Source: Eubacteriales bacterium (GTDB lineage: Bacteria > Bacillota > Clostridia > Oscillospirales > CAG-382). From it: a stretch of DNA of 64,000 nucleotides. Shown piece by piece: positions 1 through 64,000 of this stretch (positions are counted from its first letter, which is position 1; each line of letters begins with the position of its first letter). Position numbers and translations under genes: made by a program. Location of the stretch: the NCBI GenBank assembly GCA_045542335.1, contig JAZQKV010000049.1, forward strand, positions 10 to 64,009, in the 5' to 3' direction. The notes under the pieces are model-generated. The model did not search any database. It saw only the letters and a list, made by a program, of their open reading frames with translations, and was not told the origin of the DNA.

Positions 1-900
1 GCCGAAGAATCCGTTCTCAGGGTTTACTGCCCAGAGGCGTCCGTCTTCGCCAACGCGGAGCCATGCAATATCGTCACCTACGCACCATACCTTGTAGCCC
101 TTTTTCTTTAAGAATTCCGGAGGAATGAGCATAGCGAGGTTTGTCTTACCGCAAGCAGAGGGGAATGCAGCTGCAACATACTTTGTTTCTCCATCGGGAT
201 ATTCAACGCCGAGGATAAGCATGTGTTCAGCCATCCAGCCTTCCTTACGTCCGAGGTAGGAAGCGATTCTGAGAGCAAAGCACTTCTTGCCGAGAAGAAC
301 GTTTCCGCCGTAACCGGAGTTAACGGACCAGATTGTGTTGTCTTCGGGGAAGTGGCAGATATATCTGTTTTCTTCGTCGATGTCTGCTCTTGCATGGAGG
401 CCCTTGATAAAGCCTGCGTCATCGCCCATAGCTTCAAGAACGTGCTTGCCGGCTCTTGTCATGATGAGCATATTAAGAACGACATAGATGGAGTCTGTAA
501 GCTCGATACCGTACTTTGCAAAGTCTGAGCCTACAACGCCCATTGAATAGGGGATAACATACATTGTTCTGCCCTTCATAGAGCCCTTATAGAGCTTGGA
601 GAGCTTTTCATAACATTCTGCGGGAGCCATCCAGTTGTTGGAGGCACCTGCGTCTTCCTTCTTGGAAGTGCAGATGAAAGTTCTGTTTTCAACTCTTGCA
701 ACGTCGTTTACTGCGGTTCTGTGCAAGAAGCAATTGGGAAGCTTTTCGGGGTTGAGTCTTGTCATTTCTCCTGTTGAGCAAGCTTCGTCCTGAAGAGCCT
801 TGGTCTGTTCGTCGCTGCCGTCAATCCAGACGATTTTGTCGGGGCAGGTCATGGCAGCCATTTCGTCAATCCATGAGAGGATGTGCTTGTTGTTTGTCAT
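1..900 (-). CDS. pck: Phosphoenolpyruvate carboxykinase (GTP), N-terminal ~300 aa; the gene runs off the left edge of the window
   Basis: Missing from the ORF track because no stop codon lies inside the window. My own reverse-complement translation from the ATG (complement of 898-900) gives MTNNKHILSWIDEMAAMTCPDKIVWIDGSDEQTKAL ... YVAAAFPSACGKTNLAMLIPPEF ... DDIAWL. It contains the FPSACGKTN phosphate-binding loop typical of GTP-dependent PEPCK. Confidence 0.85.
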   Translation of the reverse strand, partial: MTNNKHILSWIDEMAAMTCPDKIVWIDGSDEQTKALQDEACSTGEMTRLNPEKLPNCFLHRTAVNDVARVENRTFICTSKKEDAGASNNWMAPAECYEKLSKLYKGSMKGRTMYVIPYSMGVVGSDFAKYGIELTDSIYVVLNMLIMTRAGKHVLEAMGDDAGFIKGLHARADIDEENRYICHFPEDNTIWSVNSGYGGNVLLGKKCFALRIASYLGRKEGWMAEHMLILGVEYPDGETKYVAAAFPSACGKTNLAMLIPPEFLKKKGYKVWCVGDDIAWLRVGEDGRLWAVNPENGFFG

Positions 901-1212
901 TGGTGACACCGTTCCTTTCTATATTTTCGGATTATTTATTTAACAATTCCGGTTGATTCCGATTTGTCCCCAAACCGTTATCCATTATATATTGTAGCTT
1001 CTAAAAATGAATATTTAAAGCATATTATGGAAACACATTTCAAAAACGTTATTATTTTAACACTTTGGGGCGGTTGAAACAAGGAGGTGCACTTATATGC
1101 AGAGCGATTTGGTGAGAAAATACTTTGACTGCTTTTGAGGGGAAGCGACACGGTGGGGGGTGACAGGAGTGGGAAGATGATTGTTTTGTGCTATAAAAAG
1201 TCGATTTATCTC

Positions 1213-1241
1213 TTTACAACAAAGCGGACTCGGGATATAAT
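1213..1241 (+). promoter_or_regulatory. Sigma-A type promoter for the 1273 gene
   Basis: TTTACA (1213-1218), a 17-nt spacer, then TATAAT (1236-1241), about 30 nt upstream of the SD and ATG. Confidence 0.6.
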
Positions 1242-1272
1242 GGAGTTGTAAAAAATGAAAGGAGAGCAAAAA

Positions 1273-3744
1273 ATGCTTAACTTCAACTATAAGGGCGAAA
1301 AGCTTGTTGGAAGAACCTGTCTTGAACTCAGTCTTAAACCGTTTAAGTCACTTGATGCCGGAAGCATTGAGGAGGTTTGCCGAAAGCTGTTTTACGACTG
1401 GCAGAAACTGATTGATAAATCAGAAAGTCTTGCGGTTATGTTGTGGACAGCAGACGGAAGCGAAATTCTTGAATATTCCGGGGAGCTTTCACAAAGCTTT
1501 GATTATTGCGACCTTATTGGAATCGGAAATCCGACAAAGCAGCCACCTTATGAAGAGATCGAAAAAAACAATCTTCATGTGCGCCCCATTCATTACCGTG
1601 AGGATGGCGTGCGCCATACATTTACATATGGGAAGCTTGCCGAGATTATCGCCGCACTCAAGCGTGTGGGAATGGAGATGACGGGAAAGAGCGTGAGCGT
1701 TATTGAAACCTTTGACCCGGGCCCTGAATTTGCAAATTCCGACTTCAAATATCGCCGCCACCCCGAAATATGCAAGGGCAATATCATGGGCAAAAAGCAG
1801 TGGCTTCATTGCGCTTCCACTCTTCATGCCGAAGACAGAAAGTATGCCGCATATCCAGACGGCATCCCCGAGGGAACTCATTTCGGCGAATTTCTCGGAA
1901 AACAGCTAATGTGCCTTTGCAAGGATGTTGGCTTTGACGGAATATGGTTGTCAAACGGCTTTGGCTTTTCGCTTAATTCGTGGAATTGGGTGGGCGAAAC
2001 CTTTGACGGCGAAAAATTCAATCTTGAAGGCTTTGACAATGTGAGAAACTCAATCAATGAGTTCTGGAAGCATTTCACGGCACAGACGGGAGATATGCTT
2101 ATTGAGGTGAGAGGAAGCAACCTTTCGGTCGGCATGGATATATCGGCTCACGGATGCCCTGTGGACGACATTTACAAGTATAATATACTTACACCGCCAA
2201 ACTCTCCCTGGGCGGCACTTGACACACGCTTCGGACTTGAGCTTTGCGGCTATCTTTCAAGGATTTCTGAAATTTCGGACAACGGTTTTCTCTTCCGTTA
2301 TTATACACACGACCCATGGTGGAACAATTCTCCGTGGTTTGACCGTTATGGCAGTCAGCCTCATGACATTTATCTTCCACTTGCGCTTGCAAGAATGGAC
2401 GGAGAGGGCAGGGTGACCAAACCCTTTGGTGTCAACTTCCTTTCCGCAGACGATTCATATGGAGATATGCCCGAAAAATGCCCTAACGAGGTTGTTCCGC
2501 ATATTCTTGAGGGCTTCAACAGTTATTCCGATGCTCCGGGACTTGTGACCTGGCTTTACCCCTTTGAAGAATATTGCACAGAGGGCTTGAAAAACGGAAA
2601 TCACCACAGGATTATCATGGATGATTGGTATATGGAAAATGCCATAGATCTCGGCTTCCCTGTGAATACTGTGGTTTCCGACAGGAATTTTTCCAAATCT
2701 CCTGTTGAGATATATAAAAAAACCATAATTGTCTGCCCTGTTCCCTTTGAGGGATCTACACTTGAGAAGTGTGTTTTTAAGGCAATTGACAACGGTGTTC
2801 CGGTTATACTTTTCGGAAATACCGATAAAGCAAGCTGTGAGCTTCGCAATATAATTGGGGTAAAGCTTGAAGACGGCATTGACGGAGAGCTTAAAATGCA
2901 CCAGAACATGATAAAAGATGTGTTCGAGGATGTTCCCATGTCGGACACCCTTGTTCATGTCGCACTTGTGTCGGACGGCGGAATAAAAGAGGTTATGTCG
3001 GAGTCTGCAAAGAGTGTTGAAACGGCATATGTTACAAGCAGTGATGGCGTTTCAAGGGTTTATTCAACATTTAACAGCGAGAGACGTGTTGCATGGATAA
3101 GGGCAAGCTTTCCGCACAGAGTTGCAGTTGGCGGGCATTTGCCTGAGGTTGTGGGCGGACATGAACGTTTCCCGTGTGCATCGCTTCTGAGGGCGGCTCT
3201 TGCATTTTTCGGAATAGACATCAGCTTTGAAGCAGCACATCCTGCGGACAAACTGCCCCTTAATCTGTGGTCACGAAAAGACAACGGATTATTTATGACC
3301 GGATTTGCCAAGAACACGGCAATTGCACTTAAAATGTCGTTCCCGGATGGAGTTCCGATGCCTGTTGGGACAGATGCAGTTGTGAATAACAATGTGGGCA
3401 AGTTTATATCGTTGCCGTGGTGCCACAATCTTTGCCGTGCTTTTGTTAAACAGGAAGAAAAATCCACGGTTTCGTGCCGCCGTGAAACTGCCGGAACAAA
3501 CATGATGAGCAAGGAAAGGATAAGTCTTGCCGGACTTAAGAATGCACAGGTTGTTTTCTTTCCACCGGAAAACGCAAATGTTTATGCTTCATTTGACAGG
3601 GAAGCAAACAGCTCACATTTTAAGCCTGACAGGGTGAGAGCTGATGGAAGCGTTGTGTTTGAAAACATCAGCGGAAAGCTGTTTATTTTCTGGATTGACA
3701 AGGATACAGAGGCGAAATACAGGGAAATCGGATATATTTTATAA
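1273..3744 (+). CDS. Uncharacterised large cytoplasmic protein (823 aa), possibly a glycoside-hydrolase-like barrel enzyme
   Basis: Long ORF. I moved the start to the ATG at 1273 because AAAGGAGAG lies 7 nt upstream (track start 1255). There is no signal peptide. The segment KDVGFDGIWLSNGFGFS resembles the GFDG.R.D strand of TIM-barrel glycosidases. I cannot assign a family. Confidence 0.5.
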   Translation: MLNFNYKGEKLVGRTCLELSLKPFKSLDAGSIEEVCRKLFYDWQKLIDKSESLAVMLWTADGSEILEYSGELSQSFDYCDLIGIGNPTKQPPYEEIEKNNLHVRPIHYREDGVRHTFTYGKLAEIIAALKRVGMEMTGKSVSVIETFDPGPEFANSDFKYRRHPEICKGNIMGKKQWLHCASTLHAEDRKYAAYPDGIPEGTHFGEFLGKQLMCLCKDVGFDGIWLSNGFGFSLNSWNWVGETFDGEKFNLEGFDNVRNSINEFWKHFTAQTGDMLIEVRGSNLSVGMDISAHGCPVDDIYKYNILTPPNSPWAALDTRFGLELCGYLSRISEISDNGFLFRYYTHDPWWNNSPWFDRYGSQPHDIYLPLALARMDGEGRVTKPFGVNFLSADDSYGDMPEKCPNEVVPHILEGFNSYSDAPGLVTWLYPFEEYCTEGLKNGNHHRIIMDDWYMENAIDLGFPVNTVVSDRNFSKSPVEIYKKTIIVCPVPFEGSTLEKCVFKAIDNGVPVILFGNTDKASCELRNIIGVKLEDGIDGELKMHQNMIKDVFEDVPMSDTLVHVALVSDGGIKEVMSESAKSVETAYVTSSDGVSRVYSTFNSERRVAWIRASFPHRVAVGGHLPEVVGGHERFPCASLLRAALAFFGIDISFEAAHPADKLPLNLWSRKDNGLFMTGFAKNTAIALKMSFPDGVPMPVGTDAVVNNNVGKFISLPWCHNLCRAFVKQEEKSTVSCRRETAGTNMMSKERISLAGLKNAQVVFFPPENANVYASFDREANSSHFKPDRVRADGSVVFENISGKLFIFWIDKDTEAKYREIGYIL

Positions 3745-3756
3745 CCAAAACAAACG

Positions 3757-3795
3757 AAGGTCTGCGCCGTTGTTGGACGCAGACCTTTAAACTTA
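3757..3795. terminator. Bidirectional intrinsic terminator between two convergent genes
   Basis: The stem AAGGTCTGCG (3757-3766) pairs with CGCAGACCTT (3778-3787). It sits between the stop at 3744 (+) and the stop at 3808 (-). Confidence 0.7.
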
Positions 3796-3807
3796 TATTT
3801 TGTTGTT

Positions 3808-4491
3808 TTATCTGTTGAGAATGAGCTTTGTGAGAGTTGTGGGCTCAACAATTTTGCCGTCCTTATAGACACGCATATTGCCCGAAGCAATTTCGTCGAT
3901 AAGGATAACCTCTCCGTTGTTGTAACCAAACTCAAACTTGATGTCCCAGAGGTCAAGACCAATGGACTTGAGGTCATCGGCAACAATCTTTGTTATCTTG
4001 AGTGTCTGCTCCTTCATGCTTTCAAACATTTCAAGGCTCATAACGCCAAGAGCTGCAAGACCTTCACCTGTTACAAGGGGATCGCCCTTTTCGTCGTTCT
4101 TGAAGGTACATTCAACATATCCGCCTTCAAGGGGAGTGCCGTCAGCGATATATTCGCCGTATCTGCGGATAAAGCTGCCTGTTGCAACAAGGCGGCAGAT
4201 AACTTCAAGACCGTGACCGAACACTTTGCCGGGAAGAACTTCCATTGTTGCTTCTTCAACATTTGCACCGACATAGTGTGTCTTGATGCCTGCTTTTTTG
4301 AGAAGCTCGAAATAGTGAATGGAGGTTTCAAGGTTTGCTTTACCGATTCCTTCGATGGTAAGACCAACGCTGTTTTCACCGGGATCAAAAACGCCGTCTT
4401 TGCCGGTGCAATCGTCCTTGAACTTGAGCATTACATTTCCGTTGTCGAGAGAGTAGACATCTTTTGTTTTACCTTCGTAAATCTTTTTCAT
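3808..4491 (-). CDS. purC: Phosphoribosylaminoimidazole-succinocarboxamide (SAICAR) synthase
   Basis: 227 aa. The N-terminus [15 protein letters not shown] and the full length are typical of PurC. The SD AAGGAGT lies upstream. Confidence 0.9.
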
Positions 4492-4538
4492 AATAAAGCA
4501 ACTCCTTAAATTTTATATTTTGAAAATCTACGCCACAT

Positions 4539-4567
4539 ATTATATCACATATTTCGGCAAATTTCAA
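4539..4567 (-). promoter_or_regulatory. Sigma-A promoter for purC
   Basis: The minus strand reads TTGAAA (complement of 4562-4567), a 17-nt spacer, then TATAAT (complement of 4539-4544). The resulting 5' UTR is only ~45 nt. Confidence 0.65.
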
Positions 4568-4673
4568 TAGTAAATTTGTATGTAGCTGAAAATTTTTTTG
4601 TAAAATTTTGTATGCAATAGTAACAATTTGGAAATGTGAGGGAGACTTGGTGATTTGCACGATGGTTTTTATA

Positions 4674-4702
4674 TTGACATTTGTGGGGATTTATGGTATA
4701 AT
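4674..4702 (+). promoter_or_regulatory. Consensus sigma-A promoter for the 4739 gene
   Basis: TTGACA (4674-4679), a 17-nt spacer, then TATAAT (4697-4702), with a TG extension at 4694-4695. Confidence 0.8.
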
Positions 4703-4738
4703 CCTTAAAAAAGGTTGATAGGGGAAGGTGGAACTATT

Positions 4739-7336
4739 ATGAAGAATATTATGAAAAAAACATTTTTCCATGTGACAATGGTTGTGATGCTTTTAGTTGT
4801 TATGGTGGCGAATGTCAAGGCGGCACAGTCTGACAGCTATTTTGAAGAATCAAGCTATTTTAAAGTGGCAAGCGGATATGCTCTTGCCTGGTCTGAGGTA
4901 TATGATGAAGCGGGATATGGTGAATTAGTGACAGGTGTCGCTCCGGGCACGACCGCAGGACAGGTGTGCGACAATGCCTTGTTCTCTTACGGTCTGAAAG
5001 TGGGAATAGTTGATGAAACGACTGATGAATATGGAGAGGCTGTTCTTAAAGTGCTTGAGGAAACAGACAGGGTTTATACAGGGTGTCTGCTTGTCACATA
5101 TGAAGAAGATTATGAAGAGGACATATACGATCCGTATCTTTGGGTTAACGCATACATCATTATTGTAGACGGTGATGCCGACGGAGACGGTGACAGAGAT
5201 GCAGATGACATGAAGCTTGGTGTTGAAATGATGCTTGAAGGCAGACGTGCCGATGAATACTCTGCCGCATTCGATAAGAATCTTGACGGAGAAATTACTC
5301 TTGCTGAATTGAGATGTCAGACTGTTGAAGCCTTTGACGAAAACAGCGATGCTCCCGATGAGGTGTCTCCTTTCGCAGACAGCTTTGCTTTTGTGCTTGA
5401 GGATGAGGCAACGTATGTCTCCATGGTTGAAAACGGAAAGGCTGTGATAAAAAGTTATCTGACGGTTTATCTTGACGGCAAAGCTAAAGATGTACCCGTG
5501 AAAAAGATAACTGAGGATATGGTTTCTGACCCTGAATGGGAGGGCTTTCTCGTAAACTATGATGAGGAATACGAGGAATTTGATTTTAGTGAGTATGTGG
5601 GAAAGCTCGCTGTTGCTTATAACGATGACGAGGGTTATTACTTTAAACTTCTTTCCGAAAGTGACTATAATGACAGCTCTGTTCTTGAGGGGGACGATGC
5701 TGAGAGTGCGTATATGTATACTTCGGAGGAAGTTTGGCTTTCGTTTGATGATGTTACAAAACGCATTACCCTTTCAGATACGGCAGAGGCGGGATTTGTG
5801 AGCCTTGCTGTCAAGGACTATTCGCAGATTGTGCTGACGGGTTATGATGCGGAAGATGAGTGGATTTGCCTGAGCTATACCGGGGATGAAATCTATAAAA
5901 TTGCCGAGGAAACAGAGCTTTACTATGCTGTTGTTATGGTGCAGAACAATCCCGGCGTGACAAAAATGGAAAACCTTGTGATGCTTTATGGTGAAGCGTG
6001 GGACGAATTGCCCTCCGAGGCTTTGGATTTCAGACCTGTTCCTGCTTCGGCAAGCTTCAGCCAGGATGAGAACTGGGGTATGGTGCTTGACAGTCAGGTG
6101 ACAGAATATGCAATTAAAGAGGATGATATAATTGTCAATAGAGATCTTTTGACTATCATTGAGGACGGAAAAACTACCTATGTTCCTGTCAAGAAGATTA
6201 CTCAGTTTATGGTTGACTATGAATCTAAATGGAAGGGATATATCCCATGCTACGATGAAGATTATTATGAATATGATTTCTCGGAATATGTGGGCAAGCC
6301 GGCAGTGGCACAGAAAGACCATAAGGGAAGATATATTTTCAGAACTCTTGAAATAGAAGATTATAATGATGGCGATGTTCTTTTATATGACGAGAGTGAC
6401 ATTGGAAACAGTGAAGGTGCTATCTTTGCATTTACAGCAGAGAATGTTGCTCTTATAAAGAAGGTTGGTTATAGCTACATCATTACCTCCGACGGTGAAA
6501 GTGAATACTCCGACAGTTTTACATATGGTGAGAATAACGAAACAACATTTAAACAATTAACTGTTAAGGACTATACAAAGATTATTATAAAGAGCGTTGA
6601 TGCCGAGGGAGAACCTGTTATAAGCGCATATGATTATGAAAATCTCCCTGATTTTGCTCATGATTTTTACTTTGACAAAGTGACTGTGGTTGTGGGTAAC
6701 AATTCAAAGACCATGAGAAACGAAAACCTCAGCTTTTTCTACGGAGAAACAGACAGAGAAATTGAAATTTATCCGGGAAAAATTACGGGATTTGCAATCG
6801 TCAACAGCTATGAAATCGATCCAACCGACAGCGGAAACGTATATTATGTAAGTGCTTATGACACAAAAACGGGCAATATCGGAACATATGAAGCCTTTTA
6901 CGGATACGAAATGCTTCTTGAACAGGGAGAGCTTCTTGGCATAACCTCAAAGGGCTATATAATGGATGATTACAGCTTTGGCTCGATATTGGAACAAGGC
7001 GAGCCGGATCTTGACATATACGATTTTGATGATAAAGTTGGAAACCTCGGCTGGTGCGAGCTTGCGGCATATGATGCCGAAGCGAAAATTATAGAACTTA
7101 AAGACGACAGCAATTGTTACTATGTTGACGATAAAACCGTTTTTGTTGAATATGACATTTCAGATGCCTGGTCAGCACTCAGGAGTGATTTAATTCTTAC
7201 CTCAAATGCAGCAAAAAACAATTTTGACGGAAAAACCGGATCATTCAAAGCTGTGTATGTGACGGCAAATGAACTTGAAACATCCCCGAACGAGGGACTT
7301 TTCACCGCTGTTTCGGTTATTCTTGTACACAAATAA
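4739..7336 (+). CDS. Secreted, very acidic D/E/Y-rich protein with an N-proximal dockerin-like EF-hand pair and a ~230-aa internal tandem duplication
   Basis: The start was moved to the ATG at 4739 (SD GAAGGTGG 7 nt upstream). Signal peptide: MKNIMKKTFFHVTMVVMLLVVMVANVKA/AQ. DGDADGDGDRDADD...FDKNLDGEITLAELR (nt 5165-5314) resembles the two calcium loops of a dockerin. No enzyme motif was recognised. Confidence 0.75.
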   Translation: MKNIMKKTFFHVTMVVMLLVVMVANVKAAQSDSYFEESSYFKVASGYALAWSEVYDEAGYGELVTGVAPGTTAGQVCDNALFSYGLKVGIVDETTDEYGEAVLKVLEETDRVYTGCLLVTYEEDYEEDIYDPYLWVNAYIIIVDGDADGDGDRDADDMKLGVEMMLEGRRADEYSAAFDKNLDGEITLAELRCQTVEAFDENSDAPDEVSPFADSFAFVLEDEATYVSMVENGKAVIKSYLTVYLDGKAKDVPVKKITEDMVSDPEWEGFLVNYDEEYEEFDFSEYVGKLAVAYNDDEGYYFKLLSESDYNDSSVLEGDDAESAYMYTSEEVWLSFDDVTKRITLSDTAEAGFVSLAVKDYSQIVLTGYDAEDEWICLSYTGDEIYKIAEETELYYAVVMVQNNPGVTKMENLVMLYGEAWDELPSEALDFRPVPASASFSQDENWGMVLDSQVTEYAIKEDDIIVNRDLLTIIEDGKTTYVPVKKITQFMVDYESKWKGYIPCYDEDYYEYDFSEYVGKPAVAQKDHKGRYIFRTLEIEDYNDGDVLLYDESDIGNSEGAIFAFTAENVALIKKVGYSYIITSDGESEYSDSFTYGENNETTFKQLTVKDYTKIIIKSVDAEGEPVISAYDYENLPDFAHDFYFDKVTVVVGNNSKTMRNENLSFFYGETDREIEIYPGKITGFAIVNSYEIDPTDSGNVYYVSAYDTKTGNIGTYEAFYGYEMLLEQGELLGITSKGYIMDDYSFGSILEQGEPDLDIYDFDDKVGNLGWCELAAYDAEAKIIELKDDSNCYYVDDKTVFVEYDISDAWSALRSDLILTSNAAKNNFDGKTGSFKAVYVTANELETSPNEGLFTAVSVILVHK
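5375..6754 (+). repeat. Intragenic tandem duplication (two ~230-aa modules) inside the 4739-7336 gene
   Basis: The two modules align with an offset of 230 aa. Module 1: YLTVYLDGKAKDVPVKKITEDMVSDPEWEGFLVNYDEEYEEFDFSEYVGKLAVA. Module 2: LLTIIEDGKTTYVPVKKITQFMVDYESKWKGYIPCYDEDYYEYDFSEYVGKPAVA. The similarity continues through ...KDYSQIVLTGYDAEDE versus ...KDYTKIIIKSVDAEGE. Confidence 0.75.
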
Positions 7337-7388
7337 TCGCATTTGAAAATCGGCAATAGAAAATCAAACATCAACAGGACGGTATTTT

Positions 7389-8237
7389 ATGAAAACAGGA
7401 CTTATCCTCGAAGGCGGCGCAATGAGAGGACTTTTTACGGCGGGAATACTTGATGTGTTCACGGAAAAAGGGATAAAATTTGACGGAATGATTGGCGTTT
7501 CGGCAGGGGCTGTGTTTGGCTGCAATTTTAAGTCCGGGCAGGCAGGAAGAACTTTGCGATATAACGTGAAGTATTGCAAAGACCCCCGGTATTGCAGTTA
7601 TCGTTCACTTATCAAAACAGGTGACCTCTATGGCGCAGACTTTTGCTATAATAAAATCCCTTTTGAGCTTGATGTTTTTGACAACGACGCCTTTGCGGCA
7701 AATCCGATGGAGTTTCATGTTGGCTGTACTGATGTTGTTACGGGAAAACCCGTTTACAGAAAAATTGATGTGTGCGACCGAGAGAGCCTTGAATGGATGC
7801 GTGCCTCGGCTTCCATGCCGCTTGTTTCAAGAATTGTTGAGGTTGGCGGCAAAAAAATGCTTGACGGAGGAATTTCGGATTCAATACCCATTAAGTATTT
7901 TGAAAGCATGGGGTATGACAGAAATGTGGTTGTGCTCACTCAACCCCGGGGATATGTGAAGCAGAGGAACAAAATGCTTCCTATTGTCAAAGCTACTCTT
8001 GGTAAGTATCCCGGAATTTATGAAGCAATGAAAATTCGCCACGAGATGTATAACGAAACCACCGCGTATATTGCCGAAAAGGAAAAGAAAGGCGAAATTC
8101 TGGTTATTCGCCCCAAGTCGCCGCTTCCCACAGGGCATATTGAGCATGATGCGGAAAATCTCAGGCAAGCACACATGCTTGGAGTTGAGGCGGCAAATGA
8201 GAATATTGAAAAAATAGTGCAGTTTCTTTCAAAATGA
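7389..8237 (+). CDS. Patatin-like phospholipase family protein
   Basis: Glycine-rich loop LEGGAMRG, nucleophile motif GVSAG (G-x-S-x-G) and the dyad Asp in LDGGISD. Confidence 0.85.
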   Translation: MKTGLILEGGAMRGLFTAGILDVFTEKGIKFDGMIGVSAGAVFGCNFKSGQAGRTLRYNVKYCKDPRYCSYRSLIKTGDLYGADFCYNKIPFELDVFDNDAFAANPMEFHVGCTDVVTGKPVYRKIDVCDRESLEWMRASASMPLVSRIVEVGGKKMLDGGISDSIPIKYFESMGYDRNVVVLTQPRGYVKQRNKMLPIVKATLGKYPGIYEAMKIRHEMYNETTAYIAEKEKKGEILVIRPKSPLPTGHIEHDAENLRQAHMLGVEAANENIEKIVQFLSK

Positions 8238-8268
8238 GGCAGAATTTTGCAATATGCTGATAAAACAG

Positions 8269-8298
8269 ACAGACGAAGCCAAAAACTTCGTCTGTTTT
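8269..8298 (+). terminator. Intrinsic terminator after the patatin gene
   Basis: CAGACGAAG (8270-8278) pairs with CTTCGTCTG (8286-8294), followed by TTTT. Confidence 0.75.
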
Positions 8299-8398
8299 CA
8301 CAATTGGAATTTTTATTATAATGTAGAATTTCCAAAGAAAATCTGTTATAATAATAACAATGTTCCCAATACCATATGTCAGAAAGGAGAGTCTGAAA

Positions 8399-9424
8399 TT
8401 GAGTTTGTTTAAAACTCATATGTCAGACAAGATAAAAATGACACAGACTTTTATTGCGACACTTTCGCCCATGCTTGTTATGTTTCTTTGCATTATAATC
8501 GGGTTTGTTCTCAAAAAGAAAAATATGCTTCCCGACAATGCGGATAAAACCATGTCCAAGATTGAAAATTATGTGTGCGTGCCTGCACTTGCATTCAGCA
8601 CATTTGCGGTGAATTGTACGGTGGATTCGATTTCAAAGTATTATAACATAATTCTATACAGTGCGGTGGCTGTTGTGTTGGCAATAGTGATTGCGGTGCC
8701 GCTCTCAAAGGTTTTTGTCAAGGATGACGCTTACCGCAGGAATATTTATAAGTATGCGCTTACGTTTGCCAATTTCGGATTTATGGGAAATGCGATTGTG
8801 CCGGCAATTCTCAACGGCACTCCTCTTGCACAAAATGCAGGTGTGCAGGATATGCTTTACATATATTTGCTTTTCACAATTCCCCTTTATTCCGTTTGCT
8901 ACACATGGGGTATCTATATCCTTATTCCGAAAGGCGAAAATAAGGGAAGCCTCCTTAAAAATCTTGCAAATCCGATTTTTATAGCCATTTTCGCAGGAGC
9001 GATTGTGGGTCTGTGCGGTGTTGGTGATAAGATTCCCGCTTTTATTATGGATACGGTTAACAGCTGCAAGGCGTGCATGGCACCTCTTGCCATGATACTT
9101 ACGGGCTTTGTTATAGGAAGCTATGATTTCAAAACGCTTCTTAATGATAAAAAAGTTTATGTTGCAACATTTCTTCGCCTTTTTGTTATCCCGGTTGTTA
9201 TTCTGGGTGTGCTCATGGCTTTGGGCGCAGATGAGCTTGTTCTTACCTTTGCGCTGTTTGGATATGCAACTCCCCTCGGACTTAACACGGTTGTCTTCCC
9301 GGCGGCATATGGCTCGGATGCAAAAACGGGTGCTTCGATGGCGATGATTTCGCATACATTAAGCGTTGTTACAATTCCGCTTATGTATGCTCTTCTAAAG
9401 GTTGTTTTACAGCTTGCGGCATAA
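8399..9424 (+). CDS. AEC (auxin efflux carrier) family membrane transporter
   Basis: Polytopic membrane protein (~10 TM segments) with a two-halves architecture typical of the AEC family. The start is uncertain: the TTG at 8399 has GGAGA 8 nt upstream, while the ATGs at 8420 and 8438 have no SD. The track start is 8360. Confidence 0.65.
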   Translation: MSLFKTHMSDKIKMTQTFIATLSPMLVMFLCIIIGFVLKKKNMLPDNADKTMSKIENYVCVPALAFSTFAVNCTVDSISKYYNIILYSAVAVVLAIVIAVPLSKVFVKDDAYRRNIYKYALTFANFGFMGNAIVPAILNGTPLAQNAGVQDMLYIYLLFTIPLYSVCYTWGIYILIPKGENKGSLLKNLANPIFIAIFAGAIVGLCGVGDKIPAFIMDTVNSCKACMAPLAMILTGFVIGSYDFKTLLNDKKVYVATFLRLFVIPVVILGVLMALGADELVLTFALFGYATPLGLNTVVFPAAYGSDAKTGASMAMISHTLSVVTIPLMYALLKVVLQLAA

Positions 9425-9465
9425 GTAAAGAGCTTTTGCTTGCAAGGACTTAGTGTGTTGGTTAT

Positions 9466-9510
9466 CGGGTTTTGCGCATGAAACGGCTGCGGAAAACCCG
9501 ATGTTTTTTT
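9466..9510 (+). terminator. Intrinsic terminator after the AEC transporter gene
   Basis: CGGGTTTT (from 9466) pairs with AAAACCCG (to 9500), followed by ATGTTTTTTT. Confidence 0.75.
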
Positions 9511-9663
9511 ACACTTTGAATGCAATTTTTGTGAATTTAAAGTGCCTTTTGGCTTTGTTGTGTGAAAAACGACATAATGGTATGAAGAATTGACATTTTG
9601 GAATTTCGTGTCCAAATGTGATACGTTCTGGCATGTTTTTTTACAAAATCGTAACAAATAAGG

Positions 9664-9692
9664 TTGACACCGCAAAAATCTTGTGCTATACT
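9664..9692 (+). promoter_or_regulatory. Sigma-A promoter of the ABC transporter operon
   Basis: TTGACA (9664-9669), a 17-nt spacer with a TG extension (9684-9685), then TATACT (9687-9692). Confidence 0.75.
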
Positions 9693-9759
9693 TTAAAATA
9701 CTTTCGGACGGGTTACCGTCTGAAAAAATACATATCATTTGAGAGGAAGTTTTTACATC

Positions 9760-10716
9760 ATGAAAAAGATTATTGCATTGGCTCTTTGCGCACTTATGTG
9801 CATGACAGCACTTGTTGGCTGCGGAACAAAGGACGACGGAAAATACACAATCGGTATTTGCCAGCTCGCTCCTCATGTGGCTCTTGATGCGGCTACACAG
9901 GGCTTTAAGGACGCAGTTGTTGCGGCTCTTGGCGAAGAGAATGTTGATTTTATCGAACAGAATGCGGCAGGCGAAAACAGCACAGCCGTTACGATTGTCA
10001 ATGACTTTGTAACAAAGGACGTTGACCTTATCATGGCAAACGCAACAGGTGCACTTCAGGCGGCTGCAAATGCAACAGCTGACATTCCTGTTCTCGGAAC
10101 ATCCATTACCGAATATGGCGTTGCTCTCGGAATTGACAATTTTGACGGCGTTGTTGGTACAAACATTTCCGGTACATCTGACCTTGCACCCCTTGACGAT
10201 CAGGCACAGATGATTATTGACCTTTTCCCTGAAACAAAGAAGGTTGGTATCCTCTTCTGCTCTGCGGAAGCAAACTCCAGATACCAGGTTGACGTTGTAA
10301 AGGCATATCTTGAAGGCAAGGGCATTACCGTTACAGAGTATTCCTTCACAGACTCCTCCGACATCGCAACAGTAGCTGCGGCGTGTGCGGCTGACTCCGA
10401 TGTGATTTATGTTCCTACAGATAACAAGGCGGCTGAATGTGCAGAGACAATCAACAACGTTGTTCTCCCCACAAAGACTCCTATTATCACAGGTGACTCC
10501 GGTACTTGTACAGGATGTGGCGTTGCTTGCTACTCAATCAGCTACTATGAGCTCGGCAAGAAGACCGGTAACATGGCGGTAGACGTTCTCACAGGAAAAG
10601 CAGACATCTCCGAAATGGCTATCGACTACGACCCCAACCCTGTTAAGCAGTATAATGCGGCAATCTGCGAAGAACTCGGTGTCGAACTTCCCGAAGAATA
10701 TGAGCCTATCGAATAA
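9760..10716 (+). CDS. ABC transporter substrate-binding lipoprotein (ABC_sub_bind / TrpX-like family)
   Basis: The start was trimmed to MKKIIALALCALMCMTALVGCGTKD, which carries a lipobox (LVGC); the SD GAGAGGAAG lies upstream. KYTIGICQLAPHVALDAATQGF is typical of the PF04392-type binding proteins. Confidence 0.8.
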   Translation: MKKIIALALCALMCMTALVGCGTKDDGKYTIGICQLAPHVALDAATQGFKDAVVAALGEENVDFIEQNAAGENSTAVTIVNDFVTKDVDLIMANATGALQAAANATADIPVLGTSITEYGVALGIDNFDGVVGTNISGTSDLAPLDDQAQMIIDLFPETKKVGILFCSAEANSRYQVDVVKAYLEGKGITVTEYSFTDSSDIATVAAACAADSDVIYVPTDNKAAECAETINNVVLPTKTPIITGDSGTCTGCGVACYSISYYELGKKTGNMAVDVLTGKADISEMAIDYDPNPVKQYNAAICEELGVELPEEYEPIE

Positions 10717-10741
10717 AATTTGTTAATTTATCATACGGATT

Positions 10742-10773
10742 GTGCCGCCGCTTTTGTCGCTGCGGCACTTTTC
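10742..10773 (+). terminator. Intra-operon hairpin with a short T tract (possible partial terminator or attenuator between the binding-protein and permease genes)
   Basis: GTGCCGC (10742-10748) pairs with GCGGCAC (10762-10768), with 2 further inner pairs, then TTTT. Confidence 0.4.
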
Positions 10774-10792
10774 GGCGAAATTGGAGTAAACA

Positions 10793-11713
10793 ATGAATAT
10801 TTTAAAGGTGTTCAATGCCTTGCCGGGTGCTGTGGATCAGGGTATAATCTGGGGCATAATGGCGATAGGCGTTTTTATAACTTACAAGGTGCTTGATATT
10901 GCGGACCTTTCTGTTGACGGCTCGATTGTTACGGGCATGGCGGTGTGTACCGTGCTTATTACGGGAGGCTGCAATGTATGGCTTGCCATGCTTGTGGCAA
11001 TAATGGCAGGTATGCTGGCAGGACTTCTTACGGGCGTTTTCCACACATTTCTCGGTATACCTGCGATTCTTGCAGGTATTCTGACACAGCTTATTCTGTG
11101 GTCGGTTAACCTGAAAATCATGGGAAAGGCAAACCTTCCGCTTCCTGTTCTCAAGTATGACCTTATCCTCAGCGGAAGATATGTGTATGTATCTATGGCA
11201 ACGCTTGCACTTTTTGTCGTTGTTATTATCGCACTTACCTATTGCTTTTTCGGCACACGCTTCGGCACAGCCGTCAGAGCCACGGGATGCAATGAACGTA
11301 TGGCAAGAGCCCAGGGCGTAAATACCGATGTAATCAAGGTTGTGGGACTTATCCTCTCCAACGGACTTGTTGCCCTTTCGGGTGCGCTTCTTGCACAGTA
11401 TCAGGGAAATGCCGATATAAATAACGGCAGAGGTATAATAGTTATAGGACTTGCGGCGGTTATTATAGGCGACGTTATCTTCTCGCTTCTTCCTGTTAAG
11501 GCACAGAATTTTGCGGTGCGCCTTTTCTGCGTGGTGCTTGGTGGCGTTATCTATCAGAGCGTGTACCAGGTTGTCATTTTCATGGGAATCGACGCAGAGC
11601 TTCTCAAGATGTTCTCGGCAATTGTTGTTGCAATTTTCCTTGCCGTTCCCTATATCAAAAAAACTTATTTTACCGCACCTGTACATAATAAAAAGCACAA
11701 GGAGGTTGAATAA
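10793..11713 (+). CDS. ABC transporter permease (partner of the PF04392-type binding protein)
   Basis: 306-aa polytopic membrane protein lying between the binding-protein and ATPase genes. Its stop is 1 nt before the next start. Confidence 0.8.
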   Translation: MNILKVFNALPGAVDQGIIWGIMAIGVFITYKVLDIADLSVDGSIVTGMAVCTVLITGGCNVWLAMLVAIMAGMLAGLLTGVFHTFLGIPAILAGILTQLILWSVNLKIMGKANLPLPVLKYDLILSGRYVYVSMATLALFVVVIIALTYCFFGTRFGTAVRATGCNERMARAQGVNTDVIKVVGLILSNGLVALSGALLAQYQGNADINNGRGIIVIGLAAVIIGDVIFSLLPVKAQNFAVRLFCVVLGGVIYQSVYQVVIFMGIDAELLKMFSAIVVAIFLAVPYIKKTYFTAPVHNKKHKEVE

Positions 11714-11714
11714 G

Positions 11715-12509
11715 ATGCTTGAAATAAAAGGTATAACAAAAGTATTCAACCCCGGAACGGTAAACGAAAAGGTTGCGCTTAATGACCTTTCGCTGACGCT
11801 CAACGATGGAGATTTTGTGACAGTAATAGGCGGAAACGGAGCGGGCAAATCAACGCTTCTCAACGCTGTTGCGGGGACTTATTTGGTTGATGAAGGAAGT
11901 ATTCACATTGACGGTCACGACGTGACAAAGCTTCCCGAATACAAAAGAGCATCATTTATCGGCAGAGTTTTTCAGGATCCGATGGTTGGAACGGCCGGGG
12001 AAATGTGGCTTGAGGACAACATGGTGCTTGCCATGCTCAGAGGAAAGAAAAAGAACTTCAAGTGGGCAATTACCAAAAAGGAGAGAGAGTTGTTCAGGCA
12101 ACAGCTTTCCACCCTCGACCTCGGTCTTGAAAACAGACTTTCTGCAAAGGTTGGACTTTTTTCAGGTGGACAGAGGCAGGCTGTGACGCTTCTTATGGCG
12201 TCGATGAACAGACCAAAGCTTCTTTTGCTTGACGAGCACACCGCTGCGCTTGACCCGAAAACTGCCGCAAAGGTGCTTGACATAACAAATCAGATTGTAT
12301 CCGAAAACAAGCTGACGACGCTTATGATAACCCACAACATGAAGGATGCGCTTCGTCTTGGCAACAGGCTTATAATGATGCATGACGGAAAGATTATCTT
12401 TGATGTTAGCGGCGAGGAAAAGCAGCAGCTTACCGTTGCGGATTTGCTCGGAAAATTTGAGCAGGCAAGCAATGGTGAATTTGCCAATGACAGGATGCTG
12501 TTGGCGTGA
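11715..12509 (+). CDS. ABC transporter ATP-binding protein
   Basis: The start was trimmed to MLEIKGITKVF (SD AAGGAGG upstream; track start 11511 lies inside the permease gene). Walker A GGNGAGKST, signature FSGGQRQ, Walker B LLLLDEHTAALD. Confidence 0.9.
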   Translation: MLEIKGITKVFNPGTVNEKVALNDLSLTLNDGDFVTVIGGNGAGKSTLLNAVAGTYLVDEGSIHIDGHDVTKLPEYKRASFIGRVFQDPMVGTAGEMWLEDNMVLAMLRGKKKNFKWAITKKERELFRQQLSTLDLGLENRLSAKVGLFSGGQRQAVTLLMASMNRPKLLLLDEHTAALDPKTAAKVLDITNQIVSENKLTTLMITHNMKDALRLGNRLIMMHDGKIIFDVSGEEKQQLTVADLLGKFEQASNGEFANDRMLLA

Positions 12510-12530
12510 AATATTGAAAATTAAACTATG

Positions 12531-12569
12531 GGCGGAGAGCTTTTTGATGAGGCTCTCCGCTTTGGTTTT
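12531..12569 (+). terminator. Intrinsic terminator after the ABC operon
   Basis: GCGGAGAGC (12532-12540) pairs with GCTCTCCGC (12552-12560), followed by TTTGGTTTT. Confidence 0.7.
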
Positions 12570-12692
12570 GATGGCAAGTGTGCTAATGCAAGCAATCACT
12601 ATACTCACATATTTAAAAAAACCCCGATGATTTTGACATATTTACGGTGTATAATAGTAAACGTGGAATTATTATCAAATGAGGTGGTTTGA

Positions 12693-13286
12693 ATGAATCA
12701 ACCCGAAAACAATAAAAAATCCCCCGAAAATGAGGGCGCAAATAAAAGAATATCGGCAAAACAGGCGGCAAGGGATATTTATGAGTATCTTTCGATGTTT
12801 GTTATGGCTTTGTGCGGGGTTATTTTCATCTTTACTTTGGTGGGACACATTGTTACTGTCGACGGAAGCTCGATGACAAATACTTTGCAGCATCTTGACA
12901 GGCTTGTTGTTTCAAGAATCGGGTATGAACCGACAAAAGGCGATATTGTTATTCTTCGCACTGATGCCTACGGGGATAATGCGCTTGTTAAAAGGGTTAT
13001 TGCAACAGAGGGGGATGTTATTGATATTGAACCTGAAACCTGGACAGTAACCGTAAACGGAGAAAAGATTGATGAGCCTTATATCAGATTTGTGGAAGGT
13101 CAACCAATGAATATCGGTAAGGATATGTATCCTCTTGAAATCAAAAAAGGCGAAATGTTTGTTATGGGCGATAATCGCAACGGTTCTTCCGACAGCAGAA
13201 TGTTCGGGACGGTTGATGTCAGAGATTGCCTTGGAAAGGTTTATTTCAGGATTTTTCCGCTTGGCGGATTTGGTGTTGTTGAATAG
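12693..13286 (+). CDS. lepB: Signal peptidase I
   Basis: N-terminal TM anchor, catalytic Ser box GSSMTNTL, Lys box VKRVIATEGD and GDNRNGSSDSR. The SD GAGGTGG lies upstream. Confidence 0.9.
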   Translation: MNQPENNKKSPENEGANKRISAKQAARDIYEYLSMFVMALCGVIFIFTLVGHIVTVDGSSMTNTLQHLDRLVVSRIGYEPTKGDIVILRTDAYGDNALVKRVIATEGDVIDIEPETWTVTVNGEKIDEPYIRFVEGQPMNIGKDMYPLEIKKGEMFVMGDNRNGSSDSRMFGTVDVRDCLGKVYFRIFPLGGFGVVE

Positions 13287-13369
13287 TATTGAATTTTAAA
13301 TGTAACGTTGTGCTATATTTTATATAAAAATGATATTGACGGCTTTATGCCGGTGAAGTTTGAGGTTTT

Positions 13370-14317
13370 ATGGCAGTAAAAAAGAATAATAACTGGAAGC
13401 CCAAAGGCGGCTTCAAAAAAAAGAAGAAACCGGAAAATGATGCCCCTGTTCAGGAGAGAAGAATTTCCAAGATAATTCAGTGGTATCCCGGTCATATGGC
13501 AAAGGCAAGACGACAGATTACGGAAGATTTGAGCATGGTTGACATTGCGATTGAGCTTTGTGACTCACGAATCCCTGTTTCAAGCCGTAACCCGAAGATT
13601 GATGAGATTCTGAATGGCAAGCCACGAATTCTTGTTATGAACAAAGCTTCTCTTGCTGACCCGAGAATGTGCGATGTGTGGCGTGAACGTCTTAAGAAGC
13701 AAGGCGATACGGTGGTATTTACCGATTGTGTTACAGGTCAAGGGGTTTCGGATATTGTTCCGGCAATAAGGGAAATTCTTGCGGACAAGCTTGCAAGGTT
13801 TGAGGCAAAGGGAATGAGTGGCAGGCTTCCGAGGGCGATGATTCTCGGCGTGACCAATTGCGGAAAATCAACTCTTGTAAATAAGCTTTGCGGCAGGGTA
13901 AAGGCAAAGGCAGAGGACAGACCGGGTGTTACCCGTGAAAATAAATGGATTACCGTCAGGGACAGCATTGAGCTTCTTGACACTCCGGGTATTCTGTGGC
14001 CGAAATTTGACGACGAAGAAACAGGACTTATGCTCGCTTTTACCGGCGCGATAAGGGATGAGATTCTCGACAGGGAAGAAGTTGCGGTGTTGCTTTGTGA
14101 AAAGCTTGTTCAGATGTATCCCGAGTTGCTATGCGAAAGATATGGACTTGAAATGTCCGAAATTGAGGGACTTATGCACTATGAAGTGTTTGAGCTTATC
14201 GGCAGGAAAAGAGGCTTTCTGATTTCCGGCGGCGAGGTGGATTATCTCAGATGCGCTGTGATGCTGCTTGACGAATTCAGAGCAGGAAAGATTGGCAGAA
14301 TGACTCTTGAACAGTAA
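13370..14317 (+). CDS. rbgA: Ribosome biogenesis GTPase A (YlqF/RbgA)
   Basis: IQWYPGHMAKARR and a circularly permuted GTPase motif order: NKAS, then GVTNCGKSTLVN, then DTPG. Confidence 0.9.
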   Translation: MAVKKNNNWKPKGGFKKKKKPENDAPVQERRISKIIQWYPGHMAKARRQITEDLSMVDIAIELCDSRIPVSSRNPKIDEILNGKPRILVMNKASLADPRMCDVWRERLKKQGDTVVFTDCVTGQGVSDIVPAIREILADKLARFEAKGMSGRLPRAMILGVTNCGKSTLVNKLCGRVKAKAEDRPGVTRENKWITVRDSIELLDTPGILWPKFDDEETGLMLAFTGAIRDEILDREEVAVLLCEKLVQMYPELLCERYGLEMSEIEGLMHYEVFELIGRKRGFLISGGEVDYLRCAVMLLDEFRAGKIGRMTLEQ

Positions 14318-14332
14318 AGGGAGAATGTTGGA

Positions 14333-14986
14333 ATGAATAATCTGACGTGGCGTTATGAGGACGAGTATTCTCCCCTCGGAATTGTGTGCGGCACAGATGA
14401 GGCAGGCAGAGGTCCGCTTGCAGGCCGTGTCTATGCGGCGGCGGTTGTTTTGCCGAGAGAGGGCGCAGAGGAGCTTGTGAGCTTGCTTGACGATTCAAAA
14501 AAGCTTTCGGAAAAAAAGCGTGATATGCTTGCACAGCGCATAAAAAATGAGGCGGTTTCGTGGTGCATTGCTTTTTCCGAGGTTGAAGAGATTGAGAGCA
14601 TGAATATTCTTGAAGCCTCGCTTCTTGCAATGAGGCGTGCAATCAGCGGTCTTTCCGTGAAGTGTGCAACGGCTCTTGTTGACGGCAACATGGAAAGAGG
14701 TTTTGAAAGAATTGGCATAAATGCAAAAGCGATTGTTGGCGGCGATGGTATTTCGCCCTCAATTGCGGCGGCATCTATACTTGCAAAAACGGAAAGAGAC
14801 AAATACTGTGTTGAGGTTTTGCACGCAAATTATCCCCAATATGCTTTTGATAAACATAAGGGATATGGTACAAAAGTGCATTATGAAGCGGTGGAAAAAT
14901 ATGGACTTTGTCCGCTTCACAGGCAAAGCTTTTTCAAAAAATATTTTGAAAAAAAGGCGGCAAAAGAGGAAAAATCAGGTGAATGA
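14333..14986 (+). CDS. rnhB: Ribonuclease HII
   Basis: GTDEAGRGPLAGRV active-site motif; the length and remaining sequence are typical of RNase HII. Confidence 0.9.
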   Translation: MNNLTWRYEDEYSPLGIVCGTDEAGRGPLAGRVYAAAVVLPREGAEELVSLLDDSKKLSEKKRDMLAQRIKNEAVSWCIAFSEVEEIESMNILEASLLAMRRAISGLSVKCATALVDGNMERGFERIGINAKAIVGGDGISPSIAAASILAKTERDKYCVEVLHANYPQYAFDKHKGYGTKVHYEAVEKYGLCPLHRQSFFKKYFEKKAAKEEKSGE

Positions 14987-15407
14987 CAACGATTTCTACA
15001 TGAGTGCCGAGGAGGTTGCAAGATATAAAGGCAACGTTGGCGAGGATTTTGCCTGCGAGGTGCTTATTTCAAAAGGACACACAATTCTTTGCAGAAATTA
15101 CACTTGTCGGGGCGGAGAAATAGATATAATTTCAAAGATTGGCAAATATATTGTATTTACAGAGGTAAAAATGAGAAGCGGCACATGGTCCCCGATGGCA
15201 TCGGTTACAAGAAAGAAAATTGAAACCGTTAAAAAATGTGCACTTGCTTTCCTTGCCGAAAAGGGTATGCCTGACGGCGTTGGTCCGGACGGGACAATGA
15301 GCGTGAGAATAGACATTATTGCCCTCAGACAGCAAAGCGACGGAATTTCGTTGCTTTCCCATATTGAGGGACTTAATCTGCTTCCGAACACGGCGAAAAG
15401 GTTCTGA
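14979..15407 (+). CDS. yraN: YraN family (UPF0102) endonuclease-like protein
   Basis: GEDFACEVL...GGEIDIIS...VFTEVKMR matches the YraN family. The start is uncertain: the GTG at 14979 has AGAGGA 8 nt upstream and overlaps the rnhB stop by 8 nt. The alternative ATG at 15000 has no SD. The track start 14721 lies inside rnhB. Confidence 0.75.
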   Translation: MNDNDFYMSAEEVARYKGNVGEDFACEVLISKGHTILCRNYTCRGGEIDIISKIGKYIVFTEVKMRSGTWSPMASVTRKKIETVKKCALAFLAEKGMPDGVGPDGTMSVRIDIIALRQQSDGISLLSHIEGLNLLPNTAKRF

Positions 15408-15445
15408 TTTTTACTTAATACATATTGTAAAAGGAGCCACCCGAA

Positions 15446-16369
15446 ATGAAGCTTGCGGATTTGCATTGTGATACTCCCTACGAGCTTTATAAGCGAAAAA
15501 CTTCCCTTTATGACGGAAACACTGCATTTACTGTTGAAAAATGCGAAAAATCGGATATTCACAGCGTGCTTCAGGTTATGGCGTTCTGGTCTGACCCAAA
15601 AAGAAGTCCGGATGAATGTTATTCTGATTTTTTTGCCATGTTTGAAAATCTCGGAAGAGAAATTGAAGAATGTAGCTTGAAAACGTCTGCAGAGCTTCCC
15701 GTTATCATTCCCTCGATTGAGGGCGCAAGACTTGTTGGCGATAACCTTTCAAGGCTTGCTGTGCTTCGTGAATACGGAGTGCGTGTGCTGACACCGGTGT
15801 GGGGAGGAAATGAGCTTTGCGGAGGGGCGTATGACTCGGAGGAGGGGCTTACGGATTTCGGCAAAAAGCTTATTAAGGAATGTGAGACGCTGGGGATTAC
15901 GGTTGACGTTTCCCATATGTCGGAAAAGAGTTTCTGGGATACGGTGAACATTTCGCAAAAGCCAATTGTGGCAACACATTCAAATGCTGCTGCTATTTGC
16001 GGTCACAGGCGCAATCTTTCGGATACACAGGTGAGAACAATTGCAGGAAGCGGCGGAGTTATTGGTGTGAGCGTGTGTGCGAAGCACATTGCGGGAAAAT
16101 ATGCAGAGGTGCTTCCTGATGATGCAGAGCTTTTTGTAAAGGAATTTTGCGATCACATTGAGCATTATATAGGGCTTGGCGATGTGGTTTCGGGTTGCAT
16201 TTGTCTTGGCTGCGATTTTGATGGTACGCAAACCTCTGTCGGAATAACGGATGTTTCGTGTATGACAAAGGTTGAAAAAGAGCTTTTGGCGAGAGGAATC
16301 GGCAAAGGAGCTGCAGAGGGAGTAATGTGGAAAAATGCGGTGGATTTTTTTGACCGCATACTTAAATAA
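15446..16369 (+). CDS. Membrane dipeptidase family (peptidase M19) protein
   Basis: ADLHCDT at the N-terminus, ATHSNA and GCDFDG metal-ligand motifs. The SD AAAGGAG lies upstream. Confidence 0.85.
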   Translation: MKLADLHCDTPYELYKRKTSLYDGNTAFTVEKCEKSDIHSVLQVMAFWSDPKRSPDECYSDFFAMFENLGREIEECSLKTSAELPVIIPSIEGARLVGDNLSRLAVLREYGVRVLTPVWGGNELCGGAYDSEEGLTDFGKKLIKECETLGITVDVSHMSEKSFWDTVNISQKPIVATHSNAAAICGHRRNLSDTQVRTIAGSGGVIGVSVCAKHIAGKYAEVLPDDAELFVKEFCDHIEHYIGLGDVVSGCICLGCDFDGTQTSVGITDVSCMTKVEKELLARGIGKGAAEGVMWKNAVDFFDRILK

Positions 16370-16407
16370 AGCTTTTTACTTTCACATAACAGAAAGGATT
16401 TTGAAAA

Positions 16408-17898
16408 ATGAATTACACAAGCACAAGGAACACAGCAAAGGTTCTTGCGGCAAAAAGTGCCGCACAGGTAATTAAGCAGGGCATCGCCGAGGATGGCGGA
16501 CTTTTTATGCCCGAAAGAATCCCGACAATTGACGGCGATTTTATAAAGTCGCTTATTCCTTTGGGATATGTTGAAAGAGCCGCAAAGGTTCTTGGACTTT
16601 TCCTTGAAGATTATACAGAAGAAGAGCTTCTCAAAGCTGCAGGGGCGGCTTATTCCGAGGAGAAATTTGTTGGCGGCGCAGCCCCCCTTAGCGCACTTGG
16701 GGACACCCATAGAATACTTGAATTGTGGCATGGCCCTACCTGTGCTTTCAAAGATATGGCACTTCAGATTATGCCTCGTCTTCTCTCGGTGGCACTTGGC
16801 AAAACCGGAGAGCAAAGAACTGCTTTCATTCTTGTTGCAACCTCCGGTGACACCGGAAAAGCGGCACTTGAAGGATATGCAGATGCGGACAAGGTTAAGA
16901 TAATGGTGTTTTATCCGGAAGACGGCGTGAGCGCAATGCAGAAGCTTCAGATGACCTCTCAGAAGGGTGGAAATGTTTATGTTTGCGCTATCAAGGGCAA
17001 CTTTGATGATGCACAAAGCGGAGTGAAAAAGATTTTCTCCGATGCTCAAACCGCCGCAGAGCTTGACAGCATGGGATATTTTCTTTCAAGTGCAAACTCA
17101 ATTAACTGGGGAAGACTTGCACCTCAGATTGTTTATTATATCAGCGCGTATTGCGATATGCTTGCCGCAGAGGATATAAAGCCGGGAGATGTGATTGACA
17201 TAACTGTTCCCACAGGAAACTTCGGCAATATTTTTGCCGCATATATTGCAAAGAGAATGGGGCTTCCCGTTCGTCGCCTTATCTGCGCTTCCAACAGCAA
17301 CAATATTCTCACCGATTTTATTAAGACCGGAACTTATGACCGCAATCGTGCATTCCACACAACCATGTCACCGTCTATGGATATTCTCATTTCCTCAAAC
17401 CTTGAAAGACTTCTTTACACAATTGCAGGCGCACAAAAGACAGCAGGCTGGATGAAAGAGCTTGCCGAAACGGGCAAATACACCGTTGACCCTGAAACAT
17501 TTGCCAAGATAACCGAAACTTTTGAAGCCGAATTCTGCTCTGAGGAAAACACTGCCGCAACCATCAAGGCAACCTTTGAGGAGTATTCCTATCTTATTGA
17601 CACCCACACGGCAGTAGGTCTTTACTGCTCAAAGAAATGCGACAAAAAGGACGGTGTTAAGATTGTCACCGCTTCCACCGCAAGTCCTTATAAATTTGCG
17701 GCAGATGTTCTTGCATCTCTTGGCGAAAAGGATATTCCTGAGGGATTTGACGTTGTGAGAAAGCTCAGCGAAATAACAAAAACAGAAATTCCTGCGCCTC
17801 TTGCGGCTCTTGAGGGTGCAGAAATCAGATTCCCCAAGTCCGTCGGCAAGAGTGCAGACGAAATGTGGGACGAGGCAAAGGCATGGCTTATTGGCTGA
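16408..17898 (+). CDS. thrC: Threonine synthase
   Basis: 496 aa. MNYTSTRN..., HGPTCAFKDMALQ (PLP lysine) and ATSGDTG. Confidence 0.9.
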   Translation: MNYTSTRNTAKVLAAKSAAQVIKQGIAEDGGLFMPERIPTIDGDFIKSLIPLGYVERAAKVLGLFLEDYTEEELLKAAGAAYSEEKFVGGAAPLSALGDTHRILELWHGPTCAFKDMALQIMPRLLSVALGKTGEQRTAFILVATSGDTGKAALEGYADADKVKIMVFYPEDGVSAMQKLQMTSQKGGNVYVCAIKGNFDDAQSGVKKIFSDAQTAAELDSMGYFLSSANSINWGRLAPQIVYYISAYCDMLAAEDIKPGDVIDITVPTGNFGNIFAAYIAKRMGLPVRRLICASNSNNILTDFIKTGTYDRNRAFHTTMSPSMDILISSNLERLLYTIAGAQKTAGWMKELAETGKYTVDPETFAKITETFEAEFCSEENTAATIKATFEEYSYLIDTHTAVGLYCSKKCDKKDGVKIVTASTASPYKFAADVLASLGEKDIPEGFDVVRKLSEITKTEIPAPLAALEGAEIRFPKSVGKSADEMWDEAKAWLIG

Positions 17899-17929
17899 TT
17901 TGACTTTGTTATTATTTGATAATGAAAAT

Positions 17930-17965
17930 GGGATTGTATCATATGCGATACAATCCCGTTTTTTA
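17930..17965. terminator. Bidirectional intrinsic terminator between thrC and ispF
   Basis: GGGATTGTATC (17930-17940) pairs with GATACAATCCC (17947-17957). T-rich sequence follows on the plus strand and A-rich sequence precedes it. Confidence 0.8.
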
Positions 17966-17985
17966 TTTTGCGATTATGGATGTTT

Positions 17986-18468
17986 TTAAAGCTTTTCCAT
18001 AAGGACGACTGCATGAGCTGAAATACCTTCCTCGTGCCCTGTGAAGCCGAGCTTTTCTTCGGTTGTTGCTTTGATGTTTATGCAATCAATGCAAACGCTT
18101 AAAGTGTTGGCGATGTTTTGGCGCATTGTCTGAATGTGGGGCAACAGCTTTGGCTTTTGGGCAATGACGGTGATGTCTGCGTTTGAAAGAGTGTAGCCTT
18201 TTTCTTTGCAAAGGTTTACCACATGCCTAAGAAGCTTTATGCTTGAAATATCTTTATAATTGTCATCTGTGTCGGGGAAATGCTTTCCGATGTCGCCAAG
18301 GGCAAGCGCTCCGAGCATTGCGTCCATGAGGGCGTGAACAAGGACATCTGCATCTGAATGACCGAGAAGTCCGAGTGTGTGCGGAATTTCAACTCCGCCG
18401 AGAATCAGCTTTCTGTTTTCGGTGAGTCTGTGAACGTCATAGCCATGACCGATTCTTATGTTGCTCAT
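17986..18468 (-). CDS. ispF: 2-C-methyl-D-erythritol 2,4-cyclodiphosphate synthase
   Basis: The start was trimmed to [15 protein letters not shown] (SD AGGAGG upstream). [12 protein letters not shown] motif. 160 aa. Confidence 0.9.
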
Positions 18469-18487
18469 GTGTGTTTTCCTCCTGAGA

Positions 18488-19258
18488 TCAGATTTTGTCC
18501 GGGGTTCGTGATTGCAAAATGGCATTGGCAATTGCGATATCTTCGGGATAGGTGATTTTGATGTTCTGCGAGCTTGCCTCGGAAAGCATGATTTCAAAAC
18601 CTGCCTCGGAAACAAGGCTGCTGTCATCGGTGAAATCAACGACACTCTTTCCATCATCTTGTGCTTTTTTGCGTGCAATGGAAAGGGCGGTGTGATAAAT
18701 GTCTGTTGAAAAAACCTGCGGAGTTGAAATGAGGAAAAGTCCGTCACGCTCAACGGAGTCTGTTACACGAAGTCCCTTTGAAGCTCGTTTTACTGTGTCC
18801 CGGACTCTTACCGCACAAACGCCGCTACCGTATTTTGCCGCTGTTTTTATGGCGGCATCAATTTCGGCGGTTGTTATAAGAGGTCTTGCGCCATCGTGAA
18901 TTGCAACAAAATCCGTCTGACCGTCCTTCATGGCGTGGATAAATGCGTTTGAAACAGATTCGGAGCGTGTGTCACCGCCTTTGACAACGCCTTTAAGCTT
19001 GGGGTATTTTCCCGTTTTCACAATTTCATTGTATATTGGCAAATCGTCGCCTTTTGCGCTTATAAATATTCTGCCCACAGCCTGACAAGCTGAAAAAGCC
19101 TCGATACTGTAATCAATGACACGTTTTCCGCAAAGCTCTATAAGCGGCTTTGATACCCCGCCCATTCTGCTTCCGCTTCCGCCTGCCGCAATAATAACGG
19201 TAACTTCGCCTTTGGGATATTTGTTAAGCTTATAAGCAACAGAATTGAATATGTTCAT
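18488..19258 (-). CDS. ispD: 2-C-methyl-D-erythritol 4-phosphate cytidylyltransferase
   Basis: The start was trimmed to MNIFNSV... (SD GGAGG upstream). [13 protein letters not shown] nucleotide-binding motif. Confidence 0.85.
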
Positions 19259-19461
19259 ATAACCTCCGGGTGAATGGAAAATTCTAAACAAAGATGAAAT
19301 CTTTGACAAAAAGTAACTTTTACTCCACTCTGTTTCTCACATTTTACTCCTTTTGTTTCACATGGTGCGAAACTCATTGTAAAGGGTTTGTGAATTTAAA
19401 GGACTTTTTACAAAAAAACGCACATATAATCATAAAAACGGAAAGGATTGGTGAGGACAAG

Positions 19462-20694
19462 TTGGATATTAAGACTTTTTATAACAAGAACGAGTGGGGA
19501 ACGAAAAAGGAAAAGAGCAAGCGCAAAAGAATGTATGCGAATAGAAAAGGTGCAGATGGCAGAGCAAGTTATTCAAGAACAAATGCGGAAAAAGGTTTTT
19601 CAATGGCGGTTCTGATGTTTTTCGGAGCTGCAGTTATTGTATCTCCGTTTATCAAGCTTGTATGGGGTAAACCTGATTCTTTTTCTGCAGGTGTTTTTGC
19701 GGAAAGGGCTTGCCAAAATGGCGTTTATGTTGATGTTATGCCGGTTATTCCCATGAGGGCGGCAAATGTGTTGGCGCAGGTTTCGGGTTATGCAAAGGCG
19801 GCGATTGTTGTTGATGCAAGGACAGGGGAGGTGCTTTATGCAAGCAACGAAAATGAGCGTCTTCCCATGGCAAGCACAACAAAAATAATGACAGCTCTCG
19901 TTGCCGCAGATATGCTTGACCCCCGGACAGCGGTTAAAATAACACCTGAAGCGGCAGGTGTTGAGGGAAGCTCAATTTATCTTGAAGCCGGCGAAACTGT
20001 CAGCGCACAAACCCTTCTTTGCGGTTTGCTTCTTGAATCGGGAAACGATGCGGCAACGGCAATTGCCATTGCTTGTTGCGGTTCGCTTGAGGCTTTTGCG
20101 CAAAAAATGAATGATAAAGCGCAGAGCCTTGGCCTTTCTGATACTCATTTTACAAATCCCCATGGACTGCATGACGAAAACCATTATACAACTGCCCGTG
20201 AGCTTGCCGCTATTGCCTGCGCCGCATTGGAGAAAGATGAAATTGCCCGCATTGTTTCGTCGAAAAGCATTGTGTGTGGAGGAGAATTCTCGGAGGTTTC
20301 GGGTGAAAAGGTGCGCCATTTCACGAACCACAACAAATTGCTTTCGTTTTATGACGGAGCCTGTGGTATGAAAACAGGATTTACAAAGGTGGCAGGGAGG
20401 TGCCTTGTGAGCAGTGCTGAAAGGGATGGCACAATGCTTGTTGCGGTTACTTTGGGCTGCCCTGATGATTGGGATGTCCATATGCAGCTGCTTGACTTTG
20501 GCTTTGAAAATTTCAGGTCTGCGAGGCTCACGGAACCCGGCGGAATTGATCTTTCGCCTTTCGGAATAAATGTGAAAGCTGAAAGCATGGGAGAAAGGTT
20601 TGCGACAGTTGCAAAAGGTGAACAGCCGATTTTTGATTATCGGATAGATTATGCCGACGGAAAGGCTGAACTTTCTGTTGAAAAGAAACAGTAA
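19462..20694 (+). CDS. D-alanyl-D-alanine carboxypeptidase (serine-type, peptidase S11)
   Basis: SxxK (ASTTKIM), SxN (ESGNDAA) and KTG (GMKTGFT) motifs, with an N-terminal membrane anchor. The start is uncertain: TTG 19462 follows GGTGAGGA, and the alternative is ATG 19531. The track start 19294 overlaps the divergent ispD start region. Confidence 0.8.
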   Translation: MDIKTFYNKNEWGTKKEKSKRKRMYANRKGADGRASYSRTNAEKGFSMAVLMFFGAAVIVSPFIKLVWGKPDSFSAGVFAERACQNGVYVDVMPVIPMRAANVLAQVSGYAKAAIVVDARTGEVLYASNENERLPMASTTKIMTALVAADMLDPRTAVKITPEAAGVEGSSIYLEAGETVSAQTLLCGLLLESGNDAATAIAIACCGSLEAFAQKMNDKAQSLGLSDTHFTNPHGLHDENHYTTARELAAIACAALEKDEIARIVSSKSIVCGGEFSEVSGEKVRHFTNHNKLLSFYDGACGMKTGFTKVAGRCLVSSAERDGTMLVAVTLGCPDDWDVHMQLLDFGFENFRSARLTEPGGIDLSPFGINVKAESMGERFATVAKGEQPIFDYRIDYADGKAELSVEKKQ

Positions 20695-20888
20695 GGCGAG
20701 TTTTGCCTTTTTGCTTAAAATACAAAATAATGGGAAAAATTCATAAAAACTATGTTTACAATTAATAAATATCGGATATACTGTAACCGTAGTGTACAAT
20801 GTGGGTTTGTCACATTGTTTTTACACAGCCTTTCGGATATGACGACAGCTTTGAAAGGGAGTCTTTCCGAAGAAAGGACGGTTATTTT

Positions 20889-21248
20889 ATGAAAACAAAC
20901 AATTCGGGTGGAGTTGCGGAGGTTGTTCTTGGAATCGTCTCGGATATTTGCGAGGGTGCAAAGATTCTTGACAGCTATGTTATCCGCAAAAGGACACGGA
21001 TGGAATTGAGCCTTGAAAACAAAAATGAGCCTCAGAAGCCGATTTTGAGCATGGACAGAACATGGAAGTGTGACAAGTCTATTCTCCAGCTTCTTGTTAT
21101 GATGCTTGGTTTTGCGGCGGCGGTGGGCGCATTTGTGTGCATGGCGAAAATTCGCAAAAATGAAAAGAAAAAGATGAAAGCCAAGATTAAAAAGGTCAAG
21201 GCAGAAAAGAACCGTGAGATTAAAAAGTTAAGACAGCAGAATAGTTAA
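20889..21248 (+). CDS. Hypothetical small membrane protein with a lysine-rich C-terminal tail
   Basis: The start was trimmed to MKTNNSGG. One TM segment (LLVMMLGFAAAVGAFVCMA) is followed by KIRKNEKKKMKAKIKKVKAEKNREIKKLRQQ. No family was recognised. Confidence 0.45.
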   Translation: MKTNNSGGVAEVVLGIVSDICEGAKILDSYVIRKRTRMELSLENKNEPQKPILSMDRTWKCDKSILQLLVMMLGFAAAVGAFVCMAKIRKNEKKKMKAKIKKVKAEKNREIKKLRQQNS

Positions 21249-21286
21249 GCAGTATTTTTATCAAGCTTGAAAGGAAGGTATTTGTT

Positions 21287-21517
21287 ATGCCGCATATCAG
21301 CGTAAAAATGATTGAGGGAAGAAGTGAGGAGCAGAAAAAACAGCTTGCCGCTGCCCTTGAAGAAGCACTTACAAAGACTCTTGGGTGCGGTTCACATTGG
21401 GTGAGCATCTCAATCGAGGACTATAACGGAAAAGAATGGCAGGATGTTTTTAAAAACGACATAGAGGGTTCAAAGCTTTATAAAAAGCCTGAATATGACC
21501 CCAAAATACTGCTTTGA
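21287..21517 (+). CDS. 4-oxalocrotonate tautomerase family protein
   Basis: MPHISVKMIEGRSEEQKKQL has the catalytic Pro1 and matches the family signature. 76 aa. The SD GAAAGGAAGG lies upstream. Confidence 0.8.
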   Translation: MPHISVKMIEGRSEEQKKQLAAALEEALTKTLGCGSHWVSISIEDYNGKEWQDVFKNDIEGSKLYKKPEYDPKILL

Positions 21518-21578
21518 AAGCAGAAACGGCTTGTTTAAAAGCATTTGAAATTATAAAAACGAATTCAACGGAGGTTAA

Positions 21579-24689
<3,111 letters not shown>

Positions 24690-24783
24690 CACAAATATCT
24701 TGAGATAACCTGAATAAATGCAGAATACTGCCTCATTTTGGCAGAATAATGCATTGAACAAGGCACTTTATGATGTTATAATA

Positions 24784-24816
24784 CGGACGGTGCTGATTCT
24801 GCACCGCCCGTTTTTT
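24784..24816 (+). terminator. Intrinsic terminator downstream of the GH2 gene
   Basis: CGGACGGTGC (24784-24793) pairs with GCACCGCCCG (24801-24810) with one mismatch, followed by TTTTTT (24811-24816). Confidence 0.7.
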
Positions 24817-24836
24817 GAAAAGGAAGGGCGAAAAAC

Positions 24837-26306
24837 ATGAAATTCAAACTTAGTGAAAATGCAGTAACTGCAAAACAGTATATTGAGGAGCTCAAAGCAG
24901 TTTGCGGAAAGATTTCCGACGAGGCTGTGAGAGAAGCTATTGAGGAGATTTCCGCAAAGAGAATTGCAGAAATCAGAGCAACCGAAACAAAGGTTGAGGT
25001 AAAGGGAACAAAATATTATGTTTCTCTTGACGGAAACGACGAGGCAGACGGAAAGAGCGAAAATACTGCTTGGAAAACCCTAGACAAGGCAAGCAAAGCA
25101 GAGCTTGAGCCGGGTGACGGTGTGTTTTTCAGACGAGGCGATTTCTTCCGCGGCTACCTTGAAACAAAGACCGGTGTTACATATTCTGCCTACGGAGAGG
25201 GTGCAAAGCCTGTCATCTGCGGATGGTTCAAAAACAGCGCCGACCCCGATCTTTGGGAGGAAACAGATGTCAAGGGTGTGTGGGCGTATAAAGAGCCATG
25301 CGAAAAGGACATCGGAAACGTTGTTTTTGACGACAAGCTTCAGATAAGAAAGATTCTCCTGCTTGAACAGCCTGAGGGCGTTTTCTCCGACGTGAGAACA
25401 AAAGCTCCTTTCAAGGACTATCATGATATTGTTGAAAATCACACCTTCTACCATGATTACATGGGAACAGGCACGCTCTATCTGCGTTGCGACGAGGGCA
25501 ACCCCGGTGAGATTTACAGCGAAATAGAGATGTCCAAAAAGCAGCATTGCATCGGCAACGGCGGAAACAAAAACGTCACCATAGATAACCTCTGCATTAA
25601 GCACGCCGGCTCTCATGGTATCGGTGCCGGAAACTGCGAGGGACTTACTGTTCAGAACTGCGAGTTCGGCTGGATAGGCGGTTCAATTCAGGGCGAGAGA
25701 ATTTTCGGAAGAAATTGGCCTACTCCTTACGGAAACGCCATCGAGATATATGGTCAGGCGGTAAATTATACCGTCGATAACTGCTATATCTGGCAGGCGT
25801 ATGATGCAGGCATCACGCATCAGTCGGGTGCAAAATGCGGCAATATCGGAGACAAGAACATCCATTATACAAACAACGTTATTGAGGATTGTGTTTATGC
25901 CATAGAGATTTTTGTTGGCGATGACGGAACGGCAACCGTGTTCAATGACGATGTTTATATCGAAAACAATATCCTTCGCCGTGGCGGCGGTTTTGGTCAC
26001 GATCAGCGACCCGACCAGGGTGTTACTGCCCTTATCCGTAATGGTAGAATCACCGAAAATACGCACAATTACATCGTGAAAAACAACATCCTTGACAGAA
26101 GCCGCACACGCATTATTACTGCAGGAAACGACGGTGCAAGCAAGGCACAATATTTCGACAATATCTATGTGCAGAACAAGAATGGTGCATACTGCAACCG
26201 CTTCGGAAACTCATATATTGCCAACGAGCATCTTATGCCACAGCTTGAAGCAACCGGAACTGAAACTAATCCTTACCTTATTCTCGCTGACGAGCTTGGC
26301 TTTTGA
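24837..26306 (+). CDS. Right-handed parallel beta-helix repeat protein (putative intracellular glycan-active enzyme)
   Basis: 489 aa with no signal peptide. PbH1-like repeats are present, for example NVTIDNLCIKHAGSHGIGAGNCEGLTVQNCEFGWIGGS and NIHYTNNVIEDCVYAIEI. Confidence 0.7.
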   Translation: MKFKLSENAVTAKQYIEELKAVCGKISDEAVREAIEEISAKRIAEIRATETKVEVKGTKYYVSLDGNDEADGKSENTAWKTLDKASKAELEPGDGVFFRRGDFFRGYLETKTGVTYSAYGEGAKPVICGWFKNSADPDLWEETDVKGVWAYKEPCEKDIGNVVFDDKLQIRKILLLEQPEGVFSDVRTKAPFKDYHDIVENHTFYHDYMGTGTLYLRCDEGNPGEIYSEIEMSKKQHCIGNGGNKNVTIDNLCIKHAGSHGIGAGNCEGLTVQNCEFGWIGGSIQGERIFGRNWPTPYGNAIEIYGQAVNYTVDNCYIWQAYDAGITHQSGAKCGNIGDKNIHYTNNVIEDCVYAIEIFVGDDGTATVFNDDVYIENNILRRGGGFGHDQRPDQGVTALIRNGRITENTHNYIVKNNILDRSRTRIITAGNDGASKAQYFDNIYVQNKNGAYCNRFGNSYIANEHLMPQLEATGTETNPYLILADELGF

Positions 26307-26337
26307 TAGTTGACTTTGAAATTTTGGAGGAAACGCC

Positions 26338-27360
26338 ATGAACAAAAGACTGAAAACAATACAAATCGGGGTTGAGCATGACCATGGTGGAGTGACCATG
26401 GCAAGCGCAAAAAAGCTCACCGAGGACTTTGAAATCGTCGCCTACGCCGACCCTCACCCCGAAGATATAGTGAGATCAAACGGTGACAGACGTTTCATTG
26501 GTGACACACCTGTCCTCACCGTTGAGCAGGCTCTCAACATTGAGGGGCTTGACTGCGTTATCGTTGAAACTCACGATACAAAGCTTGCAAAATATGGTCA
26601 GATGGTAGCGGATTTGGGTCTTCCAATGCACGTTGACAAGCCTTGCGGAACGGATTATGCATCTGTTGCAAAGCTTATAGACACCTGCAAGGAAAAGAAC
26701 ATTGTATTTCAGTCGGGGTATATGTACCGTTTCAATCCTGCGGTAAAATACGCTCTTGACGAGGCAAAGAAAGGCGTGCTCGGCGAGATTTTCAGCGTGG
26801 AAGCGCACATGGATTGCGAGCACAAACCCGAAAAGCGTGAGTGGTTAAACAGCGTTCCCGGCGGTATGATGATGTTTTTGGGATGCCACCTTGTTGACCT
26901 TATACTGCAGTTTGCGGGAAAACCCGACAGCATTGAGTGCAAGAGCTGCAAAACAGGTCTTGAAGGTGTAGATTCACTCGATTACGGCATGGCACTCTTT
27001 AACTATAAAAATGGTGTTTCGTTTGCAAAAACCTGCGCCCGTGAGGTGGACGGATTTTCACGCCGTCAGCTTGTTGTGTGCGGAAGCGAGGCGACAATTG
27101 AAATAAAGCCTTTGGAAGCATATTTCCCGGATACAGGACTTATGTACACCGAGGCGACAATAGTCACGCACAAGGATACAGAACATAAGTGGAACGGTAA
27201 TCATAAACATGATTTGCGCTTCGGACCGTATGACAGATACGATGCCATGATGCACGAGTTTGCACAAATGGTAAGAGGTGAAATCGAGAATCCTTACACT
27301 TATGACTACGAAAAAACTCTTTATGAGTGTGTCATAAAGGCTTGTGGACTTCCCATGTGA
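26338..27360 (+). CDS. Gfo/Idh/MocA family oxidoreductase
   Basis: 340 aa with the N-terminal Rossmann and C-terminal alpha/beta layout of the family. The SD GGAGGAA lies upstream, and the gene is 31 nt after the beta-helix gene. Confidence 0.7.
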   Translation: MNKRLKTIQIGVEHDHGGVTMASAKKLTEDFEIVAYADPHPEDIVRSNGDRRFIGDTPVLTVEQALNIEGLDCVIVETHDTKLAKYGQMVADLGLPMHVDKPCGTDYASVAKLIDTCKEKNIVFQSGYMYRFNPAVKYALDEAKKGVLGEIFSVEAHMDCEHKPEKREWLNSVPGGMMMFLGCHLVDLILQFAGKPDSIECKSCKTGLEGVDSLDYGMALFNYKNGVSFAKTCAREVDGFSRRQLVVCGSEATIEIKPLEAYFPDTGLMYTEATIVTHKDTEHKWNGNHKHDLRFGPYDRYDAMMHEFAQMVRGEIENPYTYDYEKTLYECVIKACGLPM

Positions 27361-27380
27361 CAAGAATAAATGCAAAAAAT

Positions 27381-27436
27381 AAGGTCTGTATCGGGAGCAA
27401 CTGAAATGCTTACCGGTACAGACCTTTATCTTTTTC
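27381..27436. terminator. Bidirectional terminator between convergent genes
   Basis: AAGGTCTGTATCGG (from 27381) pairs with ACCGGTACAGACCTT (to 27425), followed by TATCTTTTT. Confidence 0.7.
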
Positions 27437-27440
27437 GCTT

Positions 27441-27893
27441 TTAAAGCATGGCGAGAATCTCGGCGGCGTTTGTGTCGGGCTTCACCTTTGGCATGACCGT
27501 TTCAATAAAGCCGTTTTCGTCAATGATGAATGTGGTGCGGACAACTCCGAAGCTGACCTTGCCATAGAGCTTTTTCTCCTGCCAGACATCATATGCTTTT
27601 ATGGCGGAGAGTTCAGGGTCGGAAAGAAGAACAAATGGCAGATTATGTTTTTCAGCAAATTTTACATGGGAGGCAACGCTGTCTTTGCTTATGCCGATAA
27701 CTTCTACGTTTTTCTCTTGAAATTCCTTATAAGCACCTGCGAAGGCACAAGCCTGACGGGTGCATCCGGGAGTGTTGTCCTTGGGGTAAAAATAAAGGAC
27801 GACTTTTTTACCGTGAAAATCGGAAAGCGAAACGCTTTTTCCATCTTTGTCAAGCAGGGTGAAATCGGGAGCTTTTATTCCTTGAGTGAGCAT
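27441..27893 (-). CDS. bcp: Thioredoxin-dependent thiol peroxidase (peroxiredoxin Bcp)
   Basis: 150 aa. FYPKDNTPGCTRQAC contains the peroxidatic Cys motif. Confidence 0.9.
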   Translation of the reverse strand: MLTQGIKAPDFTLLDKDGKSVSLSDFHGKKVVLYFYPKDNTPGCTRQACAFAGAYKEFQEKNVEVIGISKDSVASHVKFAEKHNLPFVLLSDPELSAIKAYDVWQEKKLYGKVSFGVVRTTFIIDENGFIETVMPKVKPDTNAAEILAML

Positions 27894-27958
27894 AGTTTTC
27901 TCCTTTACAAATGGTCTAATTTATTAACGCAAATTGTGCGTGGCATATACGTTGAAAA

Positions 27959-28474
27959 TTACAACAAGAATGAGGGGATGGCTTTTGTCTGAACAGTTTT
28001 TTCGCTTTTTTCCGGCTGTTCTTCGATGTGGACCTTTGATTCTTGGGTTTTAACTTTTGTTTTTGGGGAAGCTTTTCTTTTTCCGGCGGGCTTGCTTACA
28101 GAATCAGCAGGAATTGCGCCGTAAATGTTTTTTGCAGTGGTAACTTCGGCTTTTTTCAATGTGCTTTCGCCGGGATTTTTCCATGCTTTGATTAGCGCAT
28201 CAAAATCGTCGTCAAAGTACTTTTCGGTAATTGTTCTGACTTTGGAAAGCGCATACTCCTTTTTGCTTACAAGCGAAGTTACAACGCCATTTTCTGAGGA
28301 AATAACTCCCCTTGAAGCAAGACGTTTGATGACGGTGTAAACGGTGGATTTCTTCCAGCCGAGGCGCTCGGCACAGAGCTTGACAAGTGCACCGCCTGTT
28401 ACAGGCTCATATTCCCACACAATCAGGCAGAAGTTGCTTTCACTTTCAAAAATTTCGGGAATGTTTTTTACCAT
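27959..28474 (-). CDS. BlaI/MecI/CopY family transcriptional repressor with a K/E/T-rich C-terminal tail
   Basis: The start was trimmed to MVKNIPEIFESE (SD GGAGG upstream). The winged-helix region WKKSTVYTVIKRLASRGVISSE...SLVSKKEY is typical of BlaI. There are about 70 extra low-complexity residues at the C-terminus. Confidence 0.7.
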   Translation of the reverse strand: MVKNIPEIFESESNFCLIVWEYEPVTGGALVKLCAERLGWKKSTVYTVIKRLASRGVISSENGVVTSLVSKKEYALSKVRTITEKYFDDDFDALIKAWKNPGESTLKKAEVTTAKNIYGAIPADSVSKPAGKRKASPKTKVKTQESKVHIEEQPEKSEKTVQTKAIPSFLL

Positions 28475-28584
28475 AGTTGTGTCCTCCGAGTTTATCTCAT
28501 TAGTCCATGTTTGTATTATACACTTAATTTTCTGCTTTGTCAAGAGGTTTGGCAAATTTTGCGGTTTGCGGAAAACATTGTTGG

Positions 28585-28613
28585 TTGACACAGCCCATGG
28601 AAAAGTGTATAAT
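28585..28613 (+). promoter_or_regulatory. Consensus sigma-A promoter for the SleB-like gene
   Basis: TTGACA (28585-28590), a 17-nt spacer, then TATAAT (28608-28613). Confidence 0.75.
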
Positions 28614-28668
28614 ATATTCACACTCAAGAAAAATCACCGAGTCCGGGAAAACAAAAGGAGGAATTGAA

Positions 28669-29550
28669 ATGATACCCGTTTTAGTCAAGCTTTTGAAATG
28701 CACGTTGTGTGCTACTATGGCGGCGGCTTTTGCATATCAGGGAATGTTTTCGTATGCAAAAGCGGTTGATTCAGGGCAAGAGGTTGAACGCAGTGTCTGC
28801 GTATCTTCGCCGATATTTTCATGCTCAGATGGCGTTATCATTGATGGCACAACATTTTTGCCATTGAGAAAGGCGATGCAATTGATTTGCGAAAATTATT
28901 CGGTCGAATGGAATAATACGGACAAGACGGCGGTGGTGATTTGGAATGACGGCGAGGGCGGAGATAAAAATATGCTGAGAATTTCCGCAGGAAAGGATTA
29001 TTTTGTAGTTGGTGAACGGTATGTTCCCCTCGGAAAAACATCGTTTATTAAGGACAACTCTCTTTATGTCCCTTTGAGAAAATTCGCTGCTGCGCTTGGG
29101 GGAAACATTATCTGGGATGCGGAAGCTTTCACGGCGCAGATTGTGCTTTCGGATGAGGATTTAATTGGAGATGCATATAATTCAGAAGACCTATATTGGC
29201 TTTCACGCATAATTTCCGCAGAGAGCAGGGGAGAACCGTTTGAGGGGCAAGTGGCTGTTGGAAATGTGATTCTCGCCCGTGTTCGCTCGGAGGATTTTCC
29301 GGATAACATTCATGACGTGATTTTTGATGCTGTGCCTGTTATTCAGTTTACACCTGTGGAGAACAAGACGGTTTTTGACGAGCCACAGGAATCCTGCATT
29401 GCGGCGGCAAAGCTTTGTCTTGAGGGATATGAGCTTGAAAGCGTGAGGGATTGTCTTTATTTTCAGAATCCGGATACAACTCGTTCAAGCTGGGTTGCAG
29501 AAAACAGGGAGCTTGCAGTAAAAATCGGTGCGCACGCCTTTTATTATTAA
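28669..29550 (+). CDS. Cell wall hydrolase, SleB/CwlJ family, with an N-terminal copper-amine-oxidase-like (stalk) domain
   Basis: The start was trimmed to MIPVLVKLL (SD AGGAGG upstream), and a signal peptide is present. C-terminal [45 protein letters not shown]...QFTPV is the Hydrolase_2 (SleB) signature. Confidence 0.8.
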
Positions 29551-29612
29551 GCTACAGCAAAAATGAAAGTAGGAAGGCTTTTTGCGGAATTTGTAAACTT
29601 TTTACTTTTCCC

Positions 29613-29641
29613 TTGACAAATGCAAAAGTTGATGATATAAT
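29613..29641 (+). promoter_or_regulatory. Consensus sigma-A promoter for rplS
   Basis: TTGACA (29613-29618), a 17-nt spacer, then TATAAT (29636-29641). Confidence 0.8.
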
Positions 29642-29647
29642 ACTCAT

Positions 29648-29741
29648 GTTATTGTGCCGATATGGCGGTGCAATGAAGAAATATATGGATATTCCTCTGC
29701 AGCTGCTGCATGAATGTCCGAAAATTAAGGAGGAAAAGCAC
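29648..29741 (+). promoter_or_regulatory. Structured ~95-nt 5' leader of rplS (candidate ribosomal-protein L19 autoregulatory leader)
   Basis: The leader lies between the promoter and the SD AAGGAGG. It contains the hairpin TTGTGCCG-ATATGG-CGGTGCAA and the hairpin TGCAG-CTG-CTGCA. L19 leaders are known upstream of rplS in Firmicutes, but I could not check identity with that family. Confidence 0.3.
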
Positions 29742-30086
29742 ATGAACAACATTGTTAATGCTTTTGCAAGTGAGCAGCTCAAAACAGAGGTTCCCGCATT
29801 CAACGTTGGTGATACCGTTAAGGTTCACAACAGAATCAAGGAAGGCCAGAGAGAAAGAATTCAGCTTTTCGAAGGAACCGTAATCGCTAAGAAGAACGGC
29901 GGTATTTCCGAAACCTTCACAGTAAGACGTGTGGCATATGGCTGCGGCGTTGAAAAGACATTCCCTCTTCACTCCCCCAACGTAGTTAAGGTTGAGGTTG
30001 TAAGACGTGGTATCGTTAGAAGATCCAAGCTCTTCTATCTCAGAGACCGTGTTGGTAAGAGCGCAAAGGTTAAGGAAAAGATCTAA
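29742..30086 (+). CDS. rplS: 50S ribosomal protein L19
   Basis: The start was trimmed to [44 protein letters not shown]. 114 aa, a classic L19 sequence. Confidence 0.95.
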
Positions 30087-30108
30087 TCAGTTTGCGATTA
30101 AACGAATT

Positions 30109-30137
30109 AGCCGGTACCGAAAGGTATCGGCTTTTTT
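30109..30137 (+). terminator. Intrinsic terminator after rplS
   Basis: AGCCGGTACC (30109-30118) pairs with GGTATCGGCT (30123-30132) across a GAAA loop, followed by TTTTT. Confidence 0.85.
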
Positions 30138-30536
30138 CGTTGCATTGATATTCGCTAATACAGGGTATAATCATACTAAAGGGCGGTGATATATGTATGA
30201 CATCTATGTATTGAGATACGGTTATGAGGAGTGTGCATGCGATAAAAGCCCTGTGCGGCTTCGGTTGGGTATGAGGATGTTCTCTTCAGTTTCAAAGTTT
30301 TTTAAAAAGCATACAGGGGATTCATCATCGGAATTAAAAGCGAAAGTGTCTTGAATGTGAGCTTTATCCACTTGTGTGAGCGTTGAAGTCGGAAAGAAAA
30401 AGGTTTAAAGTCAATAAGACGGACTTTGAGATTTATGAAAAAAGTGTCATTGGACACATGATGTTCACAAAACGCCGAATCAAATGATTTTTCTTTTAAA
30501 AAACCAAAAAAATCGCAATTTTTTTTGAAAAACCCC

Positions 30537-30565
30537 TTGACAAATTGCAATCTTTCTGCTATAAT
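30537..30565 (+). promoter_or_regulatory. Consensus sigma-A promoter for tRNA-Leu, preceded by A/T tracts (UP-element-like)
   Basis: TTGACA (30537-30542), a 17-nt spacer, then TATAAT (30560-30565). Upstream at 30487-30530 are runs of A and T: TTTTTCTTTTAAAAAACCAAAAAAATCGCAATTTTTTTT. Confidence 0.8.
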
Positions 30566-30606
30566 ATAACACGTTGCAGGGAACGAGAGTTTCCTCGGCG
30601 CGATAT

Positions 30607-30691
30607 GCGGCTGTGGCGGAACTGGCAGACGCGCACGTTTGAGGGGCGTGTGGATCACTCCGTATGGGTTCAAGTCCCATCAGCCGCACCA
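30607..30691 (+). tRNA. tRNA-Leu (anticodon GAG), type II with a long variable arm and an encoded CCA
   Basis: Folded by hand. Acceptor stem GCGGCTG/CAGCCGC. Three-bp D stem with a GG loop. Anticodon stem CACGT/GCGTG with the loop TT-GAG-GG. Variable arm of 13 nt (GGA/TCC stem). T arm ATGGG-TTCAAGT-CCCAT. Discriminator A followed by CCA. Confidence 0.95.
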
Positions 30692-30692
30692 A

Positions 30693-30722
30693 AAAGGACA
30701 GATGTTGAATCTGTCCTTTTTC
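30693..30722 (+). terminator. Intrinsic terminator after tRNA-Leu
   Basis: GGACAGAT (30696-30703) pairs with ATCTGTCC (30709-30716), followed by TTTTTCTTTT. Confidence 0.85.
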
Positions 30723-30848
30723 TTTTGCCCGAAAGCCTGAAATGCGCAAAAATGCAAATATAAGCCGTCGTTTTTAGCGTTAATGCTTTGTGAAAGTAGT
30801 AATCAGTTGTGCGAACATGACAAAAAATGTAACAATTTTTTGTATATC

Positions 30849-30877
30849 TTGACAAATCGGGAACGATATGGTATAAT
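30849..30877 (+). promoter_or_regulatory. Consensus sigma-A promoter for the HPr-like gene
   Basis: TTGACA (30849-30854), a 17-nt spacer with a TG extension (30869-30870), then TATAAT (30872-30877). Confidence 0.8.
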
Positions 30878-30945
30878 GACAACGCAGACAAAAGAATTGC
30901 CTGCGAAAATATTTGAAAAATTGTCATAGAGAAAGGATGATATAC

Positions 30946-31176
30946 ATGACAACAATTACAATTAAGCTTTCCACCATCAACGACGTAAGAACATTTGTAA
31001 ACACAGTAACCGCATTTGATTGCGAAGCAGACCTCAAGTCAGGAAGATATGTGGTTGATGCCAAGTCCATCATGGGCATTTTCAGCCTTGATCTTGTATC
31101 TCCCATTGAAATGACTATTCACTCTGACGATTGCGAGAACCTCGTTAAAAAGCTTGATGCATTCATTGTTAAATAA
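30946..31176 (+). CDS. HPr-family (PTS phosphocarrier-like) small protein lacking the His15 phosphorylation site
   Basis: The start was trimmed to MTTITIKL. DLKSGRYVVDAKSIMGIFSLDLVSPIEMTIHSDD aligns with the HPr segment LEYNGK.VN.KSIMGVMSLG...ITI.A.G. There is no histidine in the first ~58 residues. Confidence 0.7.
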   Translation: MTTITIKLSTINDVRTFVNTVTAFDCEADLKSGRYVVDAKSIMGIFSLDLVSPIEMTIHSDDCENLVKKLDAFIVK

Positions 31177-31196
31177 TTTCCCCCAAAAAAGAGCAA

Positions 31197-31229
31197 GCGG
31201 AAGTGGATTTTGCCACTTCCGCTTTTTTT
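31197..31229 (+). terminator. Intrinsic terminator after the HPr-like gene
   Basis: GCGGAAGTGG (31197-31206) pairs with CCACTTCCGC (31213-31222), followed by TTTTTTT. Confidence 0.85.
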
Positions 31230-31279
31230 GTGTTACTTTGTTTTTGATTTACAAATAAGGTCTAAAACGTTAACGCAAA

Positions 31280-32650
31280 TTATTCGCAAATTGTGAATTC
31301 TATAAAATATGTGTCGTAAAGTTTTGCATCGAAATAGAGGCTGAATTTTTCGGACGAAAAATATTCTTCTCTTATAAGCTCGAATGTTTTGTCGGCGTTT
31401 GTGAGATATATTTCTGCCTTTACTGTTTTGCCCGGAAAAGGATTGGATATGTCAAATTTAAGGAGCTTTTGGGGTTCTGCAACTGCTATGTCTTTATGCC
31501 AACCGTCGTCGTTGTCATTGAAATAAGTGCACATCACACCAGCTCGGTCGCTTCCCTTTGCGGCACAGATGTAGACATTGTTTTCACCGCATGGCGTACT
31601 AACGTATTCGCCCATTTTGGCAAGTCTGTCGAACATCACAAAATCGTAGTACGACTTCGTCGGTTCAAACGCACGGCCTGCAAACAAGCCGTTCCATACG
31701 GTGGGACGAGCATCGTAGTACATGAGCATATCAAGGGGATTTGCCTGTGCGGCACACAATACACTCGCCACAAAGGATGCACCTTTTTCGTTGTGCATGG
31801 TCTTATAGGAATATTCAATGTCATTGCCTCTCCAGCCTCTTACATAGTTCCACTCGTTAAGAATGGTGGGGGTGCCGGAAAGTCCTGCGAGCTCAAGCTC
31901 GCTCTGCGCTTTGTTTATCACCCAGACAATATCCTCGGTTTTCTTTCCGTACCAATGGTAGGAGTAAAAATCAAAAGGAATATTTCTCTCCTTTACAGCT
32001 TTGAGAAAGTTTCTCTTGAAATCTGTGGGCGAGGGGCTGGTAAAAGCAGGACCGCCGATGATGAGCTCGGGAAAACGTCCTTTGAGGTGCTTTGCGACAA
32101 CCTCATAAAAGTCTATAAACTGTTCCTCTGTACCTTGCCAACAAGGATTTGAACCGTCTGCGTTTTTACACTCGGGTTCGTTCCATATTTCCCAATACTT
32201 GATTCCGAGGTTGAATCCGTTAGCCCAGCCTTCGTTGTAATGCATGATTATGTGTTCGCAGATTCTTGCCCACTTTGCAAAATCCTTTGGTACTCTTGTA
32301 CCATATTTATAATAATGCTCAATGGATGCACCGAGTCTGTAAAACACCTGTGTGCCTGCAGCAACGATGGTGTTGAGGTATTCGTCTGTGGGTTCAAAAA
32401 TATAGTTTGCAGGATTGTTTTCATCCGCATCAAAGTTTTTGAAAATACGGTGTACGTCAACTGTGTGCTCTCCGCCGTAGGGATCATAGAAAGATGCATC
32501 ATGGTTTCTTGCAAAGGGGAAATTTGCAGCTTTGTAGGCTTCGAAGTTGTTCGCTCCGCTTCTCATATTGCCGCCGGGACCGTTGTTAACAGCGTTCATA
32601 GGCTTTATTTTTCCGGATGTTTTTGAGAAATCAAGGACAATGTTTTTCAT
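31280..32650 (-). CDS. Clan GH-A (beta/alpha)8 glycoside hydrolase, GH39-like, intracellular
   Basis: 456 aa with no signal peptide. WEIWNEPE is the acid/base NEP motif, and TILNEWN is the candidate nucleophile. The exact family was not verified. Confidence 0.6.
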   Translation of the reverse strand: MKNIVLDFSKTSGKIKPMNAVNNGPGGNMRSGANNFEAYKAANFPFARNHDASFYDPYGGEHTVDVHRIFKNFDADENNPANYIFEPTDEYLNTIVAAGTQVFYRLGASIEHYYKYGTRVPKDFAKWARICEHIIMHYNEGWANGFNLGIKYWEIWNEPECKNADGSNPCWQGTEEQFIDFYEVVAKHLKGRFPELIIGGPAFTSPSPTDFKRNFLKAVKERNIPFDFYSYHWYGKKTEDIVWVINKAQSELELAGLSGTPTILNEWNYVRGWRGNDIEYSYKTMHNEKGASFVASVLCAAQANPLDMLMYYDARPTVWNGLFAGRAFEPTKSYYDFVMFDRLAKMGEYVSTPCGENNVYICAAKGSDRAGVMCTYFNDNDDGWHKDIAVAEPQKLLKFDISNPFPGKTVKAEIYLTNADKTFELIREEYFSSEKFSLYFDAKLYDTYFIEFTICE

Positions 32651-32791
32651 GTTATATTTCCTCCATGTTGGTCTGGAACGGAAGTTTTTCCATCAATTAC
32701 ATTATACACAATAGTTGAAAAAAGTCAAGTACCGGGACAACGAAAAATTTTCGTAACGCATAGTTTTATGTGTGTTGTGCATGGTATAAGT

Positions 32792-32820
32792 AAAGAGAGC
32801 CTTTTTATAAGGCTCTCTTT
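32792..32820. terminator. Hairpin between the LTA-synthase-like gene and the GH gene (weak terminator)
   Basis: AAAGAGAGCC (32792-32801) pairs with GGCTCTCTTT (32811-32820). No clean T tract lies beyond the stem. Confidence 0.45.
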
Positions 32821-32829
32821 CAGATTTAT

Positions 32830-34803
32830 TTACTGAAACATTACAGGATCCGAGGTGCCGAGGACGTCGCCACCGTTGGTTTCCTGACAAACCGTGATAA
32901 CATCACCCGGCTTTATGTCTGTCGCTTCATCGGTTACAATATGTGTTTCGCTGAAATATTTTGTAAAGCATTTTTTTCCGTTTACAAATATTACTGAATT
33001 GTAGGTTGAGTTTTCACAAATCACACTAAGACGTCCGTCTTCAAATGAAACCTCTTTGATTACAACAGGGTAAAGACCGATATTGAGTTCTGTGGGAGGG
33101 CGCTTGCGGTATTCGGCAAAGCTTTCTCCGTAAAGAAGCTCATATTGAAGGATATTGAGCTTTGAACGGTATTCATTGCTGTCGGGGTTTTCCTGATTGA
33201 ACTGCATTATGTATCCGTTGTTTATTCCGACGGATTTCATAACCTCGCCGGCAAGTCTGTTTGCCAGGAGAACGCCGTCGGGGGCTTGAAAATCAAGGTC
33301 GAAGTTTGAATACACAACATATTCTGTCTGATATGTTGTTATGGTGTTGAGCTTGGAGTCGCTGAGATTAAGCGCCGGGAGATGGTCGCCGTAAAACACA
33401 ACAACTGTCTTTTCGTCGAATTGCTCGAGGGCGACGACAAGCTCGCCGACAAATTCATCCATCTCAAAAAGCTGATTTGCATAATACCTTGTTGCAAACG
33501 CCTGCTCGGAGCCATCATCGTTGGAAAGTGTGAGAGGCAGGTTAAAATCTTCGTCTGCTTTTGGGTAACCGCCGTGTCCCTGAACGGACACAGCAAAAAC
33601 AAAATCCTTTTGGGGCGTTTGTTTCATGGATTCCATGATATACTTCGTGAGAACTCTGTCTTTTTCCCAGCCAACCGGGGTGTATTCAATGCCCTGCATA
33701 TATTCCGACGGAATAAAGCGGTCGAAGCCGAGGTTTGCATAAACTTCATGCCTGTCGTAAAATGTACCCGTGTGATTGTGAAGTGCGGTTGAATAGTATC
33801 CGTATTCTTTAAGGTTGAAAGCGATGGATTCGCAAGTCCCTTTTTTCAAAACTGTTTCAAAGGGGATTTCTCCGCCGCTGAAATATGCAATTCTCATTCC
33901 GGAAAGAATTTCAAATTCTGTGTTTGCCGTCCCTCCGCCAAAAACGGGAACCTGAAGGAGTCCGTTCGGAAATCTTTCCTTTAATATTGTGAAATTTGGT
34001 GTTGCATCGCAATTGGCGGAGTATTCATCGTAATACTCCAAATCAAAGAATGATTCAAGCTGAACAAACACTATGTTGGGGAGTGAGCCGTCATCAACAA
34101 CCTTTTCATTGCTGTCGATAAGACCGGCGAGGATTTCGTTGACAGCCTGTTTGCTGTGACCTGCGGGTTTTGTTATGCCTTTGCGGAAAACTGTACTGCA
34201 AAAACAATACTCAAAGCCGTAATCATCATAGGCGGTGCTTATGTTGTTGAATTTTATGGCAAGGACACCTGTTGCATTTCCGACAATTGAAATCAATGTG
34301 AAAACTGTTGTGACAGCCGCAAGGGCGATGAGTTCCTTTTTATATTGCGGTTTTTCTTTTTTGATTTTATGGAAAAGGTATACCATTCCGATAACAAGTG
34401 CAACGCTGACGGCGATTACGGCAACTATCTGGAAAAACGTGAGATAGCTTTTTGTGATTTCATAAGCTGACAAAAACATGATGAAATCCGAGGCGGTGAG
34501 GGGCGTTGGTCTTAAAAACTGAAGAATGGCATTTATAACTGCAAGTGTAAGCCAGATGACGCACACGAGTGTGTAGGCAAAAGCTCTCCTCTTGAAAAGA
34601 CGAGCAACGCAAAGCATGAGGAAAACTATAAAGCAATTATAAATAAACGGAATAAAAGCCCCCATTACAAATCCAAAGAATGAAACAAAGGACCGTCTTG
34701 CGATAATTTCCACAACAACCGTGGTTACAAAGCCGAGCAACAGGCACATGACATATCCGCCGACGGTTGGATGCCTGTCAAAAAAACCTTTAATTCTCTG
34801 CAT
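32830..34803 (-). CDS. LTA synthase family protein (membrane-anchored sulfatase-fold phosphoglycerol transferase)
   Basis: 657 aa. About 5 N-terminal TM segments precede an extracellular sulfatase-like domain (PNIVFVQLESF..., GGGTANTEFE). Confidence 0.8.
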   Translation of the reverse strand: MQRIKGFFDRHPTVGGYVMCLLLGFVTTVVVEIIARRSFVSFFGFVMGAFIPFIYNCFIVFLMLCVARLFKRRAFAYTLVCVIWLTLAVINAILQFLRPTPLTASDFIMFLSAYEITKSYLTFFQIVAVIAVSVALVIGMVYLFHKIKKEKPQYKKELIALAAVTTVFTLISIVGNATGVLAIKFNNISTAYDDYGFEYCFCSTVFRKGITKPAGHSKQAVNEILAGLIDSNEKVVDDGSLPNIVFVQLESFFDLEYYDEYSANCDATPNFTILKERFPNGLLQVPVFGGGTANTEFEILSGMRIAYFSGGEIPFETVLKKGTCESIAFNLKEYGYYSTALHNHTGTFYDRHEVYANLGFDRFIPSEYMQGIEYTPVGWEKDRVLTKYIMESMKQTPQKDFVFAVSVQGHGGYPKADEDFNLPLTLSNDDGSEQAFATRYYANQLFEMDEFVGELVVALEQFDEKTVVVFYGDHLPALNLSDSKLNTITTYQTEYVVYSNFDLDFQAPDGVLLANRLAGEVMKSVGINNGYIMQFNQENPDSNEYRSKLNILQYELLYGESFAEYRKRPPTELNIGLYPVVIKEVSFEDGRLSVICENSTYNSVIFVNGKKCFTKYFSETHIVTDEATDIKPGDVITVCQETNGGDVLGTSDPVMFQ

Positions 34804-35059
34804 AATATCTCCAATTGATAATCATTGTAAAGGTGTGATAAACTGTAAAATATGCCGGCAAACCTGTGCCGACAACAATTATTATAGCACAATGCTTTTG
34901 AAAATGCAAGGGTTACAAGAAATTTTTCACTTTCCGGAAGGCTATAAATACCGCCAATTATATCAAGTTTAAGGAATATTTAAGCTTTGGGAAATAAAAT
35001 GTCGGATTTTTGTATTACAAAAAGCAGATAAAGCTTTTCTGTTGTGTCGATACTTTCTG

Positions 35060-35893
35060 TTATAGTTTTCCTATCTGACGGAATTCCGTTGGGGAAATGC
35101 CGATTTTTTTCTTGAAGATACGGCTGAAATAGAGAGGGTCGCCATAACCGCAGAGCCTTGCAATTTCAGAGATGCTCTTTTCGTTTTGAAGAAGAAGCTG
35201 TTTTGCTTGTTCCATGCCTATGCTTAAAACAAACTGTCTTGGCGTTTGTCCTGTTGCTTCACGGAAGCGTTTTATAAGGCTGACCTCGGAAATTCCCATT
35301 TCGGCGCAAAGCACAGCGTTTGTCACGTTGTCTGCCGTATTCGCGGAGCAAATGCGTTCAAGGATTTTTTGCATTTCAGGGGAAAGAACTCCTTGCGGTT
35401 TAACTGTTCCCACAAAATCTGCAAGCAAGTTATTCTGGCGGATTGATGATTGTATAAGCACGTTTATGACATCTCTGCAGAAATGAGCAGTCATGCCGGA
35501 CGGATCGGGGTTTTTGATGACAGTGTTGTTTCCTGCTCTTTTACAACTGTCGGCAATCCTTTGGGCATCATGGTTTGAAAGCGGAATCAATCCTTTGGTT
35601 GTGGCTGAAAAATCGCTTTTGAAACTTTTATCAAAGGAAAAACCAATCATAAAAAGTGACATGGTTTCAATGGCTCGTCGTCTGAAAACAGTGTTACCCG
35701 GGCAGACTATGACATCTCCCGGCTTTGCAATCTGTTCTTTTGTTTTATCCATTGAAAAACAAAAAGCGCCTTCTGTTAGCACAAAAATTACATCAAAGTC
35801 ATAGCTCTCTTGTTCAAATTCAAAACGCTTTTTTTCAGAAAATGAAGCAAACAGGTGTATTTGAGGACACAGTGTTGAAGAGTTTACATCCAT
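35060..35893 (-). CDS. AraC family transcriptional regulator
   Basis: N-terminal cupin-like sensor and a C-terminal double HTH ending with IARLCGYGDPLYFSRIFKKKIGISPTEFR. Confidence 0.85.
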   Translation of the reverse strand: MDVNSSTLCPQIHLFASFSEKKRFEFEQESYDFDVIFVLTEGAFCFSMDKTKEQIAKPGDVIVCPGNTVFRRRAIETMSLFMIGFSFDKSFKSDFSATTKGLIPLSNHDAQRIADSCKRAGNNTVIKNPDPSGMTAHFCRDVINVLIQSSIRQNNLLADFVGTVKPQGVLSPEMQKILERICSANTADNVTNAVLCAEMGISEVSLIKRFREATGQTPRQFVLSIGMEQAKQLLLQNEKSISEIARLCGYGDPLYFSRIFKKKIGISPTEFRQIGKL

Positions 35894-36016
35894 TTGACAT
35901 TACTCCTTAAGTTTTATCCATGTATTATTATACTTTTTTGTATTGCAAATGACAACGGTTTATTGTAAAATATGAATGAACACAGAGAACAATCTGCGAT
36001 GAAAGGAAGAAAAATA

Positions 36017-37246
36017 ATGCAATTTATAAATGAAACTCTTAAAACACCTGTCAGGGGTGATTATGATGTGGTGGTTGTTGGCGGTGGACCGTCGGGATGT
36101 GCGGCGGCAATTGCGGCGGCAAGGCGAGGCGCAAGTGTACTTCTTGTTGAAAAGAATCAATGTCTTGGCGGAATGTGGACCTCGGGACTTGTGAACCCGC
36201 TTTTTGACCATGCCAACAAAACCGGTATTCTCAAGGAAATTATTGACACTCTCAAGAAAAACGACTGCTGGGGCGGCTTCTGGGACGAAAGCTTCAATTA
36301 CGAGTATATGAAAAAAATACTTGAGGATATGTGCGCCGATGCGGGTGTTACGGTGCTTTATGATACAAGATATGTTGGAGCAATATGCGACGACGGCAGA
36401 ATAGGCGGCATTATTGTTCACAACATTGAGGGCAGGGCGGCATACACGGCTAAGGTTGTTGTTGATGCCTGCGCAGATGCGGCGGTGGCGGCTGATTGCG
36501 GAGTGAAATTTGATGTTGGCGAAAACGGAGATTACAAGAAGTGCCAGGCGATGACGCTTATGTACCTTGTCGGAAATGTTCCCGAAAAGTACAAGGACGG
36601 AGTTATGCTCAACGAAATGCTTCAGGCGGCGTATGAAAAGGATGGAAGCGGAAAAAAGCCTCCTTTCACAATGCCTTATCTTATCCCCATGCCAAATTCA
36701 AATGTGGCTGTTATTCAGCTCACGCACATGAGAGGAAAGAATCCGCTTTGCGCAAGGGATCTGACCGATGCCATAACCGAGGGCAGACAGCAGGTTATTG
36801 AAACCTTTGAGATGCTAAAGAAGCACGACGAGGATTTCAAAGACCTTATTCTCATAACCTCGGCTCCCATGCTTGGAGTGCGTGAATCAAGGCGCATTGA
36901 CGGCGAATACACCCTGACGGTTGATGACCTCATAAACGGAGAAAAGCCACATGACAGCGTTGCGGTTGCAACCTTTAATATTGACATTCACAACAACGAC
37001 GACGAGCATCAGAATTGCAAGCGTGTCAGCCCTTACGGCATACCGCTTCGTTGCATGATGCCAAAAGGCGTTGACGGACTTGCGGTTGTGGGAAAGACAA
37101 TTTCAGGATCGCATGAGGCAATGGCGTCCTACCGTGTAACAGGAAACTGTGTTGCGATGGGCGAGGCTGTCGGAAAGGCGGCGGCTGTTGCGGTGCACAC
37201 GGGCAAGGAAATAAGAGCTGTTGGAATTGATGAGATTTCGGATTGA
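36017..37246 (+). CDS. FAD-dependent oxidoreductase (PF12831-like)
   Basis: The start was moved to the ATG at 36017 (AAAGGAAG upstream). DYDVVVVGGGPSGCAAAIAAARRGASVLLVEK dinucleotide-binding motif. The gene is divergent from the AraC gene. Confidence 0.75.
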   Translation: MQFINETLKTPVRGDYDVVVVGGGPSGCAAAIAAARRGASVLLVEKNQCLGGMWTSGLVNPLFDHANKTGILKEIIDTLKKNDCWGGFWDESFNYEYMKKILEDMCADAGVTVLYDTRYVGAICDDGRIGGIIVHNIEGRAAYTAKVVVDACADAAVAADCGVKFDVGENGDYKKCQAMTLMYLVGNVPEKYKDGVMLNEMLQAAYEKDGSGKKPPFTMPYLIPMPNSNVAVIQLTHMRGKNPLCARDLTDAITEGRQQVIETFEMLKKHDEDFKDLILITSAPMLGVRESRRIDGEYTLTVDDLINGEKPHDSVAVATFNIDIHNNDDEHQNCKRVSPYGIPLRCMMPKGVDGLAVVGKTISGSHEAMASYRVTGNCVAMGEAVGKAAAVAVHTGKEIRAVGIDEISD

Positions 37247-37405
37247 GAGTATTGGGTAAGCCAAGTGTAGTATAATTAAAAAGCGGTACGGATTTTTTAA
37301 ATTTGTGCCGCTTTTGCATATACATATTTGTGATTAAAACCGTCATAAGCCGGAGATTTGTGAGCATATATATAATGTGTAAAAACAAGTGACAGGCGGT
37401 TTGAA

Positions 37406-37600
37406 ATGAACAGGAATCACAGTTTTCTGATACAGGCATTGCTTTTTTGCGTGACGGTGATTTTTGCCGTGACGATGCTATATATAAAATCCACAGACAG
37501 TGCTGAGGTTATGTATCGTGGCGTGGAAACACGTCGCAATCTGACTCTTGAGGATCTTGCGAAAACGCTTTGGGAGGACACCGATGGGAAAGGGCAATGA
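37406..37600 (+). CDS. Hypothetical 64-aa single-pass membrane protein
   Basis: One TM segment (FLIQALLFCVTVIFAVTMLYI). The 3' end overlaps the start of the downstream protease gene by 17 nt. The SD is weak and no homology was recognised. Confidence 0.35.
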   Translation: MNRNHSFLIQALLFCVTVIFAVTMLYIKSTDSAEVMYRGVETRRNLTLEDLAKTLWEDTDGKGQ

Positions 37601-38252
37601 TAATCACGGCGAGGGCGCAATGGATTTTTTCGACAGGACAATGGGGATGATAAGGTTTACGCTTCCGAGGGGGTGCGAGGTAAGAATAAGCATTTTTGCG
37701 CCTGTTGCGGCGGTGCTGATAATGACAGCAGATTTTTCTGAATATACTGCCCTTGTGCTTTTGGCGGCGGTGCTTCATGAGGCGGCTCACCTTATTGCGA
37801 TGTTTATTTTCGGGCAAGGCATTGAGAGAGTGAGCGTATATCCGTTTGGTGCGGACATAAAGGTAAGCGGAATGATGGGTTACAGGGAAGATTTTGCGGT
37901 GTCATCTTCGGGGGTGGCGATAAACTTTATTTTATTTGCTGTGTTTTGCGGAGCAAGTGACACAAGGCTTAAATTTTTTGCAGTTTGCAATCTCGCCCTT
38001 GCGGTTGTGAATCTGATTCCTGCAAAGGGGCTTGACGGCAGTCGCATTATTGACAGCATTATTTTTTCGCACTTTGATACCCTGCTTGCCGAGCGCATTT
38101 CGGGTTTTGCAGGGGCGTTGGGACTTGTGGGACTTGCGGTATTTGCAGTTTTTGTTTTGATAGCATCGGGCGGCAATTTTTCGGTGGCATTTATTCTGGG
38201 GTATCTTATTCTGGCGGTTTACGGTAAGGAGAGGGCGAATGACGGCTTGTAA
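37584..38252 (+). CDS. Site-2 protease family (peptidase M50, SpoIVFB-like) intramembrane metalloprotease
   Basis: The start was moved to the ATG at 37584 (GGGAGGA 5-6 nt upstream). HExxH lies within a TM segment (AVLHEAAHLIAM), and there is a second motif NLIPAKGLDG. The protein is polytopic. Confidence 0.8.
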   Translation: MGKGNDNHGEGAMDFFDRTMGMIRFTLPRGCEVRISIFAPVAAVLIMTADFSEYTALVLLAAVLHEAAHLIAMFIFGQGIERVSVYPFGADIKVSGMMGYREDFAVSSSGVAINFILFAVFCGASDTRLKFFAVCNLALAVVNLIPAKGLDGSRIIDSIIFSHFDTLLAERISGFAGALGLVGLAVFAVFVLIASGGNFSVAFILGYLILAVYGKERANDGL

Positions 38253-38260
38253 ATGGGGCG

Positions 38261-38479
38261 TTATTCGTCCGTTTCTTCCTTGTCTTTTTGATATACAAGG
38301 ATGTCTTCGACTTTGCAATCGAGGATATTGCACAGGTCGTTAAGAGTAACGGTTGTTATGGGTTTATTGTGTTTTAGTCTGTCGAGCAGGCTTCTGCTGA
38401 GGTTATAGGTATTGATGAGCTTATAGGTTGACACGCCTTTTTGTTTCATTGTTTCGTAAAGGGGTTCGTATGAAATCAT
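38261..38479 (-). CDS. XRE/Cro-C1 family helix-turn-helix transcriptional regulator (YozG-like, 72 aa)
   Basis: MISYEPLYETMKQKGVSTYKLINTYNLSRSLLDRLKHNKPITTVTLNDLCNILDCKVEDILVY is a typical short HTH_26-type sequence. The SD GGAGG lies upstream. Confidence 0.85.
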   Translation of the reverse strand: MISYEPLYETMKQKGVSTYKLINTYNLSRSLLDRLKHNKPITTVTLNDLCNILDCKVEDILVYQKDKEETDE

Positions 38480-38520
38480 TTTTAAATTCCTCCGAGATGT
38501 AAATTATCTTTGATAATTTT

Positions 38521-38549
38521 ATTATAATTTATACTCGGTGTCTTGACAA
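38521..38549 (-). promoter_or_regulatory. Sigma-A promoter for the XRE regulator gene
   Basis: The minus strand reads TTGTCA (complement of 38544-38549), a 17-nt spacer, then TATAAT (complement of 38521-38526). Confidence 0.7.
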
Positions 38550-38571
38550 TTGTCGATATATAGAGTATAAT
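38543..38571 (+). promoter_or_regulatory. Consensus sigma-A promoter (upstream promoter P1 of the 38925 operon), divergent from and overlapping the XRE promoter
   Basis: TTGACA (38543-38548), a 17-nt spacer, then TATAAT (38566-38571). Both -35 boxes lie inside the perfect palindrome GACAATTGTC (38545-38554). Confidence 0.75.
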
Positions 38572-38662
38572 GCTTTTGTGAATAGATTTTTTTGGGAGGA
38601 AAAAGTTTTGAAAAGGAAAATCTGACTGCATTTTTTTATTTTTCAAAAGTGTCAATAAGCTC

Positions 38663-38691
38663 TTGACAAATATGGCAATATGTGTTAAAAT
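38663..38691 (+). promoter_or_regulatory. Sigma-A promoter P2 that drives the structured leader RNA
   Basis: TTGACA (38663-38668), a 17-nt spacer with a TG extension (38683-38684), then TAAAAT (38686-38691). The predicted start site is near 38698. Confidence 0.75.
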
Positions 38692-38697
38692 GATTAT

Positions 38698-38856
38698 GCC
38701 AAACAAACTGAATATATGGAAAAGTGGGTATATTTCCTTATCTATAGGAATATAATACCTTTTTCTGTCATGCTGTTTTACAGAATTTGATAAAATGCGG
38801 ATTCCGTATAGAAGCAGTATGATTATATACCCAATTCTGTATACAGTTTGTTTGGC
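38698..38856 (+). ncRNA. Unclassified structured cis-regulatory RNA (riboswitch-like aptamer candidate, ~159 nt)
   Basis: A 13-bp perfect closing helix pairs GCCAAACAAACTG (38698-38710) with CAGTTTGTTTGGC (38844-38856). Nested helices are TGGGTATAT (38725-38733)/ATATACCCA (38825-38833) and CATGCTG (38769-38775)/CAGTATG (38815-38821, one G-U). A local hairpin spans 38734-38750. The element is followed by a terminator and an SD. Confidence 0.55.
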
Positions 38857-38879
38857 GACGACTGGAATTCGTGTTTTTG

Positions 38880-38907
38880 TGCGCTGATTTCGGTCGGCGC
38901 ATTTTTT
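38880..38907 (+). terminator. Intrinsic terminator inside the 5' leader (expression-platform candidate)
   Basis: TGCGCTGA (38880-38887) pairs with TCGGCGCA (38894-38901) across a TTTCGG loop, with one G-U pair, followed by TTTTTT (38902-38907). It lies 7 nt upstream of the SD AGGAGG (38914-38919). Confidence 0.7.
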
Positions 38908-38924
38908 ATTTTTAGGAGGTATTT

Positions 38925-39575
38925 ATGGCTTCAAGTTACACAACCCACAATCTATCACCCGAATGCAAAGCTTTCGTTGTAAAAAAAGTGTATGAACACT
39001 ACAACATGAATATTTTTTGGATGGGAGTATGTCAGAAATTTTCCACGATGTGCGTATTCATCTTCCCTGTTATTACACTATTTTCAAATGAGAATTCGAC
39101 ATTAAAAATAACAATTGCAATTCTTTCTGCTTTAATTTCTCTAATCGTAAGTTTCTTTTGCGACACAACGGAATACACTTTGACTTTGCATATTGTACTT
39201 GACGCCTTTAAAACAGACTGCAACGACAGTTCTTTTGAAGCGAAATTCCAAGCTCTGATACCGTATATTCGAGAAATAGACTTTGCAAGGGGACGAAGTG
39301 ATTTCAAGGCATATTGTGAAGAATTAGATATTCAAATCAAACAATGTGATATGTTAACAAATCATGACAAAAGTGAAATGAACCGTCAACGATATATTAT
39401 TGCGGTATTATGTAGCATGGCTACAATTATTTGCTTGCTATTATTGTATTTGGTACAAGAATTGGACATAATATCTGTAATAATTCTGTGTTTTATCACT
39501 GCATCAACATTTATTGGTTTTATATTTATGCTGATTGATTGTATTTCGTTTTCAAGAAAAAATAGTAAAAAGTGA
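38925..39575 (+). CDS. Hypothetical 4-TM membrane protein (two TM hairpins flanking an ~85-aa soluble domain)
   Basis: 216 aa with a strong SD (AGGAGG, 5 nt spacing). TM hairpins lie at about aa 38-78 and 167-213. The gene is AT-rich and I recognised no family. Confidence 0.7.
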   Translation: MASSYTTHNLSPECKAFVVKKVYEHYNMNIFWMGVCQKFSTMCVFIFPVITLFSNENSTLKITIAILSALISLIVSFFCDTTEYTLTLHIVLDAFKTDCNDSSFEAKFQALIPYIREIDFARGRSDFKAYCEELDIQIKQCDMLTNHDKSEMNRQRYIIAVLCSMATIICLLLLYLVQELDIISVIILCFITASTFIGFIFMLIDCISFSRKNSKK

Positions 39576-39587
39576 GGAGAATCTATC

Positions 39588-42203
39588 ATGTCAAATAAAG
39601 TTATTTCTGTTGCGTTATGCTTTGTAATGCTGTTCTCACTATGTTCAATAACTGTGTCCGCCGCTTCTACATATTATTATTTGTATAACGTAAGTAATGT
39701 ATCTGCCAATTCGAGTAATACCGAAAGCAATTTTTCAAAGTACTGGGAATATTGGTCACAGGGGGGATCCATGTATTCAGGAATGCGAGATTATGGTTGC
39801 AGAGTTGTTGCACAGTCAAAGCTTTTGGTTGAATGCGGTGCTGCTTCTTCAAATGTTGATATTTTTAACCCTGACGTGTATTTTGAATGGGCTAACACTA
39901 CAAAATATTTTGAATATTTTGACACAGGCAGTATGTATGAGCAAACACAGTATGGTGGTTCAGGTGCCGCAGCTGTTGAATTTGCCAATAGTAATGGAAT
40001 AAACTTAAAAAAAGAAGGTTCGGTTGCATTGTCAGGAACTAACAGTGTTGAAGACGCAGAGTTAGTAATGGAATATATCAATGCTGGTTATTATATAATC
40101 CTTTCTTGCACTGCTCATCAAGCCTATGTTGGTCGTGAAGCTTCATTAAATGCAGGAACACCAATAGTTTTGAATTCATGGACTGGGTATTCTTATAGAA
40201 ATAAGAATAACATATATTTAAACAACTATAACGATTCATATTCAACAAGTAAGTATACAGCTTTTATATATTTTTCAAGTGACAATACTCCCATAATTTC
40301 TCCCGACGGCTACCTCTACAAAAGCCTTGATAATGACACAAGCAATCCGTCATTTCCCGGAAAATGGATAAGAGAATCAGATTCTACCGGAAGTGAATTG
40401 ATTGGTAGTATCCCATATGGTGAATATGCCGTTGTTACAAAATATAATTCCGGAAGAAAATGGGCGTATGTGAACTATAAAGGTGTTGAGGGATGGACTA
40501 TGCTCGATGAAGAGCTTTTCCCCTACCAAGGTTTGTACACCTGTCCTATAGTGACATTCAACTCAAATGGTGGAAGTGTTTCGACAAGTGATAAAAAGGT
40601 TTATATAAATACGCCATATGGCACACTTCCCACTCCAACACGAACAGGTTATACCTTCGACGGCTGGTATACCTCGGCAAGTGGAGGAACACTGGTTACC
40701 GCTTCAACAAATGTTACGTTGACAGGAAATCAAATGCTTTATGCTCATTGGAATCAAAGTTATTATACAGTATCGTATGATGCCAATGGTGGCAGTGGTG
40801 CACCGGAGAGCCAAACAGGTACAGCTGGAAGTTTCATATTCATTAGTGGTACAATTCCGGAAAGATTTCTGTACAATTTTTGTGGGTGGTATGGTGATTA
40901 CTGGGATGCGAGTACATACTATTCACCAGGTGATGAATATTATGGTGATAACATAACATTGTATGCACTTTGGGAAGCACCACAATCATACATAGCTTGT
41001 GGTGTAGAAAAGAATTCTTATTATGTACCATATCCTAGCCAAAAACGTTACTATTTGATAGAACCAACTTATGATGGTAAATATGTATTTGAATCCAAGG
41101 GCTCTTACGATACTGTTGCAAGGCTTTACGATTCTGGGGGCAACCTTTTAGCCTCGAATGATGATGGCGGAGATAATTATAATTTCAAGCTTGAATATGA
41201 CAGTTTTGAAGCTGATAAAACATATTATCTTCAGTATTGGTTTTACGATACAACTCTTAAAGGAAGTTTTTCTGTTGAAAGCTACAAACCGTATGTTATA
41301 AGTTATGATGCAAATGGAGGAACAGGAGTACCTGAAAATCAAACAAAAAAGCATAGAGTAGATGTAACACTTAGTACCGTAATACCTGTAAAAACGGGCT
41401 ACACCTTCAAGGGATGGTCAACAAGCAGTACGGGAAATGTTGTTTATGCAGCAGGTGCAACTTATTCGGCAAATTCAGATGTTACACTTTATGCCGTTTG
41501 GGATGAGCACATTCCCGGCGTCCCTACTTTAAACATAAATAAAACAAATGCATATAACAATGAAGCAATTACGTTTACGTGGAATGATGTTCAATATCGA
41601 GATTACTTCGAGTTTTTTATTGTTAATGCTGATACCGATGAAAGATTATATGTGGATTGGAACGTCTACGATACAACGTATACTTATACCGTAACAACAC
41701 CCGGAAACTATTATGCCTACATAGCTGCAATAAATGATGACCTCAGGGACGGCGGTCATTACTTCACCCATGGCAATCGTGTATATTTCACGATTTATGA
41801 CCGACCTACATATACCATTACATATGATGCCAACGGCGGAACAGGTGTGCCTGCAAGTCAAACCAAGTCATATGATATTGATTTAACGCTTTCTGCTATA
41901 GAGCCAATAAGAGATGGATATATATTCAAAGGTTGGGCAACAAGCAAATCGGGAAGTGTTGTTTATACCCCGGGAGAAATCTACACAACAAACAGCGAAA
42001 TAACGTTATATGCTTGTTGGACACTTTGTGGAGATATATACAACGACGGAAAAATTGACATACAAGATATGAAGTCTCTCGCTGCTTTTTTATCAAACGA
42101 GCAAGCTTCAATTCATGCGCTTGCTTCCGACCTCAATGCCGACGGCAAAATAACCCTGCATGACCTACGCATTCTATTTAAAAAGCTTGCATCAGGAGAA
42201 TGA
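39588..42203 (+). CDS. Secreted multidomain protein: papain-fold Cys-peptidase-like domain, SH3b, four Listeria-Bacteroides (Flg_new) repeats, a PPC-like domain and a C-terminal type I dockerin
   Basis: Signal peptide MSNKVISVALCFVMLFSLCSITVSA/AS. WSQGG...YGCRVVAQSKLL...SCTAHQAYVG shows a Gln/Cys/His order. YGEYAVVTKYNSGRKWAYVNYKGVEGWT is SH3b-like. Repeats include VTFNSNGGS...TGYTFDGWY and Y(D/V)ANGG(S/T)G.P...GY.FKGW. The dockerin is GDIYNDGKIDIQD...SDLNADGKITLHD (nt 42030-42200). Confidence 0.8.
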   Translation: MSNKVISVALCFVMLFSLCSITVSAASTYYYLYNVSNVSANSSNTESNFSKYWEYWSQGGSMYSGMRDYGCRVVAQSKLLVECGAASSNVDIFNPDVYFEWANTTKYFEYFDTGSMYEQTQYGGSGAAAVEFANSNGINLKKEGSVALSGTNSVEDAELVMEYINAGYYIILSCTAHQAYVGREASLNAGTPIVLNSWTGYSYRNKNNIYLNNYNDSYSTSKYTAFIYFSSDNTPIISPDGYLYKSLDNDTSNPSFPGKWIRESDSTGSELIGSIPYGEYAVVTKYNSGRKWAYVNYKGVEGWTMLDEELFPYQGLYTCPIVTFNSNGGSVSTSDKKVYINTPYGTLPTPTRTGYTFDGWYTSASGGTLVTASTNVTLTGNQMLYAHWNQSYYTVSYDANGGSGAPESQTGTAGSFIFISGTIPERFLYNFCGWYGDYWDASTYYSPGDEYYGDNITLYALWEAPQSYIACGVEKNSYYVPYPSQKRYYLIEPTYDGKYVFESKGSYDTVARLYDSGGNLLASNDDGGDNYNFKLEYDSFEADKTYYLQYWFYDTTLKGSFSVESYKPYVISYDANGGTGVPENQTKKHRVDVTLSTVIPVKTGYTFKGWSTSSTGNVVYAAGATYSANSDVTLYAVWDEHIPGVPTLNINKTNAYNNEAITFTWNDVQYRDYFEFFIVNADTDERLYVDWNVYDTTYTYTVTTPGNYYAYIAAINDDLRDGGHYFTHGNRVYFTIYDRPTYTITYDANGGTGVPASQTKSYDIDLTLSAIEPIRDGYIFKGWATSKSGSVVYTPGEIYTTNSEITLYACWTLCGDIYNDGKIDIQDMKSLAAFLSNEQASIHALASDLNADGKITLHDLRILFKKLASGE

Positions 42204-42210
42204 ATAAAAT

Positions 42211-42262
42211 AATGGTAAGTGTCCCCATATTGGCGGTACACTTACCATTACTTTGTAAATTT
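42211..42262 (+). terminator. Hairpin terminator after the dockerin protein gene
   Basis: AATGGTAAGTGT (42211-42222) pairs with ACACTTACCATT (42238-42249) as a 12-bp perfect stem with a 15-nt loop. The tail ACTTTGTAAATTTTT is only moderately T-rich. Confidence 0.55.
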
Positions 42263-42285
42263 TTATGCATATTTCCCCAATATTC

Positions 42286-42314
42286 TTGACAATCCTCCAT
42301 TTTTCTGCTATCAT
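42286..42314 (+). promoter_or_regulatory. Sigma-A promoter for comEC
   Basis: TTGACA (42286-42291), a 17-nt spacer, then TATCAT (42309-42314). Confidence 0.65.
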
Positions 42315-42347
42315 AAACCAAAATAAAAAGAGAAAAGGAGAAGCACC

Positions 42348-44774
42348 GTGTCATATATCCCCGTATTGAAGCGTCCATTGATGATTGTTGCAATTCTCAC
42401 GGTTGCTTTTGACCTGCTTGTCCTCTCTTTGCCGTTTGAAGCCTCCGAAATAATAGTAATTATGATGGCAATTGCACTTGTGGCTTCATGCCTTACCACC
42501 GCTTTTCTTTGCAAAATTTCATATAAAAATCAAAACGCCGCCAAATTGAAGGAGCCTGTGTGTGGATTAACCCTGTGCCTCGTTTTTCTGACGGCGTTTT
42601 CTTTTTATGCAACGATAGTCAGATATAACGTGCAAGTTCCGGCGGAAAATTTTCTCCGGGAATATGCTGATACAGATGTTGTGGTGGATTTCACCGGCGA
42701 AATCACGGAAAAACAAACAGGTATCAATTATGCAAATTATACCATTGAGCTTTCCGAACCTGTTAAATTAAAAGCGAAAATGCTTGTCTTTGGCTCGGAG
42801 TTTTCAGATGTCGGCGATTTTGTAAAGGGTTCTGCAACAGTTGCACGCCCCCAAAGCGTCACTTCAAGAGGTTTTGAGGAACAAAGAAATCTTATGGCTG
42901 ACGGGATTTTTGTAAAGCTTGAAGCAAAATCAATTCCCAAACCTGTTGGAAGACGCAAGCAGACACCTGTGGAGGTTCTGCGCACGCGTGTTGACAGAGA
43001 AATTCTCAGATATGTCGGAAACGGCAACAATCTCGATATATATGCTCTTTCCAAAGGGCTTGTTATGGGCGATAAATCCGATATACCTGCCGATATGTCC
43101 GAGGATTTCAAACGTTGCGGAATTTCGCATATTCTCACAGTTTCGGGACTGCATTTTAGTATTATTGCGGCTTTTCTTGGGTTGCTTCTCGGAAAGCTTA
43201 AATGCCCAAAAGCTTTGAATGCGGCAATTGTAATTTGCTTTTGCTTCGGATTCATGGCGTTTTCAGGCTTTGGAACTCCTGTTATAAGAAGCGGAATAAT
43301 GGCAGCAATGCTCGGCATGGCAACGCTTTTACACAGAAAAACTGACGGACTTACGTCACTTTGCGCTGCTGCAATTATTGTTTGTGTCGTGTCGCCATAT
43401 TCGGTTTTTGATGTGGGTGCGGCTCTTTCTTTTCTTGCCACAGCAGGAATACTTGTGAGCTCGGGGCTTTCTTCTGTGTGCGCAAGATTTGCCCACAAAA
43501 TTTTTAAGTGCAGCAAAACAGGGTTTGTCCTTGCAAAATCATTGGGGTATATTGCTTGCGCAATGGTGGTTTCGGCAAGTGCTTGCGCTTTTACACTTTG
43601 TATTACGGTGCCGTCGTTCGGAAAAATTTCAACACTTTCAATTGTGGCAAATCTTATTACAGGTCCGGTTGTCACGGTTATGCTTTTGCTTCTTGTTGTT
43701 ATTTGCACGCTTTCGCTTGTTCCGCTTCATATTTGCTCGGTTGTTTGTTCTGTCTGCGGAATTTTAGTCAAGCTTGCGGCGAAATATCTCTCGGCAGTGT
43801 CAAAAATGCTGTCCGATGCGAGATTTGCAGAGGTTGCGGTGCCGGAGAACACGGCATTGCTTGTGATACTTGGAGTAATCACGGGGATTATTATGCTTTC
43901 CACGGCTTTTTTACCAAGGAAAAAGCTGGTTGCTCCGAGTGTTTGCTTGGTTGCAATCTATGTTTTATGTATAGGTGTGTCAGTCTTTTCGGCGACTTGG
44001 GAGTTTGCAAGACCCAAAATTCTTGTTTCATATGACAATAACGGCGCATATCTTTCCATAAGATGCCCCGAAGACAAACGGCTTGAAAATGTCACCTATA
44101 CTTATGTTTCAGCAGGTGCAAAAAACGCTTTGCACTTTTCAAAATTTACGGATATTTGCGATGAGATCACGGGTAAAAACGTATATGTTGTTGCGCCAAG
44201 AGGGGACTTTCTTGCCAGTCGTGAGTTGCGATGTATAACCGAGTTCGAGGAAAAATACGGAATTTCAAAGCTCTTTTTGCCGGAAAGGCAAAATGAACAG
44301 TATGAAAAGCTTGCGGAATATCTTTCTGAAGCAGAGATTTCATTTGAATATTATTCAGAAAATCAATTGATTTTCAGTGAGTTTCGTCTTGACTTTACAC
44401 CCGAAGATGATGGATATAATGTTCTTGTGAGCGAGCTTGACGGGAGTGTTGCAACGCCAAAGCTTCTCTTTTGCGATACAGACAGATATGGTGCGCATAT
44501 TGCCGGAAAAATCAGGGGTGTTAACGGCGAGAATATTTCGGACATGATTGTCAGCGATGCAAGAATCCCGATTTATATTCACTCTGCAAAAAGACAGACA
44601 AAGGATTTTGAAGGGGTGCTTTCTCAAAGACAAAATGTTCATATAATGAAGCTCAAAACAGAATATGGAATAGCAATGGAAAGTAATTTGCCCAAAACGG
44701 AGTATTTCGGAAAGTCGGGACTTTCGCTATGGGATTATTTACAAAATACCCTTGAAATAACACCGCTTCGGTGA
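42348..44774 (+). CDS. comEC: ComEC/Rec2 family DNA-internalisation competence protein
   Basis: 808 aa with a GTG start after AAAGGAGAAG. It has an N-terminal OB-like (DUF4131) region and the polytopic competence domain with GISHILTVSGLHFSIIAAFLG. The C-terminal ~260 aa lack an HxHxDH motif. Confidence 0.8.
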   Translation: MSYIPVLKRPLMIVAILTVAFDLLVLSLPFEASEIIVIMMAIALVASCLTTAFLCKISYKNQNAAKLKEPVCGLTLCLVFLTAFSFYATIVRYNVQVPAENFLREYADTDVVVDFTGEITEKQTGINYANYTIELSEPVKLKAKMLVFGSEFSDVGDFVKGSATVARPQSVTSRGFEEQRNLMADGIFVKLEAKSIPKPVGRRKQTPVEVLRTRVDREILRYVGNGNNLDIYALSKGLVMGDKSDIPADMSEDFKRCGISHILTVSGLHFSIIAAFLGLLLGKLKCPKALNAAIVICFCFGFMAFSGFGTPVIRSGIMAAMLGMATLLHRKTDGLTSLCAAAIIVCVVSPYSVFDVGAALSFLATAGILVSSGLSSVCARFAHKIFKCSKTGFVLAKSLGYIACAMVVSASACAFTLCITVPSFGKISTLSIVANLITGPVVTVMLLLLVVICTLSLVPLHICSVVCSVCGILVKLAAKYLSAVSKMLSDARFAEVAVPENTALLVILGVITGIIMLSTAFLPRKKLVAPSVCLVAIYVLCIGVSVFSATWEFARPKILVSYDNNGAYLSIRCPEDKRLENVTYTYVSAGAKNALHFSKFTDICDEITGKNVYVVAPRGDFLASRELRCITEFEEKYGISKLFLPERQNEQYEKLAEYLSEAEISFEYYSENQLIFSEFRLDFTPEDDGYNVLVSELDGSVATPKLLFCDTDRYGAHIAGKIRGVNGENISDMIVSDARIPIYIHSAKRQTKDFEGVLSQRQNVHIMKLKTEYGIAMESNLPKTEYFGKSGLSLWDYLQNTLEITPLR

Positions 44775-44833
44775 TAGAATGAATCAGGTAAGCTTATTTA
44801 AAAGCTTTTGATTTGCTAAGGAGGAAAATAATC

Positions 44834-45637
44834 GTGCTCAAAATACTTTCAATCGGAAACAGTTTTTCACAAGATGCACAGACACGCTTTTATGACCTTG
44901 CAACAAGTGCAGGCTTTGAACTTCGCACCGTGAATCTCTATATAGGCGGTTGTTCTCTTGAAAGGCACTACAATAACATGATGTCTGAAACGTCTGAAAC
45001 TCATGGGCTTTGCGATTATACGATTCAGGAAAACGGAAAAATGACAACCGTAAAAACCACTCTCAAGGCAGGGCTTCTCATGGACGATTGGGATATTATA
45101 ACTCTTCAGCAGGTCAGCGGTCTTAGCGGAGAACCCGAAACATACAATCCTTACCTTGAGGAGCTTTCCGCATATGTGAAAAAGCTTTGTCCCAATGCAA
45201 AGCAGTATATTCACCAGACCTGGGCATATGAAAAAGGCTCGGGACACGGTGATTTTCCCAAATATGATTGTGACCAGGATAAGATGCACGCTGCCCTTGT
45301 TGATGCATATGCAAAAGCGGCTGATTGCATAGGTGCGGCGGGAATTATTCCCTGCGGCGAAATCATTGCTGAGCTTCGCAAATACGATGCGTTTGACGTT
45401 GAAAAAGGTGGGGAAAGTCTTTGCCGTGACGGTTTCCATATGAACCTTGTTTATGGAAGATATGCAAATGCCGCAACATGGTTTGAGTGTCTTCTTGGCG
45501 GAAATATTTATGATGCTCCATATTTGCCGGAAAGCACTATCAAGGATGCTGAGGGTAAGACAGTGTGGCTCGACGGCTTTTGCGAAAAAATAGAGCTTAT
45601 CAAAAAGGTTGTACATGAACATTTTGCGAAACAATAA
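44834..45637 (+). CDS. SGNH/GDSL-like hydrolase family protein (DUF4886-like)
   Basis: The start was moved to the GTG at 44834 (AAGGAGGA 8 nt upstream). LKILSIGNSFSQDA resembles block I of SGNH hydrolases. The family call is tentative. Confidence 0.55.
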   Translation: MLKILSIGNSFSQDAQTRFYDLATSAGFELRTVNLYIGGCSLERHYNNMMSETSETHGLCDYTIQENGKMTTVKTTLKAGLLMDDWDIITLQQVSGLSGEPETYNPYLEELSAYVKKLCPNAKQYIHQTWAYEKGSGHGDFPKYDCDQDKMHAALVDAYAKAADCIGAAGIIPCGEIIAELRKYDAFDVEKGGESLCRDGFHMNLVYGRYANAATWFECLLGGNIYDAPYLPESTIKDAEGKTVWLDGFCEKIELIKKVVHEHFAKQ

Positions 45638-46157
45638 AGTAAAAGGCGCAAAATTGTCAAGAGTTGCAGGAATGGCGGCTTGTTTTTTGCTTGCTCTTTT
45701 TGCAACTTTTTATTTGTGGAGCATTTTTCCGGTGTCGGACGATGAACAAAGGCTTGAATTTCACGAAAAAAAGATCCGGGAGCTTCTTGATGTGTTTGGT
45801 GAGTGCGAGGTTTTCTTTGCAGGGAACAGCTTGCAAATTGAATATGATGCTTATAAATCGGAAAAAATATCGGACAAGGAGCTTATAAACAAGCTTCGGG
45901 CTGATAATCCTGAATATGATGACAAGGAGCTTGTTGCGTATTACGCTGTTTACAGTGCATTTATGTATCTGTCTGAAAGAAGTGTCGGAGAAAGAGTGGT
46001 TGAAATTGACTGCCGTGTTTGCACGGCTGATGGCTCTGAAGCTACGCTTGTTTGTCAGACAAGGGAGGAGTTTCAGTTGGCATATATAAAAAGCCGTTCC
46101 AAAACTTCAAGAAATGCGGCACTTATTCAATGCGTTTATCACGGAATACGGTCATGA
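45615..46157 (+). CDS. Hypothetical membrane-anchored protein
   Basis: One N-terminal TM segment (AACFLLALFATFYLWSIF) and then a soluble domain with no motif I recognise. The start is uncertain (ATG 45615 or 45672), and the gene overlaps the end of the upstream gene. Confidence 0.45.
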   Translation: MNILRNNKVKGAKLSRVAGMAACFLLALFATFYLWSIFPVSDDEQRLEFHEKKIRELLDVFGECEVFFAGNSLQIEYDAYKSEKISDKELINKLRADNPEYDDKELVAYYAVYSAFMYLSERSVGERVVEIDCRVCTADGSEATLVCQTREEFQLAYIKSRSKTSRNAALIQCVYHGIRS

Positions 46158-46327
46158 TTTATGGTTTTGATTGAAGGTTTGGGTAAAACCATTTTTTACA
46201 TAACGGCATTGATTTTTTAAGATTTTCGGCGTATAATTAAAACGAGGGGCGTGGGGGAGAAGCTCCACGCTGTGATTTGAATTTAACTCCGGGATGCGGT
46301 ATGTGGAAAGGGATGGTGTGCGAAAAA

Positions 46328-46702
46328 ATGAAAATACTTGAAGCAGGCGAGAATTATCTTGAAACGATACTTGTGCTGAGCAAAAAGCTTTCTCATGTCC
46401 GTTCGATAGATATTGTCAATGAGCTTGAATATTCAAAACCCACCGTCAGCGTTGCCATGAAGCACCTGCGTGAGGACGGATATATTGAAGTTGATGCCGA
46501 CGGATATATAACACTTCTTCCCAAAGGACTTGAAATTGCCGAGCGCACTTATGAAAAGCACGAGGTGGTATCGAGTTTTCTCATGTCCATGGGTGTGAGC
46601 CGCGAAACCGCCCTTGCGGATGCGTGCAAAATTGAGCATGACATAAGCGACGAAACCTTTGAATGCATGAAAAAGTATTATTCCGAGCATAAGAGCAAAT
46701 AA
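46328..46702 (+). CDS. DtxR/MntR family metal-dependent transcriptional regulator
   Basis: The start was trimmed to MKILEAGENYLETILVL...VRSIDIVNELEYSKPTVSVAMKHLREDGYI...HEVVSSFL..., which shows the DtxR-type winged helix and dimerisation region. 124 aa. Confidence 0.8.
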   Translation: MKILEAGENYLETILVLSKKLSHVRSIDIVNELEYSKPTVSVAMKHLREDGYIEVDADGYITLLPKGLEIAERTYEKHEVVSSFLMSMGVSRETALADACKIEHDISDETFECMKKYYSEHKSK

Positions 46703-46756
46703 GACTAAAGCGTTTGTTAAGAAAATGTAAAAGCCTTGCTTTTTTTAAAAAAGCTC

Positions 46757-46785
46757 TTGACAAAACGGAAAAACAGGTGTATAAT
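46757..46785 (+). promoter_or_regulatory. Consensus sigma-A promoter for the T-box leader
   Basis: TTGACA (46757-46762), a 17-nt spacer, then TATAAT (46780-46785). Confidence 0.8.
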
Positions 46786-46833
46786 CGCTTTAGTTAGTTA
46801 AAGTCCGGAGGTTTTCCGTCGGACAAAAATAAA

Positions 46834-47145
46834 TGCGTTGAGCGAAAAGAAGTAACCTCGAAACGTCATTTTCAGAGAGCCGTCGGTTGGTGAAAGGCGG
46901 TAGTGACCTTGCGGTGAATACATTTCGTAAGCAGCACACCAAACGGCATTGTTTCGTGATCGGAAACGCAGATGCCCAGTAGGCTGTGACGGGTTCGTCC
47001 GTTATAACGATAAAGTATAAATGAGACAGTTGCAAATGTCTTTGAGTACTTGATGAGGCCGATTTCCGTGAGGGAACGGTAAAACTGAGGTGGTACAGCG
47101 ATTTATTCGCCCTCTGATTTTAATCAATCGGAGGGTGTTTTTTAT
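46834..47145 (+). promoter_or_regulatory. T-box riboswitch (tRNA-sensing transcription attenuator), probable Tyr (UAC) specifier
   Basis: Stem I has a GA/K-turn region (TGCGTTGAGCGAAA), AGTA (46851-46854), an AG bulge AGAGAG (46874-46879) and a distal loop GGTTGGTGAAAGG. The specifier loop reads GAA-TAC-A (codon at 46919-46921) just before TTTCG, which pairs with CGAAA (46843-46847). There is an F-box CCGTTA and the T-box sequence AAACTGAGGTGGTACAGCG (47082-47100). The terminator pairs CGCCCTCTGATT with AATCGGAGGGTG (47108-47137), followed by TTTTTT. Confidence 0.85.
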
Positions 47146-47184
47146 TGCCATTGACACTCCCCGAACAAGAAAGGATTTGATTTT

Positions 47185-48753
47185 ATGGCATTCACGATTA
47201 TTCTAATGGTTGTTTTCTTTGCGGCAATGATAGGTGTTGGACTTTACTGCCGTAAACATTCCACAGACGTAAACGGTTTCGTTCTTGGCGGACGTTCCGT
47301 TGGCCCTTGGCTCACAGCTTTTGCTTATGGTACGTCATATTTTTCTGCGGTTATTTTTGTTGGTTACGCAGGACAGTTCGGATGGAACTTTGGTATGGCT
47401 TCGACCTGGATAGGTCTTGGAAATGCGTTTATAGGCTCGCTTCTCCCGTGGGTGATTCTCGGCAGAAGAACAAGGGTTATGACACAGCATCTTGAAAGTA
47501 AAACAATGCCCGATTTCTTCGGAAAGAGATATGATTCAGAGGGACTTAAAATTGCGGCATCGTTTATAGTTTTCATCTTCCTTATTCCTTACACCGCTTC
47601 GCTTTACAACGGTCTTTCAAGTCTTTTCAGCATTGCATTTGACCTTCCTTATTGGGTTGTAATTGTTGTTATGGCGGCTCTCACTTGTTTGTATGTGATT
47701 TTCGGCGGATATATGGCAACGGCAATCAACGATTTTATTCAGGGAATTATAATGCTTGTGGGAATTGTTGCTGTAATTGCGGCTGTGATTGTTGATAACG
47801 GCGGCTTTATGGCGGCTTATAACGGACTTGCGGTTATCCCAAACGAAACAATGACCGGAGCGTATGCTTCTTTCCTCGGCCCGAACCCCGAATTCCTTTT
47901 CTTTGTTGTTATGCTTACATCTCTTGGTACATGGGGTCTTCCTCAGATGGTTGGAAAATTCTATTCCATCAAAAACGAGGAAGCTATTAAGAAAGGCACA
48001 ATAATTTCCACTGTGTTTGCGATAATTGTTGCAGGCGGATGCTATTTCCTTGGTGGCTTCGGAAGACTTTATGCTGATGTTGTTAAGGTGACTGAAAGTG
48101 GCTCTGTTCTTTTTGATAGCATTGTTCCCTCTATGCTTGCGGCTCTGAACAACGAAATTATCGTTGGTATTGTTATGGTTCTTGTCCTTGCGGCATCTAT
48201 GTCAACCCTTTCTTCTCTTGTTCTCACTTCAAGCTCAACCCTTACGCTTGACTTTATTGCGACAAAAGTGAATAAGAATATGAGCGAAAAAACAAAGCTT
48301 TTCACTTTGCGTGCATTTATCGTTTTCTTTGTTGCCATTTCCGCAGTTATTGCAATTCTTAAGGATGCATTCCCCGGATTTACGTTTATTGCGCAGATGA
48401 TGGGTGTTTCGTGGGGAGCACTTGCAGGTGCATTTCTTGCTCCTTTCCTCTATGGTCTTTACTCCAAGAAGATTTCAAAGGCGGCTGTTGCAGTTTGCTT
48501 TGTATACGGTACTGTGGTTGAGATTGTTCAGCTCGCAATTACAATGGGATGGCTCACCGTTGACGGCGGCGTGCTTGGATTTGTGTTCAAAAACTCGCTC
48601 TACTCAGGTGTGTTTGCGATGTTAGGCGGACTTATCCTCGTTCCTGTTGTGAGCCTTATCACACCTAAGCTTTCCAAAGAAAAGGTTGAACCCATGTTTG
48701 AATGTTACAACAAGGATGTTGTTGTACCCTTTAAGGATTCTCTTGGAAAATAA
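47185..48753 (+). CDS. Sodium:solute symporter family (SSF) transporter, T-box controlled
   Basis: 522-aa polytopic protein. The N-terminal region FVLGGRSVGPWLTAFAYGTSYFSAVIFVGYAG is typical of SSF proteins. The SD AAAGGA lies upstream. Confidence 0.8.
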   Translation: MAFTIILMVVFFAAMIGVGLYCRKHSTDVNGFVLGGRSVGPWLTAFAYGTSYFSAVIFVGYAGQFGWNFGMASTWIGLGNAFIGSLLPWVILGRRTRVMTQHLESKTMPDFFGKRYDSEGLKIAASFIVFIFLIPYTASLYNGLSSLFSIAFDLPYWVVIVVMAALTCLYVIFGGYMATAINDFIQGIIMLVGIVAVIAAVIVDNGGFMAAYNGLAVIPNETMTGAYASFLGPNPEFLFFVVMLTSLGTWGLPQMVGKFYSIKNEEAIKKGTIISTVFAIIVAGGCYFLGGFGRLYADVVKVTESGSVLFDSIVPSMLAALNNEIIVGIVMVLVLAASMSTLSSLVLTSSSTLTLDFIATKVNKNMSEKTKLFTLRAFIVFFVAISAVIAILKDAFPGFTFIAQMMGVSWGALAGAFLAPFLYGLYSKKISKAAVAVCFVYGTVVEIVQLAITMGWLTVDGGVLGFVFKNSLYSGVFAMLGGLILVPVVSLITPKLSKEKVEPMFECYNKDVVVPFKDSLGK

Positions 48754-48765
48754 TATATAGCAAAT

Positions 48766-48809
48766 ACACAAAACCGTTCTTGCAGTTTTTCGCAAGGACG
48801 GTTTTGTGT
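48766..48809 (+). terminator. Long hairpin terminator after the SSF gene
   Basis: ACACAAAACCGTTCTTGC (48766-48783) pairs with GCAAGGACGGTTTTGTGT (48792-48809) over 18 bp with one G-U pair. No long T tract lies beyond the stem. Confidence 0.6.
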
Positions 48810-49047
48810 ATTACCACTGACGCTTTTAATTATCACTCAAGATAATTGATGTCAACCTTTAAAAGTGATTTTATGTAATACTCAAAATATTTCCGCAGAT
48901 TAACGGTAAAAATCACGTTTCAATTCATATGATTATCAGAAAATTAACAATCATTAATATAAAAGCATATAAAATTTCAACTGAATATGCTATACTGTAG
49001 GGTATCAGTATAGTTAGTCATACTATAAAGGAAAGGAATTTTAAAAA

Positions 49048-49317
49048 ATGAAAGCAGTTATCACCGTTACGGGCAGAGATACAACAGGTATTATTGCCAA
49101 GGTAAGCACAAAGTGCAGTGAATTTGAGGCTAATATCGTTGATATTTCTCAATCGGTTCTCAAGGAATACTTTGCAATGATTATGCTTGTTGAAATTGAT
49201 AAGCTTACAATCAAGTTTGCAGACTTTGTTGACGTTCTCAAAAAGCTCGGAGAGGAGAACGGTCTTTCAATTCAGGTTATGCATGAGGATATTTTCAATT
49301 CTATGCACAGAATTTAA
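49048..49317 (+). CDS. ACT domain-containing protein (UPF0237 family)
   Basis: 89 aa. MKAVITVTGRDTTGIIAKVS... is typical of the small ACT protein found upstream of UPF0210/PFL-family genes. Confidence 0.85.
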   Translation: MKAVITVTGRDTTGIIAKVSTKCSEFEANIVDISQSVLKEYFAMIMLVEIDKLTIKFADFVDVLKKLGEENGLSIQVMHEDIFNSMHRI

Positions 49318-49403
49318 CATCTGTAACTGAAAATGAAAAAGGCTGAACCCTGCAAAGTTGAAGTCACGGAAAGCTTGCGTGGCTTGGAAAGGAATTTTGT
49401 CAA

Positions 49404-50762
49404 ATGATAAATATTTCAGATATACTTGAAACCATAAATATGATTCATGAGGAGCATCTTGACGTCAGAACCATAACAATGGGCATTTCGCTTCTCGACT
49501 GTGCGGCATCAGACAACAAAACTCTTTGCAACAATATTTATGATAAGCTTACAAAGAAAGCGGAAAAGCTTGTTGCAACAGGCGAGGATATTGAAAAGGA
49601 ATACGGCATTCCGATTGTCAATAAAAGAGTTTCTGTCACCCCGGTTTCGCTTGTTGGCGGCTGCAGATGTGCCGAGGATTATGTCAACATCGCAAAAACG
49701 CTTGACCGTGCGGCACACACTCTCGGAATAAACTTTATAGGCGGATTTTCCGCACTTGTCCATAAAGGTGCAACTCCCTCTGACGAATGTCTTATGAACG
49801 CCGTACCCGAAGCCCTTTCGGTGACAGAGCGTGTATGCTCATCAATAAATGTTGGCACGACACGTTCAGGAATCAACATGGATGCTGTCAATAAATGCGG
49901 CAATATTGTAAAGGAGCTTGCATATCTTACAAAGGATAATTACTCAATCGGCTGTGCAAAGTTCGTTGTCTTTGCAAATGTGCCCGAGGACAATCCTTTT
50001 ATGGCAGGTGCATTCCATGGTGTTGGCGAGCCGGATTGCGTTATAAACGTGGGCGTTTCGGGTCCGGGTGTTGTGAGAAGTGCGGTTGAACGTGCAGGAA
50101 ACTGTGATTTCTCCGAGCTTGCGGATATAATCAAGAAAACGGCTTTCAAGGTTACAAGAATGGGACAGCTTGTTGCCTGTGAAGCATCCGAAAGACTTGG
50201 CGTACCATTTGGTATTATCGACCTTTCCCTTGCTCCAACTCCTGCAATAGGCGACTCGGTTGCGCATATACTTGAAGCAATGGGACTTGAGCGTTGCGGC
50301 GCACACGGTACAACTGCCGCATTGGCAATGCTTAATGATGCGGTTAAAAAGGGCGGCGCAATGGCATCCTCCCATGTTGGAGGACTTTCGGGTGCATTTA
50401 TCCCTGTTTCGGAGGATCAGGGAATGATTGATGCTGTTTCATGTGGCGCACTTACAATTGAAAAGCTTGAGGCGATGACCTCGGTTTGCTCGGTGGGACT
50501 TGATATGATTGCCATTCCCGGCGATACACCTGCCGAAACGATTTCTGCAATAATTGCAGATGAAGCGGCAATTGGTATGATAAACGGCAAGACAACTGCT
50601 GTTCGCCTTATTCCTGCATATGGCAAGGGAGTTGGCGAAAGGGTTGAGTTTGGAGGACTTCTCGGTTATGCACCCGTTATTCCTGTAAATACAAACTCTT
50701 CTGCAAACTTTGTTCTCAGAGGTGGCAGAATCCCTGCACCTATTCACAGTTTGAGAAACTGA
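49404..50762 (+). CDS. PFL family protein (UPF0210 / DUF711)
   Basis: 452 aa. [27 protein letters not shown] is the family's characteristic N-terminus. Confidence 0.85.
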
Positions 50763-50811
50763 TAAATTTTATGCAGAATCCCGTTAAGGATTGTGAAAGG
50801 AATGAAAAATA

Positions 50812-52254
50812 ATGATTTATGATGTTGCGGTTATAGGCGCAGGAGTTATTGGTTCAATGACTGCCCGTGAGCTTTCACGCTATAATCTCAAAGTGTGCCT
50901 TATTGACAAGCTTGACGATGCCTGCGGAGGCACGTCAAAGGCAAACTCTGCCATTGTTCATGCTGGTTTTGATGCTGAAAACGGAACTCTCAAGGCAAAG
51001 CTCAACGTTAAAGGCTGTGAGCTTATGCCGGAGGTTTGCCGCGAGCTTGATGTACATTATAAGAACACAGGATCTCTTGTTGTTTCATTTTCGGATGAAG
51101 ACGATGAGGCTGTTAAAGTTCTTTATGAGAGAGGCGTTAAAAACGGTGTTCCGGATATGAGAATCATTTCCGGCGACGAGCTTTTTGCTATGGAACCCAA
51201 CCTCTCAAAAAATGCAAGATGTGCGCTTTATGCTCCGACGGCAGGTATTGTTTGTCCTTATGAGCTGACAATTGCGGCGGCTGAAAATGCGGTGCAGAAC
51301 GGTGCGGATGCAAAATTTGAGTTTGAGGTTAATGATATTTCCGAAAAGAATGGCGTATATACTCTTTCAAACGGCAAAGAGAGTGTTGAGGCAAGATTTG
51401 TTGTCAATGCGGCAGGTCTTTTCTCGGATGAGATTGCTTCTCTTACAGGAGATGCAAGCTTTGATATAAAACCCCGAAAGGGCGAATATATGCTTTATGA
51501 CAAGAGCTGTGACGGCTTTGTTAAAACAGTTCTTTTTTCTGCTCCCTCAAAAGAGGGCAAGGGTATTCTTGTTGCGCCAACGGTTGACAGAAATGTCCTT
51601 GTGGGACCGAACGCTGTGCTCACTTCAAAAGACGATACAGAAACAACTCCGATGGGTCTTGCGCAGATTGCCGAGGGTGCATCAAAGCTTGTTTCGCTTC
51701 CGCTTCCCTCAAGAAAAACCGTCACCTCCTTCGCCGGCGTTCGCCCCACACCAACAACGGGAGATTTCGTTATAAAAAAGTCGGAAAAGATGAAGGGTGT
51801 TCTTCACCTTGCAGGTATTGAGTCACCGGGACTTGCTTCTTCTCCTGCGGTTGCGGTTTATGCCGTTGAGCTTCTCTCTGAAATGGGACTTGAGCTTGTA
51901 AAGAACGAGAAATTTGTACCCGAAAGACAAAAAGTGGTGCGTTTCCGTGAAATGGGTGATAATGAGCGTGCAGAGCTTGTGGCAAAGAATCCTGCATACG
52001 GAAGAATAATCTGCCGTTGCGAGGGTGTTACAGAGGGCGAGATTGTTGATGCAATAAAACGACCCATGGGCGCAACAAGCATTGACGGTGTTAAAAAGCG
52101 TGCAAGAGCAGGACTTGGCAGATGCCAGGGCGGCTTCTGTATGCCGAGAGTTGCCGAAATTCTCTCCCGGGAGCTTGGTATTCCTCTTACAGAGGTAACC
52201 AAGAACGGCAAGGGTTCCGAAATTCTTACCGGAAAAACAAAGGAGGTAAGATAA
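50812..52254 (+). CDS. FAD-dependent oxidoreductase, GlpA-like, with a C-terminal BFD-like [2Fe-2S] domain
   Basis: MIYDVAVIGAGVIGS FAD motif. The C-terminal ICRCEGVTEGEI...GRCQGGFC cysteine pattern fits a BFD-like domain. Confidence 0.8.
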   Translation: MIYDVAVIGAGVIGSMTARELSRYNLKVCLIDKLDDACGGTSKANSAIVHAGFDAENGTLKAKLNVKGCELMPEVCRELDVHYKNTGSLVVSFSDEDDEAVKVLYERGVKNGVPDMRIISGDELFAMEPNLSKNARCALYAPTAGIVCPYELTIAAAENAVQNGADAKFEFEVNDISEKNGVYTLSNGKESVEARFVVNAAGLFSDEIASLTGDASFDIKPRKGEYMLYDKSCDGFVKTVLFSAPSKEGKGILVAPTVDRNVLVGPNAVLTSKDDTETTPMGLAQIAEGASKLVSLPLPSRKTVTSFAGVRPTPTTGDFVIKKSEKMKGVLHLAGIESPGLASSPAVAVYAVELLSEMGLELVKNEKFVPERQKVVRFREMGDNERAELVAKNPAYGRIICRCEGVTEGEIVDAIKRPMGATSIDGVKKRARAGLGRCQGGFCMPRVAEILSRELGIPLTEVTKNGKGSEILTGKTKEVR

Positions 52255-53535
52255 ATGCAGATGATTGAAAAAAAGGTTAAAATTGCGATAATCGGCGGCG
52301 GTCCTGCAGGTCTTGCAGCGGCTTTGGGAGCTGTTGAAGCAGGGGCAAAGCCTGATGACATACTCATTATAGAAAGAGATACTTGCCTTGGCGGTATTCT
52401 TAATCAGTGTATTCATGCCGGTTTTGGACTTCATATGTTCGGAGAGGAGCTTTCGGGTCCCGAATATGCGCTCAGATATATTAAAAGAGTGAAAGAAGCA
52501 GGAATTCCTTATGTGACTGATGCAATGGCTCTTTCACTCTCAAAGGACAAGGTTGTGACATATGTTTCACCCGAAAGCGGACTTGTTAAGCTTCAGGCTG
52601 AAGCTGTTATCCTTGCAATGGGTTGCCGAGAAAGACCGAGAGGCGCACTCAACACTCCCGGCGCACGTCCTGCAGGAATTTATACTGCAGGAGCGGCACA
52701 GCGTTTTATAAATATTGAGGGTTATATGCCCGGCAAAACTGCCGTGATTCTTGGTTCGGGCGACATTGGTCTTATCATGGCAAGAAGAATGACCCTTGAG
52801 GGTGCAAAGGTCAAGGCTGTTTGCGAGCTTATGCCGTATTCCAGCGGTCTTGCAAGAAACATTGCACAATGCCTTGATGATTTTGATATTCCTCTCAAGC
52901 TTTCACACACCGTTGTTAAAATCCACGGTCACAAGAGACTTGAGGGCGTCACAATCGCAAAGGTTGATGAAAACCTCAAGCCTATTAAGGAAACAGAGGA
53001 ATATATTGAATGTGACACGCTTCTTCTTTCCGTTGGTCTTATACCCGAAAATGAGCTTACCGAAATGGCTGGCATTTCAATTGACCGTGTAACAAGCGGT
53101 GCTGTTGTCAACAACTTCCGTGAAACAGATATTGAGGGTATTTTTGCGTGCGGAAATGTTCTTCATGTTCATGACCTTGTTGACTTTGTTTCCGGAGAAA
53201 GCGAGCTTGCAGGTAAATCTGCGGCGGCATATGTGAGAGGCGAGCTTCCCCGTGGAGGAAAACAGATTAACATTACTGCAAAAGACGGTGTGCGCTACGT
53301 TGTTCCTCAGAATGTCAGCGGAAATGCGCTTGACGAAAACACGGAGTTTTTCTTCAGAGTGGGCGGAGTTATGAGAAATGCCTATATTGAGGTATATTCC
53401 GGTGACGAGCTTATTTATCGCAAAAAGAAGCCGAGACTCGCTCCCGGTGAAATGGAAAATCTGAAGCTTGATGCGAAGGCTGTTGAAACCGTTCGTCAGA
53501 ATGGTGATCTGACTTTCTGCATTAACAGAAGCTGA
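52255..53535 (+). CDS. NAD(P)/FAD-dependent (pyridine nucleotide-disulfide type) oxidoreductase
   Basis: KIAIIGGGPAGLAAA and a second dinucleotide motif AVILGSGDIGL. The start abuts the previous stop, and the SD AAAGGAGG lies upstream. Confidence 0.8.
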   Translation: MQMIEKKVKIAIIGGGPAGLAAALGAVEAGAKPDDILIIERDTCLGGILNQCIHAGFGLHMFGEELSGPEYALRYIKRVKEAGIPYVTDAMALSLSKDKVVTYVSPESGLVKLQAEAVILAMGCRERPRGALNTPGARPAGIYTAGAAQRFINIEGYMPGKTAVILGSGDIGLIMARRMTLEGAKVKAVCELMPYSSGLARNIAQCLDDFDIPLKLSHTVVKIHGHKRLEGVTIAKVDENLKPIKETEEYIECDTLLLSVGLIPENELTEMAGISIDRVTSGAVVNNFRETDIEGIFACGNVLHVHDLVDFVSGESELAGKSAAAYVRGELPRGGKQINITAKDGVRYVVPQNVSGNALDENTEFFFRVGGVMRNAYIEVYSGDELIYRKKKPRLAPGEMENLKLDAKAVETVRQNGDLTFCINRS

Positions 53536-53551
53536 TAAGGAGGAAAAACAG

Positions 53552-53908
53552 ATGCAAAAGACATTTACCTGCGTGGTTTGCCCCATAGGCTGTGAGCTTA
53601 CAGTTGACTTTGACGGCACAACCGTAAACTCCGTTACAGGAAACACCTGCAAACGAGGCGATGCATATGCAAGAAACGAAATTGTTTCTCCCTCCAGAAC
53701 ACTTACCTCAACTGTCAGAGTAAAGGGTGGTTCAATGCCGCTTGTACCCGTAAAGACAGATAAGCCTATTCCGAAGGCACAGCTTTTTGAGGCAATGAAA
53801 AAGCTCAATCAAATGGAAATTCCGGCTCCTGTGAAATGCGGAGATGTTATTGAAAAGGACTTTATTGAGAATGGCACAAACCTTGTGGCGTGCAGAGATA
53901 TTCAATAA
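53552..53908 (+). CDS. DUF1667 domain-containing protein
   Basis: 118 aa. FTCVVCPIGCELTV and GNTCKRG cysteine motifs. It is the usual third member of this oxidoreductase trio. Confidence 0.8.
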   Translation: MQKTFTCVVCPIGCELTVDFDGTTVNSVTGNTCKRGDAYARNEIVSPSRTLTSTVRVKGGSMPLVPVKTDKPIPKAQLFEAMKKLNQMEIPAPVKCGDVIEKDFIENGTNLVACRDIQ

Positions 53909-53929
53909 TTGAATTTATAGGTGGTAAAA

Positions 53930-56011
53930 ATGTATAACAAAAATGATGCGAAAAGATTTCCGCCCGTATCGGCAAAAGTCCCCCACATGATTCACGGCGG
54001 AGATTATAACCCTGATCAGTGGCTTCCCATTGATCCTGATACACTTCCGAAGGATGTTCGTCTTTTTAAAATGGCAGGCATAAACAGTGCATCCGTGTGC
54101 ATTTTCGGATGGTCCGCAATTGAACCCGAGGAGGGAGTTTACACCTTTGAGTGGCTTGACAAGACAATTGACACCCTTTATGAAAACGGGATTTACACCA
54201 TTCTTGCCACTCCCACGGCGGCAAGACCCGCATGGCTTGATGCAAAGTATCCCGAGGCAATGAGAACGTCAAACACAGGCGTTAAAAACACGCATGGAAG
54301 ACGTCACAATCATTGCTACACCTCTCGTGCATACCGAGAGCTTTCAAAGGGAATCATAACAAAGCTTGCAGAGAGATATGGCAAGCATCCCGGTCTTATG
54401 ATGTGGCATCTCAACAATGAATACGGCGGAGCTTGCTTCTGCGATAACTGCAAGGCGGCATTCAGAAGCTGGCTTCGTGAACGCTATAACGGCGACATTG
54501 ATGCACTCAACACCGCATGGTGGACACGTTTCTGGAGCCACACTTTCACAAACTTTGAACAGATTGATCCGCCAAGCCCCATCGGCGAGGACAGCACTCA
54601 CGGACTTAACGTTGATTGGAAAAGGTTTGTAACTTTCAAGACAAACGAATACATGGAAATGGAGTTTGACACCGTAAAGTCAATTACTCCCGACATTCCC
54701 GTGACAGCAAACTTCATGGATATGTATGGCGAGCTTGATTATTCCATGATGCGTGACAAGCTCGATGTAATGTCCTGGGACAACTACCCCGATTTTGGCG
54801 GCGACACATGGACTGATGAGGATGCTTTTACCCGTGCTGCGTTCAATCACGACTTTTTCCGTACTCTCAAGAAAAAGCCTTTCCTTGTTATGGAGTCCAC
54901 TCCAAGCAACGTAAACTGGAAGCCCATAAACAAGCTCAAAAGGCCCGGAATGCATCTGCTTGCCTCGCTTCACGGCGTTGCACACGGTGCGGATTCGGTT
55001 CAGTATTTTCAGCTGAGAAAATCAAGAGGTTCTTCCGAAATGCTTCACGGAGCGGTTATTGACCATGTTGGCTACGATACTGATAAAACAAGAGTGTTCA
55101 AGGATGTAACCGACGTTGGAAACGCCCTTGCGAGAATGGATGAAATTGTCGGAACTTGCACTCCCTCAGAGGTTGCCGTGCTTTATGATATTGACAACCG
55201 CAACATGATGGACGTTATGCAGGGACTTAACAAGGTCAACCGCAACTATATCGAAACACTCTTTAAGCACTATGGTATTTTCAACCGTGAGAGCATCAAC
55301 ATTGATGTTCTTCCCGTTGCTGATGACTTTTCGAGCTACAAGCTTATTATTGCTCCGATGCTCTATATGACAAAGGAAGAAACTGTAAAGAAGATTGAAA
55401 AATTTGTTGCCGATGGCGGAAACGTTGTGTTTACATATCACAGCGCATATGTCAACGACACGGGTCTTCATTGGCTGAACGGTCTTCCTGCAGGAGAGCT
55501 TCGCAAGGTGTTCGGAATATGGAACGAGGAATGTGATTCGTTGTTCCCGTCACAGAGAGTTGGCATAAAGTACAACGAAAATGCCCTTGGACTTTCAGGC
55601 GAGCTTAAGGCTCGTGATATGTGTGAGCTTGTTCATCTTGAGGGTGCAGAGGCTATTGCGGAATATACCTCTGAATTTTATGCAGGTATGCCTGCAATAA
55701 CCGTGAATAACTACGGCAAGGGCAAGGCTTACTACATTGCCGCAAGAATAGACAAGGCAGAGTTGAGAAAATTCTACCGTGCAATTATCGCAGACACCGG
55801 AATAAGACGTGCCTTTGATTTTGAGCTTCCCGAGGGCGTTGAAGCGACAGTTCGTGCCGATGGTAAAAACGAATTTGTCTTTGTGATGAACATAGAGGAT
55901 TCCGAAAAGAGCTTTGAACTCGGAGGCGAATATACAGACATTATCACGGGTCAGAAAATTGGTTCGGAACTTACGCTTGCCCCTTATGGCATAGTTGTGT
56001 TTAAGAGATAG
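53930..56011 (+). CDS. Beta-galactosidase, glycoside hydrolase family 42
   Basis: The start was moved to the ATG at 53930 (AGGTGG 5 nt upstream). GGDYNPDQW, the acid/base region HLNNEYGG, the nucleophile region VMESTPS, and a zinc-site-like CDNC. Confidence 0.9.
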   Translation: MYNKNDAKRFPPVSAKVPHMIHGGDYNPDQWLPIDPDTLPKDVRLFKMAGINSASVCIFGWSAIEPEEGVYTFEWLDKTIDTLYENGIYTILATPTAARPAWLDAKYPEAMRTSNTGVKNTHGRRHNHCYTSRAYRELSKGIITKLAERYGKHPGLMMWHLNNEYGGACFCDNCKAAFRSWLRERYNGDIDALNTAWWTRFWSHTFTNFEQIDPPSPIGEDSTHGLNVDWKRFVTFKTNEYMEMEFDTVKSITPDIPVTANFMDMYGELDYSMMRDKLDVMSWDNYPDFGGDTWTDEDAFTRAAFNHDFFRTLKKKPFLVMESTPSNVNWKPINKLKRPGMHLLASLHGVAHGADSVQYFQLRKSRGSSEMLHGAVIDHVGYDTDKTRVFKDVTDVGNALARMDEIVGTCTPSEVAVLYDIDNRNMMDVMQGLNKVNRNYIETLFKHYGIFNRESINIDVLPVADDFSSYKLIIAPMLYMTKEETVKKIEKFVADGGNVVFTYHSAYVNDTGLHWLNGLPAGELRKVFGIWNEECDSLFPSQRVGIKYNENALGLSGELKARDMCELVHLEGAEAIAEYTSEFYAGMPAITVNNYGKGKAYYIAARIDKAELRKFYRAIIADTGIRRAFDFELPEGVEATVRADGKNEFVFVMNIEDSEKSFELGGEYTDIITGQKIGSELTLAPYGIVVFKR

Positions 56012-56133
56012 GGGTAAGCACAATGAAATGTGAGTCTTTTTTGGAAAGAATAGAGCAGTACATCTAAGATAAAAATATTGAAAGGAGAGGTCTGAAATAA
56101 GTCATTCAGACGCAGATTTCAGACAGCATAAAA

Positions 56134-56967
56134 ATGGCTGAAAATTGTACACATAACTGCAGCACCTGCAGTTCAAATTGCGCATCCCGTGATAAGGAAA
56201 GCTTTCTTGAGCCACTTCACGAGCTCTCATCCGTAAAGCACGTTATTGCAGTTGCAAGCGGAAAAGGCGGTGTGGGAAAATCCACAATAACATCACTCCT
56301 GGCAGTTGCCATGGCGAGAAAAGGATATAATGTTGCTATCCTCGATGCTGACATTACAGGTCCGTCAATTCCCAAGGCGTTTGGAATCAAGGGCAACGTT
56401 ATGGCAGATGAATCGGGACTCATGCTTCCCGAAACCTCCTGCGGAGGAATAAAAATCCTCTCGGCAAATATGCTTCTTCCCAACGAGGACGACCCCGTTA
56501 TATGGAGAGGCGCACTTATTGCAGGCGCAGTAAAGCAGTTCTGGCAGGAGGCACTCTGGGACGATGTTGACTATATGTTCGTTGATATGCCTCCCGGAAC
56601 AGGCGATGTTCCTCTCACAGTGTTCCAGTCGCTTCCCATTGACGGAACGGTTATCGTAACTACACCTCAGAAGCTTGTTTCAATGGTTGTTACAAAGGCT
56701 GTTAAGATGGCGGAAAAAATGAGCATACCTGTGCTTGGTCTTGTTGAAAACATGAGTTATCTCGAATGTCCGGATTGTGGCAAGAAGCTTGAGATTTTCG
56801 GCAAATCCGAGTCGGAGAAGCTTGCAAAGGAGCATGGCATCCCAACCTTTGCCGCACTTCCCATAAATCCTGCGGTGGCAGAGCTTGAGGACAGCGGCAA
56901 TATCGAGAAAGCCGACGTCGGCGCACTTGAAGCTGTTGTCGAGAAGCTTGTTGAACTTGATAAGTAA
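56134..56967 (+). CDS. Mrp/NBP35 family iron-sulfur cluster carrier ATPase
   Basis: VASGKGGVGKST deviant Walker A motif, an N-terminal Cys-rich CTHNCSTCSSNC, and a C-terminal CPDC. Confidence 0.85.
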   Translation: MAENCTHNCSTCSSNCASRDKESFLEPLHELSSVKHVIAVASGKGGVGKSTITSLLAVAMARKGYNVAILDADITGPSIPKAFGIKGNVMADESGLMLPETSCGGIKILSANMLLPNEDDPVIWRGALIAGAVKQFWQEALWDDVDYMFVDMPPGTGDVPLTVFQSLPIDGTVIVTTPQKLVSMVVTKAVKMAEKMSIPVLGLVENMSYLECPDCGKKLEIFGKSESEKLAKEHGIPTFAALPINPAVAELEDSGNIEKADVGALEAVVEKLVELDK

Positions 56968-56976
56968 TGAATTTAT

Positions 56977-57010
56977 AAAGCCTTCGGCGAAACGCCGGAG
57001 GCTTTTTTCT
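56977..57010. terminator. Intrinsic terminator after the Mrp gene (between convergent genes)
   Basis: AAAGCCTTCGGCG pairs with CGCCGGAGGCTTT across an AAA loop, followed by TTTTCT. Confidence 0.8.
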
Positions 57011-57075
57011 GACATGGATGTACAAAAATGAATCCCCTATATCATAAGACATAAGGGATTCGGATAAGCTTAGAT

Positions 57076-58035
57076 TTATTTGTTTACGTTGCTGTACGCC
57101 ATAACCATGAGATGAGTGAGTCTCTTTGCCTCTTCAATACCGCAACCCTCAAGAATGTTGCCTGTGCAGAACTGCTCAAGTGGAGAGGGGAGAGCTTCAA
57201 GCAACTCCGCTTCAACCTTTCCACCTGAAGTCTTTGTGTTCTTAAACACCTTGCCGGAGCCTGCATCAAAGGTGGCATAGCCGTTTTCACCGCCCACTTC
57301 AAGGGTGATGGGGCAACCAACGGAAACAAAGCCGGTTTCGTTTACCGCAATGCAGCCGTTTTTGTAGCTCATCACTGTCACGGCGTTGTCCTCGATTCTG
57401 TCGGGATTTATGGTGTTTGCGTGCTCGCTGTCGCAGGCAATGGTGAATACCGAGTTTGCCGTTTCGGGCATTCCGAGAAACCAATCGGAAACATACATTC
57501 CGTGTGCGCCAAGGTCAATCATTGCTCCGCCACCGCACTGCTTCAGATTGTAAAAATGTTCGGGAAGCCATTCGCCAACACTTCCGCTGTGAACGTTGCG
57601 GTATCTCAGGTAGTTGAGTTTTCCGAGCTCACCGCTGTCTGCAATTGCCTTGACTGTCCTCTGACCTGCTAAGTATTTCTGAGGAAGCGAGATAACAAAG
57701 TTTACGCCGTTGTCCTTAACTGCCTTTGCTACCTTTTCGCAGTCTTCATCTGTAAGAGCAAGTACCTTTTCCGTGAAAATATGCTTGCTTGCATTTGCAA
57801 GCTTAATCATGACTTCGGTGTGGGTGTCCGTTGATGTGCAGACAATTGCCGCATCGGCATCTGAGGCGAGAAGCTCGTCAAGGGATTTGTATTCGGGAAC
57901 ACCATACTTGCTTGCAAAATCGGCTCTCCACTTTTCGTTTTCGTCCCACACGCCTGTTATTTCACAGTATTTCTTTGCGGTTTCATAGTATTGGGGTGCA
58001 TGAACGTGCCAGAGTCCACATATTGCTATTTTCAT
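57076..58035 (-). CDS. Gfo/Idh/MocA family oxidoreductase
   Basis: 319 aa. MKIAICGLWHVHA is the N-terminal Rossmann start. The ATG overlaps the stop of the upstream gene (ATGA, 58032-58035). Confidence 0.75.
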   Translation of the reverse strand: MKIAICGLWHVHAPQYYETAKKYCEITGVWDENEKWRADFASKYGVPEYKSLDELLASDADAAIVCTSTDTHTEVMIKLANASKHIFTEKVLALTDEDCEKVAKAVKDNGVNFVISLPQKYLAGQRTVKAIADSGELGKLNYLRYRNVHSGSVGEWLPEHFYNLKQCGGGAMIDLGAHGMYVSDWFLGMPETANSVFTIACDSEHANTINPDRIEDNAVTVMSYKNGCIAVNETGFVSVGCPITLEVGGENGYATFDAGSGKVFKNTKTSGGKVEAELLEALPSPLEQFCTGNILEGCGIEEAKRLTHLMVMAYSNVNK

Positions 58036-59117
58036 TCGAAAATCACCGGCTTTCCTGTCTTGCTTGAGGTGTAAATTGCCTCAAGAATTTCAGAGACAAC
58101 AAGTGCCTGTTCGGGAAGAACAACAGGGTCTGTGTCCTCAACAACCGCCTTGATCCAGTTGCGTGCTTCGGTGATAGCAGGCGTTTCCGCTACACCGTCA
58201 TAAAATGCCACGCCACCGGCGGAAAGGTCAACCTTCGTGTCCACCTGCCTGCCGTATTCAATCTTGTTTATGGTGAGTACATCGTTCTTTATCTGAAGAC
58301 CTGCCTTGCTTCCGCAGAGAACACAGCTGCCCTCTGTGATAGGCTCGGAGGTGTTGAGTGCCCAGCTTGTTTCAAGCATAATTGTCGCACCGTTCTTCAT
58401 GACAATCATAGCGCAAGCCGCCTCTTCAAGGGGTGTGGTTGATACGCCGTTATCGCCCCAGATGTTGCCCTCCTCGGGATGTTCGATTTTCTTGTGGGTT
58501 TTGCCGAGAACAATCGCAGGCTCATAGTTGTTCATGAGGGAAAGGGTGAGATCAAGGGAGTGGGTTGCAATGTCGATAACGGGTCCGCCACCCTGTTCTT
58601 CTTCGTTGAGAAATACGCCCCAGTTGGGAGTTCCTCTGCGTCTTGTTGCAAGGCAGTTTGCATAGTAGATTTCGCCAAGCTCGCCGGCTTCAATGCGCTG
58701 TTTTGCATGGCGGCTCTGAGGCTTTTGTCTGTGCTGATAACCGATTGTCAGCTTCTTTCCTGTTTCTTTTGCAGCTGCAACCATTCTTCTTGCGTCTTCC
58801 GCTGTCTTTGCCATGGGCTTTTCGCACATAACGTGTTTTCCTGCGTGAAGTGCATCAATTGAAATATCTGCGTGCTCACGGTTGGGAGTGAGAACGTGGA
58901 CAACCTCGATGGTTTTGTCTTTAAGAAGCTCCCTGTAGTCTGTGTATACCTTTGCATCGGGAGTTCCGAATTTCTTTGCAGCAGCCTGCGCCTTTTCTTC
59001 AATAATATCGCAGAATGCAACCATTCTTACGTTGGGGATAACGCTGAGGGACGGCATATGCTTTCCGTTTGCGATACCACCACAGCCGATAATTCCGACA
59101 TTAACTATTCTGTCCAT
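58032..59117 (-). CDS. Gfo/Idh/MocA family oxidoreductase
   Basis: The start was trimmed to MDRIVNVGIIGCGGIANGKH (AAGGGA upstream). The EKP motif (MCEKPMA) is typical of the family. Confidence 0.8.
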   Translation of the reverse strand: MDRIVNVGIIGCGGIANGKHMPSLSVIPNVRMVAFCDIIEEKAQAAAKKFGTPDAKVYTDYRELLKDKTIEVVHVLTPNREHADISIDALHAGKHVMCEKPMAKTAEDARRMVAAAKETGKKLTIGYQHRQKPQSRHAKQRIEAGELGEIYYANCLATRRRGTPNWGVFLNEEEQGGGPVIDIATHSLDLTLSLMNNYEPAIVLGKTHKKIEHPEEGNIWGDNGVSTTPLEEAACAMIVMKNGATIMLETSWALNTSEPITEGSCVLCGSKAGLQIKNDVLTINKIEYGRQVDTKVDLSAGGVAFYDGVAETPAITEARNWIKAVVEDTDPVVLPEQALVVSEILEAIYTSSKTGKPVIFE

Positions 59118-59337
59118 AATCATTTCCCTTTCATATTTACATATTCTTATCGGATTCTTTTCTTTTTCCGACAAATAAATTGTAGCATTTTCAAAAAAAA
59201 TATGCTATAATAAAAATGCTTTGAAATATAAAAAATTTGTCATGTTATTATTCTTGCTGTCAAAAAACCCTTGTTTAAGCGATGCTTGAACAAAAAAATT
59301 TGTTTGCATAGTTTTATAAAGACTCGGAGGGATAAAG

Positions 59338-60237
59338 TTGAAGGAATATTATGTTGAGCCGGAATTTGCCCATGCAAAAGACACGGGTATAGAGTTTTTT
59401 TACCAGTCAATTGTCTCGGAGTCCTTAGTTGTAAGTCCTCACATTCACACCTCTGTGGAAATGCTCTTTATAAAAGAGGGGAGCTTTCGTGTTATTACGG
59501 ACAACGGCGAATTTATAGTACATCCCGGCGACACCATTCTTTTCCGTTCAAACACGATACACACGGTTTTTTTGCTTGACGGGGAAAATCCCGGCTACTA
59601 TGTGCTCAAAGTAAAGCCGGGAAATGTACTTGATTTTTCGTCTAACAGCCACGGTGCATCATATCTTCTGCGCTTTGCTCTTTCAAACAAGAATGAAAAA
59701 ACTGTTTGGAGAAGCGGAGAGAAAAGCAGTGATGAAATTCATAATACCCTTGAAGATATTATCCGTGAAACAACCGATAAACACTACGCTTCGGATATTG
59801 CGCTCAAGCTTTACAGTGCAAAAATGTTGCTTATTATGCTGCGTGACATAGAGAACGAGCAAATGAGCAAAAGCGCCGCAGGTGACAACGACGAAAATCT
59901 TGTCAGGCGTATTTATAATTCCATTGTTTACATCAACAGCAACTACGCCTCGGACATCACCGCCGAACAATGCGGAAAGCTTCAATACATGAGTTACAGC
60001 TATTTTTCACGCTCTTTCAAAAGAATAACCGGTGCCTCCTTCAAGGACTATCTCAACATGACCCGCATCAACCATGCCGAAAAGTCACTCATGTCGGGAA
60101 ATAAAACCATTACCGAAATAGCCTCCTCCTGCGGATTTAACAATGTGGCTTATTTTATTTCTGTATATAAAAAGTACAAGGGAATGACACCCTCTGCATT
60201 TAAAGCGTCGATAAATAACCAACAAAACAGAGGTTGA
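59338..60237 (+). CDS. AraC family transcriptional regulator (cupin sensor plus double HTH)
   Basis: TTG start with GGAGGG 6 nt upstream. The C-terminus IASSCGFNNVAYFISVYKKYKGMTPSAFK fits the family. The gene is divergent from the two-oxidoreductase operon. Confidence 0.8.
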   Translation: MKEYYVEPEFAHAKDTGIEFFYQSIVSESLVVSPHIHTSVEMLFIKEGSFRVITDNGEFIVHPGDTILFRSNTIHTVFLLDGENPGYYVLKVKPGNVLDFSSNSHGASYLLRFALSNKNEKTVWRSGEKSSDEIHNTLEDIIRETTDKHYASDIALKLYSAKMLLIMLRDIENEQMSKSAAGDNDENLVRRIYNSIVYINSNYASDITAEQCGKLQYMSYSYFSRSFKRITGASFKDYLNMTRINHAEKSLMSGNKTITEIASSCGFNNVAYFISVYKKYKGMTPSAFKASINNQQNRG

Positions 60238-60284
60238 ACTTGCTGTTTGCCGCTTTTACGGAGATTCACGCACACATAAAAGGT

Positions 60285-60322
60285 AAGACCCATATGCCGA
60301 AGCTTCGACATATGGGCCTTTT
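60285..60322. terminator. Bidirectional terminator between the AraC gene and pcrA
   Basis: A long imperfect palindrome, AAGACCCATATGCCGAAG / CTTCGACATATGGGCCTT, flanked by AAAA on the left and TTTT on the right. Confidence 0.8.
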
Positions 60323-60334
60323 GGCGTAATTGCT

Positions 60335-62878
60335 TTAAGCTTTTGTCATCTTGGCAAACTTGCCCATGATTTTCTTTGTTCCAACTTTTTCAAAGGCGAC
60401 CTCATAAAGAACATCACCGCCCATTTTCTTTGCCGAAACAATAAATCCGTCGCCAAAGGTGGGGTGTTTCACCGCATCTCCCTGGTTGAATACTTCAACG
60501 GGTGCTTGGGGTTTGGGGGAAACGGCAGGTGAGGGTGAACCGTAAGGCTTTGATGTTGCCATACCTGCAGAAGTGCCGACTGGTTTTCTTGTGATACCCA
60601 TTCCTGAGCCGGAGTTTACGCCGCCGGACGGCATTTTTGATGATGCGCCGAATTTATGCATACCATAACCGCCGCCTGCTCCTGCGCCACCTGTTGAAAC
60701 TCCGAAAGGATTGAAATTGCCGAATGAGCCGGGAGAAACCGTGAAGTCAAAAGCATCAGGGGCTGTGTTTTCAATGTAGTCGCAGATTTCCTCGGGGATT
60801 TCCCTGACAAAGCGGCTTTGGGCGTTGAAAACCGTTCTGCCGAACTGAAGTCTTGAACGGCAATGAAGTATGTATAACTTGTCCTTTGCACGAGTCACCG
60901 CAACATATGCAAGACGGCGTTCTTCCTCAAGCTCGGAATTGTCCGCCGCAGATTGCGCTCCGGGGAAAATGTTTTCTTCAAAGCCGGGAAGAAATACAAC
61001 GGGAAATTCAAGACCCTTTGCGCTGTGAATTGTCATAAGGACAATGGCATCGGCATCGGTGTCATAGTTGTCAATGTCGGAAACAAGGGCAACCTCCTCG
61101 AGGAATCCCGCAAGTGTTGGTTGCTCGTTGCTTTCGGCGTAGGAAACGGCATTGGAAACAAGCTCCTCAATGTTGCGGAGTCTGTCTTCCTCCTCAGCAC
61201 CGCCGTCAATCAGCATTTTTCGATAGCCGCTCTTTTCAATTACCTTTTCTATGAGCACCGGCAAGGATTCATTGTCTGCCGTGTCACGGAAATCCTCGAT
61301 AAGATTTGCAAATTCTTTCATTTTTGCCGCCGCACGGGTAAGCTCAGGGTGAGTTGGTGCACGGTGCATTGCCTGAAGCGGAGTTTCTCCCGTTTGGGCG
61401 CAAACCGCTTCAAGAGCCGCCGCCGAGGTTTCACCGATGCCCCTTTTGGGAACGTTTATAATGCGCTTTAACCTCACCATATCCGACGGATTTGAAATCA
61501 CGCACAAATACGAAATAATATCCTTGATTTCCTTTCGCTCGTAAAAGCGCACACCACCAAGAACTCTGTAAGGGTATCCGCTTTTTGCCATAACCTGTTC
61601 AAGGACGTTGGCTTGGGCGTTGGTTCTGTAAAGTACAGCGAAATCGCTGAATTTGCGTTTGCCGTCCCTTGTCATTTCGCCGATGGTGTCGGTGATAAAG
61701 GTGGCTTCTTCAATGCCGTTGGGACATTCGGCAATTGTTATTTTTTCGCCCTTGTCGTTACTTGTCCAGAGAGTCTTGCCCTTTCTGCCGATGTTGTGGG
61801 ATATTATGGCGTTTGCGGCATCAAGAATTGTGCCCTTTGAACGGTAATTCTGTTCAAGGCGTATGACCTTTGCGTTTTCATAGCACTTGTCAAAGGACAG
61901 GATATTTTCAATTGTCGCTCCACGGAATTTGTAAATACTCTGGTCGTCATCGCCAACAACCATGATGTTTTGCGCATCTGAGCAAAGCAGACGCACAAGA
62001 TAAAACTGTGCCATATTGGTGTCCTGATACTCGTCAACAAGAACATAGCGGAAACGGTTGCAATAGCTTTGCCTTACATCTTCGTTTTCTGAAAGAAGCT
62101 TTACCGTGAACATAATGATGTCATCAAAATCAAGTGCATTTGCTGCCGCCTTTTTCTTTTCATACATTTCATAAAGCTTTGCAATGCTCTTTTCGCGCAC
62201 ACCCGATTTTTCTGTCAGATTTTCTGCAAAAGCCCTATAGCCCATAAGCTTGTCCTTTGAACGGCTGATGGTGTTGAGAACGCTTTTTGCAGGGAGATTT
62301 TTTTCGTCGATGTTAAGCTCTTTGAGACAGGATGAAATAAGCTTTCTGGCATCGTCTGTGTCATAAATGGTGAAGCTTCTGTCATAACCGAGGCGGTCTA
62401 TGTATTTGCGAAGTATACGCACACATATGGAATGGAAAGTGCCTGCCCATATTTCCTGAGCCGATTCTCCGAGTATTGAGGAAAGACGCTCTTTCATTTC
62501 ATTTGCTGCTTTGTTTGTAAAGGTTATTGCAAGAATTTCCCACGGGCGTGCAGAATTACACTTAAACATTTCAAGACAGCTTTCAAGCTGTTGTTCGGGA
62601 AGATTGGGGTCATTTGCAAATTCTTCCAGCTGTGCAACAAAGAAATCCGGTATGCCCTCGGGGATAGATGTGTCAAAATATGCGTTGCCGTATTTTATTA
62701 TGTGGGCAATACGCCTTACAAGCACTGTGGTTTTTCCGCTTCCTGCTCCTGCAAGCACAAGCAGAGGCCCCTCTGTTGTGAACACGGCTTCACGCTGTTT
62801 GTCATTGAGCCGGGGATATGCCTTTTCAAAAAGACGACGTTTGGCGGCAAGATAACGCTTTGTTAAGGTTGTTTCCAT
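60335..62878 (-). CDS. pcrA: ATP-dependent DNA helicase PcrA (UvrD family)
   Basis: 847 aa. Walker A AGAGSGKTT, motif II DEYQDTN, a Gly-rich linker, and a C-terminal Tudor-like GDAVKHPTFGDGFIV...YEVAFEKVGTKKI. Confidence 0.9.
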   Translation of the reverse strand: METTLTKRYLAAKRRLFEKAYPRLNDKQREAVFTTEGPLLVLAGAGSGKTTVLVRRIAHIIKYGNAYFDTSIPEGIPDFFVAQLEEFANDPNLPEQQLESCLEMFKCNSARPWEILAITFTNKAANEMKERLSSILGESAQEIWAGTFHSICVRILRKYIDRLGYDRSFTIYDTDDARKLISSCLKELNIDEKNLPAKSVLNTISRSKDKLMGYRAFAENLTEKSGVREKSIAKLYEMYEKKKAAANALDFDDIIMFTVKLLSENEDVRQSYCNRFRYVLVDEYQDTNMAQFYLVRLLCSDAQNIMVVGDDDQSIYKFRGATIENILSFDKCYENAKVIRLEQNYRSKGTILDAANAIISHNIGRKGKTLWTSNDKGEKITIAECPNGIEEATFITDTIGEMTRDGKRKFSDFAVLYRTNAQANVLEQVMAKSGYPYRVLGGVRFYERKEIKDIISYLCVISNPSDMVRLKRIINVPKRGIGETSAAALEAVCAQTGETPLQAMHRAPTHPELTRAAAKMKEFANLIEDFRDTADNESLPVLIEKVIEKSGYRKMLIDGGAEEEDRLRNIEELVSNAVSYAESNEQPTLAGFLEEVALVSDIDNYDTDADAIVLMTIHSAKGLEFPVVFLPGFEENIFPGAQSAADNSELEEERRLAYVAVTRAKDKLYILHCRSRLQFGRTVFNAQSRFVREIPEEICDYIENTAPDAFDFTVSPGSFGNFNPFGVSTGGAGAGGGYGMHKFGASSKMPSGGVNSGSGMGITRKPVGTSAGMATSKPYGSPSPAVSPKPQAPVEVFNQGDAVKHPTFGDGFIVSAKKMGGDVLYEVAFEKVGTKKIMGKFAKMTKA

Positions 62879-63028
62879 TATATATCTTCTTTCTGCAATT
62901 GTTTTTTATGCTTTAATATATTTTCTGCTGTTTTACGACTATATTCTATCACACGCTCTACATCATTTCAACTGAACCATGTAAATTTTCCCCAAAATAA
63001 AAATATGACTTATTTCACAATATTACCC

Positions 63029-63057
63029 TTGACACGGAATGAAAACTTATGTATAAT
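63029..63057 (+). promoter_or_regulatory. Consensus sigma-A promoter for the deacetylase gene
   Basis: TTGACA (63029-63034), a 17-nt spacer, then TATAAT (63052-63057). Confidence 0.8.
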
Positions 63058-63092
63058 CAAAGTAACAAATCCGAAAGGAGAGTATTTGAATT

Positions 63093-63986
63093 ATGAAGCT
63101 CAAAAAAATTGTCCGAATGACCGTGTGTTTTGTGCTTGCTTTTTTAATGGTGTTTTGTACATTTGGTTGCGGAACTGTGCCCGGTGATAACGGCGAAGAA
63201 CAGTCACCTGACAACTCCGTCGATGCAATGCAAAACGACACACCCGAAATCCAAGAGGATTCCGACAAAGAACAGCCCGAACAGGAAAGCGAGGAACCGG
63301 TTATGAACGCAAAAAACAGAGATTTAAGCAAGATTACAGGACCTGTTATGGCACTCACCTTTGACGACGGTCCCAGCAACACAACCACACAAATTCTTGA
63401 TGTGCTTGAAAAGTATGGCATCAACGCTTCTTTCTTTATTGTTGGCGCATGGGCAGATGACCCCGGCGACCGCGACATAATGAAGCGTGCAGTTGACATG
63501 GGGTGCACAATTGAAAACCACACATGGAATCACAAGAATCTCCGGGAGATGACTGTTGAAGAAATAACACAGCAGTATCAATCTGTTCAGGACTATGTTT
63601 ATGAGATTGTTGGCGATTATCCCAAGTTTTTCCGTGCACCGGGACTTGGCGTAAACGAGCAGGTTTATGAAACAATTCCGCTTACATTTATCAATGGCTC
63701 CGGCGGTTCTTCTGACTGGAACTCCAAGGAGGATGACGACAGGACAAGCGACCTTGAAACCCGTGTACAGGGTATTCTCAGCGTTGCAAAGGACGGTCAT
63801 ATCTATCTTTTGCACGATTGCAGCAACAATCATCTCACTCCCGAGGCTCTCGATATTGCTTTGCCTCAGCTTATTGAACAGGGATATACCTTTGTAAATA
63901 TCCGTGAGCTTTTTGAGATAAAGGGGCAGGAGCTTACCCCCGACCTGAATTTCTCATGGACAGATGTGAAAAAGGTTCAGGAATAA
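63093..63986 (+). CDS. Polysaccharide deacetylase (NodB/CE4) family lipoprotein
   Basis: Lipobox FGCG in the signal peptide, an acidic linker, and NodB motifs ALTFDDGPS and HTWNH. Confidence 0.85.
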   Translation: MKLKKIVRMTVCFVLAFLMVFCTFGCGTVPGDNGEEQSPDNSVDAMQNDTPEIQEDSDKEQPEQESEEPVMNAKNRDLSKITGPVMALTFDDGPSNTTTQILDVLEKYGINASFFIVGAWADDPGDRDIMKRAVDMGCTIENHTWNHKNLREMTVEEITQQYQSVQDYVYEIVGDYPKFFRAPGLGVNEQVYETIPLTFINGSGGSSDWNSKEDDDRTSDLETRVQGILSVAKDGHIYLLHDCSNNHLTPEALDIALPQLIEQGYTFVNIRELFEIKGQELTPDLNFSWTDVKKVQE

Positions 63987-64000
63987 TTGCCATAAGCTTT

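Follow-up and report, generated by a model that had tools for sequence, protein, structure and literature searches.

A compositionally foreign block flanked by M50 protease and comEC genes, carrying a structured leader RNA, a four-TM protein and a secreted hydrolase-like protein

The window (the whole 64,000-nucleotide stretch of DNA that was analysed) contains, bounded by an M50 protease gene on one side and comEC on the other, a lineage-specific, compositionally foreign block at positions 38261-42262, for which we infer horizontal acquisition. Taken as a whole, the region is best explained as a foreign cassette that carries a hydrolase and its membrane partner as cargo, controlled by an XRE regulator and an attenuator RNA, and we hold this explanation with reasonable though far from full confidence. 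Judged from the sequences compared, the leader RNA is a regulatory element in its own right, spread across the class and found before many unrelated genes. Its family is widespread in gut Clostridia and is missing from RNA catalogues (Rfam 15). A preliminary description of the block had listed its features, and all of these were found, in or close to the places described.

The GC content of the block is 36.4%, compared to 43.6% for the genome (z -3.0, bottom 0.8% of 2331 4-kb windows), so that the AT-richness earlier read from spot counts is upheld by a full computation. The tetranucleotide distance of the block is in the top 0.5%, and the shift in GC sets in at ~38300-38400 and ends at ~42300-42400. 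The two + strand genes have a GC3 of 0.29 (the gene for an 871-aa secreted protein, bottom 0.9% of 1413 long ORFs) and 0.30 (the 4-TM gene, bottom 1.4%), against a mean of 0.44, and the XRE gene has 0.49, similar to the host. The flanking M50 peptidase gene and comEC were identified by a family search of the translated ORFs; synteny with genomes of the same genus is confined to the comEC-DUF4886 side, and gene order at the locus is otherwise different. The XRE regulator, the 4-TM protein and the head domain of the 871-aa protein are single-copy in their own genome. The 4-TM protein was not found among 30 relatives, and the XRE gene has no ortholog in either of the two same-genus genomes; as the closest genomes share only ~40% protein identity, such absence is weak evidence on timing. 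By GC, tetranucleotides, GC3 and the absence of the TM and XRE genes from relatives, the block is both deviant and lineage-specific, in line with the preliminary description.

These data could also describe an old, fast-evolving accessory locus that owes its low GC to its class of genes and not to a foreign origin, a reading that we consider unlikely but worth taking seriously. The class in question would be low-expression surface proteins rich in Asn, Tyr and Ser, and further low-GC3 ORFs do exist elsewhere in the genome; still, GC3 itself is extreme here, not just the amino-acid-driven GC1 and GC2. The host-like GC3 of the XRE gene fits an old locus, and so does the lack of mobility genes: ORFs and family search revealed no integrase or transposase inside the block, as had been claimed, and no empty site, tRNA or direct repeats marking an insertion were found. 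The nearest genomes are too distant for dating a gain or loss. The TM family, on the other hand, is tiny and patchy (eight clusters in 5.8 billion proteins) and appears in other lineages in different surroundings, regulatory as well as mobile, which speaks for a foreign cassette.

Divergent from the rest of the cassette is the XRE-type regulator, a 72-aa HTH_26 protein (38261-38479, - strand; Pfam PF13443, E 4.2e-14). The 445-nt intergenic region that follows (38480-38924) harbours, on the + strand, a pair of sigma-70 promoters close to the consensus; thus Pfam and a promoter scan confirm the XRE gene and the dual promoters of the preliminary description. The upstream promoter (38543-38571) has 12/12 consensus matches and has its -35 region in common with the XRE promoter on the opposite strand (38549-38521, 11/12 matches). 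The overlapping -35 boxes of these back-to-back promoters are contained in the palindrome GACAATTGTC (38545-38554, inverted repeat I2), and the surrounding region, 38521-38571, is a candidate operator to which XRE likely binds. Between both + strand promoters is a mini-ORF of five codons, MKRKI (38608-38625, + strand), with a TTG start and a GGGAGG Shine-Dalgarno. The second promoter belongs to the leader (38663-38691, + strand; TTGACA-17-TAAAAT with a TG extension, 11/12 matches); copies can be aligned through its -35 and extended -10, and it is conserved together with the RNA unit in other genomes.

The leader RNA itself (38696-38911, + strand) is matched by the covariance model R1 with 181 bits (E 5e-32) and has a fold z-score of -7.9, which together with covariation establishes it as a genuine structured regulatory RNA, as had been described. 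All of its elements are on the + strand. Helix P1 closes a sensor domain and is formed by two arms, 38698-38714 and 38840-38856 (17 nt, 94% complementary); across the family its 14 pairs are 97% paired, 10 of them with changes on both sides. Within the domain are segments W (38783-38789) and X (38792-38805), and the 3' part of X pairs either with W, giving hairpin H (91% paired across the family), or with Y (38864-38878), giving a pseudoknot. The 15 pairs of X:Y are 95-98% paired, five show changes on both sides, and one locus, L055, has a matched AUAG/CUAU insertion. Y and its linker (38856-38878) also include the 5' strand of an antiterminator (38856-38869), with which the P1 3' arm shares its outer 3 bp; the 3' strand (38886-38899) lies inside the intrinsic terminator T (38879-38912), which consists of a stem-loop (38879-38902) with a UUCG loop and a U-run (38903-38912). 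The antiterminator has 13 pairs, 94% paired, and its key pair is A-U in 31 cases, U-A in 18 and G-C in 1, while the 10 pairs of T are 99% paired and nine covary.

The family alignment was fitted to a model that included neither X:Y nor the antiterminator. For P1, X:Y, T and H every measure is above all 500 shuffles; for the antiterminator, 0/500 shuffles equal the real value, or 3/500 on one measure. Helix pairing is far higher than in slid controls, and G·U outnumbers A·C by 70 to 1 in P1, 104 to 9 in X:Y and 109 to 0 in T. In the minimum free energy fold of the window copy, 38859-38869 is paired with 38886-38896. In the ensemble with Y free, T reaches a probability of 0.45 and the antiterminator 0.40; when X and Y are masked, T is at 0.98 in 58/58 copies. 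The comparisons support a predicted four-way switch made up of H, the X:Y pseudoknot, the antiterminator and the terminator, whose competing helices are mutually exclusive.

The operon would then be controlled in two layers: the divergent XRE, a putative repressor acting at the overlapping promoters, and the transcription-attenuating leader of ~215 nt with its own strong promoter. X, inside the domain closed by P1, could fold onto W or pair with Y, which is just outside P1, the latter creating the pseudoknot. With X:Y and P1 formed, the antiterminator 5' strand would be occupied, T would fold and transcription would stop. If H instead captured X, the linker and Y would be free to pair with the loop and the 3' strand of the terminator, letting RNA polymerase through into the operon. 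We infer this direction of regulation, and likewise some ligand or protein that would select either H or X:Y; neither a ligand nor a factor acting in trans was identified for the leader.

Of 151 genomes from the order, 54 carry the leader family according to model R1, as do 27 of 120 from the class; neither sequence nor structure gave a match among the 4227 families of Rfam 15. The leader is the sole part of the region with DNA-level conservation across families. Units are ~160-225 nt long, each has its own promoter, even in tandem, and a genome can contain up to 11 of them; the scaffold is conserved and the inner hairpins vary between copies. The genes 3' of the leaders are diverse surface or membrane genes without a common pathway. 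Copy number, tandem units with separate promoters, a promoter in each unit that is strong and conserved, a terminator that is likewise strong, and variable hairpins on a conserved scaffold would also suit a terminated transcript that is chiefly a stand-alone small RNA, trans-acting or protein-binding, with read-through being incidental. This appears improbable to us. In 33 of 54 cases (61%) the first downstream ORF, read from the leader's strand and preceded by a Shine-Dalgarno, starts 12-33 nt past the end of the model and its U-run, which leaves no space for a second promoter, so that it can be expressed only by read-through. Nor would a pure small-RNA gene have any use for an antiterminator that is conserved, covaries and competes with T. 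The two roles are compatible, in that terminated riboswitch fragments are able to act in trans.

It is also conceivable that the two arms of P1 serve as inverted repeats in a cwpV-type invertible DNA switch and that the members of the RNA family are in fact phase-variation switches, with the promoter outside the repeats and the orientation setting the terminator logic. In cwpV a promoter lies upstream, followed by a repeat-flanked segment and the surface-protein gene (PMC2784873). The gross layout here is similar, with 17-nt repeats around ~125 nt before a surface-protein gene; long-repeat elements do precede the TM-hydrolase module in some of its relatives, with a tyrosine recombinase gene adjoining in two and a promoter inside the repeats in one. 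One dominant orientation (cwpV is ~95% OFF) would leave only that form in assemblies. However, DNA repeats are expected to be strand-symmetric, which the G·U excess in P1 is not. The native arrangement has ~109 matches (~95 clearly real) in 401 genomes, and the post-inversion arrangement 16, which is the control level, with 0 true inverted copies. There is no recombinase beside the window copy or the other copies examined, and X:Y, the antiterminator and T, three further covarying helices, suffice for an RNA switch without any inversion. Because G·U far exceeds A·C and no inverted copies are assembled, a DNA inversion switch is very improbable, and the attenuating RNA remains the preferred reading of the leader.

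Downstream of the leader are the 4-TM protein (38925-39575, + strand; 216 aa) and the secreted 871-aa protein (39588-42203, + strand), both present as listed earlier according to hydrophobic segments and Pfam. The former has four hydrophobic segments and matched no Pfam or NCBIfam family. The latter has a signal peptide (aa 1-25), a Cys/His head that is not catalogued (aa ~28-235, nt 39669-40292, + strand), an SH3b-like domain (aa 261-303), four Listeria-Bacteroides (Flg_new) repeats and a C-terminal dockerin (aa 815-867). It has 240 representative homologs, and comparison of homologs shows Q58, C71 and H177 of the head to be invariant. AlphaFold2 with an alignment gives a pLDDT of 85-95 across aa 40-230, and the top Foldseek matches are papain-fold peptidases (pseudomurein endoisopeptidase, C39-like domain), with a best E of only 0.17. 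The modelled head is thus probably a papain fold. The label "peptidase-like" of the preliminary description is backed by the invariant Gln, Cys and His and by these weak fold matches, but not by any family model: Pfam, NCBIfam, PDB-sequence and profile-profile searches linked the head to no peptidase family. Most likely the protein serves as a hydrolase of the cell wall (peptidoglycan or peptide) and is displayed on a cohesin scaffold. The operon ends in a long hairpin, a probable terminator (42211-42249, + strand), whose fold z of -4.2 shows that the delimiting hairpin described earlier is real; 3' of it the promoter scan found a comEC promoter (42286-42314, + strand; TTGACA-17-TATCAT with TG).

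A homolog of the 4-TM protein (52-70% identity) is directly 5' of a large secreted protein in 5/5 other contexts found, which include loci L093, L094, L095/96 and L097/98. The head of the partner is the same Cys/His domain in L093, NlpC/P60 in L094 and L095/96, and CHAP in L097/98, where a GH25-CHAP-dockerin gene comes next. Long inverted repeats, near-perfect, 24-27 nt in length and 200-250 nt apart, precede the pair in three of the contexts (L095, L097 and probably L093); in L095 and L097 a recombinase gene lies immediately upstream, and L095 has a strong promoter inside the repeats. Relatives of the module adjoin recombinase, ArdA and Abi genes. The two genes are a real, conserved module. 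The broader claim of a self-contained module holds for this pair but not for the regulators, which are not intrinsic to it: the XRE gene travels neither with the pair nor with the RNA family in the contexts examined elsewhere, and the leader RNA does not accompany the pair in the other contexts found. The gene arrangement is best explained if the membrane protein is a dedicated partner of the hydrolase-like protein. A toxin-immunity pair, in which the secreted hydrolase attacks the walls of competitors and the 4-TM protein protects the producer, would account for the tight pairing, kept while heads are swapped (NlpC/P60, CHAP, novel head), and for relatives with on/off-type layouts near defence or mobility genes. 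It is nevertheless doubtful. The positive-inside rule places the N-terminus, the 70-aa central domain and the C-terminus of the TM protein in the cytoplasm, its outside loops have ~3-5 residues, and it is hard to envisage how these would neutralise an extracellular enzyme. Given its dockerin, the secreted protein should stay attached to the scaffold on the surface of the producer itself and not be released. The immunity role proposed earlier for the TM protein is accordingly a poor fit to its topology.

Several known systems resemble parts of the cassette. Pseudoknot-controlled attenuating riboswitches such as fluoride and c-di-GMP-II resemble the leader in three ways: the 5' sensor domain covaries, is conserved and is closed by P1; the choice between antiterminator and intrinsic terminator depends on whether a long-range helix forms; and the terminator is just 5' of the RBS. 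In Clostridia, c-di-GMP riboswitches precede many unrelated surface-protein genes, with several copies per genome, and this makes them a functional analogue of the multi-copy leader. The leader differs from known riboswitches in being much larger, with variable inner hairpins, no Rfam match and a conserved promoter for each unit, tandem units included. Most metabolite riboswitches precede genes of a common pathway, and the lack of one here counts against our explanation. Cro/CI-type XRE regulators likewise have a small divergent HTH gene and overlapping promoters, here with a palindrome over both -35 boxes, although binding by the present XRE is putative and its gene is elsewhere unlinked to the RNA family or the module. 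NlpC/P60 and CHAP hydrolases, of the papain-like superfamily, share the signal peptide and the N-terminal domain with invariant Cys/His followed by SH3b and repeats, and occupy the same slot 3' of the 4-TM partner gene in related loci; the present head differs in having no sequence or profile match to them and a weak fold likeness. For the dockerin, the cohesin-dockerin displayed enzymes of Ruminococcus-type bacteria are the comparison group. In Clostridioides difficile cwpV (Emerson et al. 2009, PMC2784873), too, the promoter is outside a repeat-flanked ~125-200 nt and expression of the surface protein hinges on an intrinsic terminator within the leader, whereas here the repeats behave as an RNA helix, the terminator is outside them and under RNA-RNA competition, no adjacent recombinase was found, and none of the ~95 assembled copies is inverted. 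Finally, promoter invertons with an adjacent tyrosine recombinase (fim-type; Bacteroides, Clostridia) have the layout of the module relatives at L095, L097 and probably L093, while in the window the module has neither repeats nor recombinase and that position is taken by the XRE-controlled promoter and the RNA leader.

Only one part of the 7-kb region is conserved at the DNA level across genera, families and orders among the 30 relatives compared. This part (~38630-38922), which often occurs in several copies, holds the leader RNA (38696-38911, plus strand) and the promoter of its own (38663-38691). The order of elements in the leader unit can be read from the aligned copies: a conserved -35 box and extended -10, the start at AUGCCAAAC, the closing helix P1 (38698-38714 with 38840-38856), variable inner hairpins, the invariant GAAUUUGAUAAAAAYGCAAAUUCC, then GGCGACNAUCGGAGUUUGCGUUUUUU after P1, a UUCG-capped GC-rich hairpin with a U-run, and finally the ribosome binding site (RBS). 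Searches with a covariance model place the family in 39 of 97 genera of the order (54 of 151 genomes) and in 22 of 90 genera of the class (27 of 120 genomes); a single genome (G489) has up to 11 copies, and some copies stand in tandem. In the genome of the window itself the model also picks up, with lower scores, at least three other copies (39-59 bits; C17:20740-20908, C30:808-984 and C31:3652-3788, all on the minus strand), and two of these three lie directly 5' of secreted LRR-type proteins. As for the tandem arrays, in one locus of G489 (L113, C6:110800-112600) leader units end at ~150, 405, 640 and 885, and more arrays are found on G489:C23, G439:C14, G030:C8 and G086:C1. The units of such arrays carry a terminator each, and only the last of them abuts an RBS.

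Searches with Rfam 15 gave no relevant match to the leader on the window region (E up to 1) or on six loci (E up to 0.1). When the whole window was searched at gathering scores, the T-box leader (46829-47117, plus strand; RF00230, 110 bits) and a tRNA (30607-30688) were found and the leader stayed unmatched. A literature search by motif sequence returned nothing relevant to it. The same is true of the first 200 of 408 supplementary files of the largest catalogue of gut structured RNAs (Fremin & Bhatt 2021). The preliminary description had proposed a structured leader RNA here, and this is genuine, with covarying helices and a class-wide family. The leader is a well-resolved member of a class-wide, riboswitch-like RNA family that is missing from Rfam 15.

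The copies sit in front of genes. In 54 of 58 copies there is a same-strand ORF with a Shine-Dalgarno sequence within 160 nt, and 33 of these 54 ORFs start 12-33 nt past the end of the model. The downstream genes share no common family and the gene set gives no clue to a ligand. Their products are mostly surface, membrane or secreted proteins, including BspA-type LRR (LRR_5), Cu-amine-oxidase-N (Cu_amine_oxidN1), GLUG, collagen, SLH, cohesin and LiaF-like proteins, and 34 of the 54 (as a raw count) have an N-terminal hydrophobic segment.

Helix statistics were computed on the 58 copies (alignment A4), with 500 shuffles and slid helices as controls; the alignment was fitted to a model that contained neither X:Y nor the antiterminator. 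P1 has 14 pairs that are 97% paired, with 10 pairs changed on both sides, and the terminator T (38879-38912) has 10 pairs, 99% paired, with nine changed on both sides. Helix X:Y (38792-38805 with 38864-38878) has 15 pairs, 95-98% paired, five of which are changed on both sides. For hairpin H, formed by the 3' part of X (38798-38804) with W (38783-38789), the values are five pairs, 91% and four, and for the antiterminator (38856-38869 with 38886-38899) 13 pairs, 94% and six. All of these measures exceed 500 of 500 shuffles, with the exception of one antiterminator measure, for which 3 of 500 shuffles came as high, and the slid controls show pairing of only 30-52%. Since X lies within the domain closed by P1 and Y lies outside it, X:Y is a pseudoknot that crosses P1. 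One copy has a matched 4-nt insertion in this helix, AUAG in X and CUAU in Y.

The helices compete with each other. The segment CAAAUUCC is common to H and X:Y. The antiterminator pairs GCGACNAUCGGAGU (the linker and the start of Y) with ACUUCGGUN'GGCGC (the terminator loop and 3' strand), its key pair being A-U in 31 copies, U-A in 18 and G-C in one, and its columns overlap T, Y and the outer part of P1. This gives a chain of exclusions: H against X:Y, X:Y against the antiterminator, the outer 3 bp of P1 against the antiterminator, and the antiterminator against T. In a nested-only ensemble with Y free, T has a probability of 0.45 and the antiterminator 0.40; masking X and Y, to mimic their pairing with each other, raises T to 0.98 in 58 of 58 copies. 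A mutually exclusive terminator and antiterminator are thus linked to a sensor domain, which is what marks an attenuator leader. That T is simply a constitutive terminator is overturned by the ensemble calculation together with the covariation of the antiterminator. A LoaP-like NusG paralog acting as antiterminator was also considered and rejected, as nearly all of the 151 genomes have exactly one NusG-family gene, whether they carry the motif or not. In the simplest reading, P1 and X:Y would form in the OFF state and T would fold, while in the ON state H would form, leaving Y free for the antiterminator. Something acting on the P1-closed domain would choose between the two states.

The arms of P1 are also inverted repeats at the DNA level (17 nt, 94% complementary, 125 nt apart) in a layout that resembles the cwpV switch (PMC2784873), so that they could be read as the ends of an invertible DNA switch, an inverton. 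However, the mismatches are strand-asymmetric: G·U pairs outnumber A·C by 70 to 1 in P1, 104 to 9 in X:Y and 109 to 0 in T, and such an excess points to selection on the sense-strand RNA. Among 401 genomes there are ~95 real copies in the native arrangement, whereas matches to the inverted pattern stay at control level; these are orientation counts at the level of assemblies, and a rare flipped subpopulation may exist. No recombinase is found in the block or adjoining the other copies examined, although a distant one may exist, and the RNA helices by themselves make up a complete switch. We therefore consider the inverton very improbable for this leader. The arms GCCAAAC/GTTTGGC look like the core sites of an integron attC site, but by reasoning the own promoters, the scattered units and the sense-strand RNA helices speak against this. 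A recently active MITE was rejected given that copies within one genome diverge internally and keep a fixed orientation to the downstream gene. The idea that the RNA codes for a leader peptide kept across the family, or for a type I toxin, was rejected from the alignments, in which the 24-codon ORF of the window copy is not kept in the other copies.

An attenuator that senses a signal is the reading that we prefer for the RNA, and what it would sense is a more speculative matter. We tentatively suggest, while regarding it as doubtful, a new riboswitch class of gut and rumen Clostridia, in which one global signal (for example a second messenger, or a cue from the envelope or from nutrition) would stabilise or block X:Y and in this way gate a large, variable set of genes for surface proteins, adhesins and cell-wall remodelling, as many as 11 in a genome. 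With lower probability, the terminated leader may also act in trans as a small RNA, since every unit, even within the tandem arrays, has its own promoter.

In the window, the leader is part of a larger control region. The XRE gene (38261-38479, minus strand), encoding an HTH_26 regulator of 72 aa, is followed by a 445-nt intergenic region with two near-consensus promoters on the plus strand and a divergent XRE promoter. A palindrome is common to the -35 box of the XRE promoter and the first plus-strand promoter, and part of the region has a marked tendency to fold (z -7.9). Between the first plus-strand promoter, presumably under XRE control, and that of the leader there is an ORF of five codons (MKRKI; 38608-38625), preceded by a strong Shine-Dalgarno sequence. 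XRE is not the cognate regulator of the leader RNA, since the upstream neighbours of the other copies are unrelated housekeeping genes.

Downstream lie the gene of a 216-aa protein with four TM segments (38925-39575) and that of an 871-aa secreted protein (39588-42203), which has a signal peptide, a weak SH3b match, four Listeria-Bacteroides repeats and a C-terminal dockerin (Dockerin_1, PF00404; aa 815-867, 29.5 bits against a cut-off of 22.9). Between the Listeria-Bacteroides repeats, aa ~455-560 (window ~40950-41260; …LYDSGGNLLASNDDGG…) look by eye like a PPC or collagen-binding-type beta-sandwich, and Pfam reports nothing for this segment at E up to 0.01. The TM family is small, with eight clusters in 5.8 billion proteins. 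In all five other contexts that were recovered, the gene directly 3' of the TM gene, 0-145 nt away, encodes a large protein with several domains that is secreted. In L093 the partner has the same unassigned N-terminal head (78% identity, against 70% for the TM protein), in L094 and L095/96 it has an NlpC/P60 head, and in L097/98 a CHAP head, followed there by a GH25-CHAP-dockerin gene. Across these contexts the hydrolase-type head is thus swapped, and the TM partner and gene order are retained. The TM protein is mostly cytoplasmic by the positive-inside rule. The immunity role once proposed for it is thus weak, and the protein would fit better as a regulator in the membrane, as a partner for export or activation, or in a holin-like function than as an extracellular immunity protein.

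Control of this two-gene module appears to differ between lineages. In L095 and L097, a gene for a small tyrosine recombinase and near-perfect inverted repeats of 24-27 nt, 200-250 nt apart, lie directly 5' of the TM gene (L095:4687-4980; L097:481-733). A strong promoter inside the L095 repeats (4874-4902) faces the operon, and inverted repeats resembling both sets are found upstream of the TM gene in L093 (~58-88 and ~331-360). Judged from their layout, these elements look like promoter invertons, which suggests phase-variable control of the module in those other lineages. Homologous modules elsewhere adjoin recombinase, ArdA and Abi genes. As an example, a metagenome contig carries AbiEii, DUF4357, a Schlafen/AlbA_2 gene and an ArdA-like gene beside the module (L095:1-4685), which together make up a defence and mobile-element neighbourhood. 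The leader RNA is found in none of the other TM-hydrolase loci, and loci with only the head have neither the TM gene nor the leader. XRE and the leader RNA are add-ons that are separable from the TM-hydrolase module. The preliminary description had suggested that the HTH protein, RNA, membrane protein and hydrolase could be one self-contained module; this holds for the pair of TM and secreted protein, and XRE and the RNA are not intrinsic parts, since neither accompanies the pair in the other loci. In the window genome, the presumably XRE-controlled promoter and the RNA leader fill the position that recombinase-linked repeats have in other lineages.

In the head of the 871-aa protein (aa ~28-235), residues Q58, C71 and H177 are invariant among 17 homologs. 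Pfam has nothing for the head at E up to 5, NCBIfam has no match, and PDB sequence and profile searches gave nothing relevant. Homology to CHAP or NlpC/P60 heads was rejected, as profile comparison with hhalign detected none (probability <1%). AlphaFold2 reaches a pLDDT of 85-95 for the head with an alignment and 35 from the single sequence. The best Foldseek matches are weak (PeiR 8z4n, C39-like 3zua, ZUFSP and FMDV Lpro; E 0.17-1.5, TM-scores 0.24-0.53), and these structural neighbours, with a pseudomurein endoisopeptidase and a C39-like domain among them, are peptidases of the papain fold. From the invariant Gln, Cys and His, the confident fold and these weak papain-fold neighbours, the 871-aa protein is probably a cell-wall or peptide hydrolase displayed via its dockerin. 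The head family has ~240 representative clusters, is nearly always N-terminal in secreted proteins, and is carried by, among others, metagenome-assembled genomes of Oscillospiraceae, Dysosmobacter, Evtepia, Lachnospiraceae and Ruminococcus.

All parts listed for the 4-kb stretch (XRE, promoters, structured RNA, 4-TM protein, secreted dockerin protein and hairpin) are indeed present. The block (38261-42262) is flanked by an M50 protease gene and comEC, and a long hairpin (42211-42249) closes the unit just 5' of the comEC promoter. Its AT-richness, originally taken from spot counts, was borne out by a full calculation: 36.4% GC in the block against 43.6% in the genome, which is within the lowest 0.8% of 4-kb windows, with a tetranucleotide distance in the top 0.5%. 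The shift in GC starts at ~38.35 kb and ends at ~42.35 kb. The two cargo genes have a GC3 of 0.29-0.30, the lowest 0.9-1.4% among 1413 long ORFs, and XRE has a host-like GC3 of 0.49. Clusters of long ORFs with GC3 of 0.22-0.31, below that of the block, occur elsewhere in the genome on C108 (1559-5482), C76 (750-3406), C21 (143-11202) and C43 (23034-23979), and are candidates for more foreign islands.

The window genome has one copy each of XRE, the TM protein and the head domain. None of the 30 relatives, which include two of the same genus and 16 of the same family, was found to have the TM protein, and the two same-genus genomes have no XRE ortholog. These genomes are themselves rather distant, as ComEC and M50 are only ~40% identical. 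Synteny with them is limited to the comEC-DUF4886 side, and in one (G001) M50 and comEC are 142 kb apart. No closer relatives were found among the metagenome and genome contigs scanned with M50, and no empty site was recovered from the genomes compared. The absence in relatives, together with the one-sided synteny, suggests that the block is lineage-specific and lies at a place where gene order departs from that of relatives. The earlier view of horizontally acquired cargo agrees with the deviant composition and the apparently lineage-specific distribution; mobility genes, already noted as missing, are found neither in nor beside the block, and the same is true of a tRNA target and direct repeats. 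The preliminary interpretation is supported in part: the block is best seen as an accessory, compositionally foreign cassette that holds a genuine module of a membrane partner and a probable secreted enzyme, with regulators separable from it.

It is worth noting how common the leader is: between about a quarter and a third of the Clostridia genomes sampled carry it, often more than once, and its architecture (sensor domain, pseudoknot, antiterminator, terminator) is resolved enough for direct testing. If it does sense a ligand, it would be a new orphan riboswitch and would offer a handle on the choice of surface proteins in abundant uncultured gut and rumen Clostridia. The cargo contributes two protein families that had not been catalogued, the 4-TM partner and the Cys/His head of ~200 aa. 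For evolution, it is of interest that the two-gene module of the window follows an RNA switch and that the same module follows recombinase-linked inverted repeats in certain other lineages. Among known systems, the cwpV switch is like the leader in overall layout. The NlpC-P60 and CHAP papain-like peptidases have the catalytic-type Cys, His and Gln pattern in common with the head, which differs from them in lacking a match to their family profiles.

Follow-up and report, generated by a model that had tools for sequence, protein, structure and literature searches.

Several described systems control gene expression after transcription has begun, by means of the 5' leader. Three-state transcription attenuators of the Bacillus pyr operon/PyrR type and OFF-type terminator riboswitches have a leader with a terminator, an overlapping antiterminator and a third upstream pairing that removes the 5' arm of the antiterminator, with the sensor domain lying 5' of the platform. 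In the cwpV and flgB switches of Clostridioides difficile a segment flanked by inverted repeats between promoter and gene is inverted, and control is exerted after initiation through termination (PMC2784873). The phage P4 CI and P1-P7 c4 immunity RNAs are structured RNAs made from a leader, and they carry a segment complementary to sequences in the same transcript, a pairing that promotes premature termination or blocks expression. Comparative genomics has further yielded orphan structured leader motifs, such as the Rfam 'Cis-reg' candidates of Weinberg et al., for which no ligand is known. Here we compare with these systems a leader in a 64,000-nt stretch of an Eubacteriales bacterium (GCA_045542335.1, contig JAZQKV010000049.1, positions 10 to 64,009; hereafter the window, in which all coordinates are given). 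It is a strongly folded leader RNA of a previously uncatalogued family found in gut and rumen Clostridia and their prophages, and it appears to switch downstream accessory genes on or off by choosing between a terminator, an antiterminator and a long-range pairing.

A sequence-only reading had described positions 38663-38924 as a riboswitch-like leader that could not be assigned to any known class. This observation holds, as all the sequence features it described are present. Promoter P2 (TTGACA-17-TAAAAT with a TG extension, 38663-38691 on the plus strand) scores 11/12, and its -10 box ends 6 nt before the first base of the closing helix, which places the predicted transcription start near 38698. 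The closing helix is a perfect 13-bp pairing of 38698-38710 (GCCAAACAAACTG) with 38844-38856 (CAGTTTGTTTGGC). The nested helices 38725-38733/38825-38833 (9 bp) and 38769-38775/38815-38821 both appear in the MFE fold, the latter inside a longer 15-bp helix. An intrinsic terminator (stem 38879-38888/38893-38902, 10 bp, loop UUCG) is followed by a U-run at 38903-38913, which abuts the Shine-Dalgarno sequence AGGAGG (38914-38919) and the ATG at 38925-38927. This leaves no room for another promoter, so the downstream genes need read-through. The fold is far better than chance, with an MFE of -82.9 kcal/mol for 38698-38924 against -46.5 +/- 4.7 for shuffles (z = -7.7, 0/200).

Three details needed correction. 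The segment AATTCTG, proposed as an alternative partner of CAGAATT and placed at 38834-38840, lies at 38833-38839. The local hairpin at 38734-38750 is predicted for this sequence alone, while relatives instead conserve a small hairpin corresponding to 38746-38748/38758-38760. Finally, the proposed antiterminator, in which 38855-38862 pairs 7/8 with 38893-38900, is only the outer tip of a larger one (38859-38869/38886-38896 plus 38871-38874/38881-38884) of -18.9 kcal/mol, which is complete before the terminator 3' arm is transcribed.

No Rfam 15 family matches the leader. A window-wide scan at gathering thresholds found only a T-box at 46829 and a tRNA, and a permissive scan (E <= 10) of the 481-nt stretch 38480-38960 against the 4227 models gave best hits of 16-20 bits against cut-offs of 45-70. 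Initial searches for homologues also gave nothing. Blastn-short found no second copy in the window, blastn of the leader against plasmid and phage collections returned no hit, and 19-20-mers of the window sequence in IMG/VR gave none or only chance hits. The exact inverted-repeat pattern had two unrelated hits in JGI metagenomes, one intergenic and high-GC (locus L014) and one a palindrome inside mutL (L015). The leader looked like an orphan until we searched protein databases with the translation of its minus strand, which retrieved mis-called ORFs from metagenomes (39 hits, about 25 of them covering the leader). These led to real DNA homologues, namely the loci L034/L035 and seven IMG/VR phage contigs (among L036-L043), while about 25 further members are known only by back-translation, with a third of their bases undetermined. 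A last pattern scan of IMG/VR added only chance or unrelated matches. In L034, L036, L039 and L040 no Rfam hit fell on the leader. Only five clearly distinct types of real DNA are represented.

The homologues show the same topology in independent MFE folds (z = -7.5 for L034). They share a rod of 150-161 nt with a three-way junction, an apical hairpin GAAUUUG-AUAAAAUG-CRRAUUC, and an intrinsic terminator with an overlapping antiterminator. The -10 box sits 6 nt before the first G of the closing helix in every type for which the upstream sequence was read (the window, L034, L036, L040 and L039). The sense strand folds better than the antisense strand in every member, with -60.2 against -47.1 kcal/mol and 8 against 1 G-U pairs in the window, and a gap of 11-16 kcal/mol and 4-8 against 0-2 G-U pairs in relatives. 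Across 8 distinct sequences 99.1% of cells are paired, against 33-48% in slid registers, 9 pairs are changed on both sides, and 0/500 shuffles reach the observed covariation score.

The individual helices differ in how they are supported. The closing helix P1 (5' strand GCCAAACAAACUG) has 98% of cells paired across the 8 sequences, with 4 pairs changed on both sides. The inner helices P2 (38713-38721/38835-38843) and P3 (38725-38733/38825-38833) have counterparts at the same places with different sequences in relatives, e.g., UGCGCAAAC/GUUUGCGCA in L036 versus UGCACAAAC/GUUUGUGCA in L040. The junction hairpin P4 (AGG-loop-CCU, 38746-38748/38758-38760) and the U-rich single strand behind it (38761-38766) are conserved as GGG(G)-A/U loop-CCC(U)UUUU in all relatives, and P4 is 100% paired with one pair changed on both sides. 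The long hairpin P5 (38767-38823) comprises P5a (38767-38781 with 38806-38807 and 38811-38823) and the apical stem P5b (38783-38789/38798-38804) with the loop AUAAAAUG (38790-38797). P5b is 100% paired in 8 sequences with 3 one-sided changes, and the loop is invariant in the real DNAs. As P2, P3 and P5a could not be put into a reliable alignment, their conservation rests on the independent MFE folds. The terminator is 98.8% paired with 3 pairs changed on both sides, its loop being UUCG or UACG in every member, and the antiterminator is 90.8% paired in relatives with 2 pairs changed on both sides. There is also a three-way covariation between the terminator 5' arm, the terminator 3' arm and the antiterminator arm, which reads G/C/G here and U/A/U in L036.

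A feature that the sequence-only reading did not see is a potential pseudoknot. The apical loop plus the 3' strand of P5b (38792-38806, AAAAUGCGGAUUCCG) is complementary, 15 of 15, to 38863-38877 (UGGAAUUCGUGUUUU) in all 8 sequences (120/120 cells). The second arm lies 6 nt after the closing helix and overlaps the antiterminator 5' arm, so that the pairing would sequester it. One pair is changed on both sides (G-C here, A-U elsewhere) and 5 on one side. In 25 back-translated members this pairing gives 213 certain pairs and 2 certain mismatches, whereas slid registers give 81-167 certain mismatches. However, nine of the 15 pairs never vary, so most of the support is conserved complementarity rather than covariation, and on the window sequence alone the duplex was only marginally unusual (p about 0.03-0.045). 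The duplex has -16.1 kcal/mol in the window and -10.8 to -18.3 kcal/mol overall, against -2 to -4 for the apical hairpin. The terminator and antiterminator states lie 0.8-1.9 kcal/mol apart in the window, L034 and L039, and 5.0 apart in the L036/L040/L043 group.

The genes behind the leader differ between members, being a prophage lipoprotein, a small charged protein and, in the window, a two-gene cassette. Its first gene (38925-39575, plus strand) encodes a 216-aa protein with hydrophobic segments, 4 TM according to the sequence-only reading, and its second (39588-42203, plus strand) an 871-aa secreted protein with an N-terminal domain, an SH3-like domain, four Listeria-Bacteroides repeats and a C-terminal dockerin. 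Sequence searches gave no function for the 216-aa protein (Pfam, NCBIfam, PHROGs), the N-terminal domain of the 871-aa protein (Pfam, NCBIfam, PDB) or a 123-aa protein of L034 (Pfam, PHROGs), and back-translation downstream of the leader was too ambiguous to identify the commonest controlled gene. The earlier remark that this is an unusual regulon for a metabolite sensor holds and extends, as the controlled genes differ between members and are accessory or prophage cargo. Only 8 relatives of the 216-aa protein were found, and these carry recombinase-driven invertible promoters or a short plain upstream region, never this leader. Upstream, back-to-back promoters with a palindromic operator (38521-38571; promoter P1 at 38543-38571 on the plus strand, the promoter of the HTH gene at 38549-38521 on the minus strand) provide a second predicted entry point that feeds the leader. 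The divergently transcribed gene (38261-38479, minus strand) encodes a 72-aa HTH_26 (Cro/C1-type) regulator (E = 4e-14) with more than 3000 relatives. The bidirectional promoter/operator is about 88% conserved next to HTH_26 relatives, but the homology ends right after the -10 box, at about 38575, and these relatives lack the leader.

We interpret the region, with moderate confidence, as one member of a family of cis-acting leader RNAs that control transcription termination in front of accessory genes. In this model, transcription starts at G38698 and the first 159 nt fold into the rod, after which the next 50 nt can adopt one of three mutually exclusive pairings. These are the terminator with its UNCG loop, the antiterminator, which uses the terminator loop and 3' arm and is finished before the terminator can form, and the 15-bp pseudoknot, which takes away the antiterminator 5' arm so that the terminator can form. 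Pseudoknot formation would then mean termination, while an apical hairpin that is kept closed, or a loop that is occupied, would mean antitermination and read-through into the 4-TM and dockerin-protein genes. All the evidence is computational. Our sequence comparisons establish the family, its architecture, and the conservation and covariation of P1, P4, P5b, the terminator, the antiterminator and the pseudoknot complementarity. That the pseudoknot forms and acts as an anti-antiterminator is an inference from computation alone, as is the notion that some signal acting on the rod, i.e., a small ligand, a protein or the terminated leader acting in trans, sets the balance. Such a 15-bp loop-to-tail helix would also require the long hairpin to fold back along the rod.

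The interpretation offered by the sequence-only reading was therefore partly supported. A structured sense-strand leader with a terminator/antiterminator platform is supported, and none of the three sequence-based outcomes that had been set to refute it occurred, as there is no Rfam hit, homologues exist, and their substitutions keep the helices. The proposed switch, in which the closing helix competes with the antiterminator, is not supported, as the two overlap by only 2 nt and in constrained folds the antiterminator forms whether or not the closing helix is blocked. The conserved competitor is instead the predicted apical loop-tail pairing, and coupling of the platform to the rod through this pairing is supported by conserved complementarity. 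No trans partner for the antiterminator arm was found within the window. Coding explanations were also rejected. The 24-aa and 30-aa sense ORFs have no Shine-Dalgarno sequence, the ORF from the loop AUG is open in all types but in two different frames at the tail and is not significant, and the 146-codon minus-strand open frame has no start codon for 72 codons, no Pfam hit, and is read in different frames in relatives.

What kind of signal, if any, acts on the rod is less certain. A small-molecule or second-messenger riboswitch, in which the rod is an aptamer and ligand binding stabilises or prevents the pseudoknot, is a special case of our model, and remains possible but unproven. It would fit a conserved, covarying domain directly followed by a terminator/antiterminator platform in front of unrelated genes in different genomes, and pseudoknot-gated expression platforms are usual in riboswitches. 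In its boldest form, which we regard as tentative, this would be a new riboswitch class with a three-way-junction aptamer whose ligand-dependent fold-back brings the apical loop onto the tail, switching off an antiterminator, and which, spread by prophage morons and genomic islands of gut and rumen Clostridia, ties the expression of surface, secreted and superinfection-type proteins to a metabolite or second messenger. However, about 73% of rod nucleotides are paired, and no conserved unpaired junction core is visible among the five types, a small sample. The invariant unpaired stretches are the apical loop and the tail, both explained by the pseudoknot, and the controlled genes point to no metabolite. 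The conserved parts, i.e., helices, apical loop and tail, fit protein- or RNA-mediated control equally well. For a protein-dependent attenuator (PyrR/TRAP/LicT-like), the three mutually exclusive structures ending in an intrinsic terminator are in place as predicted pairings, but no RAT, PyrR binding loop or GAG/UAG repeats were seen by eye, and the neighbouring HTH_26 protein has a DNA-binding fold.

Other explanations are less likely. The unit has its own promoter and a strong terminator that is the MFE state in most relatives, so that it could terminate constitutively and act mainly as a stable small RNA of about 205 nt, with leak-through into the downstream gene. Several members sit as morons next to terminase genes in phage contigs, and the 15-nt self-complementary segments resemble the seqA/B/C logic of phage P4 immunity, in which case the apical loop could pair in trans with the tail of nascent copies or with other targets. 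Nevertheless, the conserved antiterminator with changes on both sides, and downstream genes with a ribosome-binding site directly after the U-run and no promoter of their own, argue for regulated read-through. A passive role, merely as a 5'-terminal stabilising hairpin with a leftover terminator and no switching, is very unlikely. A long, nearly fully paired rod starting at +1 is an arrangement that protects Firmicute mRNAs from 5' decay, but promoter, rod, tail and terminator are conserved as one oriented unit in front of genes, covariation and strand asymmetry indicate selection on the RNA, and the antiterminator and pseudoknot complementarity are conserved. A MITE-like insertion is equally poorly supported, as the flanks (ATTAT and GACGA) show no target-site duplication and there is no second copy in the window or in about 234 kb of retrieved loci apart from true homologues. 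A DNA inversion switch was considered because relatives of the controlled cassette are driven by invertible promoters with an adjacent tyrosine recombinase, seen in both orientations, and because the geometry (promoter, 13-bp perfect inverted repeat, 133 bp, inverted repeat, 68 bp, ATG) resembles that of cwpV, with 21-bp repeats, 195 bp, 57 bp to the ATG and the promoter outside (PMC2784873). We reject it, since phmmer searches with the integrases of loci L002/L013 and with Hin found no tyrosine or serine recombinase in the window (although one elsewhere in the genome cannot be excluded), in-silico inversion of 38711-38843 leaves P(antiterminator) at 0.97 in both orientations, all five homologue types have the same orientation, and the interior is itself paired with many G-U pairs that exist only on the sense strand.

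If the model holds, a new and fairly widespread family, with at least 25-30 distinct sequences in public metagenomes and phage contigs, is added to the small set of terminator-controlling leaders, and it would make a good orphan-riboswitch candidate. It travels as a promoter-plus-leader module in front of different cargo genes on prophages and islands. As relatives of the cassette use invertible promoters instead, the same surface-protein genes appear to have been placed under two quite different on/off devices. Searching protein databases with the translated non-coding strand, in order to catch mis-called ORFs, may also help with other orphan non-coding regions.

Compared with the described systems, the leader resembles the orphan motifs of Weinberg et al. 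in being a conserved, covarying 5' UTR structure with an intrinsic terminator, found mostly in uncultured gut and rumen Firmicutes and phage contigs, but it differs in matching none of the Rfam 15 models. Like the P4 CI and c4 RNAs it is carried on phages and contains a segment complementary to its own transcript. However, it has no sequence or Rfam similarity to them (the c4 family is in Rfam and did not match), and the controlled genes are morons or island cargo rather than lytic-cycle regulators. With cwpV and flgB it shares an upstream promoter and an inverted-repeat-flanked segment of 130-200 bp before a surface-protein gene, but here the 'inverted repeat' is an RNA helix with a paired, G-U-rich interior. 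The pyr-type attenuators and OFF-type terminator riboswitches share with it the order of sensor domain, putative here, and platform, the overlapping terminator and antiterminator, and, by inference, control of read-through into the genes. Apart from the lack of a PyrR-like binding motif or known aptamer core, the difference lies in the inferred anti-antiterminator, which here would be a 15-bp pseudoknot between the apical loop of a ~155-nt rod and the tail instead of a local hairpin, an unusual design.

All the elements described in the sequence-only reading are present, and the observation is therefore confirmed. These include a promoter with the arrangement TTGACA-17-TAAAAT and a TG extension at 38663-38691, a perfect 13-bp closing helix (38698-38710 with 38844-38856), nested helices, an intrinsic terminator (38879-38902, loop UUCG) with a U-run to 38913, AGGAGG at 38914-38919 and an ATG at 38925. 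As RNA, 38698-38924 folds at -82.9 kcal/mol compared to -46.5 +/- 4.7 for dinucleotide shuffles (z = -7.7). Two small corrections apply, as AATTCTG lies at 38833-38839 and the antiterminator proposed earlier is the tip of a larger hairpin (38859-38896, -18.9 kcal/mol), which is the MFE state and is complete before the 3' arm of the terminator is made. The rod (38698-38856) folds at -60.2 kcal/mol with 8 G-U pairs on the sense strand, while the antisense strand folds at -47.1 kcal/mol with 1 G-U pair. Such asymmetry is expected for a selected RNA structure and not for a DNA-level palindrome. An Rfam scan of the whole window at gathering thresholds returned only a T-box leader at 46829-47117 (110 bits), upstream of the ORF at 47185-48753, and a tRNA gene with a long variable arm at 30607-30688. 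A permissive scan of 38480-38960 gave only chance-level hits of 9-20 bits against cut-offs of 39.5-75.

The leader is preceded by a 72-aa HTH_26 regulator on the other strand and followed by a 216-aa protein without a Pfam family, described as having 4 TM segments in the sequence-only reading, and an 871-aa secreted protein with four Listeria-Bacteroides repeats and a dockerin. The block 38260-42200 has lower G+C than its flanks, which are an M50 peptidase gene and comEC, and all three island proteins are singleton clusters. The HTH_26 protein has more than 3000 relatives at 75-88% identity, which share the gene and a back-to-back promoter/operator (TTGACAATTGTCGATATATAGAGTATAAT) corresponding to window 38517-38575 and including the upstream promoter P1. 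However, homology stops right after the -10 box. The regulator and its promoter/operator (38261-38575) form a module conserved at about 88% DNA identity across thousands of metagenomic relatives, whereas the divergent cargo genes vary (RHS-repeat proteins, 191-aa unknowns, PNPOx-like). After P1, at 38594-38625, there is a GGGAGG Shine-Dalgarno sequence and a five-codon mini-ORF (TTG AAA AGG AAA ATC TGA) at the position where HTH_26 relatives start their cargo gene, which is probably a remnant of a displaced gene start.

The 216-aa protein has only eight relatives, and their loci (L001, L002, L006, L008-L011 and L013) do not carry this leader. Instead, these relatives of the membrane-protein plus secreted-protein cassette are driven by classical invertible promoters, in which a tyrosine recombinase gene is followed by a ~270-bp segment carrying TTGACT-17-TATAAT and an internal terminator, flanked by 24-bp perfect inverted repeats (ACAACATAATCTGCATTATGTTGT; 3686-4000 in L002 and 5680-5990 in L013). 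The segment is assembled in the ON orientation in L002 and L006 and OFF in the others. Searches of plasmid, phage, JGI metagenome and IMG/VR DNA with window-derived words found nothing related. One unrelated metagenomic contig, L015, holds a ~160-bp near-perfect palindrome (6805-6965) in frame inside a mutL ORF, reminiscent of Rickettsia-type palindromic elements, but it shares only the 14-mer CCAAACAAACTGAA with the window. At this stage the leader appeared to be an orphan.

The minus strand of the entire intergenic region (38485-38922) is open for 146 codons, a length reached by none of 2000 dinucleotide shuffles, although there is no start codon in the first 72 codons, no Pfam hit, and relatives read it in other frames. 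Since gene callers might have mis-called the same open frame elsewhere, we used its translation as a protein query. This returned two spurious metagenomic proteins, P0130 and P0131, which share KKCADRNQRTKT(Q/R)IPVVAKQT, the antisense reading of the terminator, the antiterminator and the 3' strand of the closing helix. The open minus-strand frame is the reason gene callers elsewhere produced the spurious proteins that revealed the family. The contigs encoding P0130 (L034 and L035) provided real DNA containing a TATAAT box followed six bases later by GCCAAACAAACUA ... UAGUUUGUUUGGC, the same tail and terminator, and a different downstream gene encoding a 123-aa highly charged protein. A profile of the antisense translations, searched against 1.84 billion representatives, found 39 hits, of which about 25 run through the leader. 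Scanning IMG/VR with the conserved apical hairpin and tail gave eight phage-contig loci, L036-L043, falling into three further sequence types, and Rfam has no match on the leader in L034, L036, L039 or L040 either. Among these contigs, L036 (5474-5541) and L040 (4126-4192, 7532-7584, 8563-8615 and 9141-9192) carry a DUF3800-VIII RNA and several RAGATH-5 RNAs above the Rfam thresholds. Other low-GC phage contigs (L045 6742-6827, L046 1434-1516, L048 3442-3525, L050 and L051) hold a small-RNA-like unit consisting of TGATAAAAT (-10 box), a long hairpin and a terminator whose loop reads UAGUUUGGCGACGG. This unit was found only because the search pattern forced those words, and it is probably unrelated to the family.

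Independent MFE folds of all members give the same topology, with a closing helix of 12-14 bp, inner helices, a small GGG/CCC junction hairpin followed by U-rich single strand, and a long hairpin ending in GAAUUUG-AUAAAAUG-CRRAUUC. Sense-strand energies exceed antisense energies by 11-16 kcal/mol, with 4-8 G-U pairs against 0-2. In every type for which the upstream sequence was read, the -10 hexamer ends six nucleotides before the first G of the closing helix, and the predicted 5' end of the RNA is therefore the first paired base. Pairs were counted on a MAFFT alignment of eight distinct sequences, restricted to the reliably aligned helices. Of 324 cells, 99.1% are standard pairs, compared to 33-48% when partners are slid by 1-3 columns, and no shuffle out of 500 reaches the observed covariation score. 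Nine pairs change on both sides: four in the closing helix, three in the terminator, one in the junction hairpin and one in the pseudoknot pairing described below. The antiterminator is 90.8% paired with two both-sided changes, and at one position the terminator 5' arm, terminator 3' arm and antiterminator arm change together, from G/C/G in the window to U/A/U in L036. The terminator loop is UUCG or UACG in all members. The variable helices, which were left out of the formal alignment, differ completely in sequence but stay paired in the individual folds; for example, L036 has UGCGCAAAC/GUUUGCGCA where L040 has UGCACAAAC/GUUUGUGCA. The invariant AUG in the apical loop (window 38795-38887 and the equivalent in L034, L036, L039 and L040) opens an ORF that stays open for 30-41 codons in the four types where it ends, runs in frame into the downstream gene in L034, and reaches or passes the terminator region. 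However, it reads the tail in two different frames, has no Shine-Dalgarno sequence and gives per-sequence shuffle p-values of 0.08-0.23.

The sequence-only reading proposed that the closing helix competes with the antiterminator. Our results do not support this, as the two overlap by only two nucleotides and the antiterminator still forms with any part of the rod blocked. What would instead compete with the antiterminator is a pairing that secondary-structure programs cannot show because it is a predicted pseudoknot. Arm 1 consists of the last six loop nucleotides, the 3' strand of the apical stem and two more bases (38792-38806, AAAAUGCGGAUUCCG), and it is complementary to arm 2 (38863-38877, UGGAAUUCGUGUUUU), which begins six nucleotides after the closing helix. 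All 15 pairs can form in all eight real sequences (120/120 cells). One pair changes on both sides (G38799-C38870 here, A-U elsewhere) and five change on one side, all compatible with pairing, so the support is mostly conserved complementarity rather than covariation. In 25 back-translated members the register gives 213 certain pairs and 2 certain mismatches, while slid registers give 81-167 mismatches. The duplex is worth -10.8 to -18.3 kcal/mol, compared to -2 to -4 kcal/mol for the apical hairpin it must open. Judged from helix lengths alone, folding the long hairpin back along the rod would bring the apical loop near the base of the closing helix, which makes the contact sterically plausible.

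Arm 2 covers most of the 5' arm of the antiterminator. The inferred logic is therefore that formation of the pseudoknot would prevent the antiterminator, allow the terminator to form and turn the genes off, while preventing the pseudoknot would let the antiterminator form first and give read-through. The terminator and antiterminator states lie 0.8-1.9 kcal/mol apart in the window, L034 and L039, and 5.0 kcal/mol apart in the L036/L040/L043 group. The copy in the window leans toward the antiterminator and the others toward the terminator. What the analysis shows is the family, its shared topology and the conserved pairings, on computational evidence from five real sequence types plus back-translations, whereas formation of the pseudoknot, the switching it would produce and any sensing of a signal are inferred.

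The U-run abuts the ribosome-binding site in the window and lies about 20 nt upstream of it in L034, and downstream genes therefore depend on read-through. These genes differ between members. They comprise the 4-TM plus dockerin-protein cassette here, the 123-aa charged protein in L034, whose antisense shadow recurs in many of the 39 hits, a ~345-aa lipoprotein with signal peptide ...LLLLMSGC placed just upstream of the terminase small and large subunit and portal genes in phage contigs L037, L040 and L043, and a small ORF at a prophage end in L039. The element is thus a portable promoter-plus-leader module for accessory (moron or island) genes.

The invertible promoters in relatives of the cassette raised the possibility that the 13-bp repeats in the window are a DNA inversion switch like that of cwpV, which has a similar geometry with 21-bp repeats, 195 bp between them, 57 bp to the ATG and the promoter outside (PMC2784873). 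We reject this explanation, as no tyrosine or serine recombinase is detectable in the window, in-silico inversion leaves the terminator/antiterminator balance unchanged, the interior is paired with sense-only G-U pairs, and all homologues share one orientation.

The interpretation of the leader as a riboswitch is partly supported, in that it is a real, unclassified, riboswitch-like leader, but with different switch wiring and with ligand sensing unproven. We consider the attenuator model more likely than not. The family is new, whereas the kind of mechanism it would use is already known. Within this model, a true small-molecule riboswitch is possible but unlikely on present evidence: the element has a structured domain, a pseudoknot-gated platform and varied gene contexts, but no conserved unpaired core is visible at the junction among the five types and the regulon suggests no metabolite. 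A protein factor would fit equally well, and so would an abundant terminated leader acting in trans on nascent copies, as in phage P4 immunity.
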